64,000 nt of DNA from Leidyana gryllorum EB-2025a (Eukaryota > Protista > Apicomplexa). Positions 1-64,000 of the stretch are shown piece after piece. The DNA lies in NCBI GenBank assembly GCA_048772705.1, contig JBLWGC010000230.1, forward strand, positions 248,001 through 312,000. The letters run 5' to 3'. The position numbers and the translations under genes are program-made. A model generated the notes under the pieces. The model did not search any database. It saw only the letters and a list, made by a program, of their open reading frames with translations, and was not told the origin of the DNA. The stretch's first letter is position 1, and every line of letters begins with the position of its first letter.

Positions 1-3000
1 GGCGAGCCCCATACGCGCCCCGGAGTTGACAGCTATATATACTCGTGGAATTCCCTGGAGGCGTGCGAGTTCGGACGCTCGCTGGAAGAGTAAGTCCTCC
101 TGGACCCCAAATGTCCCCATCAAATAAGTAACATCATTCCCTATGAGGACGATGCGCCGACCTTTTGGGAACTCTGGAGTTCGCAGTAATACTCTCCAGG
201 CGACCTGTGGTGAATCAATAATTGGAGAACTCTCTGCTCTCACCCGTAGACTCACCATTCCGCATTCGTTTTGGCCGGGACCGCGAATGATCTCAACAAA
301 GTCTCCATTTTTATTCAGCGCGAGTTCGACTGCCTCCACTACGCTGTCTGGAACGAGCGTAGTGGTGTTGGGAAGAAGAGATAGTTGTTCAGCATCACGA
401 TCCAAGCGCGTGCGAACAGGAACCTCTTCTCGCTGATCTTCTCCAGCGCCGAATAAGTATTTTGGACAGGTCCTCCACAGATTGCGGACCGCAACCTCCA
501 ATAGATCCTGCGACATCCGCAGTGTGAGAGAGCGCATTTTGAAGGTGACTTACAATAAAGTCATATATATACAACGTTTGTAGAGCCGCTGCCTGTGCTC
601 GTTTGGATTCTAACGGGCCCGCCCATGGATGAGGAGTGTCCACAGGTTTTCCGTCGTAGTCGTTCAAGTCTCTCGACTCCCTCGAAGACTGGTTGGGGTC
701 ACCGACGACCGGGATCGGTGTGGGATCTCCCGGCTTCTTGGCCGCAGTTTGTGGAGGTGGACCACTCATGGGAGACGGCAAGGGTAAGCCGGGAGCAATA
801 GGTTTGTTAAAGTCAGCAGTGCTCGAGGTAGACGACTTGAGAACGAGGGTGGACAGAGAGTCACGCGAGTCGAGGGCGGCGAAGACTCTTTCCCCTGTTG
901 AAGGGTTCTGAATCTCCACAAATCGTCGAGATCGTAGAGTTTGGCCAGTTGGGTTGTCCAGAATTATACGATATGGATATACACCTTCGGTAAGACTCGG
1001 TGATGTCTGCATGCCAAGTATCTGCCATCCTCGTGTTTTGAACCGGATCTCAATTACACTCGCGCCGAGCTTCTGGATACGTTTACTGTACCGTTCATAG
1101 AGTTCGCGGGCAATCTGATCTGCTGCACTCGGGGTGAGCTTCATGACATCAGTCATTTGCGAGGAGATCTCGGTCGGAGCGCCCACACTCGGGCTAGCCT
1201 TGGTGGCCGTTCCTGGGCAAACCATCAACCTCTTTGGGTTGGCAGCCTCTTGCGGAATGTAAACCACTGTCATCAGGATGTGATGATTGGCGATAGGCCG
1301 CGAAGTGGAAGTAGGCCCCTCGCGCAGAGACAACTCCAACGCGTTCAAACCGTTGACAAAGCATCTGCCGGCAAAAGTAGAGAGGCACGCTGACACAACG
1401 AGAGCTCACCTTTCTTGCTCGAATAGCCCGATTTCTGACGTCGGAGGCTCTGTCAAGTTGGTGCAGATCCGCACGAAGAAGCGAGCAGTCGGTTTTTCGG
1501 ACTTCATTCGTTGTTTCGGAATCGCTTCAAAGAGATGTACGTTGGGGGCGCTGGTAGGATGTTTGGTGACGTAAAAGTTCCTCAGTCTGCGTAATTCCAG
1601 ATACTGAAATAAAGGAATCTCGCAATGCCGCAACAGAGGCTCCTCTACGTATTCAGCCTTCTCGTCTGGTGCGACTGTCGATATGGCACCGACACGAGCC
1701 GAAGTCCCGAGGCTGTCTGTAGTGAGACGGCCGGGAGTATTGTTGTCCAACAAGTCCGTTGTCAAGTTATTGTACGGCAGCGACTTGACGTTCCTGAGAC
1801 AGCCGACGATAGCTCGATGGGCGGGAATTGTGTGTGAGCTCACCTAAAGTAAAAGCACTTCAATCCCGAGACTTCCAGCGGCAGAAAGTCGAATCCACGC
1901 ATTGAAGATCTGCTTGAAGTCCCCCGTCGGCCAACTTGCAGTGTCGCAGACACTGGCAACTCGGCAGTGGTGACAGAATGGTCGGCTCCAAGGAACGCGA
2001 ACCACACCAGATCAAAGTGCAGCGCGTGCAAGAGGTTGCCGTGATCATTCAAGACTCGTGCGAAAGTACCATGATTAGGCTCGTTCGAGAAAAAGGCATC
2101 ACTTTTCGTGTCCACAGGAGCGGTGTCAGGGTCTCTCGGGTGCAAATCCAAGACAACACAAAGCAAAATCTTGCCATCGACGGCGGGAGGGGCACTTGGC
2201 AAATACTGTTGCAGCTCCGAAATCTCCTTGACGCAATTCGCAAACGTTGTCTGTGGGGGGCGATGACGGGCTCAACATTTTTCTGTCTCACCTCAAAGTT
2301 GGCCAGAGACTCAATAAGAAACGCAGTGGTCTGTTGCGACTTGCCTGCCAAACCTTGGGGATCATCTGAAGTGCCGGTGAAGGCATTCAGCATATGGTGA
2401 AGTCGACTGCCAGCCGCTACATAACGAGAGGCCAATGTGGACCCTCCATTGGAACCGGTGAAATCGATTCGGGAGGTCATCGATCCCTCCAAGAGACCCA
2501 TGGTGGCCAGTGATGGAGATGACTTTTCACGACAGGCATCTTGACGCAGTCTGCAGCAAAAAGTGTGAGTGGCGACAAAGTTGTGAAACTCCGCTCCTTA
2601 ATCTTACGGATCGCACTGAGTGGTGAGGAAGTCGTAAGAAAACAATGCATCGTGTGTCCAAATTGCCACTAATGAATTGGCTTCCTGGACCGCTCTGTCG
2701 CTGTGGGAGTTGAACGATTGGGTATGGGCTCGAGGAGGACTGCGAGGCTCGGGTCCCTCTATGGGGCCGCCGCTCGGTACCTGGGGTAAAAGAAGACCTT
2801 GGCTATCGACTTTCTCGGTTGCTGCTTCTTTGTGTTTCGTGGAGCTGTCGGGGGAGCGGATGAAGTGCGCAGATCCTCTTCCATGACGAGGAGACGGACT
2901 CAGAGCTCGGGTTCTGTGATTGGCCGGATTGACACTCGGTCCGAGTTTCGCAAACACGGAGCTCGCGGGAGTGAACCCGCGGCGGGCTTCTCCCTGTATA

Positions 3001-6000
3001 GCATATAACTCTGGGTCGAGTACCAATCCGTTCCAGCCGATGGGAGTCTTTTCCGGTATTTGATTGACAATGGAATAGTCCCAACTCTCATGCTGAGCTC
3101 TCACTCGGAAGTCGTGCACCTTGCCTTGGCGGATTCCAAAGGTCCTCATGACCAGAATATGTATCGCGAGTTTCTTGAGCTTCGGGTTGTGATGCCCCAA
3201 GATCGCCACCAATGAATCTGTAGGGAAACGGGCCAGATCCAGAGCGCATCCGGAAATATTGACACTTGACAAAAAGGCGACACCGGCGCTTGAAGGCACA
3301 GCCATACTGAGACCTGCGTGGAGTGCAGTTGCAGATGACGCGCAGGAATGAGATCCTGCCGATTGATTGACTAATCCACTGCTGCCTGGCGTCGGAGACG
3401 GGAAGTAGGTCGACCATAAACGACCACCAAAGGTCACCGGACTCGTGGGACCGGAAGGCGCGTTGTGCATACTGTAGGACTCAAGCACATCCCAGAGCGT
3501 CTCGATCAGTTCGTGAGTACGTTGCAGGAACGTCTTGTCTCGTCGAGTGAGCAAGAGTTGCCGAGCCTCATGCGAGAGAGTCGAATAGTCTATCCGGGAG
3601 AAAGCCGCCAATCGCCGTAACGGCCCTTCGAACTGCTCAGCGTGTTCCATCAGGTCTGAGGTTGCGTCGAGCCGCCATCTGCTGCCAACTCGAAGAGAGG
3701 AGCTGCTTACCGGGCGAGTTCTTGATAGCGTCTAATAAGTCGTAAACAAGACGGTTCTTCATTTTGAGCGCTTGATGAGAGCGCGCGTAGGTAAGAAGCT
3801 TCTCCGGTTCGTACTCTGGACGTTTCGAGTGTATCACCAGACCTGCGACGTCGCAATCTGAGCCGTGGAATATCTCTTCAACTTCCAGATACTGTAATAC
3901 AAGACCTCGTATCTCATTTACACAAGTCTGCACGGAACCCTGGAAGTACTTGAGCAGCAGATCCTCTATGTCCGCCAGCTTCACCCGCAGGTTCCTCTTG
4001 CCCTCAGCCACTTCAGCAGCGTCACCAGTGTCCTCCCCGCACTCTCGCGAGAAAGCAAAGTGGAGGTCTTGGATGGCGTCGCGTAAATGGGTGTCGAAAA
4101 CGCGAGCCTGCGTCTCCGCCTCCCGATTCTGCCGCACACAAAACGCGTCAGCGGGGAGTTGCGATGGTGATGGTAACTCGCACGTCGTAGCAAACATCCA
4201 CTCACACGCATACTAAACGGGCCCATAGTGTAGTGGGTAGGAGCATTGTTATGAAAGGTGGGGAGGAGTGTGTTACCTGGGAACGGGTACGGTACGGGAT
4301 GTTAGTCGTGGAAGTATCCCCTGTGGCTGCGTCGGGACACGAGGGCAGTCTGTCGCTCCTTTGGCTGGCATCCTGGTCTGCAGAAGGCGAAGGCTCATTC
4401 GCCACAGCTCTCAGTTTCTGTAGCACCGTCGCAAACCGCTCTGCCAGTGTACGCGGCATCTGAGTCTCTGCAGCGTGCGATAGTGAGTGTGGACGGACCG
4501 GCGGCCGGTTGACATACCGAAGATGCTCAGACAGTCTTCCAGTTCCGCGATCGGCAATTGCGGACATCGCAACAGGAGATGAACGAAGCGAGATACGTCG
4601 TCGTCTATCTCCTCTGACGTTATATAGTAGCCATCGAGAGCATTGTACAGTCTCCGACGGCATCGTTGGAATTCGCTGTTTACGAGAGTAGTAATTGACT
4701 GAGCACAACACACCCCTCATACCGGAATGGGTTGTCCTCGTGGTGACATTTAGCGATGCGCATCTGACAGCCGCTGTTCAAATGGGGCCGAGAAGGCAAT
4801 GTCTGTGTCTCTACCAGCGCCATTTGACGCCAAAGGAAAGTTGACTACTCTGCAGTTACAGCTGCCTCCCTGCAAAAATCTCCGTCGTGCACTAAACCAC
4901 CCCCCGGTAACTCGCATTGCTTCCTTCCTGACACAGAAAGGGGGAATTGCCCCTCATACAGAACCGGACGGACGACTTTCTGACCTTCTGGCAGCTCCAA
5001 TGTTGCCAGAAGATCCCCAGCTGAAAAAACAGCCCCCTCACTCTGATGACACAGTCGACAGGAGAGAACAGACAGATGATTGATTGGCCTCACCAAAACG
5101 TGACTTATCTTCCCAGGTGCATCACAGGTCAATTGCACATACATCTTCATGATTTCAATCTCCGCATACGGAGACCCTTGCTGCACCTGGGACAGTGCTG
5201 GGGCTATCCACCGTACTAGTTTTCCAGAGAAAGGGGCCCGAATCTGTCGTCAAAGGTGAGAGGGGGCAACGCCAAGACAAACAGACTTACCTCCGTGGGG
5301 TCGCGCTCTTTGGTAAAGTAATACATGGAGCTGTTAATGGTCACTCGGAGTGAGTCTTGCCGAGGGTCCTCTCGGAAACACACACGGCGGTGTTTGCCGT
5401 CCAGGCCTCCCGATATGAAGTACCACCCCGTATCTCCTCTCTGTCGGGACGTATTCTCCTTGTCGGATTCACTGCTCCCGGCAGCCATGATGGCATTATA
5501 TCGACAGTCCACCACAGATCCATTCATAGACACTCGTATCTACAAAAGTGGCAATGGCAATGGCCATGTCTCCAAAACCGCATCTCACCTCGTCTGGTCC
5601 TAATTGGAAACACTCCAACACAAACTTGGTCGTATCTCGATAGACAAGTTCGCAGCTGTACGAGGTGGGCAGCGCCTTGGGTACCTGTCCTTGGTTCAGT
5701 CGAGAGACGAAGGCTTCCTGTTCGCTCGCAAAGTGTCTGGATGCCTTATATACGCCAGCGAAAATGACTGCTGACAGTGTCCCGCTGCCGACCACTTGTC
5801 GAGCCGGTGGCGGCGACGTGAAACGAACGCGTTGCTCTAACCATGTCGTGTATGTCTCGTTCCGACTGTGGCCAATCTTTGTAGCAGAGAGAGAGAGGGC
5901 AGACTTACATGAAATCAGGAGATTCCAAGATCTTTTGGAGCGCTTCTACATTGGTACAGATCTCGCCACGCACGATTAAAGAGCGTAAACTTAAGATGAG

Positions 6001-7645
6001 GACGTTTCGTGCCGCCTCCCGGTCTGGACATGTCGCAAAAATGTGTCCAAACTGGCTGTCAGCATATTGATGTATCCGACTTGTTGATCCTGAGAGTGAG
6101 ATTTGGAGATGAGAAAGTGAGAGTGATCTTTCTGCGAGCCGTCTCTGTCCGTTCGTTTACTCACCGATGGAAAAGTATGCCCATACGTGTGGTGCGGACT
6201 CAAATGCCAACTCGTGCACTTCACCGCAGGTTGGCTTAAATCCATTTTCGGCGTCCTCCGCAGTCACCCGAGCGGTCACACAATGTCTCTTCTCCAAGAG
6301 GCCTTTTCGTTTCCTTTCCGAATACAGCTGTGGGCGAGAAGTAAGTGGTGAGTCGGAACCGCCTCCTGGACTTACGGTTACATCCCATATATTATGTAAA
6401 TTGATTCCCATCGCCACCTGTAATTGAGCAGCCGGCAGGTTCACATCGGTCAGCATCTCGGTGACAACATGCTCGACTTGGAGTCGGGCATTGACTTCGA
6501 GGAAATAGAACTGTTTCTGAATTTTGGATCGAAGCGAGTGAGAGATCGTTTTGTTTGGACACGCACCTCGTGTAAGTCGTACAAGAACTCTACAGTGGCA
6601 GCGTTGGTGTAGCCGACTCCTTTGCACAGATTTATGGCGGCCTCCTCCATTTTCGCGAGTGTCTCCGGGCTGCAAATAGTGGGAGGACCCTCTTCAATGA
6701 TCTTTTGGTGCCGTCTCTGAATAGTGCAGTCACGGCAGCCCAAAGATATGACATTGCCATGTTCGTCAGCGAGAATCTGAACTTCGAGATGTCGACAAAA
6801 GGGCACCAGTTTCATGGCGAATATCAGACTGCCCCCAACCTCGTTCTGGACGTGGCGGTACGCCGTCTCGACCTCTGAAGCTTCACGACAAATTCTGATA
6901 CCCTTCCCGCCGCCGCCAGCAGCAGCTTTGATCATCAGAGGAAAGTCCAGTTGTCCAGAAACCACCATCTCGTTCAAGCTCTCTGCGGAGAAGACGCATG
7001 CCGCAGCCTTCAAGTCCTCAGTGACTCTGTAGACGCCGTCGTCGGGGTCGGCCACGACTGTCACTTTGCTCCCAGACCAGGGCACCACTGGGACTCCAAC
7101 GGATTGTGCAATGATGGTCGACCCAATTTTACAACCCAATGCTTCCATAGCGTCGGCATTGGGTCCAACCCACAATACAGGTTTCGAAGTTTGTTGTAAT
7201 ATCTTTGGAACGCGATGGTCCTCTGACGCGTGTCCCCAGCCCGGCCACACAGCATCGCAGTCCCACTGCTCGGCGACCTCTTTGATGAGATGAACATTCG
7301 CGTAGTTGTAATTATTCGCTCCTCCAGGTACTCGGGCCAAATAATCACATCGACTTATATACTCTGCGTTTGCCTCTTCGTCTTCTAACGTGGCCATCCC
7401 TACTATTTGCAACTCCTTTTCGTTGCTGTAAGTCCGCAAGCACCACGCTCGGAGGGACTTGATGGCCTGAACATTCCAGCCTCACTCACTCAAACACAGC
7501 CGAGCCTCACCTTCATGGCAGCGTTCCCATTGTTGGCGATGAGAAGACGCAGAATAGGCCGTCGCCCCCCCTTGGCAGCACAGAAGTCATTTATACAGTC
7601 AAAGAGTGGACCTTCTAAAGCCGATTTGGAATCACTGTTGGACAT
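1..7645 (-). CDS. ACC: Multidomain (eukaryotic-type) acetyl-CoA carboxylase; multi-exon, 3' end runs off the window
   Basis: ATG at 7645 (MSNSDSKS...RLLIANNGNAAMK), then a 44-nt GT-AG intron at 7467-7510. Biotin carboxylase motifs VWPGWGHASED, KAAAGGGGKGIR, RDCTIQRRHQKIIEE and FLEVNARLQVEH (6157-7439). BCCP motif EIEIMKM (about 5140-5165). Central-domain motifs QYLEVEEIF...SHQALKMKN and EEPLLRHCEIPLFQYLELRRLRNF...RFFVR. Carboxyltransferase start GRRIVLIGNDVTYLMGTFG...GIPRVYIAVNSGARMGLA read on the minus strand at 1-162. Confidence 0.95.
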
Positions 7646-7744
7646 TTGGCTGCCCAGAATTTACATTAGGTACCTGACTACAAATGCTGCTGAGGTAGAG
7701 CTTGTTGGTGAGACCCAGGGTGTCAGGTTGGCGGACATCAATTT

Positions 7745-9931
7745 TCACAGTTTTCGTCGAGGAATGCTCGCCTTATGCTTCAGAGCTTCCACCACCACAC
7801 CGGCACGCACTGCGATTCTAGGCTGAACAAGTTCCAAATGGGCCGCATCAGGAGTCCATTCTCGCCCTAACGGCTGTTTCCGACTCTTCAAGTACTCCTG
7901 TTTATCTGCCACGTTCTCGGGCACATATTTTGCCGCATACTTTTCGTCCGCTTGCTCGTTATATACACTCAGCGGAGCTCTCGCCCCGCGCCCCTTCGTC
8001 AGCGCACTACTGTCCACCTTGGCCTCGCCGCTGGCAACTGCTGTTTGTTTCGTCTGTGACTGCCGCTGCTTCGGCTTGGAGACGATCCCCTCCCCAGTCC
8101 AATTGCCCCAACCAGCCAGTTCTGCAAAGTGGAAGATTGACCAACGCGTAAATTACCACCGAATTCACGACACACAGAGATGGACGGACGGACGGACGGA
8201 CGAATAAACAGAAGATCAAATGATCTAAAGCTCTTCACCGAGCAACGAATGAATCGCTTTAGCACAAACACTCTCCCCCTCTTCTGTCTCAAGACGAAGA
8301 AGAGAGAGTGAGTTGGACTTACTTTTAGGTTTCTTTTGAGTCTGCTCGGCCGCGGCTTCGGCAGCTTTCCTCTGCTCCTCTTCCCATTCTTTCTCATCTT
8401 CGGCACTGATGGCAAAAGCAGTGCGAACCACAGCCTGGTTGTCCAGAAGTGAGGAATACTTCTCAGACTCCTCAGCCTCCTCCTCCTCCTCCTCATCATC
8501 GCTCTGCTCTTTCTGGGGGTCGCTGCTGTTATCAGCGAATCGAACCTTCTTCGCCGCCTCTGTCCGCTTCTTCCCCTTGGCAGCGTTGGTGGCCGCAGGC
8601 TGGGCACCGTTGACGTCGGTCCCCTCAGAAGACACGAGCATCGAGGCCCAAGCCTTGGCGTCTTTCTGTGTATCGGCTTTCTGAGACGGGGTGTCTTGGG
8701 CGGCTGCAGCGGTGGACTTGTTGGCCGCCTTGGCTCTCTTTCTCTCCAGTATCCTCATAGCCTCTTCGTGAGGATCGTCTTCGGCATTAAAATTGCTGTC
8801 AAAGTCATCGCGCAATCTGTCCTTGGCGAGCTCCTTGGCTTCCTCAAGGGAATACCCCTTTCCCAATAACTCCAAGAAAGCTTCAGCCTCGGCTGCGAGC
8901 TCTCGTTGTCTTCTATCCCTGCCAATCTGCATAAATTTCATGGCGTTGATCCCTTTGGCCTCTTCGTCGTTCGTGGACAGCGCATCGGCCAATTGCTCAG
9001 CGGTTTTGCTCATGATACGCAGCTTCCGAACTTCGCCGTCCTCGTCATCCGACTGCTCGTCATCCGATCCATCGCCGCTGCTCTCAGAGTCCGAGGCGTC
9101 CGGCTTCTTCCGTCCCGCCAATCTGTCCAAGAGTTGCCGGTAATCTTTCGCTTCTTTCATTGTATCACTGATCACGTTGGAAACGTCCTTCCCTCCGAAC
9201 CGAGCAGCCACCTGAGCCCATCTTCTACGAGCGCGGTGCTGTTTCATCATGCGTAGCTCAGCGCGCTTTGTTTCGTATTCTTCTCGAATACGATCAGCCG
9301 CCTCGGGGTCCTCCTCGGCCAACCGCTCCAAAGCGCGTTCCTTCTGCTTCGCAACCTCGGCTCTTCTGACTTTGCGATACGCCTTAGACTTTATTTTCTT
9401 AACTCGCTTCATCTTCTGATGTTCCCGGAACATTGTAGCACGCGCTTCTCTCATCAATTTCTCCTTCCGAGCCTTTTCAAGCTCGTCCGCCGCTGGCATG
9501 TCGCCAAAGAGAGCCTTCTTGCTGCCTTCTTTGGTGCCGAGAGCGAATTCCAATATACGCTTGAGCTTCACATCCAACACATTTACAGGTTTTTCAACAG
9601 GGAGCGCCAAATCTTCTGCCTGGGTGTTGTTCTCAGCAGGCGCCCCGAAGATCTTTGTTTCCTCCTCGCTCACAGGCCTCAAAGCCTCTCTCGAGAAACG
9701 TGAAATACTTCGTTGCGCGGAGGCCAAGCCCACTTTGCGGCTCCGTTTCGTCACGGCAACCTGCCCTTCCAACTCATCGGGACCCTGTAGATAGATAAAA
9801 AACCAAGCATTTACTACTCATGCCCTCACCTCGCCACCTGCCAAGTTCTCGAGCCGACGCTTGAGCCGTAAAGGCAAGTCTAATTTGTCCTCGGAGGCAT
9901 CAATAACATCCCAGCTGATCAGCGGCTCCAT
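7745..9931 (-). CDS. UTP14: U3 snoRNA-associated protein 14 (SSU processome); multi-exon
   Basis: KMKRVKKIKSKAYRKVRR and RAELRMMKQH...RWAQ in ORF 8225-9772. C-terminal exon LAGWGNW...KQPLGREWT...PRIAVRAGVVVEAL. Introns near 9785-9828 and at 8122-8322. Confidence 0.88.
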
Positions 9932-10491
9932 TCCGGCCACCAAAAACTGAACCGAATTTTGTTTTGCCGTGCCACTGTCACGCTTAGACACCGTGCTACC
10001 ATAATTACACCACTCAATTGCACCCACAATACGTGTGAGGTTTCATAGCTGGAGACTCAAGCTCGCTGCCAATCAGGAAGCGCGGCGTGCTAAAGTTGGC
10101 ACGCGTGGCGATTAGGCCCGAGAAGCAGAGTTAGCACATTCAAAAACTGTTAGCACGTTTGTGAGCGATAGTGTGTACTCAGAGCACTCCTGACATTGTG
10201 ACTAGCCGCCACCAATCACCACGAAGCCACACACGTTTCAGAATTGCGTGCCTTAAGGCTGTATAAGGGTTGAGGGTACTGTGTCGACCGTGTTTGGGGG
10301 CTGGCTAAGGAAGTCTACCTTGTCTACCGATCCGCAGGAGTCTAGTCAAGCACACAATAGCGTGCGGAAGCCTGTTGAGACGACACCCGATCTTTTTGTC
10401 GTGCGGGAAAAATATTTCCGAAGTGTCTGGCTCTCTGGTTGCGGGGCTAGTGAGCGGGCGGGCAAAATCGTAGGAAATCTTGGGTACAGAC
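9932..10491. promoter_or_regulatory. Divergent intergenic/promoter region between UTP14 and the qRRM gene, with CCAAT-like elements
   Basis: Non-coding stretch between head-to-head genes. GCCAATCA at about 10068 and ACCAATCA at about 10211, plus CACACACG/ACGTGTG motifs. Function is inferred from position only. Confidence 0.4.
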
Positions 10492-13042
10492 ATGGCGGGC
10501 TGTTTGAATGGACCGTCAACATTATTGTTCCTGGACTGGATACGGTTTCCAGAGGCAGCATGGGCAGCAGCTGGGCTTGGTGGTGAGCCTCCGATACTGA
10601 AGTAAGTTGGGAGACGGGCAATTTAGCAAAAGAGTCACAGGGTATCGGCGATCACTTACGACCTGCTGACCGCGCGTTCGGTTGACGAGGTGTCTTTCTG
10701 CGTGCAGTGCGATGCGGTGCAAAGGTATCTGTCGCCAGAGGAGGCGCAGGTGAGGAGCTCGCATCTTGCAGCGAGGCAATGTGTCTGTGTAGAGGGTGTT
10801 GGGCATGTCAAAGATTGTATATATGGTTTCGAATGGGAAGCTGGAGACCATTCTGCCAGCTCTGCTGGACAAGCTGGACGCTTCGCAAGTAACGCCAGCT
10901 ATCTGGAACCTAGAGCGGTTCAATGAGGAGTTCAAGCCTCACTTGTTGGGCGTAAGTGAATGAGAGGGGTTATTTGGCAGCCAGGGTCGGGCAGGCACTA
11001 GTCGGGGCGGACGCGCCTATAGCGCAAGTGTACTCGCGGGTGCTGGTAGCAAGAGATGCTTTGCGGTCGCGGGATCCTGCCACTTGCGACAAACCAACGG
11101 CTTTACAAGCTTCGCGAGCTCTTAATATGGAGCTGCGCAAGCAGACTGAGTTGGAGGCAATGACGGCAGTCTTCAGAGCCTTGAACCCCGAGGGGACCTT
11201 GGTGGATGGAACGGATTTGAGTCGCTTTGTGGTGCCAGTCAGAGCTACTGGTGGGAATAATGAGCCGGACTATTGTGGGTTGCTAACGAAAGCTACTGGA
11301 GGGGAGGTGGTCGAGAGCCCGACGGGAGGAGCTGCAGCACGGACAACAGAGGAGGAGGGCCCCTTTGTAATACGGCTGCGAGGTTTACCATGGGAAACGA
11401 CTGTTGCTCAGATCATGGACTTTTTGAGTCCCGTGCTCCCCCCTAACCCAAACTCCAGGGCTCATATACACCTTGTCACAGGCTTCCAGGTCAGTCAAAT
11501 GAGCAACCAAACCAGCAGATTATCGCAGAATCAGTCTAAATGCTCTGGCGAGGCCTACGTCGAGCTTCCCACAGCGGATCACCGCGACCGGTGCATCAAG
11601 GAGCTACACGGCAAACTCATTGGAAGACGATGGATCGAAGTGTTCAAGGCTACAGCGCACGACCTACGCACTTGTAAATCATCCCGTAAGCTCACACCTC
11701 CCATGTTACTATCACAAAACTTCGATCTCAGGGGAACCGTCTCAGTCAGGGGTACTCCGACTTCGAGGATTACCATGGGGTTCGAGCGAATTTGACGTTG
11801 CACGATTCTTTGGTGGTAAGTCCTCTATGCTTCGCACAGGTGGCGGTTGTGGTGTCATTTGCGTTTGTGTGTGTGCGCGAGACACTCACGCGACGTTCAC
11901 ACCAGCCCTTCACATGACCCCTGTCTTCATGTCTCTGCCATTGACATCCTACACCACGTATTCAATCAGATGGGGGGTTCTCTATCGATGTGGAAAATAT
12001 CTTCATTCCACCTGCTCGAGGCTCAAGATGCAGTGGAGAAGCTTGGGTGGACTTTGGGTCAGGAACGCGAGCGGATGATGCTCGGCGAGCAATGCATCGC
12101 AAATCCATTGGGATGCGATATATAGAGATCTTTCCGTCCAGTACCAAGGAGATGCAAATCATGCAAAGGAACGCGGGAAGCAGCTATAGGCCGGCATCGA
12201 GTGTACGAGGGCGCCCGGCCGCCGGGCGCGCTACACCATATGGGGAGTGCGATTCTGCCGCTGCTCCTGTGGCTCCTGCGGGGCCTTCGAACAGTGGTGA
12301 AGAGAAGCCGGCGTCTTATAGGATGCCACGCGAGTGGCCGTCGGAGCCTGCTGCTCGCTATCCAACGGTTCTGGCTGACACTTCTGATGGTGGTCTGAGT
12401 ATGCCATCCAGCAGCAGTGTAAGCGGGCATCACTTTTCGGGTACGCTCCCTTTTCCGCCTGTTATGCAGTTGCCTGCCCATCCGTCGTCACCTACCACGG
12501 CCTCCTCCACACATCCGCCCGGCTCTTCAGACCCCTACAACAATACAGCGCATTCTCAACCTCCCTTCACAGTACTGCGATTACGAGGACTCCCTTACGG
12601 TTCCAATGAGAACCACATTGTGGTAAGCGGATGATTTGTTTCTGTGGCTGTACAATTCTTGTGTGTTTGCAGCATTTCTTCAATGGGTTCTCAATGACGA
12701 CCATATTGCCGAGTACAGTTCCGATAGATGGTCGACCTAGTGGGGAAGCGTATGTGGAGTTTTCATCTGCAGATGAAGCCTTGAGAGCGTACCAAGTCAA
12801 ACAAGGGGTAGGTGACGACCAACTCGATCCCCCTCGAAGCAGCAGGGCGAATAGGGGGGTGTACACAGTTGTTAGAGGGGGAACGGGGACTTTTATAGAC
12901 GATTGTCCTGCAGGCTCGGATCGAACACCGCTATATTGAACTCTTTCCTGCGCAGAAGCAAGAGATGGAGTTTGCAGCGGCCGGATTGGACTCCCGAGAG
13001 ATCAGAGCTCGGCTTGGGAGTCGGAACTACGGCATGCCTTGA
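10492..13042 (+). CDS. hnRNP F/H / GRSF1 / ESRP-type RNA-binding protein with three quasi-RRMs; multi-exon, 5' end uncertain
   Basis: Three copies of the qRRM signature: VIRLRGLPW...GEAYVEL...GRRWIEVF, VLRLRGLPW...GEAWVDF...GMRYIEIF and VLRLRGLPY...GRPSGEAYVEF...HRYIELF. The last exon 12914-13042 ends in TGA. Confidence 0.88.
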
Positions 13043-13077
13043 TGTGAAGAGGCAGAGGACGTGATGATATTTGTTGA

Positions 13078-16000
13078 ATGCGCAGTTTCTCTATTCGGCA
13101 AGCAGCAAGACGTGGCTACCGTATGGGGGAGGCCGATCCTTCCTTCCCCCTCGCTGCGCCGCAAGCGAGGATTTGTCTTCTCCTCAGCAGATTTTCACCG
13201 AGGAGCTGGCCGCGCCCTTGTGCGCGTCTAGCTGAACCTCTGCTTGTAATAAACGTGGCCGTTCGTTCTAATTGTTTAGTGATAAATGGGCCTTGGGGAC
13301 CACCTGAGTACTTGTTGTTCACACCAAGAATCTGTAGGTTGCGTCATCAACAGCTTTCATCGTATTGATTAATTGGAGAAATAGGGTGTCATCCTCCATG
13401 TTCTCGAGGATGGACTTTTAATCTCGGAGGAGGCACTCACGGGTACCGCTAAGGTCATCGGTGTTCTACCAGTTTGGTCGCCTGTACCGCGCTTGCCTCG
13501 AGACCACCCCGATGCTAAACTGCTAACCCCAGGCACTTTAGCCATCGATCGGGATGGGTACGTCTATGTCAATGCAGACCGACACTCTGTTGAATAGTTG
13601 CTATGCGATAGTTCCGTCTTCGGCTGAGACTGCTGTGGTCTGGCTGATAGACCTTAATCACGAGAAGTATCTCGGAATGGAGCGGAAGCACCCGTTTCTC
13701 CCGTCGGACTTTTATGTAGCGAAAAGAGGAGTCTACCAGTGGGACGGACGGCAGGCACAATTCGGTGGGCTACCCCACCGCGTGGAGAAGAAGGTACGGT
13801 AGATGGGGTGCCGCCGCCGAGTGCTTCACGTTTCGCAATCCATAGTTTCTGTCGAATGGCTATCACTGGCAACATATGGGCTTCGACCAACGCCCATTGG
13901 CGCGCACCACTAGTATAAAGTACGCACCCGCCATCGCTTGCCTGTTGGATTTGCAAGATCCATATGGAATTCTTGACTTGCTGTCGCCCAAGAAGGACCC
14001 GAGTGTGACCGCGAGGGATCGGCAGGTGTTATCAACGAGATTTATCAGCTACGATCACAATCACAGGCTGATGGACAAGGGACCGGTGTTCTATGTGGTG
14101 TCGGCGGACCATTGCAACCGTTGCATTGAGCTCAGCTTCTTTGCATGCCCCCTTGCCGTGCCGCTAATGGATAGGCGACCCGTGTTGCCGCAGCTCTACG
14201 GGATGTGGCGGGCGGGACATACTGCACTGCCCACCGCCATTTGCCGGTTTCCCAGTAAGCCACATAGACTCCCTCGGTCACTCATTGCTCAGTTGGCGCG
14301 CCTGCCTCGCGGGACAATGTACAGGTGGAACCTTTCCCCACGGTTACCATAAAGAACGGAGACGAGTCGGTTCAAACATTCTTTGTGACAACAGTAAGAG
14401 CCCAGGCGTGTGTGGTGCGCATCCTCATCGTCGTCGTCGTCGTCTGTGTGATTCGCCGCTAATGTTGACACCATTTCCGTGTTCGCGCAGGGACAGGGCC
14501 TGATATATGTGGTTCACTACAACTTCAAAACTCGTAAGGCCCAACCTATCCAGTTGGTGCGACTATCTGGAGATGGGGTTCCAAGTCAAGTGAACCTGGT
14601 TCCCTTAGAATGGACAGTGCCCAAGGACGACAACACTGCCACCACGGACCTTATAGTCGAGCAGTTCTCCGCTTCTGAGGCCACAAAGGCGATGCATCAG
14701 ACTCTGTATGAGTACAGTGTGGTGCACGCCATGTATGATGAGATGGAACACTATAGCTTGTGCCGCTTGTTCACGAACTATCTCTCATGTACGACGCCAT
14801 TTGACGAGCCCGAGCGGGATTCACAGCTGCGAAAAGTACGTGACAGTGATTGGTCCTCATCCAAACCGATCTATCAGCGGACGATAATGCATGGTGACTG
14901 GCCGGAACCCTCAGAACTAGCGAAGCTGCCGGGGAGAAGCAAACATGCGGAGTTTCTGCTGGAGTTGGCCAGTGCCTATGGAGTAAAGGATGTTATAAAG
15001 TTGCAAAAAGAAGGTACAACACAAGTTTGGGGTCTCAACGTTGGGTGGACAAGGCTGAAGATCCCCTCCGTCGCTTGCAATCCGGTGGTTGGAGATGTCG
15101 TTCTTGTGCGATTGAGATCTCCTGATACCATAGTTGTGGTGACCAGCCAAGGCCGAGGAGCTTTCAAAATCGGCGACACTGGATTGACTCCGCTGGATGT
15201 CGGAAGTCTTGACCAGCTCACCATGGCAGCCCTCAATGGCGAGGAGTCGGGTCAGCCCTTAGGACTGAAAACAACGACAATGGGGGAACCTTCCCCCAAG
15301 AATGGACAATCAAATACGGAGAACGAGATATGGGACGTTCAACAAGTGCGCGGCTCGGAACACATGGGAGCAGATCGATCGATGCTGCTGATCTGTCATT
15401 GTGAGGGCCCAGAAACCAATTGCGAACAGGAGAGCAAGATGCTCAAAGACTTTAGCGAAGCACTACCGGCTGCAATGGCGGGCAGCCCTTTGAAAGCAGC
15501 TTTCCAGCGAGGGCGATGGCCTCGCAGCTGCTTGAAACGGCTGCCGCGAATATTCGAGGGGTCTGTCCTGCAAACAGCATCACGCTTAGAGTTCACCTTC
15601 GACGCTATTGACGACATAGGCGCCAGCTCGGATGAAGACGCAGCGCGAAGCGTTCTTGTCACCCGTACCCCGGGTGGTGATGGTCTGATGGTCCGACACA
15701 TCATAGCGAGCCCGCCCCCGTCAAGCACTAACGGTTGGCATACCAGACTGCCTACTGATACGCAAAACATGTCGGAGGTTCCGACGGGCTTGAGCGGGTG
15801 GGCTGTGCAGTGTATTCTCGGATGCAACACTGGCCGGCCTTTGCTCTCATATGTTGACAAATGGAGATACCTATTCGTTCTGCGGGACGGCCGTGTGATT
15901 ATATTCCAATCCGCCCCCGGCCGCGAAGACAAATACGTTATTGAACCTGAAAAGGTTGGAAGTGACTTTCGAGGAGTGCTGGTCTGGCACGCGGTGCGAT

Positions 16001-19000
16001 TTTTCGAGGACAAGAATTGCGCACGCGTTGTAGCCGAAGTGATTGAGGAGAATAACCAGCACTATGTACTGTCCTATAATATAGACCTCGAACAGAAAAC
16101 TGTTCGATTCATGAGCGTGACTATTTCAACGGTCACCGACGCTATCGGGTGGTTTAGTAAAGAGGACGAAGATAAGGTTTACCGCATAGGATTTGGACTG
16201 GGTGGCGATACTTACAGTGTGGATTCTGTGAGTGCGTGCGTATCTGTGCTATACGAACGCTCGACCGGTGAATGGGTGTGCGAACGGCAGCAGGTGGGGG
16301 ATCTGCCCGAGTACTACGCCGTCAAACTCACGGTATCCAATTCATCTACGAGCACCAACGCGATGGCGATCGCCATGCAGGAAAACGAGCGCGTGCTTGT
16401 TGCACTCCTGCAGGACGCAGCTTTGGAACTATTTGTGTTTGACTTGACGAGCCGCAACTGGTTGTATCATGACACAATATCTTCCCTCGTGTTACCGCGT
16501 GGACCTCTGAGACTCGCAAGCTATGGATACCGAGTGATATGCCTTCAAGGGGTCGATCCGTCCAGCTTGTACATCATAAGGATTGCGGACTGTGTGAAAG
16601 ATCCGCCGTTCTACTCGACCGACATCTACTTCCTCATCTCGAAGATTTGTTTGCCGGATCAAGCGAACGTATTGAGCGTTCAGGTGTTACAGAAAGATGC
16701 GGGGATATTGGTTGTGTCCGGCAGATCGTCGACTGCTCCCACTGCCACCCATGTTGTGGCGGAAGTATGGACGTCTCCGCACTGCGGTCACCAAAAGTCG
16801 CCAGCCACTCTCATGGATAGTGAATATGTTCTCCGCGATACTGTCGTGTCAGGTGCTTATATGCACGAGGATAGTAATGTATATCTATCGGCTGTCAAAG
16901 TCGTAAAATGTGCAGCCGGACATTACGTTGTTGGGTCGCTGTTGTTGTTCGATCCATGCGCGGATCAGCCAATCTGCGGACTTGAGCTCGCTCCGGTCCG
17001 ATTGCTGCGCGAAAGTGATCGACATACGCGCGAAGACGCAACAGAAATGTCCGCCAAACCCGACGTGGGCGAAGTACCCACCTGTATATCTGGAATTGTG
17101 GACGCCCACGGCAAACAATTAGTGGCTGTGGGCACACTGCGTATGGCTGTATGGCAGGAGATGTATCCCCAGTACTGTGCCGGTCCGGGACGGGTCTTGG
17201 TATACGAAGATAGACATCATCTGAACAGAACAGGCGGTTTGCCAGCCTCTCTGCATGATCCCGCCATTGTCTTCTTCGTTGACCGAAACGGACCCAGCGA
17301 TACTGCTGAAGGGTACAACTTGGCAATCGCCTCCGCTATCGAAGAGGGAGTCATGTTACCCATCCAAAAGTTTCAGCAAGATGGAGAAGCCTTCTGGCCA
17401 GCATTTCTCCAGGGAGAACCCCTTCAGATGCTTTGCAGGCATGAGGTGTGTGGTATCGATCTCATCTTTGTACGCCGGCTACGTCTGGCAACGCCCACCT
17501 ATGCCTGGCTACCCCTGCATACTCTCACAACGATGCATTCTGCCATGACTGAACCAACTAATGACGACCCAACTTACATGGGAGAAGAAGGGATAGACGT
17601 CAGCAGACCAATCGACATACCAAACGGCGATGTTGATGAAGCGCCGTGGGACGAAAATGAGGTTCGGGTGGAACAGGATTTGATCCGCCACAGAATATAC
17701 AAAGAGCTCAAACTCCCCACCAAAGCGGAGTACTTCTTCGACTGCATTTGTGAACTGCGCTTTGAACAAGGCGTGCAGGCTGTCGAACTCCTACAACAAA
17801 GCGATGACAGGGTGGTCGTGCTGTGCGCGAACGGTCGCTACTTGACAATGATCCAGCTTACTGACGAAGGTCCACTCGCTCTTGTCAGTATACCCTTTGC
17901 GATGACTACTCTCACTCTACAACGCATTAGCGACAATAAATGCATTAGTATTGACTGTTTAGAGTCGGATGGTACTATCGATTGGACTCGCAATGTCCGA
18001 TTGTGGACTGCTCTCGACCCTGAAACCCGCCCAGCAGCCCCCTCCGGCCAGTTTGTTCTTGGACATCATCATTATCGAAGTGGTGAGCATGACTCTTTGC
18101 GCCTTTGTGTGTGGTGTGTGTATCATTGCTCTGTGTCTGCGTGCTTGCTCTGTGTGCCTGGCACTAGTGAATAATTTGTCAGTCGTCCCTCTGGGTCCGT
18201 GCACCGGTTACGGGGCGCTGGACACCGGTCACTTGATCGGAGCCATCGATATGCTCGACAACAGTATTTGTGTGATACACTTCCGTGATCTGTCTTCGGT
18301 GACAACATGCGAAGACGTTGTAAGCGAAGAAGGGGAGGAAACAGCGGACACCCATCAGAAGTGGGCACGGAGAGAGTTACGATTGGGTCACGAGTTATTT
18401 GAGATCAACAAAACTGGATCTGAAGGCGGTCCGGGAGCGGTGGTAAGTCACGAAGCTTCTCGAGGCCCTAACAGAATGTCTTGCAGCTGACCCGATATTT
18501 GGTCCGTTCCAAGGTGCCGCCTGCGGCCTTGGCTGGGGAGTTTGGCGATCAGGGCTGTCGACTGAATGTGATTGATGCGAACGCCACTCCCTGTGGGGCT
18601 TTGGTGTTGCTAAAGTGCTTCAGTCCCACATTCGTGTGGACTGACTGGAATGACACCCATCATGTTGTATATGGGGAGACAAATGTGGAAGCTGCGGGTA
18701 TCAGAGAGTCTTTGGTGGGCGCGTGCTCTCTGCAGGTCCTTCTGGATTGGCGCAAGGCCTTGACTCTTGTAGATTTATGGGCTCAGGATGATCGTCGTAA
18801 TCCAGTGCGTGAAGGTCAAATACCAGGGAGGACGAAGAAGCGAACGTGGGAGGAGAACAAATGCATCGATTTCGTCGCAGCCCAAATCAGTCCTTGGGCC
18901 TCTCGTATCTCCGACTTCGACAATATGGATGGGTACGGATATCGATTGCGGCGGGTGAACCGTGAGTGTGATTACAGATATGTAAATGGTGAGATTTTCT

Positions 19001-19853
19001 GTGTCTGTCAGACGTCACTGGGCTGCCTTTTTTTCGCGCTCGCACTGATGTCAAACGGCGAGAGGCTGCTGATATGCAGCTGAAGCAAGAGATGAAACAC
19101 ATGGAGCACGATTACCCAAGAAGCTTGTACGATAGGCTTCCTCCAGCGAACGCGGACGAGTTGAGAGCACACGCGCAAGTAGGGAACCGGATGCATGCGT
19201 TGAGCAAACTGGCTCAACCGGATATCAGTGTGTTTGGGACGGTTTCGTTGAGCTGGTTGCGGATCTTTATCGAAGAGCGCGTGGGCCGTCTGCCAGACAA
19301 GCGTTACTTGTCTCATGCCTTAGCCCTCCTGAGGAGCGTGCGACGGGTTGAGCAAGGTCGATGCGGCCTGAGGCGCACTATCCAAGACGTGACGGTTCGC
19401 ACCCCTGTGTGTCAGGATGTCACGAGTCCGCCGGCCTGTCGCATAGGCCCTGACGGGCGGCCTGAATATGACTACGGACCGTTTCTCCCATACATACAGC
19501 GGGGGATTCGGTTCGAAAGAACCCGTCTGATGCCGGTCCAGCTGGGGAATGCGGGTCAATCTGAAATCGTAAACGGCTATCGAGAGGTCAGGTTCTGCTT
19601 TCATCAACTATGGGCCCTGTTCGAAAACATTCTCGATTCGCGGCTTGGTTTAGTCGACGTCAGCGAGATACGACGGGTGGCAATGAAAGGGGATCCAGCT
19701 TATCATTTCCACATGGTCCAATGGCATCGAGAACTGGAGGGTGGTGAGTTCTTTGAGAGAGTCCAGGCGTGGGTTCGTGCCCCCCTCCGAAGGATTGGCC
19801 AGAGATCGAACATCATTGACTTACAGAGACAGACACACACCGATTCGAAATAG
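13078..19853 (+). CDS. Large multi-exon protein, probably a divergent DDB1/CPSF160/SF3B3-family beta-propeller protein
   Basis: Chain of same-strand ORFs (13554, 13876, 14479-18174, 18481, 19074-19853) with plausible short introns between them. Beta-strand-rich. Motif LVAVGTL...GPGRVLVYE resembles the CPSF_A-type 'VGT...GRI' blade. N-terminal VILHVLEDGLLISEEALTGTAKVI resembles the DDB1 N-terminus. The family call is by eye, and this could be more than one gene. Confidence 0.4.
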
Positions 19854-20305
19854 TTTTGGTTGGTGAGGGGGTTATTAGTGAGGGCAAGCGTAGAGTTACA
19901 CAGAAGAACGAACATTCGATAAAATGGTACCTTGTGATTAGGGTACACGAAATCTGCAGAAATGGCCATCGTTCTGGGGTCTTTGCTGGGTCTTGATGAT
20001 GTACAAAGGACAGTGGGGATGGATGGAGCATTTTCGGCCACTCGGCACGTGCATTTGAGCATCTGTCTGGATGCCATGGAAGGCTGGGTGGTGTCCAGCT
20101 AGAGAGATATCCAATAAAGTACGCATACATACGCTCATGACGACGACTGGGGTGTGAGTCAAGGATCTGTAGATATCACCGGCGACGCTTCTTGCGCGCT
20201 GGCCGGCACATTGACCCGCTTTCAGACAGATTCCTCCTCGCCTCTACACTCCCTCCTCCTCTATTGCAGCTTTCAGGCGGGAAACATCTCGATCTCCACT
20301 GCGTT

Positions 20306-21739
20306 TCAATTGGACTCGAGTTCTTCGAATGGCGGGCTGTCGGCTGGGCGCATGCCCCATTTGGTCACAGCTCCCGCAATCAAACCGACAGCTGCCGCGC
20401 CTCCAACAGTAACTCCAACAATCAATCCCACGGGCGCACCCTCTTCGTTGATGGTGGTATGAGGCGGGGGAGTGGACGAGCTCGTGTTGCTGCCACCCCC
20501 ATTGTTGTTGTTTCCGTCTTCATCACTGTTTCCGTCTTCATCACTGTTTCCGTCTCCGTCGCTGTTTCCTCCTCCAGGAGTAGTGTTCTTTTCGTCGTCC
20601 TCGTCGGTGGCTCCATTGTTGTTGTTGTCGTCGCCATCACTATCGGGTTCGGTTGTCTTCGAGTTGTTGTCTCCGTCGCTGCCCCCGTCTACGTCACTGC
20701 CCCCGTCTCCATCGCTGTCACTATCTCCGCCGTTAGCGGCACAAACTTCACCGAGGTAGCGACTCAAAATGTTTTGAATCGCTGCTTTCAACTTGAGCTC
20801 CGGTTCATCAACTGGGGTCAAAGAGTTGTCGGGGTAGAGTTCCAATGGTGTCAGTCTAAAGTCCAGATCGTTTGCAGCATTGAAGTTTGGATTGCAGGTC
20901 GCGTCGGGGTCCGAGGGGTGGAAGTCATCAGGATCGCAGCTCGTCTCAACTTTGTACTGTTGTTTGTACAGCTCTCCCATCCACCAAGTCCACAGGTCAT
21001 TAGCCTGCCGTTGCTCTGAAGGTGTGACTCCTGGCGTAACGAGAATGGTTGCCACATTGATCTTTGCGTCCAATATTTGATTCCTGAGAGTCGCGGTATT
21101 TGGGTATGTTCGGGTTTTACAATCCTCCTCCTCGTCGTCCCAGTATGTGTTATCGTGAGTGATGGTCGGACAGTTTGATGCGGACTCGCAGGTCGTAGGC
21201 GACCAACTCTCGCCATAAGCTCTGGTGTTGGTGATGTGAATAACAATACGGGCGCGCTCGAACTTCTCGGTCGCCTCGTTGTACACTGGCTCTGTCCAGC
21301 CTATCTCGGGGTGGATCACGCTGTACAGAAGCCCATAAAAGTTGCTGTCGGGCGCATCGCGTCCGCCGGTGTGCAAGTAGTTGCGCAACGTTTCACCAAC
21401 GGCACCAACTTCTTCGACTCCCACCAAGGGCCAGTCAACCTTCGCGCAATAGTCTTCCTCGTTTCCCATCTCCTTGATTGGCTTGTCTCTGAATGTGATC
21501 AAGCCGACTTTGCTCTGAGGATTTGTGGTTTCCAACTCGTCCATAATGTCTTTCAGTACGGCGCCGGTTTTCCCTACGTAGCCCTCCAACTCAATGGCTG
21601 TCTCGACCTTCTCTCCATCGAGCTCAGTCAGAACAAAGGAAGTGACATCATGAACTAACACTAGTTCAACTGGGACCCCACATTCGGCCCCGGAGACAAT
21701 AGCAGTTCCAACCAAACTTCCCAGCAGTAATGTCCTCAT
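20306..21739 (-). CDS. Intronless type I membrane protein with one integrin-beta-I-like vWA domain, an acidic G/D/N/S stalk, a TM helix and a short acidic tail
   Basis: Signal peptide MRTLLLGSLVGTAIVSGA. vWA motifs CGVPVELVLVHDVT, KVGLITFRDKP, GGRDAPDS, IGW and ARIVIHITN. TM VGLIVGVTVGGAAAVGLIAGAV. Tail KWGMRPADSPPFEELESN. Confidence 0.85.
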   Translation of the reverse strand: MRTLLLGSLVGTAIVSGAECGVPVELVLVHDVTSFVLTELDGEKVETAIELEGYVGKTGAVLKDIMDELETTNPQSKVGLITFRDKPIKEMGNEEDYCAKVDWPLVGVEEVGAVGETLRNYLHTGGRDAPDSNFYGLLYSVIHPEIGWTEPVYNEATEKFERARIVIHITNTRAYGESWSPTTCESASNCPTITHDNTYWDDEEEDCKTRTYPNTATLRNQILDAKINVATILVTPGVTPSEQRQANDLWTWWMGELYKQQYKVETSCDPDDFHPSDPDATCNPNFNAANDLDFRLTPLELYPDNSLTPVDEPELKLKAAIQNILSRYLGEVCAANGGDSDSDGDGGSDVDGGSDGDNNSKTTEPDSDGDDNNNNGATDEDDEKNTTPGGGNSDGDGNSDEDGNSDEDGNNNNGGGSNTSSSTPPPHTTINEEGAPVGLIVGVTVGGAAAVGLIAGAVTKWGMRPADSPPFEELESN

Positions 21740-21874
21740 CTTCTTGATGTTCCCGAAAAGTAAGCGAGATCTGTCTGGGCCAGCAACTCGAAACCCCAAC
21801 ACACACAAATGTTTCTTTCACTTTGGATCTCAGATCCCAACTAACTCACTCAATCCAGCAACTACCTCGTTTTC

Positions 21875-21915
21875 TGGTGGTGGTGGTGGTGGTGGTGGTG
21901 GTGGTGGTGATGATG
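21875..21915. repeat. (TGG)n microsatellite followed by (TGA)3
   Basis: About 11-12 perfect TGG units read directly, about 135 bp upstream of the ATG at 21739. Confidence 0.95.
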
Positions 21916-22203
21916 AGAGTAGGACAGCTTGCTAACTCGATAAGCTTAAGTGTTGAGGCGCCGTTAAAATGAAAGACCGAACAAGTCAACAGCACGCACG
22001 GTCACCACCCAGTGTAGTCTGACACAACATGGAGTCAGACGTTGAAACTTGCACCATCTGCGCGCTGGTGGTTTCATGACCGACTGCAAACTTAGCCAAA
22101 AACATGATGGACAGCGAATGTGATAGGTACCAATTAGTCTATCGATCACTCGGTTGGAATTAAACCATCACAACCCTCTGTCCACCACACTCATTTCGTT
22201 CTA

Positions 22204-25200
22204 TCATTCCGTATTCTCAATTAAAACCTCATCGTCGAGAAACTCATCCCCGCCAGTCCATCGACTGTAAGATAACGCCGCCACTCCTATGCCAGCCAGA
22301 CCCACACCGGCCACGGCACCCAAAGTGGAACTCAGAATTACCGCTAGACTCCCATCAACCTCGTCAATCACAGTCTGTATCAATGTCCGATACGCCCCGG
22401 TATATGTGGTCGACGTGGTCGAAGCTTGATCAGGATCGGTAGTCTGGGTGCTGTCACCTCCATCGGAATCGGTACTTCCTCCATCGCCTCCCGCCGGGTC
22501 CGTACGTGAACCTTCGTCGGTACATCCGCCCTCATCGGAATCACTGCATTCACCATCCGGATCCGTACAGTCACCATCGCCTCCCGCCGGCTCGGTACAA
22601 GCACCTGGATCGGTACATCCGAGATCGGGCTCGGTACTTCCACCATCATCGGGATCGGTGCCTACAGGATCGGTACAAGCACCTGGATCGGTACATCCGA
22701 GATCGGGCTCGGTACTTCCACCATCATCGGGATCGGTGCCTACAGGATCGGTACAAGCACCTGGATCGGTACATCCGAGATCGGGCTCGGTACTTCCACC
22801 AGCATCGGGATCGGTGCCTACAGGATCGGTACATCCACCTTCGTCGGTACAAACATCATCATCGGATTGGGTACTTCCACCATCTGGATCAGTGGTCGCT
22901 GACGTCGTCTCTTCTTCAGTGTCTTGAGAGAAGTCAGGAGTCAGAGTCCCGGTCATACAAACAGACTCGTGGGCTGTATCGATGAAGTCTCGGAGTAACT
23001 GTGTGGCCTCAGGACAGTACTCCTCCGGACAGAGCATCAATTGAGAACGACTCTGACCCAGGTGATCGGTCAATAGAGATGTATAGATGTCCGCTGCTCG
23101 TTGGTCAACGCGGCCACCGAACTCCGCGACCGCATTGAGACGAGAAACTACACAGGCATTAACCTCTTGGTCATCACCCACAATCGAGCCATATGTAGCC
23201 CGATCTGGAACCGGCTCCACTGGGACCAGCAAGACGCCGAGGTTTATGCCGTTGTTTAGCAAAGATTCTGCGACTTCCGTAATCTTCGGATACTCATAAG
23301 TTGAACACTCCTCATCCCATCCAGCCCAAAGACGATCTCGGGCAAACCACTCCTTCCCCGGGAAGACGTTATAATCGGTGTAGAGGACTGCATCGCCGTC
23401 CTGATGCGGTGGTGAATCTGTGACCAAAATCACATAACGAGCTGTCGTATGGCCTGGAGACGTGGGTTTATTCTCAACTCGCCGCCAGTTCACTCCTGGG
23501 TCCCGTGCAGCACCCATAAGGGCCACCCACTGGGCTTCGGACATATCACAACCACCTTCGGAAGCGAGAGATCGCATTACATCCGGCAGCCGAGAGTATT
23601 GCGATGTCAGAGGGACAGTCAAGTCACCACAGGTGTCCGTAGTGGTACCCAGATTGGGGACTGGTTTGTCCTGGAATGACAACAGCCCAACATTGCTGCC
23701 GGGATGAGTCTCCTCAATATAATGCAGAAGACCTTCTACCGAAGCCGCCACATTATGGATGGTAGTCTGGAGACCCGACGTGATATCTTGAACGATCAAC
23801 AGATCAATGGGCCCGTTGGTACACGAAATGTCTACTTCTTCCTCGGTTGTGGGATCAACGATCTCCTCCTCAGTGGATCGGGAGAAATCTAAAGTCAGTG
23901 TACCGCCCTCCTCGGTATCAAAAGTCGTCACTGCCGACATCGTTTCGTCACTCCCAGTGGAACTCTGTGGCGACATAGTCTCGTCAGTCTCGGTGGTACT
24001 CAGTGTCGACGTCGTCTCCTCTGTCTCAGTGGTACTCAATGTCGACGTCGTCTCCTCTGTCTCGGTGGTACTCAGTGTTGACGTCGTCTCGCCAGTCTCG
24101 GTGGTACTCAGTGTCGACGTCGTCTTGCCAGTCTCGGTGGTACTCAGTGTCGACGTCGTCTCCTCTGTCTCAGTGGTACTCAATGTCGACGTCGTCTCCT
24201 CTGTCTCGGTGGTACTCAGTGTTGACGTCGTCTCCTCTGTCTCAGTGGTACTCAATGTCGACGTCGTCTCCTCTGTCTCGGAGGTACTCAGTGTCGACGT
24301 CGTCTCGCCAGTCTCGGTGGTACTCAATGTCGACGTCGTCTCGCCAGTCTCGGTGGTACTCAATGTCGACGTTGTCTCCTCAGTCTCGGTGGTACTCAAT
24401 GTCGACGTCGTCTCGCCAGTCTCAGTGGTACTCAACGTCGACGTCGTCTCGTCAGTCTCGGTGGTACTCAATGTCGACGTCGTCTCGCCAGTCTCGGTGG
24501 TACTCAATGTCGACGTCGTCTCCTCTGTCTCGGTGGTACTCAGTGTCGACGTCGTCTCCTCTGTCTCAGTGGTACTCAATGTCGACGTCGTCGCCTCTGT
24601 CTCGGTGGTACTCAGTGTCGACGTCGTCTCGCCAGTCTCGGTGGTACTCAGTGTCGACGTCGTCTTGCCAGTCTCGGTGGTACTCAGTGTCGACGTCGTC
24701 TCCTCTGTCTCAGTGGTACTCAGTGTCGACGTCGTCGCCTCAGTCTCGGTGGTACTCAATGCCGACGTCGTCTCCTCTGTCTCAGTGGTACTCAGTGTCG
24801 ACGTCGTCGCCTCAGTCTCGGTGGTACTCAATGCCGACGTCGTCTCCTCCGTCTCATTGGTGGTCAGTGGCGACGTCGTCGCCTCAGTCTCGGTGGTACT
24901 CAGTGTTGACGTCGTCTCCTCCGCCTCAGTGGTAGCTGGGGTGGTGGGCAGCTCGTGTATGGTGGTCCCCGCTTGCGAAAGAGCGGGTTTCTCCGTGTAG
25001 TGATGGGTGGTGACTACCGGTTCGGTTGTAACCTCTAGCTCAGTCGGTTGAGAGAAGTCCGGGGTTGGTGTTCCACTGGAACAAACAGCCTCGTGGGCGC
25101 GGTCAATGAAGTTTTGCATCAGGTGAAACGACTCAGGACAGTTGTCTTCAGGGCAGAGGAAAAGATAGGGATCCTCTTGACCGATTCCGCCCCTAAGTAA

Positions 25201-28200
25201 CCAATCGTAAGTGTTGATGATTGCATTTGGGATGTTCCTCTCCGTAGTTGTCCTGGAATTCTCCTTGGCTATGACACACACATTGCGTTCGTTGGCCTCC
25301 ACTGGGTCGGCGCTTCGCACCATTGACGGTACGAGTAGAACACCCAAGTTGATGCCGTTGTGCTTTAACGCAGTAATGAGGTCCCACACGTTCGGATACT
25401 CATAGTTCATGCACTCGTCATCCCAATCACTCCAGAGATGAGATCGAGTTTTCCATTCTTTCTCTGGATACAGTCCGCGATCAGTCACGGTAGTGGCTTC
25501 TCCTTCGAGATGTGGTTGGGCATCGGTAATGAGGAGAGCATATCGAGCTGTGGTGTGAGTAGGCTTGGTAGCGGGGACCTCGACTCGTCTCCACTCCACG
25601 TCAGGGGAGCGGGCGGTTCCCATCAACGCAACGTATTGACTTTCTGGCAAGTCACAACCTCCGTAACACAGAAGTTCCCTCATCTTCTTTGGTACTTCAG
25701 ACGAGTCTCCGGATAAGATGGGAACGTCCACTTGCCCACAATGGTCAACGGTGGTGCCCATATTAGGAATGGGTTTGTCTTTGAACGATACGAGACCCAC
25801 TTTGCTCCCTGGATGTGTGTCTTCCAGATAATCAATGAGTTTCTCCAACGACCGAGCGATATTGGCATTCGTTTCCTGAAGGCCAAGAGTGGTATCCAAG
25901 ACTATCATAAGATCAATAGGGCCATCGTCACACCCTTCTCGGGGATCAACATAGTCGCTGCTGCCGATGTCTGCGGGAGGGGTCGTTGACGGTGATACAT
26001 TTCCATTTCCACCTCCAGCTCCACCGTCGTCCTCAGTTGTCGTGCCGTCTCCGCCATCGGCCCCACTGTCTCCCTCACTAGTCGTGCCGTCTCCGCCATC
26101 GGCCCCACTGTCTTCTTCGTTAGTCGTGCCGTCTCCGTCGTCGGCCCCACTGTCTTCTTGGTTAGTCGTGCCGTCTCCGCCGTCGGCCCCACTGTCTTCT
26201 TCGTTAGTCGTGCCGTCTCCGCCATCGGCCCCACTGTCTTCTTCGTTAGTCGTGCCGTCTCCGCCGTCGGCCCCACTGTCTTCTTCGTTAGTCGTGCCGT
26301 CTCCGCCATCGGCCCCACTATCTTCTTCGTTAGTCGTGCCGTCTCCGCCGTCGGCCCCACTGTCTTCCTCATTAGTCGTGCCGTCTCCGCCGTCGGCCCC
26401 ACTGTCTTCTTCGTTAGTCGTGCCGTCTCCGCCATCTCCGCCAGAGCCACCATCATCAGTGGAGGGCTCATATGTGGACCACTCTGCAGTGAGCGTAGTA
26501 TCACTGCTGGAGTGGTCGGTTGTTGCTCGATCGGTGGTACTCAAGAGGGATGAAGAGCTCGTTTCTGGTGTTGGTACGTCGGTGGCGGTCAGGGTAGTTT
26601 CTTCGGTGGTGTCGGAGTCCAAGATTGATGATGAGGACGACAGATCTGTCGTCTCTGATGTAGTTTCAGAGGTATCCATTCCGGTAGTGCTACTCTCTTT
26701 CCCATCAGATGTGCTCGAGTCCGCTGTCGAGGAGGTCTCGAAAGGTGTCGTTGTGGTGTCGGCATCAGTGGTGGTGGTCTCCAGAGCAGTAGAGTGCGTG
26801 AGGGAGTGAGTGGTAGTCAGCTCGGTTGTGGTGGTTGGATCCTGAGTGGTGGTTGTAGGTTCAGTAGGTTCAGAAGGTTGGGAAAAGTTTGGTGTTGGCG
26901 TGCGATCCTCATTGCGGCAAAAGTCTGTGTGGGCTCGTTCTATGAATTCAGCGACTCTGGCCGTTCCTTCGGGACACTCCATGGTTTCACAGGTGAAGAG
27001 GTATAGCTGGTCTCCCTGTCCCAGCCAGCTCCGAAGTAGCCAATCGTAAGCTGCCACCGTGCTGGGGTCAACACGGGGTTCGAGTGGGGCTCTCATAAGA
27101 GCTGCTTGCATACATTCGTGAGATTGCCGGTCGCTGTAGCTCCTGCTCTCCATTTGCAAGCGTGCCTTACCCTGTTGGGGCACCACCAGAACTCCCAACT
27201 TGACACCATTGTGAAAGAGGGACTCTTGAACCTCAACCAATGATGGATACTCGTACTCGTGGCACTCGGCCTCTTCTCCACCCCAGATTAGACCATTCCG
27301 GTCTTTCCAGGTTTTGTCCTTGAACTGTTCCAGTTCTTTATTCTTGTGGGCGGTCGCAGAGAATTGATTGTTAGAGGGTCCGATATGCGGCTGGTCATCG
27401 GTGATGAGTAACATGTAGCGACCAGTAGTATGTTGGGGAGAAGTTGCGGGCACTTCCAAGCGGCGCCAGCCGACATCGGGATCACGAGCCGCTCTCAGCA
27501 TTGCCATGTATTGTGCCTCCCAACTGTCACAACCGCCAGAACACAATAGGCCATCCATCCGGTCCAAAACTTGACCGAAGTCAGCAGTCAGAGGAACATC
27601 GAGTTTGGTGCAGTAGTCTACCACAGTACCCATCTCAGGGACGGGTTTGTCCTGAAAACTGAGCATTCCGACTCGGCTACCGGGATGAAACTCGTCGAGG
27701 TAATCCATAAACGCGGCCAGAGACTCAATTAGGTTGTCCTTGACTTCTTGTAAGCCCATAGTGGCGTCTTGTAGAATCATGAGATCAATCGGGCCGCGCT
27801 CGCAATCGTCGTTGATATCGAATGGCAGTGACAGAGCTTTCTCGCGAAGATCGCGCTGAAAGGGGAGGGTGATGGGAGGTTGGGCGTGCGGTAGCCCAGT
27901 TGCAGTGGCATCTGGAACCGCGCGAGTAGCGTCGTCGAATAGAAGTGATTCGTGATTGAAAATGATTTGCTCATCGAAGCGGGTAGGCCGCTCAGCCTCT
28001 AATAGGGGCAAAGGCGGGCGTTTGATATCACTATTGAATTGTGACGGTATCCGATGCACTTCAAAATCGTCCGAGGAGCGAGCATTTGAGTCGGCAATAC
28101 CTGCATTGAGTCGCTCAGGGTGTCCTTCGGACGAGAAGTTGCAATAAACGGATTCCCAGTCTGTCAATAAATCTACCAGTGCGTCGCGACAATCAGCCCT

Positions 28201-28902
28201 GGAGCATCGCGCGAGAAGAGACATGGGGTCAAAGCCCATCCGTGTCAATAGGTGTCTCCAAGCGCGTTCAATGGATGCGTCTGCGTCACTGGAGAGCAGA
28301 ATAGCTGGAACAATACGTCCAGTATGTAGGGAAGAAGCAACCTGGGAAAGCTTCTCAAGGGTGTCATACTTTGTGCAGGGGTTCGAAAGTTTTCTAAGGG
28401 CGTTGTGATCATTGGGGTTCAATAGTAGGGAGTGGCCGCTCAGATCTGGCGCCGAACTTGTAATAAGAACAGTCAACCTGTTGTCCAGCTGCCAGCCCAC
28501 TCGATCATCCTGCGACCCCACAAGAGCCGTGAGATGACCAGTGTCTGGGCCACTCCCTCCACGGGTGCGAAGAGAAGTGTACGATCTTCGATGGAGAACA
28601 TCATTCCATGGAATCAGAGGTGTCTCCATCAGCATGCAGTCATCATTGCCAGAAGGTAATGTGTCGTTATGTTCTGATCGGAAGCCCAACAGGCCCAGCC
28701 GTGAGTGTGGGTGCCTTTCGACTAGATGAGCTCCAAAGTCAATAAGATCCCGCTCCATCGTCTCGAGTGTCCGCTCCATGCCAGCACTCAAATCTTGCAA
28801 TAACACAAGATCGACTGAAGCGCGGCATCCAATATCAGGAGCAATAAAGGGAGCCCCGTAGATTGGGCTCACTCCGAGCAAAGTTGGTAATATCAACTTC
28901 AT
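22204..28902 (-). CDS. Intronless 2232-aa surface adhesin: signal peptide, four integrin-beta-I-like vWA domains separated by mucin/acidic repeat spacers, TM helix, acidic tail
   Basis: Domains begin CRASVDLVLLQDLS, CERGPIDLMILQDAT, CDDGPIDLMIVLDTT and CTNGPIDLLIVQDIT. Domains 2-4 share VGxxSFxDKP, GGCDxxExQ, VxWRR, LxTDxxPH and YEYP. TM AVILSSTLGAVAGVGLAGIGVAALSY. Tail SRWTGGDEFLDDEVLIENTE. Confidence 0.92.
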   Translation of the reverse strand: MKLILPTLLGVSPIYGAPFIAPDIGCRASVDLVLLQDLSAGMERTLETMERDLIDFGAHLVERHPHSRLGLLGFRSEHNDTLPSGNDDCMLMETPLIPWNDVLHRRSYTSLRTRGGSGPDTGHLTALVGSQDDRVGWQLDNRLTVLITSSAPDLSGHSLLLNPNDHNALRKLSNPCTKYDTLEKLSQVASSLHTGRIVPAILLSSDADASIERAWRHLLTRMGFDPMSLLARCSRADCRDALVDLLTDWESVYCNFSSEGHPERLNAGIADSNARSSDDFEVHRIPSQFNSDIKRPPLPLLEAERPTRFDEQIIFNHESLLFDDATRAVPDATATGLPHAQPPITLPFQRDLREKALSLPFDINDDCERGPIDLMILQDATMGLQEVKDNLIESLAAFMDYLDEFHPGSRVGMLSFQDKPVPEMGTVVDYCTKLDVPLTADFGQVLDRMDGLLCSGGCDSWEAQYMAMLRAARDPDVGWRRLEVPATSPQHTTGRYMLLITDDQPHIGPSNNQFSATAHKNKELEQFKDKTWKDRNGLIWGGEEAECHEYEYPSLVEVQESLFHNGVKLGVLVVPQQGKARLQMESRSYSDRQSHECMQAALMRAPLEPRVDPSTVAAYDWLLRSWLGQGDQLYLFTCETMECPEGTARVAEFIERAHTDFCRNEDRTPTPNFSQPSEPTEPTTTTQDPTTTTELTTTHSLTHSTALETTTTDADTTTTPFETSSTADSSTSDGKESSTTGMDTSETTSETTDLSSSSSILDSDTTEETTLTATDVPTPETSSSSLLSTTDRATTDHSSSDTTLTAEWSTYEPSTDDGGSGGDGGDGTTNEEDSGADGGDGTTNEEDSGADGGDGTTNEEDSGADGGDGTTNEEDSGADGGDGTTNEEDSGADGGDGTTNEEDSGADGGDGTTNQEDSGADDGDGTTNEEDSGADGGDGTTSEGDSGADGGDGTTTEDDGGAGGGNGNVSPSTTPPADIGSSDYVDPREGCDDGPIDLMIVLDTTLGLQETNANIARSLEKLIDYLEDTHPGSKVGLVSFKDKPIPNMGTTVDHCGQVDVPILSGDSSEVPKKMRELLCYGGCDLPESQYVALMGTARSPDVEWRRVEVPATKPTHTTARYALLITDAQPHLEGEATTVTDRGLYPEKEWKTRSHLWSDWDDECMNYEYPNVWDLITALKHNGINLGVLLVPSMVRSADPVEANERNVCVIAKENSRTTTERNIPNAIINTYDWLLRGGIGQEDPYLFLCPEDNCPESFHLMQNFIDRAHEAVCSSGTPTPDFSQPTELEVTTEPVVTTHHYTEKPALSQAGTTIHELPTTPATTEAEETTSTLSTTETEATTSPLTTNETEETTSALSTTETEATTSTLSTTETEETTSALSTTETEATTSTLSTTETEETTSTLSTTETGKTTSTLSTTETGETTSTLSTTETEATTSTLSTTETEETTSTLSTTETEETTSTLSTTETGETTSTLSTTETDETTSTLSTTETGETTSTLSTTETEETTSTLSTTETGETTSTLSTTETGETTSTLSTSETEETTSTLSTTETEETTSTLSTTETEETTSTLSTTETEETTSTLSTTETGKTTSTLSTTETGETTSTLSTTETEETTSTLSTTETEETTSTLSTTETDETMSPQSSTGSDETMSAVTTFDTEEGGTLTLDFSRSTEEEIVDPTTEEEVDISCTNGPIDLLIVQDITSGLQTTIHNVAASVEGLLHYIEETHPGSNVGLLSFQDKPVPNLGTTTDTCGDLTVPLTSQYSRLPDVMRSLASEGGCDMSEAQWVALMGAARDPGVNWRRVENKPTSPGHTTARYVILVTDSPPHQDGDAVLYTDYNVFPGKEWFARDRLWAGWDEECSTYEYPKITEVAESLLNNGINLGVLLVPVEPVPDRATYGSIVGDDQEVNACVVSRLNAVAEFGGRVDQRAADIYTSLLTDHLGQSRSQLMLCPEEYCPEATQLLRDFIDTAHESVCMTGTLTPDFSQDTEEETTSATTDPDGGSTQSDDDVCTDEGGCTDPVGTDPDAGGSTEPDLGCTDPGACTDPVGTDPDDGGSTEPDLGCTDPGACTDPVGTDPDDGGSTEPDLGCTDPGACTEPAGGDGDCTDPDGECSDSDEGGCTDEGSRTDPAGGDGGSTDSDGGDSTQTTDPDQASTTSTTYTGAYRTLIQTVIDEVDGSLAVILSSTLGAVAGVGLAGIGVAALSYSRWTGGDEFLDDEVLIENTE
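22590..22850 (-). repeat. 78-bp coding tandem repeat (GSTEPDLGCTDPGACTDPVGTDPDDG), about 3 copies
   Basis: Near-identical 26-aa Cys-containing units in the membrane-proximal stalk of the 2232-aa protein. Confidence 0.9.
23975..24930 (-). repeat. 36-bp coding tandem repeat (TTSTLSTTETEE), about 26 copies
   Basis: Unit gtggtactcagtgtcgacgtcgtctcctctgtctca repeated head-to-tail with point variants and no spacers. Confidence 0.95.
26040..26440 (-). repeat. 42-bp coding tandem repeat (GDGTTNEEDSGADG), about 9-10 copies
   Basis: Unit gtcgtgccgtctccgccgtcggccccactgtcttcttcgtta repeated head-to-tail. Confidence 0.95.
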
Positions 28903-29716
28903 CGTTCACTATACAGACGGCGAGCAGTCAATGCAAGTAGCTGGTTTGGACAGTGCACGAAAAACAACAAAATGGGAGGGTCAGCAGCTCTCCAGCAGTA
29001 TGTCTATTCCAGCAGCCTCTTAAATCACCTTATTGGCGATTTGCACACACACTTATATCGGCGTCTCCAGCCGCGTCCCACTCCTTCACGCCAATGCAAC
29101 CCGTCGCTCTCTCTATCTGTCAGCTCACTAGGGAGACCTCTCATCTAATCTCTGCTACAGTCCTTGTCGGTCTTTGCCAATGTTAACCAAGGCACCAAAG
29201 TTTGACTCGTGACGATTTTTGTGAATGTCGATCGGTTCATCACTGACTGCTGAACTCGTCAACAATAAATCTGCGCTGTGACGAGAATATATGAATCTTC
29301 GAATGAAGCACACTAAGGGGAGTAGAAGGAATCGCCAAAAAAGCAGTTGCTTCAGATAAGCCTCTCCTCAACAATATCAACAACGGCCCCGCCCCTCCCA
29401 GCGAGACAGAGAGGGCGGCAACAACCAGTCCTGCCTGTTATTCACAAGCTGCAACGGTGTGCCGGTGATAGTTCCAGAGATAATGAGATTTGAAGAGTGT
29501 TGTGTGCTTTCGACTGGTCGCCAATAACTTCTACGACCGAGCCAACTTGAGAGTCGAACAACGACTCAAAAAGACCGTTGGAAAGAAGAGTATGAGAGAA
29601 GCAGAGTGTACAGGAGAGTCAATAACAGAAGAAGAGTAAGTATAATGGTGCATTCGACGGCACACTTTGATAGATCGCGCGCTTTTCCGTACAGGAAGCA
29701 TTAGACTGCTCCAAAC

Positions 29717-30919
29717 TCAGATAGCGGGTTTCACGACAGCGCCGTTGCGGCCAATGGTAACAACCCACCACCAAGTGCCGTAACCCGGGAAGGTGGTGGC
29801 AGCTCTGTGCATTGGGCTCAGAGTAGTGACGTGGGTGTCGGCAACTGCTACGGTGTCTTTCTCGGCCTCGCCAGACAACTTTTCGACAGCTATCGGCAGG
29901 GCCTCAGCAACTGCCTCTTGATTACGGCCAATTGTGAACCACCAAATGGGGCTGGAGCCATATCGCGGGGCGTGGTAGAGCGGTTGAGTAGTGGTACTGT
30001 CAGCAACGGCGGGAACAGGCGCGTGCACGTGGGCACCTCTCACGGGGAACACCCACCACCAAGTATAAGAGCTGTCCGCCAGCAATGCCGGAGCATGGGT
30101 CGGCTGCTCCGTTTCTCTCTCAATCACGGCTTCTTGATTTACCAGAACCATCGCTGTCGAGGTTTCGGAAGCTCCATTGTCATGCAGAGCAGCAGAGTGC
30201 GCGGAAGCTTCTGCCTTTTGGACATAAGTCTCAATAGTTTGCACAAACTTGTGCGCAAATCGACTGCATTCACGCTCGCACTTGCCTTTCTGGATGACCG
30301 GAGCAGCATCATCTTGGTCCGGTTTCATCAGCAATACTGCAACACCGATATCCTTTTCGAGCAATTCAGATTTGACAAACTCTGGAGCCGGAGCGGGCAG
30401 CTGGTCGCAAGGAGCTTCCCATGCCGCCCAAGCGTCCTCTCCGCCGGCTGATACGAGCGGCGCATCGTTAGCAGCATTCGCGTCGGATGCCGGGAGATTG
30501 CTGGTAAGGGCCAATACCAATCGAGACCGATCTTTCTCTTGGCTCCACTGGATATTGCCGCGGTCGTAGGCTACACTCATAACAGCTTTGAAGTAATCAT
30601 CACTGTGCTTGTGCCCGCCGAAAGCCAATGAATGCTTCAAGCTTGCTTTATGTGTCTTCCAATGGGTCATCGGCGCCAAGGAGGCGCTGAGCTGTACGCA
30701 AGAGTCTTTCGAATCCGCGCCACTCATTCCGATAACGCCCAACTTCGAGTCGGGATGTACAGTATGTAAATAGTCAGCAATGTAAGGTATACTGGAGCTC
30801 ACGCCTTCCCAAACGGGCTCCATCACATTTGATGTATCCATGAGGAGTACAATGTCGAGCGGGACAGCTGCGACGGCAGAGGCGCCGATCGCGGACCAGA
30901 AAACTGGAGTGCGCATCAT
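29717..30919 (-). CDS. Intronless secreted protein with a degenerate integrin-beta-like vWA domain and C-terminal Trp-rich repeats
   Basis: Signal peptide MMRTPVFWSAIGASAVAA. Motifs VPLDIVLLMDTS, HPDSKLGVIG, IQW and SRLVLALTS. The C-terminus has YTWWWVFPVRG, PIWWFTIGRN and YGTWWWVVTIGRN. Confidence 0.8.
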   Translation of the reverse strand: MMRTPVFWSAIGASAVAAVPLDIVLLMDTSNVMEPVWEGVSSSIPYIADYLHTVHPDSKLGVIGMSGADSKDSCVQLSASLAPMTHWKTHKASLKHSLAFGGHKHSDDYFKAVMSVAYDRGNIQWSQEKDRSRLVLALTSNLPASDANAANDAPLVSAGGEDAWAAWEAPCDQLPAPAPEFVKSELLEKDIGVAVLLMKPDQDDAAPVIQKGKCERECSRFAHKFVQTIETYVQKAEASAHSAALHDNGASETSTAMVLVNQEAVIERETEQPTHAPALLADSSYTWWWVFPVRGAHVHAPVPAVADSTTTQPLYHAPRYGSSPIWWFTIGRNQEAVAEALPIAVEKLSGEAEKDTVAVADTHVTTLSPMHRAATTFPGYGTWWWVVTIGRNGAVVKPAI

Positions 30920-31030
30920 CAATTGTCAGAAGTAGTAGATCCTTGCAGAAGTTGCAGAAGCGAGAGAAAAAGTACTCCGAAGAGTTGGTGGTGATTTATG
31001 TTCAGAGAGCATTGGACAGATCGCCGTCTC

Positions 31031-31050
31031 GCACACGTGTGCTCCCAATC
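31031..31050. promoter_or_regulatory. Perfect 12-bp palindrome GCACACGTGTGC (E-box core) with an adjacent CCAAT
   Basis: Seen directly about 110 bp upstream of the ATG at 30919. Regulatory role is inferred. Confidence 0.4.
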
Positions 31051-31151
31051 AATCTGTGTCTCTTTTGATTCAACACAGGAAGATCGGATCTCTATTGAGA
31101 GTTTAATACCTAACTTACTCTCGTATAAGTTACTCCAGCCTAGCTAGCTAG

Positions 31152-31951
31152 CTAATTGCGTCGTCGTTTGGGTGTTGAGCCCCCACCTACTTTATCAAGG
31201 AACTTTTTCCTACCAACCACCCCGCCACCTCTATGTGACTGTTCCATTTGGTGCCTATCGGCGGCCTTCTCCCTGAATATACTCCAGTCAGCACGTGACT
31301 TCTTGATGGCCGTGATACTTTTAGGGTCTATGAGGCGCTCGGCGACTTCTGCCGCTACGGCATCAAAGCGGGTGGTCGCTTCGCTGGCAACTCGTTTCTC
31401 CTTGCCCGTGGCATCCACTTTGAGCACAAACTCGCGACCTGCATATCGTACCCGGCGCTCGCTCAATAGCCGTCCGGTACTGTCATCCACTGCATATAGA
31501 GAGCATTATGGGACATGTCACCTGCGGAGGTCCGCTTACGTTGTTTTAATGCTCGTTTGACAGCCTCGGCCGTGACTGTTGGACAGGACGGGTCGAGAGT
31601 GTCCGGCTGCTGTTGATGCCTGTTCAAGCCGTAGTCTGCAGTCGGTTCAGAGGTGATGCGTGATAGATGTCGATTTTTCTCGGTATCAAGATCCAAGCGA
31701 GCAGGTTCTCTCAACGGGGGCATGTGGGGATAGGTTGGATAGATTTCTATATCTTGCCTCCGTTTGGGGAGAGAGGATTCCCGTAGCTCTTTATATAGGT
31801 TGGCGGCCGAGACTGTAATGCCAGGCGCTAATGTTGGCCTCGACTTGCCATCTTCGGCTTCTGATTCGGATCCTGATGATGGAACAAAATCGATATCATT
31901 CTCTTCCTCCGACTCGTTGTTGAGGGGTATATCCAAGATAGTGTGGCTCAT
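31152..31951 (-). CDS. SWC5: BCNT/CFDP1/Swc5 family protein (SWR1/SRCAP complex); two exons
   Basis: Acidic N-terminus NESEEENDIDFVP. BCNT-C domain RVRYAGREF...IKKSRADWSIFREK...GGGVVGRKKFLDKV. One short GT-AG intron near 31491-31540. Confidence 0.8.
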
Positions 31952-31952
31952 T

Positions 31953-34900
31953 TTAGCTCATTTTTTTAACATCGCTGGACGAACCTACCCGCCGAATTGG
32001 CCGGAGGGAGTACAAAGAAATATCTGGACTAGCCACAACCTTCACTGGTGCTTCAGGCGTTAATGCCTTGCGTCTGTTTTCCACCATTGAACTGCGTCTT
32101 GGTGGGACACCAGGAGTGTGGGATACCACTGTTTCTGGGCACGAGCGTTGTGCCGTACTCACGCTCCTCAGGGACGAGGCAGCCGAAGATCGCTCTCGGG
32201 GACTTTTGATAACAACAGTTCTCACTGGCACGGGTGTATGCGGAGTCTTTGCAGCGGGCAAGGCGTCCCCGCGGGGTGGTATCCTCGCTGGTATCTTCTC
32301 CGCCGTGGGCGATCTCACCAACCCCCGGCTCGAGTCGGGACGCGACTCGCTATTGGTGGTTGGAGGGAGGGGCACTTGCGCTCGCGGGCTTTTGTCGGCT
32401 GCCGTCCGACCTCCAATCCCTCGGTGATTTCTGTCGGCAGCTGCGGGTGGCCGTGGGGGTTGCTTCTTTCCAGACATCGCTTCTGCTTCTTTAAGCAAAA
32501 CTTCAGATTGCTCTTCCGGAACTAAGCGCATAAATGCTGCTGGCCGTTTCACGACGTCCTTTATCCCTTCCTCAAACTTGCGCAGGAAAGCGTGGAATGT
32601 GGCAAACAGTGAACCATACGCAAACGATATCGGCACTGTCTTCCAGTCTTTGCAATTCAGTAAATGCGCCGGAGCAGAGTCGTCGCCGAAAAACTTGGCA
32701 GTCCCCACCACAGTCTCCATCACCCGTCGGGCATCCTCCTGATGAGCAGAGAGAATATATACACAGAGACACAGACACTATTGAACACAGAGACACAGAC
32801 ACAATTGAATACGGAGACACAGACACAATCCCCAGCGTTGGGATACCGAACCATTGGATCGCTCAGTGTCATCAAACTTTGTGGCGAGGGAAGCTCACCT
32901 CCAAGACGTGTAATTCGTTATCCAGACTCGTTCGCATGACGCTAAGTCTGGACCATCCTCGATCTTTCTGTCCCTCTGCTTCGGGTTGATAGTGCTTCTG
33001 ATGAGTGGTACTCTCGATCCGCATCAAATTGGCTCCCTCGTTCAACTGATGTGAGTTAGCGCGGATATTGTCTTTCCAACTCTGTCGTTTCTCACCTGTT
33101 TCCACATGAGATCTAGCGACTCCCCACTGACTTTGGCCGCCTGCTTGACCGTCGGCATGTCTTGGGCCATGAGATGGATGTTTGAATCTGGGGCTGCCGC
33201 GATCTAAAGGTGTCAAGTAATATCGTCCGATCGCACGGCGAGGGGAGATACTTACAACATTGGCAATGATATAATGGAGTGATGTCATTTTCGGGTCCAC
33301 AGCACTTCTGAACTCTGTCAACTTGAGCAACGAAGCTGAAAAGAGAAGCAGAGAACGGTGTCTCGGTTAACAGAGATATGGTGGGTGACTCACATAGAGT
33401 GATCGCTTTGGTGATGAAATCCGTATGCTGTCCATTGATCCCGTGATTGACAAAGTTGCCCCACTTCAAGACGACTTGAAGCATTTGTCGGAACCTTATG
33501 GAGCTGCGCATCTCGGCAGAAGCTTCTTCGAGAATCTTCATCTGACCCTTCAGCTCAGAGACCATTGGTCGCCATTTCTCCTCAAAGATCAGCATTCTGT
33601 TCCGCTCAAGATTACGAGGCACAACGGAAGACCGCAGAGGCCACAGACGACGTTCCGGGATGTCTCGCAGCTTTTCTCTCAATCCACCTGTCAAAGGCAA
33701 TCCAAGTCGTCGAGCGAACCACCCAACTCACCTTTCTTTATATACGCCTCCATTTCTCTATCCTCCTCGGGAGTGAGAAGGACCGTTTCGAGCTTCAGAA
33801 GATCATCACAAGTCATTCTCTCGTTTTTCTCCAGGTCGAGGAGACACTGGGCGAGCAATTCAGGGGGGAATTTGAGTCGAAGAATGACGATACTGACGTT
33901 TTGTGCTCGTTTGGAGTCCAATATGCAGTGTAAGTCTTCTTCTTCGGCCTTCACCTTTTTGGCTTTGGGCTCTATCTTCTTAGCCTCCTTACTGAAAATA
34001 CGATTCATCACCATTGTGTCAACCGTGAATTCCATTTGAGCACTCGCCTTGGACAATTCATCAAAGACTGTATCCTTCAATTGATCATCTGCCAGGGGCT
34101 TCCAGTGGATCTTTTTCCCCAATGGAGCTTTGCCCCCGACCTTCGGACCGTCACCCGCCAGCGCTGCAGCCTTCTTGGCAAACAACGCACCCAGTCCTCC
34201 GCCCCCGGCCGGGGGAGGAGCTTTCTTGCCGCCCACTGCGCTCTTTGCCGGTGGAGGAGCTTTCTTGGTGGGTGGAGGCTTCTTCCCAGCCAAGGCCGCC
34301 TGCAGAGCGGCCGCGGCAGGGTGAACTGGCATCGGTTTGGGTTTCTCAGCCGCCCCGGCACCTGGCTGTGGTGCCGACCCGCGAGTAGGCGTGTCGGTCG
34401 CCATTGAGCGGGGCTGACCCTCTTGGGCCGTGGCTTCGATCATCACCGCATCGAATCGTCGCAGACTGAACCGGTTAACCTTCTTCTCCTCGGCCGCCGC
34501 CAACAATGTCGAGGCCGGCATTGATTTTCGGTCCGGAGACGCCAAGAAACGAGCTGAAGGGGGAGTCAACATCCCTCGCCCTTCAGCTGTAGCAGAGGGT
34601 GAGGTGGGCGGGGCGGAGCCGACGACGGAAGTGGACAAAGAAGAGTCTCCACCAACACCGGGTGCAGCTGGTAGCTTTGGAAAGCGGCTTTTATTGATCG
34701 GCGAGTCGTCCATTGCGGAGTGGCACGGCGGAAGTCTCTCATCGTCCGAAGTCAACTCTGGAATCGGAGGTGGGGAGGCCAGTGACATTGGCGAGAAGTC
34801 GTCGTCGTCATCCAAGTTGACTGGAGAGGTGTCAACAGCGATCGGGCGTAGAGGCCCGATATCCTGAGTGAACTTTACGCGATCGCACACATCAGCAGTC

Positions 34901-37900
34901 CGCGAATGATGGGAGTTTTTGTTGGGAGACTTGTTTCCCGATGTTCTAGCAAACCAGAACCAATTAGAGAGACTCGCCCGACCTTTCTTCTTGGTGGTCT
35001 CGACCGTCTCCGTTTTGGTGCGTGCAGCAGATGCGGCAGCAGTTTCGCTGCTGACCATTTGGGGGGAGCCTCCCTCGTTCATGGCCTTGCCGAACATATC
35101 AAACATCCAATTTGTGGCTGCCAGGATGGAGACGTCCGTGATGACTTTGTAGGCCATCGTGTACATCTCGGCAGTGTAATTGCCCTGAGAGGGTTGGCTG
35201 CAGTGTTTCGCTTGTTCCTGCACATAATGTCATTAGTGAGACACGGCTCATATATGGCGTCTTACGGCTGTGAGAGGGCGCATGTGACGCCGGTTGAACT
35301 CGTCAATGTCTCCATAAAGGGTGGTGTACAGGGGACTGAAATAGCTACGTTGGTCGCATATAGCCTTCCACCAGACTGCATCAATACTGGTGATCTGGCT
35401 GCGAGCGACCGATCCTGGGTTCCGTGATTTGAAGATTCCAAACTTCTTTGACTTTCCCGCCTCGAGCAAGTCGTGGGGATCGTAAAAGTCGGGGCTGTTG
35501 TGAGAAGCATTATTGTGTTTGCTGCCTCGCCCCAGAAGGGTGTTGAGGGTGCTCTTCTTTTTGGTGTGGGAGGCTCGTGTCATTTTGGCGTTAAACTCGT
35601 CTTGAACGTGATGCAAATTCAGCATGGGAACCGATGGAGGACTTTGACGTATCGCGGGAGTGGGCATCGTCGATCTCTCCATCACTGACCGAGTCATCAT
35701 AGAGGATGCGGCTCGGGGAGATTGGCTCGTCTGACTGCCTTCGTCCATACTGTCATCGTCGTCCAGCGTTTCGGGGTGGGCACTGAACATTGACGCGTCT
35801 CTCTGCGCTCCAGCGGTGGTTGTCGCCATTATCCGCCCTCCCGATTGGTGTGCGAGGATCATTTGCAAACAGAAGGACTCGGGGGCTTCGCGGTCCCAAC
35901 GTATAAACTTGTCAGCGGAGACTCGGTAATACTCAAAGTCGGTACTCTTCAGCAACAGGACTTCTGTATCCAAAAAGGCTGTGTGAAGACAGTGGACAGC
36001 GACGAAGGGGAGGGGAGACTTGGCTGAAGTACTTGAAGGAGATGCCTCTGGAAGATCGCTGCTGCGTCGTCTCCAAGTCCGATGTTTCCCTGCAGTCTCC
36101 GTGATTGGATAATCGGGCCTCACCCCTCCGGACTTCCACAGAGATATATCGTCGAGTTTCTGAGGGGTCCGCTGACGCACGACAATCATAACATCGCCAC
36201 ACAAACACGCAGGTTGGATGTCACTGCTCGCAGAGCTCTGCTCGACCCCCGCTCTTCGCAGAGCCTTGAAATTGAACATGGCTTTGCAGGCATTCCTCTT
36301 TGGGTCGTCTCCTGTGGACTCGAGGGCGGCTCGACCGCTTTCCGTTGTCGGAATAAACATAACACTTGTGTCTGGATGGACGGGTTTGGCGGGATCTTTT
36401 GGCAATCCACCCAAAGATCCCAGGGGCCCCAAGACATATTGCGGCTCAACCTTCTGAGCCCTCTTCTTGAACTGCCCGAGAGCAGTCCACGCGATTTCGT
36501 TTCTGCACAACGGTATGGAGACAGGGGCAACCCTCGTTCACCTACTCGTTATACACGAGGGATGGGGCGTGAGACGACGCGATGCTCGCGTCTGTACCAC
36601 TTTCCGCACTTCGTTTCCGGGCGGTCATCGAAGGATTGGCAACCGATCCTCTCCTCGGCGGAGAGCGGTTATAGTCCTCGGGTGACCGATTTCGCAAAGA
36701 TGCAGCAGATCGAGAAGTGTGGACTCTTGTCGACATGGTCCCTTCGGCGGACCCGAATACCGTGGCCCGTTTGCTGCTGTTTTTCTTCTTACTGCGCTTC
36801 TTTGCAATGTCCGGCGCAGCCATCATGTTCCCATCTTTGATTGCAATTGGAAGCACGTGGTAAATCTCGACCACAATCCCTGAAGAAACTCCGACAAAGT
36901 CAATCACCTGTACCGATTTTAGCTCGAACGTCTTGAGATTCCAACGTTCCCGTGGCGCACCCTGTCAGACATGCGTGGAAACACTCACGCACTCGCGTGT
37001 CATCGACTCACAAGAAGAGTATGAAAGTATACAAGATATCTGTGACTAGATGGTTCCCATTGATGCGGATCTGACCATTTGAGTACACTGAGTGATCCAC
37101 TCCGTGTTAGGAGGCGGGAAGGCGTCTGTTCGTCGGACAACGCCGCCGGAGACGGCGACGTTTCTAGCACAGTTTGAGACAGAATATGAAAGATGGACTC
37201 GAGCGACGGGGGCCGGGGAGGAGGCGCTGGCACACAGTCCAGACCCCGTTGACTTCGACTTATGTTCTGTTGTGTCATCTCTATCGCAGCCATAGCAGAA
37301 CAAATCATTGCCAGCAGCTGAGAGTCGACCTCAGAGAACATGAGCACTGCGTGGCGCGCGTGTATGAGCGAGCGGACCCAGAAAGGGGGGAGTATAGTGA
37401 CTCACGAGCAATGTGGGCGGCGTCAAGTCTCAGCCAGAAGAGCAGAGAGTTGCAGAAGCGCCAAATGCTGCTCAAAGGGGGACTTCCCACAACGGGCAGT
37501 CTATATGATAGGACCTGCGAGAGAGTGTTGTCTCGAGCGATAGGCGGACACCTGCCTGACCTGGTGTCTGAATGTGGAGAGCATAACACTATTCAGCGCT
37601 TTGTTGCGATGTATAGCCCATATCATCCATTGTTGTACTTGCGTCGAGGGTGCCAATTTGTCTAAATGCGCCAAGATGTCTCGGGCCGGCGCCTGACAGC
37701 CCGAGGTCAAGGAAACCTGCTCATCCAGTATTGTTGGAGTTCGGCAGCAGAATATGCGCTTGCAGAGCTCCGAACGAGGGTTCAAACAGATGATATTCAC
37801 ACGAGGTGGAGGGAGGAAACTCGTAGTTGACGAACGCGGCTGACTCATCGCTGTCGGGGCCTCCGACGGGCGGAGTTTTGGATGCGATTTGAAGATATCT

Positions 37901-38175
37901 CGCCGCTTCGCATTGGGCTCTCCGATAATACTGGCCGGAGTAAATCTGCGAGGCTGACTCGCAGTGCCTTCAGACGGCGGGGGGGTGGGACTGGAGTGCT
38001 CAGACTTGGGTGGACTTGAATCCGACGGAACCGCCGGCTGAGGGACCGGTTGTAGACCACCGCCGTGGACGCGACGATGATCAGACTTTGTAGTAGTAGG
38101 GGAACTCTTCTTGGGAGCGGGAGTCCGGGGCTGCCCCACCGCTATGGTGGAGCACCGTCGGGCTGGATTTGGCAT
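31953..38175 (-). CDS. Formin (PTEN-like/C2 N-terminus, short FH1, FH2), apicomplexan formin-2-like; multi-exon
   Basis: FH2 motifs KKIHWKPL...TVF, ILDSKRAQNVSIVI, MLQVVLKWGNFVN, LLKLTEFRS...TSLHYI and AKFFGDD. Pro-rich KKAPPP stretch. PTEN-C2-like motifs PSSHRYLVYF, LCGDVMIVV and LHTAFL. Confidence 0.87.
32761..32829. repeat. 24-bp tandem repeat (acacagagacacagacactattga) x about 3 inside a formin intron
   Basis: Three near-identical units read directly. Confidence 0.85.
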
Positions 38176-38180
38176 GAAAA

Positions 38181-38603
38181 TCAGTCGTCAGTTTCGTCCT
38201 TCTCTGTCGAAGAATCACAAGAAGAAGAAGAAGAAGAACAACTACTGCTGTGTACCTCCTGAACGAGAGGCCTGCTGCTGGAGGCTGCTAATACAGGTTC
38301 AATCTCAACAATCGAATGTTTGTTGCTGTTGTGGCTAATCTCTTCCGGCACGTCAATTATGCCCTGTGCGGCCAGCTCAACCTGCGACGGCAGCTCCCCA
38401 GTAACCTCGTACAGCCCCATATCCACGTGCATCTCAACCACGGGCCCCTCTTCCTCTTCTGGTGGTAAATCAAGCCATTGTCCGACAGATGCCTGAACTG
38501 AACTCTCTCCTCCAACGCCCTCAATGGTACTTATAAAGGCATCCAATCGCGCTCGTACTGCTGCAAATCTCTCACTGTGTTCACTCAATTTCCTTACGGT
38601 CAT
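38181..38603 (-). CDS. Small acidic protein resembling NOPCHAP1/DUF4598 (box C/D snoRNP assembly chaperone)
   Basis: AVRARLDAFI...EEEEGPVVEMHVDMGLYEV and C-terminal RPLVQEV match the recalled family pattern (L.RL..F....IEM.LG.G..E; PLI.E). Confidence 0.55.
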   Translation of the reverse strand: MTVRKLSEHSERFAAVRARLDAFISTIEGVGGESSVQASVGQWLDLPPEEEEGPVVEMHVDMGLYEVTGELPSQVELAAQGIIDVPEEISHNSNKHSIVEIEPVLAASSSRPLVQEVHSSSCSSSSSSCDSSTEKDETDD

Positions 38604-38649
38604 CTGACGACGTCTCCATATATCACTTTTTTCTACCAAAAAGATACTT

Positions 38650-39642
38650 ATGGAGTTCACCATTGTCGCCCGCCACTCCGACGCTTTTCTGCTATGTGAG
38701 GGCTGGGATCCCGGCAAAAAAACGACCAAACCGGAAGAGGCTACAGCTCTACGTCGGCAGGTACGCTCATACCCCCACAACACTCAATCCTCCTCCTCAG
38801 GCCATTTCTATCCTGCAACGACTCACCTCGTCTGCATTTCGAGGTCGCTCCGATGAGATTGCCACCGGACCGGTAGATCTACCCGCTGGGAGTCCATTGG
38901 CCGCCAATCATCGTTTCTAGTACGTCCCTAGAGATATCAACATGGCAGTTGACAGCTCGTCCGTAGGGGGAAGTCTTGTCATCCTGAGCTCATTTGAAGC
39001 CTCGTATCCCAAAAAGTTGGCTCTGGTCTTCCTCGAGGAGATTCGAAGAGCGTTTTTGGTAAGTCCTCAACGCTTTCGCCACTCCCACCACCACCCCCAG
39101 GAGGAGATCAAGCGCGACCATGGCAGTTCAGCCGTCCATGACTACGCTAGTTTCATTGAAACTGCAAATACGCCATTTCAGTACATCCGTTTCGGTAAGA
39201 GTTGTGTAACCCCTCTCTCACTCTCCACCCGACCTTATGAACAGATCGAGTAATTGAGAGGAAACGACTCGAATTCCGTGACCCCCGGAGTCAGGAGGCC
39301 TATAAACGATTAAATGCCAACCTGCTGGAGGTTACTAGTATCATGGAGAAGAACATCACAGACTTGATGACGCGAGGTGAAAACTTGGACGGTAAGCAAC
39401 TCTCGAATTTCTCCTCCGTGGTTCAATCATAAATCAGATGTTGCTATGCGGGCTGAGGACCTCAAAGCCAAGTCTGAAGCGTTCCAACGTAAGCCATATT
39501 TGGCAAGTAGATTAATATCACTTCAATCATTCCAGATATGGCCAAGCGGCTTTCAGCGAACGCATGGCTTCAGAAGTATGGACCCTTCATGGCCGTCGGT
39601 GCTCTCACCTTTGCTTTCCTCCTGTGGCTGTTCGTCTTCTAG
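38650..39642 (+). CDS. SEC22: Longin R-SNARE Sec22; multi-exon
   Basis: MEFTIVARHSDAFLLCE start. Longin motif EASYPKKLALVFLEEI and ETANTPFQYIRFD. SNARE motif IMEKNITDLMTRGENLD. C-terminal TM ending LLWLFVF-TAG. Confidence 0.9.
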
Positions 39643-39671
39643 CAAACCGTTGCGTGACAAAAATTCATTGA

Positions 39672-42600
39672 ATGAGCGACTTAGAACTTCGCCTTCCCGA
39701 CGTAGCCTTATTATCTCAACACCCCAAATGGCGTCTTGTATGGTCGAAGAGTGTCGGAGAAGGTAAAGCCGTCGCGTTGAACCAGAAACTTGGGTACATC
39801 GTCCCCATCCGCCAAGGTAAGTACAGATAAACGAACCAACGACCGAAGTTTCGACTTGTGAACGTTGCATGTCATTGGCGGGGTTTTGGAGGAGGCTAGA
39901 GCTGCCACCTTCGCTAAGAACGTTGAGGCACTGCCAATCTCCCGTCGAACACGCTCGAATTGAAGCACACACAATGATAAGTCGAGAAATGGGACTGCTG
40001 TGATGTTGTTATCTGACATTGAATCTCGCTGTGGCGTCGATGATGCTCCCAGTGGTGATATTCTGACATGGAATGATGACTGTGTTCGTCTATTGCAGGC
40101 GACACCCGGGAGGACAAAGCATTTGCACTAAACTTTGTATCCCCTGTGACTGGTTGGATACTGAAGAGGTTGCGAAGCAACAAGGCGGATATCACAGTAG
40201 ACGATGCCGATGCTGTGATATTGAGATTCACTTTGACTTCGCAGTGCAAGCACGATGTAGTTCTCAAGGGCTTGTGTGCTGGATGTGGTGAACTGATTCC
40301 TGCGATTGTGGGGCCGAAGCCCAATACTGCTACGGAACAAATGATCAAGTTGGGGTTTGTGAGCACCGACACGGACATAACTGTGTCCAAGGAAGTAGCT
40401 CAAACACTCACGGCTGGAAAGGTCTCCAACTTGTTGAAGAATAAGCGACTTATATTAGTTCTGGATTTGGACAATACACTTGCCCATGCGGACCAGCGAG
40501 GTCCTGTACACGACCTGTTGAGACCCGATAGTCAGTTCGAGTACAAAAAGTACACAGACGAGGTGGACCGAGAACGGAATCTGCCTGAAGGGTCTTCGTC
40601 AAGATTCGAGCAAGTGGCGGTCATTGACTTTCGAGGGGATGATGCGCGCAATCTGATGGACTGTTTCGTCGTTCAAGCAGCGGACGGTTCGCCACCCCGA
40701 GCTGCGCACTATATAGAGAATGCGGAGAACGACCCGATTGCGGGTCCACACATTCGTGTTCTGGAGAAACAATTGTTTGTTGTCAATACTGCTGTACACT
40801 TCCGTAAGACTCACTGAGGGTGAGAGACTGTCGTGTGATATGCGTGCATTGCAGAGAAGCCCGACGGAGGGAGCCTTGTGAGCATTCAGAACTCGTGGTT
40901 CAAGTTACGGCCGGGGGTGATACGGTTCCTGCGGACGATGTCTGAGTACTTTGAGCTGTATCTGTATACCGCCGGAACCATTGAACATGCGGAGAGCGTA
41001 CGTAAATTAGGAATATTGGCTTTTTCACGTCTCCCCTTTAGGCACTCAAGCTGCTGGACCCGGAACGGCGATTTTTCGGCGAGAGAGTATTCGCCCGAAC
41101 CGCGCTATCTGGTGATGGGACAAAATCCCTGGCCACGATATTACCCACTGATCACGAAATGATTGTGGTGATTGACGACACCCGACGGGTGTGGGCAGAC
41201 GACGTTGCGTTGTTAATGTGTTATCCTTATATGTGGCACAAGGAAGAGAATATCCATTTTCTGCTCCCTTTGAGGGTATACGGCGAGGCATATGTCAAAG
41301 TTCGTGCCGCCCGGACTGCGCTCGCTCAGTACTCTCCGAAACACATCCGGGCTATGGACCGAGTGATCCGAGCCTGGATGGAGGAGCGAAGGAAGATGCC
41401 CGTTGAGGCACCCGTTCCCGAGAAAGTTGCGGGCGACGTGAGTGAAAAGCCGCGTTGTTCGGTATAGAATCAATGTGCAGATGGAGACGACAGAAATGAT
41501 AGAGAATGCCGTTGCGATCGCTCCCAACGAAGACATTACCGATTCACTCGTAGCTGAAGAGCAGTCGGCGGAAATGGCCGAGAAGCCGTCAACAGCAGAC
41601 GAGGTCGCAGAGCAGAGAGAAGTCGCTCACGAGGCACCTCCGCCCGCCGACGACGAATCCTCTGAAGGTATCTCCACGGCTATGGTCGAGCAGAAGACAG
41701 TTCGATCGCTGTACGGGGATCTCGCACACACCTGGGCCAAGTTGAATCTGGAGACCCGACTGGGAACTCCGTGTCCGAGTCGAATATTCGACAGTGACCT
41801 CCAATTGGACAACTGCTGCTCTGTGCTTCGGGCTTTACACTCAGTCTTCTTTGAAGTGGTGAGCGCGATTTGTTCTTGTCAGAGAGACAGTGACCCACTT
41901 CACTTTCCTCTTCCACAGATCGAAAAGCAGTCTGCCAACGATACAATCTTTCTGCCAAGTTGCAAACAGATTCTGGAACTCTTGCGGAAACGAGTTTTGA
42001 TTAATTGCGTCATTCTCTATATGGGGCCGCCTGCGTTCGCTGACACGGACCTCTACAAACTGAGCATTCTGTCTGGGGCTACAATTGTTTTCAATGACGA
42101 ACTGCGGATGCCTACCCACGTCATTCCCTACCCGCTGCAGCCAATGCCGCCGAATAGCGGTCGATATCACATAGTTGATGTGGAGTGGCTGGAATGTGCC
42201 ATCTGCTGTTTGGTGTAAGTTGTTTGTTCGAGTGCCTCCCCCTCTAAGTAACTTCAGACGGCCGCCGGAAGCGCCTTTCCATCCTGCGGTTGTGAAACAA
42301 CGTCGCGTGTTTTGGGACATCTGTCGCTTGAAGTCGAGTCCGCCTCAGCACCAGCGTGGTGGCAGTGACTCGGGGTTCGTTACAGCCGAGTCTGAGGAAG
42401 CAGAAGCCGTGGAGGAGCGCACCACTGAGCAAATGAATGCGGAGATCAAGTTTCCTTCGAAGCGACTGAAGAAGAGACGGCGAAGTGCTTCGGAAGAGAC
42501 ATCGGTGTGCGTCGAATTGGAGCCTGGATACCTCGTGCCTCACCGGATGGTAGAGGAATTTGCCCACGAAAGCTCGTCTACCAGTGTGAACTTTAAATCC

Positions 42601-42696
42601 CGAAATTTGGTGTTTCAAGGCTGTCTACCTTTCAGCGCGGACGTTGACGACTTAGCCGCAGACTTTATAGCTGAGTTTGGAGAGTCTCCTTCATAA
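39672..42696 (+). CDS. FCP1: RNA polymerase II CTD phosphatase Fcp1 (FCPH + BRCT); multi-exon, 5' exon inferred
   Basis: FVSPVTG...CKHDVVLKGLCAGCG. HAD motif LVLDLDNTL, KLRPG, FELYLYTAGT, LDPERRFFGERVFAR and VVIDD..RVW. BRCT-like THVI...IVDVEWLEC. Confidence 0.88.
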
Positions 42697-42748
42697 AAAG
42701 GGAGACAAAGTGACAGAGGGTCTCTTCTCCCTCTCTCCCTCCCGGCAA

Positions 42749-45354
42749 TCAACGGCTCTTCATTTTCTGTGCAATTACATCGATTCCTTGAGGATAGGCA
42801 ACGACAACGGTCCCATCTTTCAACCCTCTGGAATCCTTTATGTATGCGGGTGTGATCTTGATGCTGTATTTGTCAAACACACCCCTGCGGATGCTCTTGA
42901 AGTCCCAAACGATCGCCAGATTGCCGGTGGACGTTAAGATCCCCCGGAGATTGGGATCAAACACAGCCGGTTGGAAGTCTATGTCGGTCAGTCCATACTT
43001 CATCACATCTTCACGTTTCAGTCGGAGATAGATCGCGGGCGGCTTGTCTTTCCCCAGTCTCGTCGTGAACCCAGTTTGGCCCGTAGACCGGAGACGCGTC
43101 GGATAAACGACCAGACAAGTCCTCATTGTTGCTGAGTGAATTGATAACCGCCGCCCCCCATACTGCCCTCTTACCACAAATCCAACTTCCGTCAGGGGTG
43201 ACATCGACGGCTTTGATGGGTTCAGCAATGGCATCGAGTTGCGTTTTGGCAATCTTGAATTTCTCCTGTGCATTCGGTTGTCCGTCGTACAACCGCAATT
43301 GTCCTTTGCGGTTGGCCAAGAGGATATGGCCCGCCTCATCGGTCCCGGCAGCCGAGAAGCCCGGATTGGTGGCGTACTCCAGAGTGTGTCCACGGGCCTT
43401 TTTCGACCGAGTATCCATCAGGAAGAACGCCCGATTGTTCGCCGCCATGAAACTCGATTCACCCGTCGTGTTGCTCCCCTTATAGGCATTGAAAATCATA
43501 TCCACCTGAGATAGGGTTCACTTTGCCAATTGCCGATTTCTCCCTTACTGGCAGTTGATCGGAACTAAACTTGCTGACGACAGTCTCCCGTTCCAAATCC
43601 ATATAGTATACGGCGTTAGGATCGTTGTCGGCGCGCATGAGAAGTTTCGATTCCTAAGAGAGACGCATGGAGACGCCGACCCCGCACAAAGAAAGACTCA
43701 CCCCACTGTGCAGAAGACCATCAACCGGCACCACTGTGTCTTTGTTGTAGGTGAACCGATCTCCTGTTATGGTGGTGACTTCGGCCAGTCCCCTATCATT
43801 CTTAGCGTAAACATTGAGATCAAAATCAGTTCTCTTGGACGTTGATTTCACGTATACAGGAGACGTCGCTGCCTGGTTAGCGCGACACACGAACGATCGG
43901 CCTCCGCCACATTGCATAAACCGATGTAATTTAGCATCGGGGTCCTTTTCAATAATCATGTCACTCGGATCATAAGAAATCGAGGTACGATTGCGCCGTC
44001 TCTTATTGACGGTCGGAGACTCCTCATAATCATCCTCTACTTTGGGTATTGTCAGTGGAACATTTTCTGCCTCGGCTGCTTCTTCTTCCTCTGCGTCCTC
44101 CAAATCTCGCAAAGAGTCCTTTCGACCATTGTCCTCTTCCGCCTCGGCGTCAACCTCATACTGTCCGTCGTCCCACATCACATCGTCGTCATCATCCCCA
44201 CCGTCTCCCACTTCATCGCGGCCGCCCGTTGCATCAAAGCCCGCTAGCGCCTGCAATAGCTACCCGATGCTTAGACACCTTCTTACCTGTTCAACGTTCA
44301 CTACTTTCTCTTCGTACCCGACAAGTTTCTCGAATAGCTTCAAAACCTCTGCCGAGTCCTCTCGTGCTTCATTGTTGATAGTAAATTTCAGCATATATTT
44401 GGTCGGATGGATGTCTCCACTGTTGCCATCGAGACTCAGATAAGGTCCCCATATTGTGAAGACTTTGGGCTCCTCGGTCGACCAATACTGAAACTCCCGT
44501 GTTAGCTCACAGAGGAACAGCGTGTCATTCTCGGGTGTGGCCACACACACCATACCGAGGCCGTCTTCTTCCCGCCGGCCTATCATGAAATGCTGACCTT
44601 CAGACCACTCCCGCCATTGTTTGGTGTGAACGTCATAGACGCTCAGGTCGACCTTGAAGGAGGAGAGGACCTCTAAGCTATCAAACAATGACTCCTGTAA
44701 GGCCACACGGAACTGGGCAGCGTCGGTGGAGGAGGGGAAGTGGAAGCCGTACTCGATAGCGTCCTTGTTACCGAAACCCCGTACTAAGAATTGACACGTT
44801 GTGGACCGATGTTGACGGACAGCACAGATCTTAGAGATCGGGTAGGAGGTGTCCACAATACCGTTGTTCTCGAGGATCTGGACTTCGGTGGGGGCCACCT
44901 GCACAGTGGCTCTGGGATGGACCATCTCCAAGCGATTGCCGTCAATTTTGTAGAGGACGGCTTCCACACTCTTGAGAGGCCCAACGTCGAGCGTTTCCAC
45001 AGTCGGCTGAGCCACAGCAGCCTCCAAGAGCTCTTCAGGGACCGTCTTCTTGGCAGAGCTGGACTCGTCTTGACGCGTCGGCCCCTTGGAGGAGGAGCTT
45101 AGATCTTGACTGGTGAGATCGCTCTCGTCATCTTCAGCAGAGGAGTCATCAAACTCGGCACTGTCCTGTTCCTCATCGCTGTCGTCTGAGGACCCAGAAG
45201 ATCTGTCGGCCTCGTCGTCGTCGTCGTCATTGTCGGCGTGACCGGAGATGGGGCGGCCATTCTCGTCGGTGCAGGGCTCCGTCTCCTCAGCGAGAGGATC
45301 CTTCCTCCCTTCAGCTGGGGTGTTACCGAGGATTTTCGCTAAGGTGTTCCACAT
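42749..45354 (-). CDS. VID27: Vacuolar import and degradation protein 27-like (PH-like N-terminus plus WD40-like C-terminus); multi-exon
   Basis: YATNPGFS...G.LRLYD, AKTQL...PIKAVDVTPDGSWI, TGFTTRLGKDKP...LRLKREDV and ILTSTG...IVWDFKSI. Confidence 0.85.
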
Positions 45355-45399
45355 TGAATGATGAACAGATATTTTCTTGTTCAGAATCAAAAAAAGGCT

Positions 45400-47327
45400 T
45401 CAATCAGGTGATGATGAATGATTCGGGTCAATAATCTGAACGAATTCGTCATAGTCAATCGACTTGTCCCCATCCCGATCTGCTTCTCTCAGAAAGCGTT
45501 CTAACACGCGATCACCATATAAAGATCCCAACACTTCTCGCATATTCTCCACATTCACCTGTCCCGTCCGAGTTCTGTCAAACTTCCAGAAAGTACTTCG
45601 CATCAAATTATCGTCAAGCGGCAGAAACGACCCCAGCAATGCACATAGGAAATCTGCAAATTCAACAACATCGATCATCAAACTCTCTTCTCCATCCAAT
45701 CTCACCATTATAGCTCACTGCTCCCCGATTGAAGATATCCATTGCTTTAGCGATCTGAGTGCATCGCGTCTTCTCCAAAGTTCTGTCTAATTTCCCGAGG
45801 AACGTTTCCAATGTTGGTATAGTGATCAATCCCTCTCCCGACTCGTCAAGTAAAAGAAACAAGTCTCGCGCCTCTGTCAATAAATCATTGAGGCAGAAAG
45901 GGACGAGAAGCTCAACTCACCAGCGATTGTGTCAGACGATAACCCGAACGCCATCAAAGCCAACACGATCTTCTGGAAGAACTTGAAGTCTGGGGTCATT
46001 CCAAAGGCTCGAGGCAACTCGACGAAAAGACGATATTCGCTCAGCAGTCGGTTGGATATCGAACGAGGACGCGCTCGCGGCCGTGCCAGAATCCACGGAT
46101 GCTCAAACGCTTCTCGGGCAGTCATTCGGGCCAGAGGGTCTCGGGTTAAGAGACGGGATATAAAGTCGATGCAGTCTCCTGAGACTGCCGACGACACTCG
46201 AGGGGGGAGGAAGGGCTCCGCCCCCCCAATTATCTTATCAACCATCTCTTCCTCTGACCCGTAAAAAGGAGGCTCGCCAGACACTAACATGTAAGCCAGA
46301 ACTCCCAGACTCCACATATCGCACTGCGAATTATATCCCCCAAGAAGCACCTCTGAGGAAAGAACAACTTATGGGTCGCGCCGGCGACGGCCATTTGTGG
46401 CCGTTGTGCTCTCACCAGGTGCAACATAGGGTAAAGTGCCACACGCCGCCTTCATACTTCTGGAATCCACCTTGAACGTACGGGCGAGCCCAAAGTCGAT
46501 CAATTTCAAATATGGGACGTTCTCTGTGACGCCACAATTCGTCCAATTGCCATCAATCAGCCAATGCTCAGCCTTTATATCTCTGTGTGGATTCAACACT
46601 GAGTGTACCGCCGCTCACACCATTCTGGTGCCTCACCTGTGTACTACATTTTGACTGTGGAGGTATAAGAGTGTCCGAGTCATTTGAGTCACAAACGCTC
46701 TCGCGAACGCTTCAATTTCAGACGGAGCTGATTTGCTGAGACGTTGATTCGCTATCCAAGTCAGCAGATCGCCGTCAGCACAGTATTCCATCACAAAGTG
46801 CACAGCAGAGGTATCTTCCCATACCTCGAGTAACCTGCAGCGCGACCAATAAGGATTAGGGGCCGCGATCCAGTCTCACCGTGCTACATGGGGGTGGTCA
46901 AGTTTGAGCAGAACCTGTGCCTCATTCCGAAGTAGATTAACCTAAATAATGATAATGTGTCACACATCAAAAGGTGTTGGCCGAACACACTTACTTTCTC
47001 CTTGCTGGCGCCCGCTTTGATGAATGTTTTAACAGCTCGTCGGCGTCCGGAATATCTGTCAGCAACCGTACGGACCTGACCCGTCTGGCCACTGCCAGCG
47101 ACGTGGGGCTCGAAGACATACGCAGAGGATATATCCCCCCGGTTCACTCTCCCAATAGTTTGGATAACCAGTCCTGCATTCTTCGACTGCAGTAATTTGA
47201 CTACGACTCGTCCTGTGAGGTCGAAAAGGCGGGGAGCCGGAAGTGCAGCAGCATACGCTTCATACTTCACTTCAGCCCCCTTGGAATCTCCTGCATTCCG
47301 CTTTCTACGTGACGGGAAACACGGCAT
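45400..47327 (-). CDS. Calcium-dependent protein kinase-like protein (kinase domain plus four EF-hand positions), atypical; multi-exon
   Basis: GSGQTGQV loop, RAVK lysine, HRDIKAEH, LIDFGLA, CGTLPYVAPE and CDMWSLGV. C-terminal EF hand DRDGDKSIDYDEF. N-terminal MPCFPSRRK has a possible palmitoylated Cys. Confidence 0.87.
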
Positions 47328-47352
47328 ATCACATGCACACCTTTATTTTTCG

Positions 47353-48108
47353 CTAAGCTGATGACGCAGGGAATCGAACTTCGATTGCAGATCTAATGGC
47401 CTTCACTGCTTGTGGTATATCAGAGGCATTGAAGACAGCGCTACCCGCAACAACAGCATTTGCACCTGCTTTGACAGCAATGGGAGTGGTTTCAGGCGTC
47501 AGACCGCCGTCCACCTGAATACACAAATCCGGGAAGTTCTCACGAAGCCATTCAACCTTTGGCATCATGTCTCCCATGAATTTCTGACCACCGAACCCGG
47601 GCTCCACTGTCATTACGAGCACATTGTCCAACAACTTCTCTTTCAGCAACGGTTCCAACACTTCCACAGCAGTCTTTGGTTTAATACTGATGCTCGATTT
47701 GACTCCAGCTGCTCGAATCGCTCCGCAAACGGCTTTCGCAGCCGTCACATCGGCGACAGCTTCAATGTGAAAAGTTATCTGAGAGGCACCGGCGTCCGCG
47801 AACGCTGTGATCCAAGTCTGTGGTGCCTCAATCATCAAATGGCAATCCAGAAAAGCGTCAGGCAACGCCTTTCTCAGCGCCTTCACCACACATGGCCCAA
47901 TAGTGATGTTCTTCACAAAGTGTCCGTCCTGTCGGTAAATAACGAACACATGCACGCACTCAAAAGCAGTAACTACAGGGCTTACCATCACATCGACATG
48001 AAGCCAATCAGCCCCCAAGTCGCAAACTAACTTGGCATCCCGCTCGAGGTTGGCAAAGTCCGATGACAGGATAGAGGGAGCGAGAATCGGTTGGGGGGAA
48101 GTGCTCAT
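47353..48108 (-). CDS. RPE: Ribulose-phosphate 3-epimerase; one 57-nt intron (47929-47985)
   Basis: APSILSSDFANL, LHVDVM/DGHFV, DCHLMI, MTVEPGFGGQKFM, IQVDGG and AGANAVVAGSAVF. Confidence 0.97.
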   Translation of the reverse strand: MSTSPQPILAPSILSSDFANLERDAKLVCDLGADWLHVDVMVSPVVTAFECVHVFVIYRQDGHFVKNITIGPCVVKALRKALPDAFLDCHLMIEAPQTWITAFADAGASQITFHIEAVADVTAAKAVCGAIRAAGVKSSISIKPKTAVEVLEPLLKEKLLDNVLVMTVEPGFGGQKFMGDMMPKVEWLRENFPDLCIQVDGGLTPETTPIAVKAGANAVVAGSAVFNASDIPQAVKAIRSAIEVRFPASSA

Positions 48109-48140
48109 GACTGAAAAAGGTGTAACAACCACTCACAAAA

Positions 48141-48521
48141 ATGGTACAAGGCAAACGCAGTAATACTTCAAAAGGACGGGGAAACAGCCGGAAAAGGGAC
48201 ACAAAGGTGGCTACAAAGCAGCAGAAAGGATCTCTGAAGCTACTAGCTGTGGAGCCAGCATCTGATTCGAAACACAAACTTCAAGCTCGATTCCAAACTC
48301 AGCAGGGAAATGAGAAAGTCGTCAAGTTCGGTCTCAAGGGGTATCAGGATTTCACCATGCATCACGACGAGAGCAGAAAGAAGAACTATCTGACTCGTCA
48401 TCGCGCTCAAGAAAACTTCAATGACCCAACCACACCAGGGGCTCTATCTCGCTGGATACTCTGGAACAAAGACACCGTGGATGCCAGCGTTAAGGATTTC
48501 CGACAGCGCTACCATGTCTGA
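48141..48521 (+). CDS. Intronless 126-aa basic protein resembling a small protein family of large dsDNA viruses / Polinton-like viruses (DUF5754-like)
   Basis: Motif KVVKFGLKGYQDFTMHHDESRKKNYLTRH...ENFNDPTTPGALSRWILWNK.T..AS..DF matches the recalled viral consensus FG.KGY.D(Y/F)T.HKD..RK..Y..RH...W.DP.T.G..SRW.LW. Recognition is from memory, not from a search. Confidence 0.7.
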   Translation: MVQGKRSNTSKGRGNSRKRDTKVATKQQKGSLKLLAVEPASDSKHKLQARFQTQQGNEKVVKFGLKGYQDFTMHHDESRKKNYLTRHRAQENFNDPTTPGALSRWILWNKDTVDASVKDFRQRYHV

Positions 48522-48580
48522 TAAACTGAATAAATACAGTTCATCAAAGTAGCAATTCTCAAAAAAACAAGAATTGTAAG

Positions 48581-49282
48581 ATGCGAGTGGTCATTAGAGA
48601 TCGTAGCTCTGACACCCTCGGTACCAACCGATCCAGCGCTCTCTGGGTGGCCTCGGTCTCGATGATGGGAATTCCTCCCATCTCGAGTCTCGGAGCGGCA
48701 CTCGATAAACTCGAGGTCCAGGCAGAGGCCAAACCAGACAAGGCGCTCGATGGTGATCGCCTCATTGAGCCACTGCCCAGTGCCGGACCTTTCCGCGAAC
48801 CAGAGATCCCCGCTGGGAACCAAGCCCCCTCACCGGCAGCGGATCCAGTCCCAACTCCTGATGAGTCGAGCACTGATTTTGGCGAGGTTCTTCAGAACGT
48901 AGTTTTCGGACAACAGGTCGGGGTAGTGCTTCCTGCAAAGTACACCCGTAACTGGGAGGAATCGTGGGACAAGACGCCAGTCGGGATGCCTAAAGGACTC
49001 TTCGGAGCAGATGGGGATCGCTTGGAAGTCGATGGGATGTCAGAACCATTGTATCTGGACGCACCAGTGGATATGCTCCAAGGCCATCGATATAAAAGAG
49101 TGTGCAAGGAGGGAGGGGAGTTCTACGAAATGGCATTGAGGCAAATCTGGGATGAGGACCAACAGGAAGTGGTACCGCAATGGAAAAAGACGAAGCGACG
49201 TGTTACGAAGGGGGCTAAGATAATGTCCGCAACAGACCCCGATAATTCTCAAGAGCGCATATTAGTCGCCATGGGCGAATAG
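48581..49282 (+). CDS. Hypothetical protein, apparently intronless; true start may be the MMG ATG near 48662
   Basis: 233-aa ORF filling the gap between genes, with a globular-looking C-terminal half. No recognised motif. Confidence 0.6.
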   Translation: MRVVIRDRSSDTLGTNRSSALWVASVSMMGIPPISSLGAALDKLEVQAEAKPDKALDGDRLIEPLPSAGPFREPEIPAGNQAPSPAADPVPTPDESSTDFGEVLQNVVFGQQVGVVLPAKYTRNWEESWDKTPVGMPKGLFGADGDRLEVDGMSEPLYLDAPVDMLQGHRYKRVCKEGGEFYEMALRQIWDEDQQEVVPQWKKTKRRVTKGAKIMSATDPDNSQERILVAMGE

Positions 49283-49627
49283 AGTCAGAATTGCCGTCCG
49301 TGCCTATTGATAGCAATGAACATCTAGCAACTAATGGATCCGTGAATTGCCAGCACACACGTCTCCGACACACACATTGGCCCAGGCAATATTAGTGAGC
49401 CTGTGAGGGCAGCCGTCGTTCTTAAGCAGCAAAAACGCGCCGAATGGTTGGGGTAGCTATGTAGATCGCGTTGAGTAGCCGCCTGTTGACATCTTGTGTA
49501 GCCCAATATCTATGTATGCCATAAAGGCCACAAAACGGAGGGCTGTTTTTTCTCTCTCTGTGGATGCGTACCAGCGCGTAGAGGCAGGCAGCCATCCGTC
49601 CGTCCGCCGAGAGAATTGAATTAACGA

Positions 49628-52600
49628 ATGGCTGCTAAGCAGAGAGGCGGAGGGTCTAAGAAACGTCTATCGCAGCGTCAGCCGTCATTGGATATCAGGT
49701 TCCACGCCCAACCACCACCAAGCCTCGGGGGCCCGGTTAACGGGAATGCCCTAACGACCAGTCCATCAGCAGCTGCACCAGAAGTGACTCCTCCTTCTAA
49801 CGACAACAACTACATGCAAACCCGTCGCGAGTTTGTATTCGCCTCTCTAGTAGTAAGTTGGTTCGGCCTCAGACGCCGGGCATTCATTCGTTCCGTAGGG
49901 GCATCGTATTTCGGTCACCACCCGAGACGGGTCAGTGATATCGGGCGTTTTTTCCCTTCACGGCAACTCGCAACTCCTACCAGGCACATGGAGATCTCTG
50001 CCCCAGGACCCTCATGAAGCTACACCCTCTCCCGAAACAACTTTCGTTTATACCCCTGCGCGTCCTCCGACGGTGGAGCCCGAGGATGATGGTTGGCGTG
50101 TCGTGAAGCAAAAGCGAAGGTCCACAACTCGACCCGCTACGAGTATCAATCCCTCTAATAATAAACAGTCCGTTGGTGGCGAAGTGCTGGAAGATACAAA
50201 TAGTTCTGTTTCTTCCAACTCCGAGGCTCCGCCAGCGTTTGAGCTCCTTTACGCGGAGCACCGTGCTGCCAAGTCGAAACAAAGCTATTTGTGGCTGAGA
50301 TGTGCTTACCGCACAGCGTCTGCCACTCAGCGAAGTTCCCGTGTTATGGATTGGCTCGCACTTCCGTGGGACGAAGTTGCCTACGTGTCAGCGTCTGACG
50401 TCGCTGACAATCCGGATGAGCTCGGGTCGTCTCGACCTCGCCTTGGGTTCCAGACCGACGCAGAGATCAGCGCCAATACGCGTATACAACCGGAACGTCA
50501 ATTGCAGCGTTGGGCTGACCACGAGCAAGGCCCAGATGGCAGTCTTTTAGGTGACACCAGCTGGCCAGCTACCATCGCCGAAGGTACAGAAGAGGGCCCA
50601 GGAACTTGGGATCAGTTCACAGTCAACGAACACAAGTTCGGTGTCAAGAGCACATATGTGGATGGCATGTACTCTACTGCCTTGAACGAGGAGGTCATCC
50701 CCCAGGAATATATTCAACACGCCGATAGACTCGCAGAAGAGATGGACCAACAAAGAAAGAGTCGCATAAGAGGGGATGGGCGGTATCAATATCGATCAGA
50801 CGATTCGGCCGATGAAATCGAAGACGAAGAGGCAAGATTTTCTGCCGTCGCCGGGACTGGAAGATATGCCAACCCCAAACTCTTGTCACGGTCCGCTCGA
50901 CCCCAACCTGTCCCTGACAATCAAGCCTTGTACAATCGAAGATCTCTCGGGCGGGGTCGCCATGAACAACAACATCATCCAGCAGCGCCGCCAACCTCAC
51001 AACGCCCTCCTCAACCCACGCCCATCCCTACTCCCACTGTCACCAGTGTCCAACAACGACCCGAGTTACTTAAAAGGCAGTGCAGTTCCCACGCGTCCAA
51101 TTCCTCCGCGCAACCCCCACCTCCACCCAAGCAACAAGATCCTCCCCCACCCGCACAGACCCCAACGCGCCACCCCGAAAACCAGGATAATGCCACCAGA
51201 AACGTCAAAGTAAGCCCCTTCCGTCCTCACCAAACTAACTTCCGTGCTTCCCCAGGACAATATCAACGCGCTTAACCTGGAGCCGATCAAGACGCGGAAG
51301 ACCAGTCATCGAAAGGAAGGGGCATGGGTACTGCCCACAACGGCTACGTCTAGCCAACAACACCAGGGTCAAACTGATGTACGGGAGAAACTGGAGGCCA
51401 AGAAGGCAGAGTTCCTCAAATCGTTACGGATGATTGAGAACAACCTGGCAAAGTACGTTATTCTCCAGAAAGGGAGCCTGCATGACCGTACCGTTCCTCC
51501 TTCGAGATTCCATGTCTCACCGCGCACACACTATTCTCATTCGTGTCTTCCCCGCAGGAAAGGATGGGATACCTCCAAATCCAACACTACAACGGCCGAA
51601 AATGCGGCATCATACCGTACAACTGATACCATAGCAACTCCGCCCTCCTCTCGGAAACAGGCCCCAAGCGAAAGGCCATCGAGTGCGGCTGTGCCTGAAC
51701 ATCGCACGGGCCTGCCGGCGCCGACGCCGGCCGCCGTAGCCACCGCCACGGCTGACCCAATGGGCGTGCAAGCGCAATGGCCCGCTCCAGTACAACAGGG
51801 GAGTTCAGGTACTGGGGACGGTCTCGCTTCTGAGGACGTGTCCTCCACTGCGGAGGAGTCTCTAATGGAGAAGCGTTTGTTTCAATTCAACCCGAATGCC
51901 ACAACATTTACGCCTAAGGGGAATAGCAATGAAGCAGAACGTGCTGCTCCGCCACCACCTGCGCCAGTGGAGCCCACGAAACCTGCCATGCCCGAGCAAC
52001 CATCGCGACCGCCCCCACCGGGTCCCTCTGCGCCCGCTGCCAAACGCAGCAATATTGCTTTCAAGCCTTTTGACTCAGCTCTCGCTGTAAGTTATATGCT
52101 CTATTGAGCGTCGTCACCAGCGAGTTTGTGCTCCGCTTGCTGCAAACCATCTCCACCCCTCCTCACGTGTAAAGGCTTGTTGGTCTGTCTCCGACCACGT
52201 GACGGCTGGTTTCGCTTTGCTCCCTCATAGTTCCGCTCTGATTGGTTGTGGAGGTCCCGACTGTAAATTGCAATTTGTAGGATCTGCGTCGCCGGGGCAA
52301 ACACTCGTACGAAGAGGCGGCGAACGTGGATGACGCGTCTGAAATGTCGATGGTGTCTCACTTTTACGATATCTTTGTTGAAGCTGCCCGCGAAGGGGTA
52401 GTGAATCAACCTCCAAGTCAACAACCACCTGATTGGGACCACAAGATGAACATCAGCTACACGGATTTGTTGCATCCAACGCCGGTTATGACTGCGATGC
52501 CGACTCCGCCAGCGGCTGCCGCGCCTGCGTTCTTTGCCCCCTCGGCCCCACAGACGCCGCAAGCCATCTTTTTCCCATCAGCGCAAGCTGCTGCGGCGGC

Positions 52601-52910
52601 GACATTGAATCCTGCGGCCCCTCCTTTCACCCATGTAACGCCGCCGCCCCACTTCTTTAATCTGCCGTTGATGCGGCCGACCATGTTGACCCAAGCTGGG
52701 ATGGCCGAGCCGCCGCCGGGCAGTCTGCAGCCAGCGGCCGCGTACCACCCCATAATATTACCCCAACAGAGGTGGCCAGCGATGGCTGGGCAACCGGATG
52801 GAGCTCCGTGGCAAGTGTTACAAGCGGCACCCGCAGCTGCATACAGCCCCGAGCTGTTCACTACGTATAGTTTGGTCTGTCAGCGCATGCCTTATCAAAT
52901 GCCCAGATGA
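49628..52910 (+). CDS. ATXN2: Ataxin-2 / Pbp1 homologue (Lsm, LsmAD, PAM2); multi-exon
   Basis: GFQTDAEIS, RQLQRW, WDQFTVNEHKFGVKSTY...YSTAL and EDEEARFSAV. PAM2-like FNPNATTFTP and LNPAAPPF. Confidence 0.9.
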
Positions 52911-53008
52911 TGACTCTTGTTGACTAAATGACTGACTGACTGACTGACTCAATCGCTGTCTAACTTGATGATGATTCTCCCACGAACGAAACAGATTCCT
53001 CATCACAC

Positions 53009-54089
53009 TCACTCCGCTGTCGTTCCGGCTGTTGCTGGTGCTGTATTCTCATCATCAGCCTCGAATCGCTTATAATCAGCTTGTACGCCCTGTTTCCTAC
53101 CCTTCTCCATTTTCTCCCGTTGTTCTATCACCCACTTCAAATACACATCGTAATATTCGTCAAGTATCCCATCAACTTTGTTCACGAACTGGTCGTACCC
53201 GCTCGCTGTGGGGTTGAGTTCAGTGGCAGCTCCCACTGCTACTCGCTCGAAAGCATCGTAGAAGCTGGAAAGGGCATAGGCGCACGACTTGGACAACCTG
53301 AAAGAACACAAAGTACACGATGTGACACTGCTCACTTAAATTGATATACTCACGTTGCGGCATAAGTGTCTTCGTCATTCGCTGCCTGAGCGAACGAAGT
53401 TGGGTCAGCAATCCACTCCATCAATCGGGTTGGCTCCGCCAGGTCAGACTTGGTGAATACTCCAATGAACGGCACCTTACTCTTGTACAACACGCTACAA
53501 GCATACATCATATTCGCCATCAAAGTCGTTGGCTTTTGACTCCGAACGCTGTCTATTGTGAAGGCGACCACCACTGGCATACTCAATGCCAACGAATCTG
53601 TATGCCAAGAGAATGTGATGAAAGACTCATCGAGCTGAATGAAACTCACCCAGAATAATCGTGCCCGAAGCACTCCAATTGAACACCTCGATCTGACCCG
53701 GAGTATCAATCAGCACGTAATCCACCTGACCGCGCCGCTTTTCCACCAAATTCAGCACTTTGTCGAACTGGGTCGCATATAAGTTCAAGGCAGTCATAAT
53801 TGCCCCATTTGGTCCCAGCCCGTACTGCTCCATCACCTTCTTATAATGCACAGTCTTCCGAATGTCAATATTCACCGGGAACGGCACCTTGTCCACCGCA
53901 GGGTCCAGATTAATTCCATATACTCTCTTCTTAGACTTCAATAACTCCGCATACAGATTAGCAGCAAACGTGGTCTTCCCAGTACCAGCCATTCTGCACG
54001 ACTCATTTCATTGTCCATCCACATCCTTCCACTCACCCAACGATTACAATGGCCACAGGCCGTCCATCCCCACGTTCCGGTAAGTCCAT
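53009..54089 (-). CDS. GPN1: GPN-loop GTPase 1 (Npa3/XAB1); multi-exon
   Basis: [20 protein letters not shown]...[38 protein letters not shown] and [12 protein letters not shown]. Confidence 0.95.
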
Positions 54090-54147
54090 TGCAGATAGTA
54101 ATTGTACTCAGCCGGTTTGTTGTACAGTAAGTGGTCCAAAAAAAAAG

Positions 54148-56140
54148 TCACGAGCGAGCAGCGAATCTCTCCAGACCCGACCTCCCAGCAGCATTATCCA
54201 AGTCCAGTAACTTGTACAGAGCAAAGTTACGACCCCGGAGCTTCTCCGCCTCCGCTTTCAGCTCCTTCTTCAGCTCCTCCTTCCCTCCTTTGCTCACCAG
54301 ATCACTCAAAACGTACGATCCACGAGGATCGTAGGCCAACTGCTTCGCATGTTGAACCAGCAACTTGAAAAGCGCCTCTCGAGCCTCTCCTTTGAACACC
54401 GCCAGACATGTTTGCAACATGTACCCCTGACGACCCAATTTCTGCATTATCGCATCCGATGATTTAATCACTTCCAACAATGCCTTTTGGAGCCGCTTTG
54501 CCAACGTCTTCTTCAACGGCATCCGTAATACCGTCTGAGCGATACTCAGACCTGTCGGATTGAATTCAGATTCATTCTGCTTAGCGAGTGCAGCTCGCTC
54601 CGCAGCCGCGGCCTTGGCGGCTGCCCCGGAAAAGAACCCTCCCTTCTTCCTTGGCGCAGGACGTGGTAAATGTAAAAGTCTCTGCCAAAACACTTGGTTC
54701 TCATCATCCGCCGTGCTCGCTTCATTGTCATCGCTTTTCAACACCACTTCTTTCAAATGGTCCACAAACTCCTGAGAAGTCTCTTCGCCAAGCCGACTCG
54801 CACATTCCCCAGCCTTCCATATCACAGCTGGCCGCTCACTCAGTATTCTCGACCAATTGAGAGCTTTGGAGAAGTCACGCCAGGATTTCACGCTTATGCC
54901 CTTTGCAGCCAACCACCCTTGAACCATGAAGTTCGATACTGGCGCGGTACAAAGCTCATCCAGACGTGAGAACATCCAATCTCTTCCCAACGATCGATGT
55001 AATTTGGAGTTCAGTCGGCTGACTCCGAATTCCATTATATGACTTCCAAACTTGGATCGACTCAGATTGGTGAATGCTTTGGTCTCTTCATCATTCTCCC
55101 AAGACGGGAGGAGATGACTGTAAACCTCGGCCTTCACTTCAACTACACCCAGCTTGGATCCTTGATGCTCATCAGTGTATATACTGCCATCCTCCAACAA
55201 CTCCATCATCTTGAGTAGTACCTGAAGAGTATAACTGGCCTTTTCGTTATGGTACATCTTCTGGTGGAGGTACTCCCGATAGTCTTCTGGGCAGTCGATC
55301 CACAAATCACTAATAAATCTCAACAACATCCAGCATAGTTGCTCGTCCATCGCAACCTCTTCTAATCGACGCGTCACTTCCTCACCCCCCTTCCCTCCTG
55401 GGGTTCCCATACTTAATTCGTGCCCCGCACAGGCGGCAAATACTTTTCGTAATACATAAGTTCCATTGCTCGTCATTAGATCCCACACGGGACCATGAGT
55501 ATTCACTTTTCCCTCAGTAGCTTCAGCCTTCAACTCACATAGCTCCTTCACCACCAAACGAAAGCTGTCTCGCACTTCTTCTACGTACTTCCCGACCTTC
55601 ATACTGATGTTCCGAGCAACCAGATACATTGATATCAAACGCTCCATGACTCGAGAGCCATACAAACCACCAGCAATTCTGTCGCTATTTCCAATGACTT
55701 TGGACAGCAGATGACAGTAAAAGTCAACGAAGATCCCCATACGCTCTTTGCTGTCGTCCTCGTCAACGTGCTCTTGAATTTGCTCCATTTGAGTTATCAG
55801 ATATTTCATTATGTATTCCACTTGTTGACTGCACTTTTGCTCCAAGCACAGATTGACAAACTGAGATGGTATTTCAGCGAAGCCCCCCACTCATCAAGCT
55901 TACCTGGCGTTGATTCAACTCGGCCTTATAGGCACGCGTCAGAGCTTGCAGCGCGCTAACATCTGGCCAGGAATCAGCGTCCAGCACCTCGCGCACGGAC
56001 TTGCTATACTCTAGAAAGCCTTCCACGTCGGCTCGTTTACCATCAAAGCGCACCAACGAAGCATCAGTCTTCGTAGAGGAACTATTCGCAGCGGTTCGGC
56101 GTTTCTTGCGTGGATTAGAGCTCGATGCGTCAAAGGTCAT
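54148..56140 (-). CDS. NOP9: Nop9-like Pumilio-repeat nucleolar protein; two exons
   Basis: Puf-like repeats QKCSQQVE, SNGTYVLR, EKASYTLQ, KFGSHIME, PVSNFMVQ and DPRGSYVL. N-terminal NLS PRKKRR. Confidence 0.8.
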
Positions 56141-56279
56141 CAGGTCAAAAGAGGGAAAAAATCTTCCGACCGCTCATCCTCTTCAATTGTCAAATCCGAT
56201 GGCTTGATAATCGGTACGCCTCACGAGGTTGTCTTTTGACTGCACTGACCCTCCAGACTTCCCTGAATCCCTCGCAGAA

Positions 56280-57604
56280 TTAGGGCCACAGTCTGTTGGG
56301 CCCACTTCCCGTCTCAAACAGGCCATCATATGTAGTGCTCCCATTATTAGTACGCCTATCGGCGCGCCATAGATTCGATAGACTGCCATAACTAACGCAC
56401 CTGATAACGCCAATAGTAGTACCAGCATATAACTCTCGTTCATAGTCGGGCAGCCATCGATCGAACGAACAAGAATGCCGGAACACCGCACGTCATCCGC
56501 AGGAAGACAATAAGCTGTGAATCACTTTCGATGGAGTCAACTTAACGACTCACTGTTCCCCCCTTCGATACAATAGGCGCAATCTTCCAGCGTTCTCTCC
56601 ATATCATCTCGTGATCGTACACATTGGTCGCAGTGGTCAAAGAAGTGACATCCACTCATCCTTCTATGTTTTTTCTGTTGCTCCCGCAGCTTGCATGGCA
56701 GCCAACACTCCTGCTTGGTCGTCAGCCTCGATGCCGACCATTGCGCGTCCTGACAACATATTGACTTTAGTCGTCGTGCAAACTCACTCAATCTCTCAAT
56801 TTGCTGCGCATAATAGGCCCCTTGCAAGATGTCCTGCACCAGTCGTTCTCTGGGGGGTAGGTTGAAAATAGATTCGGCCAGGGCTGTGAACTCTGACTCA
56901 TCCTCTGGTCTCCCCAACGCTTTCAACCGGTACATCAACCCCCCCACATCCGCACATTGGTTTTCATCGCCTGCCAAATGGTCTTCCAGGTATTCCCTGG
57001 CTAAATCTTCGGCTTTTGCCACAGCATCGTCAAGTTCGCTCCTCGCTACTATCACAATCGGCATATTGCTACGTTCGGGGTACACTTCGTCGTAAAGTGC
57101 TCGCAGCAGTTTGCTGACTATTTCTATCGAAGCACTGAGCTGCGCAAGCTGATAAAGTGAACGTATCTGGTCTCACCGAGAGCTGTTTTTCCTGCATACT
57201 GAGTTTCAGTTCTTCGGCTGTCCGGAAACTCTCCGCGTCCAGTTCCTCCAAGCTGATTTGGACAGCCTGGACGCGATCCTCCAGGTCTAAAGAACTTTCT
57301 CAAGGCTGGGCTCCATTAATTACTCACGTTGCAACACAGCTTTGGCTCTGTAGGCATCTGATATGCACGATAGTCTGATTTCATCTACTCACTGTTCTTG
57401 AAGTTCGAGAACCTGTTCTGCCTGCTTCTGCCTCCTCAGTTGGGTAGCAGCTTGACCTGCATTCATCACCAACGGAAGGGCTTGTTGAGCCGGCCCCGCC
57501 ACCTGAGTCAACAAGGCTGTGCCTAAGGATCCCAGCCCACTGGGGAGCTGGCTAAGCGCCACCACACCACTGAGCAGCCATCCTAGAAAGAAATGGCCCA
57601 GCAT
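56280..57604 (-). CDS. Hypothetical secreted protein; multi-exon, 3' end uncertain
   Basis: Signal-peptide-like MLGHFFLGWLLSGVVALS. Short ORFs at 57389, 57069, 56537 and 56280 can be joined by gtgag...ag introns. Helical region followed by a Cys-rich segment. Confidence 0.5.
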
Positions 57605-57849
57605 GACACAAAGTCCAAATATGACGACCACACACGTGTGCCCTCTTAGATCCTGATCACCCACCTTAGATCGCTGGGCAAGATTCAGCTCCGTATGAGC
57701 TCGGGAAGGACGGCATCGAAATGGCTGGCGATATTTGTGATTGATTGTTGGACAGCTGTGTGTGCATTATCCCAGATCTAGCTACCTTATTTTTATACCA
57801 TCAATCACCAGCATCAGCTTCAGTTGCTTTTCTTGTGTTCTAATCTGCA

Positions 57850-59331
57850 ATGTTAAGGTTCTCTGCTCTACAGACGCTTGGCGCAGTGATGCTCTCGCAT
57901 CCTCTTGGCGCTTACGGGTACAACCACGCGACCCAAGCGGCTTGCGGGCAAGCAATTGACATATTGTTCCTTCAAGATACTACTCAAACATTCTATGCCG
58001 ACCTGCCGGTAGTGTTGCGTCAGCTGCCGGAAATCTACTCCTCAGTGTATGAGATGTTCCCAGGATCACGTTTCGGCGTGGCGGAGTTCAAGGACAAGCC
58101 CTTTTATCCTTTGGGTTATCCGGGACATGACTACTGCTATCGTCTGGTTTCGCAAGCTCTGACCACCGATCTGATCTCATTGATGGAGGACTACGGCGAG
58201 TTGTACGTGTCTGCCGGCGGCGATCTGCCTGAGGCTAGTTATCAGGCGTTGATTAATGCCTGTTACGATAGTCGTGTGGGATGGAGAGAGTTTGCTGGTC
58301 CAGAAATCGACGTCACGAAGACAGCAGCACGTATTATCGTGCTTGTCACTGATGCAAGCCCTCACTTTGAGGGTGACATGGCGAAGTATCCGAATGATGT
58401 CCCTCAGCTACCCAAGAATCCAGGTGGCATTTGGCAGGATGCCTTTGATGACTTCTGTGCTACATACGATTATCCTCACTTCAATCAGGTTGTGGATGCG
58501 GTTAACGACCAACAAGTGGCTGTCATTTTCCTGGTTCGTAACGACTCTCAAAACTCATTCTCGGCGTGGTCTTGGTTCAACTCTTACCTCGGACAGCCTG
58601 CTGACATGATTCAACCGCTGAGTGATGATCCGACCGAGTTCACAGAAGCCTTGATTCGAGTCCTTACGTACATAGGCAATGATCAATGTATCACCACGAC
58701 TACGACTACGACGACGACCACAACCCCGACAACCACGACTCCGACCACAACGACAACTCCGACCACCACCACCACCACCACCACCACCACCACCACCCCG
58801 ACCACAACAACAACGACTACCACAACTGAGTCCACCGCTCCCGCTCTCCCGACTACGGAGCCGACGCCCGAGCCGACTACCACTGAGTCGACCACTACTG
58901 AAGCAACGACCACCACCACCACGACTGAGCCCACTACCACGGAGTCAACCACTACGGAGTCGACCACTACCGAGTCGACCACCACTGAACCGACGACCAC
59001 CACTACGTCTACCACTTACCGGACGGAGAAGACAACGACCGTGACCGATCCGATTGTGTGGGACACCTTCCCTACTGAAGGGACTGCTGCCCCTGTCGGA
59101 ACTGAGGGGCAAGTGACCCGACCCCCTGCCCCCCAAACGAGCCCTGCTGAGGGAGGAGACGGCGATGGGGAAGGCACTACAAAGAAGCACTGCCGCCATA
59201 AGGAGCGCTGCAGTAATGATCTAATAATCAATATCCCTCAAGGCAACAAAGAGTTCGCTTTGAATCTGAACGCCGCCCACGCCCTGGAGTGGAAAGATGT
59301 GAGATTGGCTCATCCAGATGCTGCTCTGTGA
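57850..59331 (+). CDS. Intronless secreted protein with an integrin-beta-I-like vWA domain and a Thr-rich mucin stalk
   Basis: Signal peptide. CGQAIDILFLQDTT, RFGVAEFKDKPFYP, SAGGDLPEASYQAL, VGWR, ARIIVLVTDASPHFEGD and YDYP...VIFLV follow the integrin beta I-domain motif order. Poly-Thr stalk. No obvious TM helix. Confidence 0.9.
   Translation: MLRFSALQTLGAVMLSHPLGAYGYNHATQAACGQAIDILFLQDTTQTFYADLPVVLRQLPEIYSSVYEMFPGSRFGVAEFKDKPFYPLGYPGHDYCYRLVSQALTTDLISLMEDYGELYVSAGGDLPEASYQALINACYDSRVGWREFAGPEIDVTKTAARIIVLVTDASPHFEGDMAKYPNDVPQLPKNPGGIWQDAFDDFCATYDYPHFNQVVDAVNDQQVAVIFLVRNDSQNSFSAWSWFNSYLGQPADMIQPLSDDPTEFTEALIRVLTYIGNDQCITTTTTTTTTTTPTTTTPTTTTTPTTTTTTTTTTTTPTTTTTTTTTESTAPALPTTEPTPEPTTTESTTTEATTTTTTTEPTTTESTTTESTTTESTTTEPTTTTTSTTYRTEKTTTVTDPIVWDTFPTEGTAAPVGTEGQVTRPPAPQTSPAEGGDGDGEGTTKKHCRHKERCSNDLIINIPQGNKEFALNLNAAHALEWKDVRLAHPDAAL
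58693..59020 (+). repeat. Thr-codon (ACN)n low-complexity tract including a perfect (ACC)n run
   Basis: Encodes TTTT/PTTT/ESTTT repeats. Confidence 0.9.
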
Positions 59332-59522
59332 TGTGGTCAAACGAAGGTATCCATTGTTTTTCAGTTGTACTAGGCTAATCCCTTTTCGACGAGGGATTGT
59401 ACTGACTTTGAGCACTACCAGTATTGTGAGGAGCTCTTTTTTGTTCTAAAATGCAACAAAGGGAAACGCGATATCTATCGCTTAAGAGCCCGGAGAGAGC
59501 CCGGTATCAATTATCGCACACT

Positions 59523-59564
59523 TTGATTGGTGGCGCGCACACATTGATTGGTGGCGCGCACACA
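59523..59564. promoter_or_regulatory. Perfect 21-bp tandem duplication TTGATTGGTGGCGCGCACACA containing an inverted CCAAT box, upstream of the dipeptidase gene
   Basis: Two exact adjacent copies about 120 bp before the ATG at 59687. Confidence 0.6.
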
Positions 59565-59686
59565 GTAGTAATCGCGCTTGAAGGACTGTGAGGTGTCACA
59601 AAACTCAATTTTTTCACAGTGCTGTTTCGAATTCATCCGCTACTTATACTGTCACTACGGTCGGTTGCGTTACTTCACCTCACACA

Positions 59687-61144
59687 ATGAGCTACGACGC
59701 AGTTGTGAAAGATATTGATGCTCAAGAGGCTGAGTACATTGAGGTTCTGAGGGAAACATGTCGCATTCGCTCGTTGAGTGCTTCCCCTCAGCATCGGGGC
59801 GATGTGGTGAAGATGGCGGAATGGTTGAAGACTAAAATTGAGGCCGTTGCTCCCGGATCTACGGTCGAATTTATTCAACCTCCCTACAAACAAACTTTGG
59901 TGACCGGGGAGGAGTTGGACCTCCCCCCAGTGGTTTTGGCGACTATCGAGCCGGTTCATCCGAACAAACGTACTATCCTCGTATACGGTCATTATGACGT
60001 GCAGCCGGCCGAGATGTCCGATGGTTGGGATACTGATCCTTGGGACTTGGTGGAGTTGCCGAATGGCGAGATGCGAGGCCGTGGTTCAACTGACGACAAG
60101 GGACCCATTGTTGGTTGGATCAATATGATTAACTCTTACAGACGGGTCGGACGCGAATTGCCGGTGAATTTCAGATTTGTGTTTGAAGGCATGGAGGAGT
60201 CAGGCAGCATCGGTTTTGATGACACAGTGAAGATGGTGGCGGAGAAGAGTGATTTCTTCAAGAACATTGATTTCGCGGCTATCTCTGATAACTATTGGCT
60301 GTCTACTGTGAAGCCATGCTTGACGCACGGACTTCGTGGTCTTTGCTCGGTGCAAATTGAGATCACTGGTTTCAATGCTGATTTGCATTCAGGCTCCTTT
60401 GGTGGTTTGATGTATCAGCCAATGGATGACTTGATATATATGCTCGGGACAGTTAAGGACGAGACTGACAAAATCTTGATCGATGGCATAATGGATGAAG
60501 TGATGCCGATAACAGAGGAGGAGAAGGCTCGTTACAAAGATATCTACTATGACTTGGAAAAGGTGAAGAAGACCCAAGGCACCGTTCGTCTGCGTGACGA
60601 ACAGGACCTGACGAAGATGCTGATGAATGTATGGAGACTGCCGTCTCTGAGCATCCACGGTATTGAGGGGGCCTTCAGTGAGCCTGGCTTCAAGACGGTG
60701 ATTCCCCGTCGTGTGGTGGGCAAGTTCTCGATTCGATTAGTTCCAAACATGTCGATGGAGCAAGTCGAGAGAGTTGTTCGTCAATACTTGGAGAAGAAGT
60801 TCGCGGAACGCGACACTCCTAACAAAATGAACCTCGACATCCACTGCGGCCGTTGGTACTACGTGGAGCCTACTTCTCCAGTTTTCAGTGCTGCTGAGAA
60901 AGCTACTGTCCGCGTTCACGGTGTGAAGCCTGATTACACTCGTGAAGGCGGTAGTATCCCGATTACATTGACACTGGCTGAACTGACTGGACAGGATGTG
61001 GTGTTGCTGCCAATGGGCCGTGTGGATGACGGCGCTCACTCTCAGAACGAGAAACTTGACAAGTCAAATTACATGTTGGGTATGAAGACTTATGCTGCCT
61101 TCGCTGAAGAATTAGCTACCATTCCTGCCACTAAGAAGAACTAA
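59687..61144 (+). CDS. CNDP2: Cytosolic non-specific dipeptidase (M20 family, CNDP2/Dug1-like); intronless
   Basis: YGHYDVQPA, RGRGSTDDKGP, FEGMEESGS, ISDNYWL, DLHSGSFGG, PSLSIHGIEGAF, REGGSIPIT and DDGAHSQNEK. Confidence 0.95.
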   Translation: MSYDAVVKDIDAQEAEYIEVLRETCRIRSLSASPQHRGDVVKMAEWLKTKIEAVAPGSTVEFIQPPYKQTLVTGEELDLPPVVLATIEPVHPNKRTILVYGHYDVQPAEMSDGWDTDPWDLVELPNGEMRGRGSTDDKGPIVGWINMINSYRRVGRELPVNFRFVFEGMEESGSIGFDDTVKMVAEKSDFFKNIDFAAISDNYWLSTVKPCLTHGLRGLCSVQIEITGFNADLHSGSFGGLMYQPMDDLIYMLGTVKDETDKILIDGIMDEVMPITEEEKARYKDIYYDLEKVKKTQGTVRLRDEQDLTKMLMNVWRLPSLSIHGIEGAFSEPGFKTVIPRRVVGKFSIRLVPNMSMEQVERVVRQYLEKKFAERDTPNKMNLDIHCGRWYYVEPTSPVFSAAEKATVRVHGVKPDYTREGGSIPITLTLAELTGQDVVLLPMGRVDDGAHSQNEKLDKSNYMLGMKTYAAFAEELATIPATKKN

Positions 61145-61155
61145 TTAATTTTGCG

Positions 61156-61711
61156 TCATGATGCAGCTATTCGGCACAATCCATCTGTCATTTGTGAAAA
61201 ACACAACTTGAACTCAGAAACATCCACGAATGAGCTGTCCAAGTGAGGGCACACAGATGCCCCTGTCCACAGTAATCGTCGACAGACGTATTGACACACG
61301 TTTGTATCGCCATCAGGTGATCCGATCACTTGATCATTACAGAACGCGGAGATCTCTTCTGCATCCTTCGGTAAAACCAAATTCGGGGCATCAAAATCCT
61401 GAGAGAACTTCCCACAAGCCGATACATTCACACCCTTCATATCCATTCCCTCACCATATCGTAGCAGTTAGGCTCCACAAGCCGCACACACATTATGACT
61501 TCGTGCAAGTACCTCAGGGGAAAGTTGTATTGGGGACAGTCGCCAACATTGTGCTCCTGACACAGTAATCGACAGTGAAGAGTCTCAGACATGGACGATC
61601 CAGCCAACATGTAGGCGCAATGGGCTGCCCGCTGTCCAGAATCACGCAAGTTGTCCTGCTGCCGAAACACCGCCGCCAAGGTTGTAAGCGCTAACAGCCC
61701 TAACCGCCACA
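61156..61711 (-). CDS. Small secreted Cys-rich protein; two exons
   Basis: Signal-like MWRLGLLALTTLAA. ORFs 61437-61760 and 61156-61446 can be joined by a gtgag...ctcag intron of about 56 nt. Two similar Cys-spaced halves. Confidence 0.6.
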
Positions 61712-61883
61712 TCTGGCCGGCTGGGGTCTCTGTTTTGCTACGGAAATTTGCTAATCTCACCCCCGATCATCGATCACTAAACTAAGTCGAAATCAATCAT
61801 TACGCTCCTATCACTTTTTTTTTCAAGTCTAAATCCTATGATATGAGTTCGCAAATCACCACCACGAAAGTACAAACCACCTC

Positions 61884-63938
61884 CTAACCTGTGGGTTCCT
61901 CGACTGCTGCTGGCGGAGGAGGAGGAGCGGGAGGAGCTGCTGCTGCGCCCGCGGCCGCGGCCGCTGCTGTCCCAGCCGCTTCCTGTTCGACCAGAGCGTG
62001 AGTGCCGCTGGCAGCTGCACGTCGAGGTCGTCGGGGCCGAGCAGCCACCTCCACCTCTTCATCACTCTCTTCCTCCGAGTCGGATGAGTCCGATGGTGTG
62101 TCTGAGGATTCGCCTTCGTCCTCCAAACGGCCTGCTGCTCCCCGCAATCTGTCCCGTGGTGAGCTCACATTGGCATCCGGATATGCGCGCTTGATGTACC
62201 TCGCGATCGCGTCACGGAAGTTACGGATCCTAACGTGCGTGAATTCGTGTACGAATTTCGCCATCCGCTCCAGTACCACTTGCCTCGTGCACCCAACCAT
62301 GAGGCATCCCATAACGTGATCGGCGATTTGCTGTCGCGCAGCGTATGCGTAAAACCAGCTCGCGTGACGGTACATTAGCAGCAGCAGCAACTTGTTGAGA
62401 ATCGATATTACGAGGTCATCCAGAGTCCGCTCGTTCCCATCCCAGTCCGCTACCAATGGTTCGAATTCCGGTGCTCCCAACTGAGCCAGAACGGAGTGCT
62501 CAACCGGAGACATGGGGATCGTTGGAAAAGCAGTTATATACCCGATGCTCTGATTGCGACCCTCCCGTACGATAGCGCTCCGAACCACGAGTGGGCGGAT
62601 CACACGTTGATACTCACTGGTCTTTAGTGTGAAAATTTCTGTCATCTCTGACATGATCGATATCAGCGCTGCTTCGTGTACCGGATCGTATCCAGTGACC
62701 GGTAAAGTCAGCAAATCCCGTTGAATCCGTCGCGAGCTGAGCGCTGCCACTCGTGTGCGCTTTCGTTCCCTTGGTGCTGCAGAAGGCGATGGACTACGTT
62801 GACGGGTGCGTCTTGACGAAGATGGTCCAGGATTGTTGTCCAAAAGTTCGGGGAGGTCATCGTCCACAACTTGGCGGGTCCGCCGGGAAGGTCCAGGGGT
62901 ATCGTCCGAAGGATCATGTAGAGCACTGGGGTGGATATTGCGGGCCATTCGTGAAGATCGTGGGGTGTTTTCTAAAAGCTCTGGAAGCTGATCGTCTCGT
63001 TCACTCTGGCGATGTCTTCGAGAAGGTGCGGGCACATTGTCCAGCAGAGGCGGTAGGTCGGGGTCCACCTCGCCAGCCGCCGCTGGCGTGGGCACCGAGT
63101 TCCGTTCAGCGCTCGCAGCAAACGCACTGCTGCTCGCCTGACCCCTGCGTGGGCGGGGCTCCCTCTCGATGGGAGTGACTCCTTCCGCCGGTCGGGCCCG
63201 CTTTGCCGACGAAACTCCTCTTGCGGGATATCCACCACGAGCAGCCGCTTGCACGCCTCTCGTCGCGGTCTGTCCGCCTTTCGGAGCGGGGCCACTTCGG
63301 GACGATTGACCCCCTCTACGCGGGGCAGGAGTGACTTCGATACCTGAACGACCTCGTTGTGAAGGGGTGGCTAAGCTGCTGGAACTCGGGCCCGGGGCTG
63401 ATGAGGGATCGTCATCCTCATCTTCACGTCTGGAAGGCTTGATGAGTTGGGGTTCGGCCTGCAGAATCCCAGTGGGAGGCGGAAAAGAGATTTCAGGAGC
63501 TCGGGGGTAAAGCCAAAGCTCTTCTTCGGTGGGTAATCGAATACGAATTTGAAGGTCGTCTGCTCCAAAATTGCTGTGGTCGATGCACTCGGGAAAGGGG
63601 TGCGACGCAGCCAATTCTGTCAAATCCACCCTTGGAGTTGACATTAACGCCGGAGGTGGTGCAATGGCCTTACCCAATTCCCGAAGGAATATTTTGTACC
63701 CGTTCCGCCCCCACATCATAGACATCACCCGCACGGGCAACTTCCTCCGAGCATCGCGGGACTGTCGCATCACAAACTCGTAGTATTTCTGCCTGAAAGC
63801 TTTCACCACGTCTGATAGCCGATTCCGGTGGTTGGGTTCGATACGGGGCAGATGGGCCACATAAGTATTCATCATATGATCCGTCTCCTTGAGGTCTGGT
63901 TGCCACTGCAAACCTTGAAATAGTGGACACTCCTCCAA
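61884..63938 (-). CDS. Hypothetical protein (684+ aa) with a disordered R/P/S-rich centre; 5' end probably beyond the window
   Basis: Long uninterrupted ORF with two helical-looking domains flanking low-complexity sequence. No family recognised. Confidence 0.7.
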   Translation of the reverse strand: MEECPLFQGLQWQPDLKETDHMMNTYVAHLPRIEPNHRNRLSDVVKAFRQKYYEFVMRQSRDARRKLPVRVMSMMWGRNGYKIFLRELGKAIAPPPALMSTPRVDLTELAASHPFPECIDHSNFGADDLQIRIRLPTEEELWLYPRAPEISFPPPTGILQAEPQLIKPSRREDEDDDPSSAPGPSSSSLATPSQRGRSGIEVTPAPRRGGQSSRSGPAPKGGQTATRGVQAAARGGYPARGVSSAKRARPAEGVTPIEREPRPRRGQASSSAFAASAERNSVPTPAAAGEVDPDLPPLLDNVPAPSRRHRQSERDDQLPELLENTPRSSRMARNIHPSALHDPSDDTPGPSRRTRQVVDDDLPELLDNNPGPSSSRRTRQRSPSPSAAPRERKRTRVAALSSRRIQRDLLTLPVTGYDPVHEAALISIMSEMTEIFTLKTSEYQRVIRPLVVRSAIVREGRNQSIGYITAFPTIPMSPVEHSVLAQLGAPEFEPLVADWDGNERTLDDLVISILNKLLLLLMYRHASWFYAYAARQQIADHVMGCLMVGCTRQVVLERMAKFVHEFTHVRIRNFRDAIARYIKRAYPDANVSSPRDRLRGAAGRLEDEGESSDTPSDSSDSEEESDEEVEVAARPRRPRRAAASGTHALVEQEAAGTAAAAAAGAAAAPPAPPPPPAAVEEPTG

Positions 63939-64000
63939 ATTGCATTGCCCATCGCAGCGGTGCCACGGACTCGTCCACGTTCTGGAAACCAGCTGAGGAT

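Follow-up and report, generated by a model that had tools for sequence, protein, structure and literature searches.

Predicted integrin beta-I-like domains in a eugregarine gene cluster and in a larger family of candidate surface and secreted adhesins

Gregarines are the largest and least studied group of apicomplexans and a reference for the evolution of gliding and host attachment. The window analysed here, a stretch of 64,000 nucleotides, belongs to the 15.5 Mb genome of a eugregarine. It contains three consecutive intronless genes on the minus strand (g1, g2 and g3), which encode one, four and one VWA-type domains, respectively, and a seventh domain is found in g7. The preliminary description had reported six related vWA domains in the three genes and a seventh at 57850, and the open reading frames lie exactly there. 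The features are as follows:

20306-21739, minus strand: g1, an open reading frame of 477 aa from the first ATG, predicted type-I membrane protein
20363..20431, minus strand: g1 putative TM segment, Gly/Ala/Val-rich (mean hydropathy 2.2)
20915..21682, minus strand: g1 beta-I-like domain (external profile)
22204-28902, minus strand: g2, 2232 aa, predicted 'beads on a string' type-I membrane protein
22207-22272, minus strand: g2 putative acidic cytoplasmic tail (composition)
22273-22344, minus strand: g2 putative Gly/Ala-rich TM (hydropathy)
22592..22851, minus strand: g2 spacer 3 repeat, 3.3 copies of a 78-bp unit, a Cys-containing acidic 26-mer
22948..23820, minus strand: g2 domain 4 (Pfam, external profile)
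23928..24934, minus strand: g2 spacer 2 repeat, 28 copies of a 36-bp unit, a Thr/Ser/Glu 12-mer
25072..25929, minus strand: g2 domain 3 (Pfam, external profile)
26039..26436, minus strand: g2 spacer 1 repeat, 9.5 copies of a 42-bp unit, an acidic Gly/Asp/Thr 14-mer
26908..27801, minus strand: g2 domain 2, the modelled domain (AF2, Foldseek, VIA)
28132..28827, minus strand: g2 domain 1, divergent (external profile, 24 bits)
29717-30919, minus strand: g3, about 400 aa, predicted secreted, no TM
30182..30871, minus strand: g3 beta-I-like domain (external profile, 21.6 bits; AF2, VIA)
57850-59331, plus strand: g7, 493 aa, predicted secreted (Pfam and PDB matches)
57943..58698, plus strand: g7 beta-I-like domain (Pfam, PDB sequence search)

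The external profile was made from foreign gregarine proteins only, without any sequence of the window, and the 54 window ORFs of at least 150 aa were scanned with it. Domains 2 to 4 of g2 were retrieved with an i-E of about 1e-34 each, g1 with 1.7e-19 and g7 with 7e-98, followed by domain 1 of g2 (5e-8, 24 bits) and g3 (3e-7, 21.6 bits). No other matches were obtained among the 54 ORFs. Since a profile lacking window sequence finds exactly these seven domains, the result for the cluster is not circular. Domains 3 and 4 of g2 share 54% identity, and the sister of its domain 1 is domain 1 of another paralog, C133. Synteny with an M20 peptidase was observed for g7.

All four proteins are predicted to be extracellular, given their signal-like N-termini and low-complexity stalks and, in g1 and g2, a TM with an acidic tail; signal peptides and TM segments were judged by hydropathy only. 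In g1, a single beta-I-like domain follows the signal-like N-terminus; an acidic spacer of Asp, Gly, Asn and Ser then leads to a Gly/Ala-rich TM and an acidic tail of 18 aa. The signal-like N-terminus of g2 precedes four beta-I-like domains with three differing repeat spacers between them, a TM and a 22-aa acidic tail. Protein g3 has one beta-I-like domain, strongly degenerate, between a signal-like N-terminus and three Trp-cluster repeats. In g7, a signal-like N-terminus precedes the beta-I-like domain, which is followed by a Thr/Pro stalk and, at the C-terminus, by a short Cys motif common to its orthologues. Hydrophobicity and composition analysis found neither a TM nor a GPI-like end in g3 and g7. 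The proposed division into two membrane-anchored and two apparently secreted forms agrees with the C-terminal TM of g1 and g2 and its absence from the other two proteins. Mucin stalks had been ascribed to these proteins in general; Ser/Thr-rich arrays occur in g2 and g7, but g1 has its acidic spacer and g3 its Trp-cluster repeats instead. Spacer 2 of g2 is mucin-like (S+T of about 0.67), and spacer 3 gave no EGF signature in repeat and Pfam analysis. The stalks, which are low-complexity Thr/Ser/Glu, Gly/Asp or Cys-acidic repeats, gave no Pfam match, I-EGF and beta-tail included. The domain is free-standing, as had been suggested, and lies directly behind the signal-like N-terminus, starting no more than about 10 residues from the signal-like segment. 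Pfam, genome profile searches and tail inspection also confirmed that PSI, hybrid and EGF legs and an NPxY tail are missing. Neither NPxY nor NxxY is present in the tails of g1 and g2, and a penultimate Trp is likewise absent, their Trp adjoining the membrane. In other family members, the last residues of the tail are ..MFQ or ..DYS.

In the Pfam search with the window proteins, the leading match was Integrin_beta (PF00362), with generic VWA_2 and VWA_4 sub-threshold only. The entire g2 protein reached 46.8 bits (4e-12) against PF00362, whose curated cut-off is 24.8 bits, and g7 41.2 bits (2e-10) over positions 6-214 of 248, nearly the whole profile. Individually, domains 2 to 4 of g2 scored 18.5-23.4 bits each, slightly under the cut-off, and g3 scored 13.3 bits, also under it. 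Neither g1 nor domain 1 of g2 alone gave a Pfam match, and both are tied to the family through the external gregarine profile. A spurious MgtE_N match (E 0.06) was returned on g2. Searching the PDB with g7 (phmmer) gave 57 matches, all of them integrin beta. The family profile retrieved integrin beta-3 (residues 110-351) at 1.1e-13, and its best 60 PDB matches were exclusively integrin beta chains or Pactolus. The motifs listed in the preliminary description are present in the order given there and match integrin beta-3 110-351 position by position.

AF2 models guided by family alignments were obtained for domain 2 of g2 (pLDDT 83.5, pTM 0.87) and for the g3 domain (pLDDT 78.9). The best 50 Foldseek matches of the g2 model were integrin beta without exception. 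In a VIA structural search covering 48,161 chains, the same predicted model matched integrins b6, b8, b7 and b3 and Pactolus with Z 21.5-23.4 (208-229 residues, 2.2-2.7 A), against 16.1 for the best other VWA (about 180 aa), 14.4 for PfTRAP and 13.4 for PvTRAP. The predicted model of g3, the weakest member, gave Z 16.2-17.9 with integrin beta and Pactolus and at most 14.5 with other VWA domains. PfTRAP, PvTRAP and TgMIC2 were only mid-list matches of both models. Judged from these sequence and model comparisons, the window domains are integrin beta-I-like and not of the TRAP/alpha-I type. The preliminary description had preferred beta-I over the TRAP/MIC2 alpha-I type, and this is borne out by the Pfam, PDB sequence and fold searches, the HMMER comparison of Integrin_beta with generic VWA profiles and the AlphaFold and Foldseek comparison pointing the same way.

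Metal ligands were mapped through an alignment with beta-3 and tabulated for 51 domains of this genome and 74 foreign domains. Most family members keep the integrin-type ligands with Thr replacing Ser, including g7, whose metal site is intact (D-T-T-Q-T, D51, D-L-P-E and T-D). The last MIDAS serine (S123 equivalent) is lost from the g1-g3 cluster. In g1, an insertion comes after the MIDAS stretch D-V-T-S; this domain retains D51 and D-x-P, and the equivalents of E220 and D251 are D and N, respectively. Domains 2 (D-A-T-M-G; D51, D93, E96 and T-D kept), 3 (D-T-T-L-G; D51, D-x-P-E and T-D kept) and 4 (D-I-T-S-G; D51, D-x-S-E and T-D kept) of g2 are missing the third MIDAS residue and the ADMIDAS pair. 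Domain 1 of g2 (D-L-S-A-G) has lost the equivalents of D158, D217, E220 and D251, and the g3 domain (D-T-S-N-V) its remaining metal ligands as well as the N- and C-terminal Cys. Given their incomplete MIDAS, the cluster domains may not use metal in the way that integrins do. Cys 64 and 176 occur together in 104 domains, are jointly missing from 14 and are mismatched in 1; for the N- and C-terminal pair, the respective counts are 70, 17 and 11. The family domain is probably clasped by two disulfides, a pairing read from Cys co-occurrence only.

Genome-wide, the family comprises about 47 genes and 51 domains; many of the genes form tandem arrays, with near-identical tandem copies among them. A signal-like N-terminus is present in 45 of the 47 genes and a Ser/Thr/Pro stalk in 34; 12 encode a Gly/Ala-rich TM with an acidic tail, and 35 have no TM. 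These counts substantiate the expanded adhesin-like family of the preliminary description, which had also called it lineage-specific. The domain type itself is not lineage-specific, since close relatives are found in a springtail and in bacterial adhesins with RTX or Ig repeats. Transcription of relatives in other eugregarines is shown by homologues in transcriptomes of hand-picked trophozoites (PMC8051059), and relatives also occur in Porospora. The transcript names of family members in these assemblies carry high coverage tags. Orthologues of g7 were found, members of the C204 type share 55-57% identity across genera, and multi-domain members in Blabericola have degenerate metal sites, as in the g1-g3 cluster. 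Outside eukaryotes, the best matches of the gregarine profile are bacterial beta-I-like domains, with 105-120 bits each against 54.5 bits for human beta-3. No paper on a eugregarine beta-I-like family was found in the literature, and the sole genome-scale survey sought only TSP1-containing TRAP-like proteins (PMC9250747). The family may represent so far undescribed candidate adhesion proteins, perhaps the main set of eugregarines.

It is highly improbable that the domains are ordinary TRAP or collagen-type (alpha-I-like) VWA domains with a merely superficial resemblance to integrin beta. The weak VWA_2 and VWA_4 matches that accompany Integrin_beta would fit such domains, as would a language-model feature search that puts generic VWA clusters first. 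However, PF00092 matched neither the window proteins, on which TSP_1 was also without a Pfam match, nor anything across the 15.5 Mb genome, the PDB sequence matches listed are integrin beta or Pactolus throughout, and integrin beta leads in VIA by 5-7 Z units, with about 45 additional residues aligned. An alpha-I-type identity is contradicted by these results. We regard it as just as improbable that the genes encode true integrin beta subunits or stem from an integrin gene recently captured from a host, although integrin beta is the best match in sequence and fold. Hybrid, PSI, I-EGF and beta-tail domains and NPxY are all missing. Pfam gave no PSI match on the window proteins and the sole PSI match in the genome, located elsewhere, was non-significant; beta-tail had no significant genome match, and PF08725 had none in the genome and none in the controls. 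An FG-GAP alpha subunit was not found: PF01839 gave nothing significant in the 15.5 Mb genome (best E 0.09, under the cut-off), while control genomes do match. The higher scores of bacterial domains over human beta-3 also speak against integrin ancestry of this kind, as do the 47 paralogs, intronless and dispersed, and their orthologues in Porospora and several gregarine genera. The missing domains, motif and alpha partner contradict an integrin beta subunit.

We consider it likely that g1, g2, g3 and g7 belong to a eugregarine surface and secreted glycoprotein family of about 47 genes, whose sole globular module is a free-standing beta-I-type VWA. The domain would act as a ligand-binding head, kept off the cell by a glycosylated or acidic stalk. 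In most members, an acidic ligand residue would be bound through an integrin-like MIDAS/ADMIDAS/SyMBS metal cluster. Since the last MIDAS Ser is replaced in the g1-g3 cluster and domain 1 of g2 and g3 are nearly ligand-free, these copies probably bind independently of metal, by analogy with Pactolus or vWF-A1, or serve as spacers or structural beads. The acidic tails of the anchored g1 and g2 might link the substrate that these proteins hold to the cortex, and, as with TRAP/MIC2, shedding might take place within the Gly/Ala-rich TM. The soluble g3 and g7 might be deposited in the surface coat or mucus. The surface or secreted location put forward earlier agrees with the signal-like N-termini and with the TM or its absence; the adhesive role, whether in gliding, attachment, mucus or syzygy, is what we infer.

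The secreted mucin-like members could instead form glycocalyx, mucous trail or cyst/oocyst wall, with the anchored members serving gamont-gamont adhesion (syzygy) and not host or substrate attachment, a possibility that we take seriously but do not favour. The abundance of Ser/Thr/Pro-rich stalks and of members without a TM would suit such a role, near-identical tandem copies suggest a need for bulk product, and the coverage tags in trophozoite assemblies are high. Furthermore, the eugregarine trail 'mucus' is of undescribed composition (PMC3849649), and degenerate metal sites in multi-domain members, here and in Blabericola, fit cross-linking or a spacer role. Most secreted members, however, have a complete integrin-type ligand set, and its conservation across genera, as in the C204 type, favours specific ligand binding over pure bulk material. 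We are doubtful that the TM-anchored members functionally replace TRAP/MIC2, with the head gripping the substrate, the tail engaging the actomyosin glideosome, and rearward translocation followed by rhomboid release into the trail. Their plan of head, stalk, Gly/Ala-rich TM and short acidic tail is TRAP-like, and the acidic tails of the 12 TM members are conserved among paralogs, with an aromatic residue at the end. The genome also lacks PF00092 VWA, relatives have family transcripts at the gliding trophozoite stage, and the beta-integrin-like Myxococcus CglD, which acts in gliding, provides a precedent (bioRxiv 10.1101/2023.10.19.562135). On the other hand, 35 of 47 members have no TM, and g1 and g2 lack the penultimate Trp in their tails and have degenerate metal sites. 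The GAC connector went undetected in several eugregarine transcriptomes (PMC9250747), and the zoite glideosome model may not fit eugregarine gliding (PMC3849649).

Beyond the glycoprotein family itself, we tentatively raise a wider and rather unlikely scenario, in which eugregarines lack TRAP-type VWA adhesins and the stand-alone beta-I-like family, in anchored and secreted forms, is the principal system by which they glide, attach or enter syzygy. The protein of the trail 'mucus' would then be the mucin-type members that are secreted, and the domain would have originated independently of amorphean integrins, by bacterial or hexapod host exchange or from a stand-alone adhesin older than integrins. 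If such an independent system is real, the beta-I module has served adhesion in eukaryotes other than as a part of integrins. What the eugregarine gliding trail consists of is an explicit open question (PMC3849649), and integrin surveys reported integrin machinery only in Amorphea (bioRxiv 10.1101/2020.04.29.069435). The roughly 47 genes are concrete candidates for gregarine adhesins, for trail composition and for the distribution of integrin modules.

TRAP, MIC2 and CTRP resemble the anchored gregarine proteins in having a signal peptide, A-type domain(s), a stalk, a small-residue-rich TM and a short acidic tail, and the four tandem domains of g2 are reminiscent of the six vWA domains of CTRP. 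However, the TRAP family combines an alpha-I-type VWA (PF00092) with TSR repeats and a penultimate Trp, and the gregarine proteins have none of the three. Sib proteins are likewise type-I adhesion receptors of a protist, with an extracellular VWA head, a repeat stalk, a single TM and no alpha subunit, but their tails contain NPxY-type talin-binding motifs, which are absent from gregarine tails. PF24909 gave no Pfam match on the window proteins.

With the integrin beta-I domain (PF00362), the gregarine domains share the motif order and, in the predicted model (Z 21.5-23.4), the fold variant, beta-I-specific insertions included. The positions of D119, S121, S123, D126/D127, D158, D217, P219, E220 and D251 are matched in most family members. 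Unlike in integrin beta, no hybrid domain encloses the beta-I-like module, and PSI, I-EGF and tail domains, NPxY and an alpha subunit are missing. The specificity loop is shorter, the disulfides would be an N-C clasp and the 64/176 pair, the N215 equivalent is Gly, and the g1-g3 cluster has no S123 equivalent. Pactolus (integrin beta-2-like, PDB 2iue), among the top matches in structure (Z 21.5) and sequence (7e-10), has a beta-I-like domain that needs neither an alpha partner nor a functional MIDAS to work. This vertebrate protein nevertheless derives from a full integrin beta chain and retains its legs, whereas the gregarine proteins stand on low-complexity stalks. Bacterial beta-integrin-like adhesins, such as the Trichodesmium beta-A protein (PMC3192720), Myxococcus CglD and the Methylobacterium RTX protein WP_269780293, likewise have a leg-free beta-I-like domain with the D-x-S/T-x-S, D-D, D-x-P-E and T-D ligand set. 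Their domains lack all four conserved gregarine Cys and are set among RTX, Ig or cadherin-like repeats, in contrast to a mucin stalk with a eukaryotic TM and tail. The gregarine family adds a eukaryotic case, outside Amorphea, of a beta-I domain without an alpha subunit.

Four window genes encode integrin-beta-I-like domains, the first three of them forming a minus-strand cluster (20306-30919):

g1, 20306-21739, minus strand: 477 aa from the first ATG, open reading frame (ORF) without internal stops
g2, 22204-28902, minus strand: 2232 aa, ORF without internal stops
g3, 29717-30919, minus strand: about 400 aa, ORF without internal stops
g7, 57850-59331, plus strand: 493-aa ORF

Relatedness was tested non-circularly, with a profile that was built solely from 14 foreign proteins and run against all 54 window ORFs of at least 150 aa. 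It matched g7 at 7e-98, three g2 domains at about 1e-34 each, g1 at 1.7e-19, the first g2 domain (g2-d1) at 5e-8 and g3 at 3e-7, and none of the remaining ORFs. Because exactly these domains are matched, the six domains over three consecutive genes, plus a seventh, that the preliminary description had counted are right.

PF00362 (Integrin_beta) was the top Pfam match on the window proteins, at 4e-12 for g2 and 2e-10 for g7 (profile positions 6-214 of 248). Taken singly, g2 domains d2-d4 scored 18-23 bits each, slightly below cut-off, and g1 and g2-d1 had no Pfam match, both being tied to the family by the foreign-only profile. The generic profiles VWA_2 and VWA_4 appeared beside Integrin_beta at sub-threshold level only, together with one spurious MgtE_N match on g2 (E 0.06). 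PF00092 never matched on the window proteins, and a six-frame search of the 15.5 Mb assembly yielded zero matches to it (control genomes were positive in 11 of 14 cases). With phmmer, g7 retrieved 57 PDB chains, 57/57 being integrin beta. A 21-sequence family profile aligned to residues 110-351 of integrin beta-3, the whole beta-I domain, at 1.1e-13, and its best 60 PDB matches were integrin beta chains or Pactolus throughout. An ESM-Atlas feature search returned mixed generic VWA clusters with scores of at most 0.92, an uninformative result.

Structure models, which are predictions guided by family alignments, were compared exhaustively with 48,161 representative chains. The AlphaFold2 model of g2-d2 (pLDDT 83.5, pTM 0.87) had integrin beta chains as its first 50 Foldseek matches. 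It aligned with integrins b6, b8, b7 and b3 and with Pactolus at Z 21.5-23.4 over 208-229 residues (2.2-2.7 A), whereas the best other VWA domains (TFIIH p44, Rpn10, BatB, collagen, alpha-I) reached Z of at most 16.1 over about 180 residues, and TRAP of P. falciparum and P. vivax 14.4 and 13.4, respectively. For g3, the most degenerate member, integrin beta and Pactolus scored Z 16.2-17.9, as against at most 14.5 for others and 12.5 for TgMIC2. Integrin beta chains thus stand ahead of every other VWA domain for both g2-d2 and g3, and the outcome named earlier as speaking against the assignment, that TRAP- or collagen-type VWA domains score best, did not occur. Pfam, PDB sequence searches and predicted folds agree on the beta-I rather than the TRAP/alpha-I type.

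The remainder of an integrin is missing from these proteins. Signal and transmembrane (TM) segments were assigned from hydropathy only, and the beta-I-like domain begins at most about ten residues after the signal-like segment. Pfam found no hybrid, PSI, I-EGF or beta-tail domain on the window proteins. The predicted C-termini of g1 and g2 consist of a Gly/Ala-rich TM segment followed by an acidic tail, 18 residues long in g1 and 22 in g2, and neither tail contains NPxY; for g3 and g7, neither a TM segment nor a GPI-like end was found by hydropathy. The absence of legs and of NPxY holds, as does the division into two anchored and two apparently secreted forms. The proposed mucin stalks hold in part: g7 carries a mucin-like Thr/Pro run, and the g1 spacer is acidic Asp/Gly. 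The g2 stalk contains three repeat arrays, with 9.5 copies of a 42-bp unit, 28 of a 36-bp unit and 3.3 of a 78-bp unit. Across the assembly, six-frame searches gave no significant match to FG-GAP, PSI had none genome-wide, and the integrin beta tail (PF08725) was without a match, an uninformative result, since the control genomes were silent on it as well. Contamination by host integrins was rejected in view of the intronless genes, the 47 paralogs and the lack of legs.

Two C-terminal regions are without a counterpart in Pfam. In g3, the C-terminal half (29717-30181, minus strand) comprises three repeats, each with two or three clustered Trp followed by V/T-I-G-R-N, with no Pfam match and no TM segment. 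In g7 (59180-59331) and its orthologues P0002-P0013, the Thr/Pro stalk is followed by a short conserved module of two to six Cys and then a hydrophobic beta-like stretch, without Pfam match; it could serve in anchoring or oligomerisation.

Metal-site positions were mapped to integrin beta-3 through the family-profile alignment; the assignment of residues to MIDAS, ADMIDAS and SyMBS follows established knowledge of integrin structures.

Metal-site positions of the family profile and their integrin beta-3 equivalents.
MIDAS: profile 12, 14, 16; beta-3 D119, S121, S123
ADMIDAS: profile 19, 20; beta-3 D126, D127
SyMBS: profile 51; beta-3 D158
SyMBS / MIDAS: profile 91, 93, 95, 96; beta-3 N215, D217, P219, E220
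MIDAS: profile 136; beta-3 D251

D-x-[ST]-x-[ST], D51, D-x-P-E and T-D are kept in most of the 51 domains of this genome and in nearly all of 74 foreign domains, and the D-D pair is also retained in many of both. In g7, D-T-T-Q-T and every other ligand are present. The exception is the cluster g1-g3: domains d2-d4 of g2 have D-x-T-x-G and lack the ADMIDAS pair, the D251 equivalent is N in g1, and g2-d1 and g3 have lost almost all metal ligands. Comparable decay affects a Blabericola protein with five domains and two anonymous proteins with two domains each. Four conserved Cys co-occur pairwise across the family domains: Cys 64 and 176 are present together in 104, absent together in 14 and mismatched in 1, and the N- and C-terminal Cys occur together in 70, are jointly missing in 17 and are mismatched in 11. 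Bacterial relatives have none of the four. This co-occurrence suggests putative disulfides 64-176, across the shortened specificity loop, and 1-254 between the N- and C-terminal Cys, a clasp as in vWF A domains.

The assembly (15.5 Mb, 237 contigs) was matched at 29 places by PF00362 and at 51 by the family profile. The loci hold 47 genes, all intronless, which together carry 51 domains scoring at least 30 bits and encode 28,910 aa, which bears out the large paralog expansion anticipated earlier. A signal-like N-terminus occurs in 45/47 genes, a Ser/Thr/Pro-rich stalk in 34 and a C-terminal TM segment in 12. The window is C230:248001-312000, and a further member was located 4 kb upstream of it, at C230:243902-244663. 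Many members stand in tandem arrays of nearly identical copies, with six genes on contig C47, four on C104 and others on C33, C36 and C133. In the C104 array (G000:C104:832000-841000, L009) three domains are identical, and the six copies on C47 (44000-57000, L002+L031) are nearly so, and for this reason recent amplification or gene conversion is likely in both.

Within the TM subfamilies, acidic cytoplasmic tails with an aromatic residue at the end are conserved among paralogs and are candidates for binding a conserved cytoplasmic partner. Tails ending in MFQ or in DYS/DYGG were found at C51:151728-152249, C51:226593-227120, C230:1020158-1020634, C133:17500-35500 and C104:438500-444000. Other members depart from the common architecture. 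A 3533-aa ORF (C180:66478-77079, minus strand, L014+L029) has a single N-terminal beta-I-like domain, its remaining ~3170 residues being without Pfam match. A stalk-less 299-aa protein (C204:17825-18511, minus strand, L016) consists of signal and domain only; nothing else in the genome scores as high on PF00362 (70.8 bits), and it is 55-57% identical to single proteins from the transcriptomes of four other eugregarines. It is the most conserved member of the family and the most "canonical" one. At C221:1-2505 (minus strand, L021), in a gene cut by the contig end, the domain is fused to FAD_binding_4 (BBE-type oxidase). The same fusion, with the BBE C-terminus, occurs in the anonymous metagenome proteins P0059, P0113 and P0121, and may represent a secreted oxidase aimed by an adhesive head.

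A FastTree tree of 125 domains, with no metazoan, apusomonad or amoebozoan integrin beta domains included, resolved subfamilies and left deep nodes unresolved (43/120 branches open, several long-branch warnings). In it, the cluster g1-g3 falls together with a TM gene on C133 that has two domains; the first of these pairs with g2-d1 and the second with g2-d2 to d4, and g2 therefore arose by triplication of the second domain. Any claim of horizontal transfer from this tree was rejected, as it gives no direction of transfer.

The closest named homologues (36-57% identity), obtained from word-based searches confined in reach to close eugregarine relatives and from the profile search described below, lie in the EukProt transcriptomes of two Gregarina species and of Protomagalhaensia and Blabericola. 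These derive from hand-picked trophozoites (PMC8051059), and the family is thus transcribed in trophozoites of relatives. A member with two domains occurs in Porospora cf. gigantea B. A Logan contig from run ERR10900127 (L033) has a 76%-identical g7 orthologue and, downstream of it, the M20 peptidase that also follows g7 in the window (57850-61144), so this run contains a close relative of this gregarine. By these relatives, the source of the window is a eugregarine. An exhaustive profile search retrieved 6365 proteins at E of at most 1e-3 (93 at most 1e-30), of which 150 were listed and twenty looked up, many being anonymous metagenome proteins. Among the matches listed, the top non-gregarine ones were bacterial RTX, Ig and cadherin-repeat adhesins, proteins of the springtail Orchesella dallaii (P0016, P0017 and P0066, with 13, 10 and 4 domains, on contigs of 0.7-15.9 Mb) and BBE-type FAD oxidase fusions. 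One Methylobacterium protein reached 231 bits on PF00362. The springtail domains have the 64/176 Cys pair of the gregarine domains, whereas bacterial domains are without it; this sharing may stem from common descent, from exchange between the lineages of host and parasite, or from convergence. Per domain, the gregarine profile gave 105-120 bits for bacteria, about 90 for the springtail and only 54.5 for human beta-3; animal integrins are therefore no nearer to the family than the beta-I-like domains of bacteria are.

Taken together, the window genes quite probably encode extracellular beta-I-like binding proteins and not integrins. As predicted from sequence, the family presents a stalk-borne beta-I-type VWA head outside the cell, in anchored and soluble versions, and is greatly amplified. 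The head would serve as the binding module. Canonical members would capture an acidic ligand residue through metal, since their integrin-type ligand set is complete. In the cluster g1-g3, binding may be metal-independent, or the domains may have a structural or spacer role, because the metal site is degraded; Pactolus offers a precedent. Anchored forms resemble TRAP-family adhesins in architecture; they might connect with the cortex, and cleavage within the membrane might release them. Soluble mucin-like forms might feed into the coat of the cell or into the gliding trail, the composition of which is described as unknown (PMC3849649). Within this reading, a role as gliding adhesins and a role in coat, mucus or syzygy are each less likely than not, and about equally so.

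Routine Pfam annotation had already tagged the gregarine homologues. Within the partial journal coverage available, integrin-beta-like proteins of gregarines or of any other apicomplexan are mentioned nowhere in the literature searched, including key papers on the genomes and attachment of gregarines, on extracellular proteins of chromerids and on the origins of integrins. Free-standing beta-I-like domains are already known in Trichodesmium (PMC3192720) and in CglD of Myxococcus, a protein with a supporting role in gliding (bioRxiv 10.1101/2023.10.19.562135), as well as in Pactolus.
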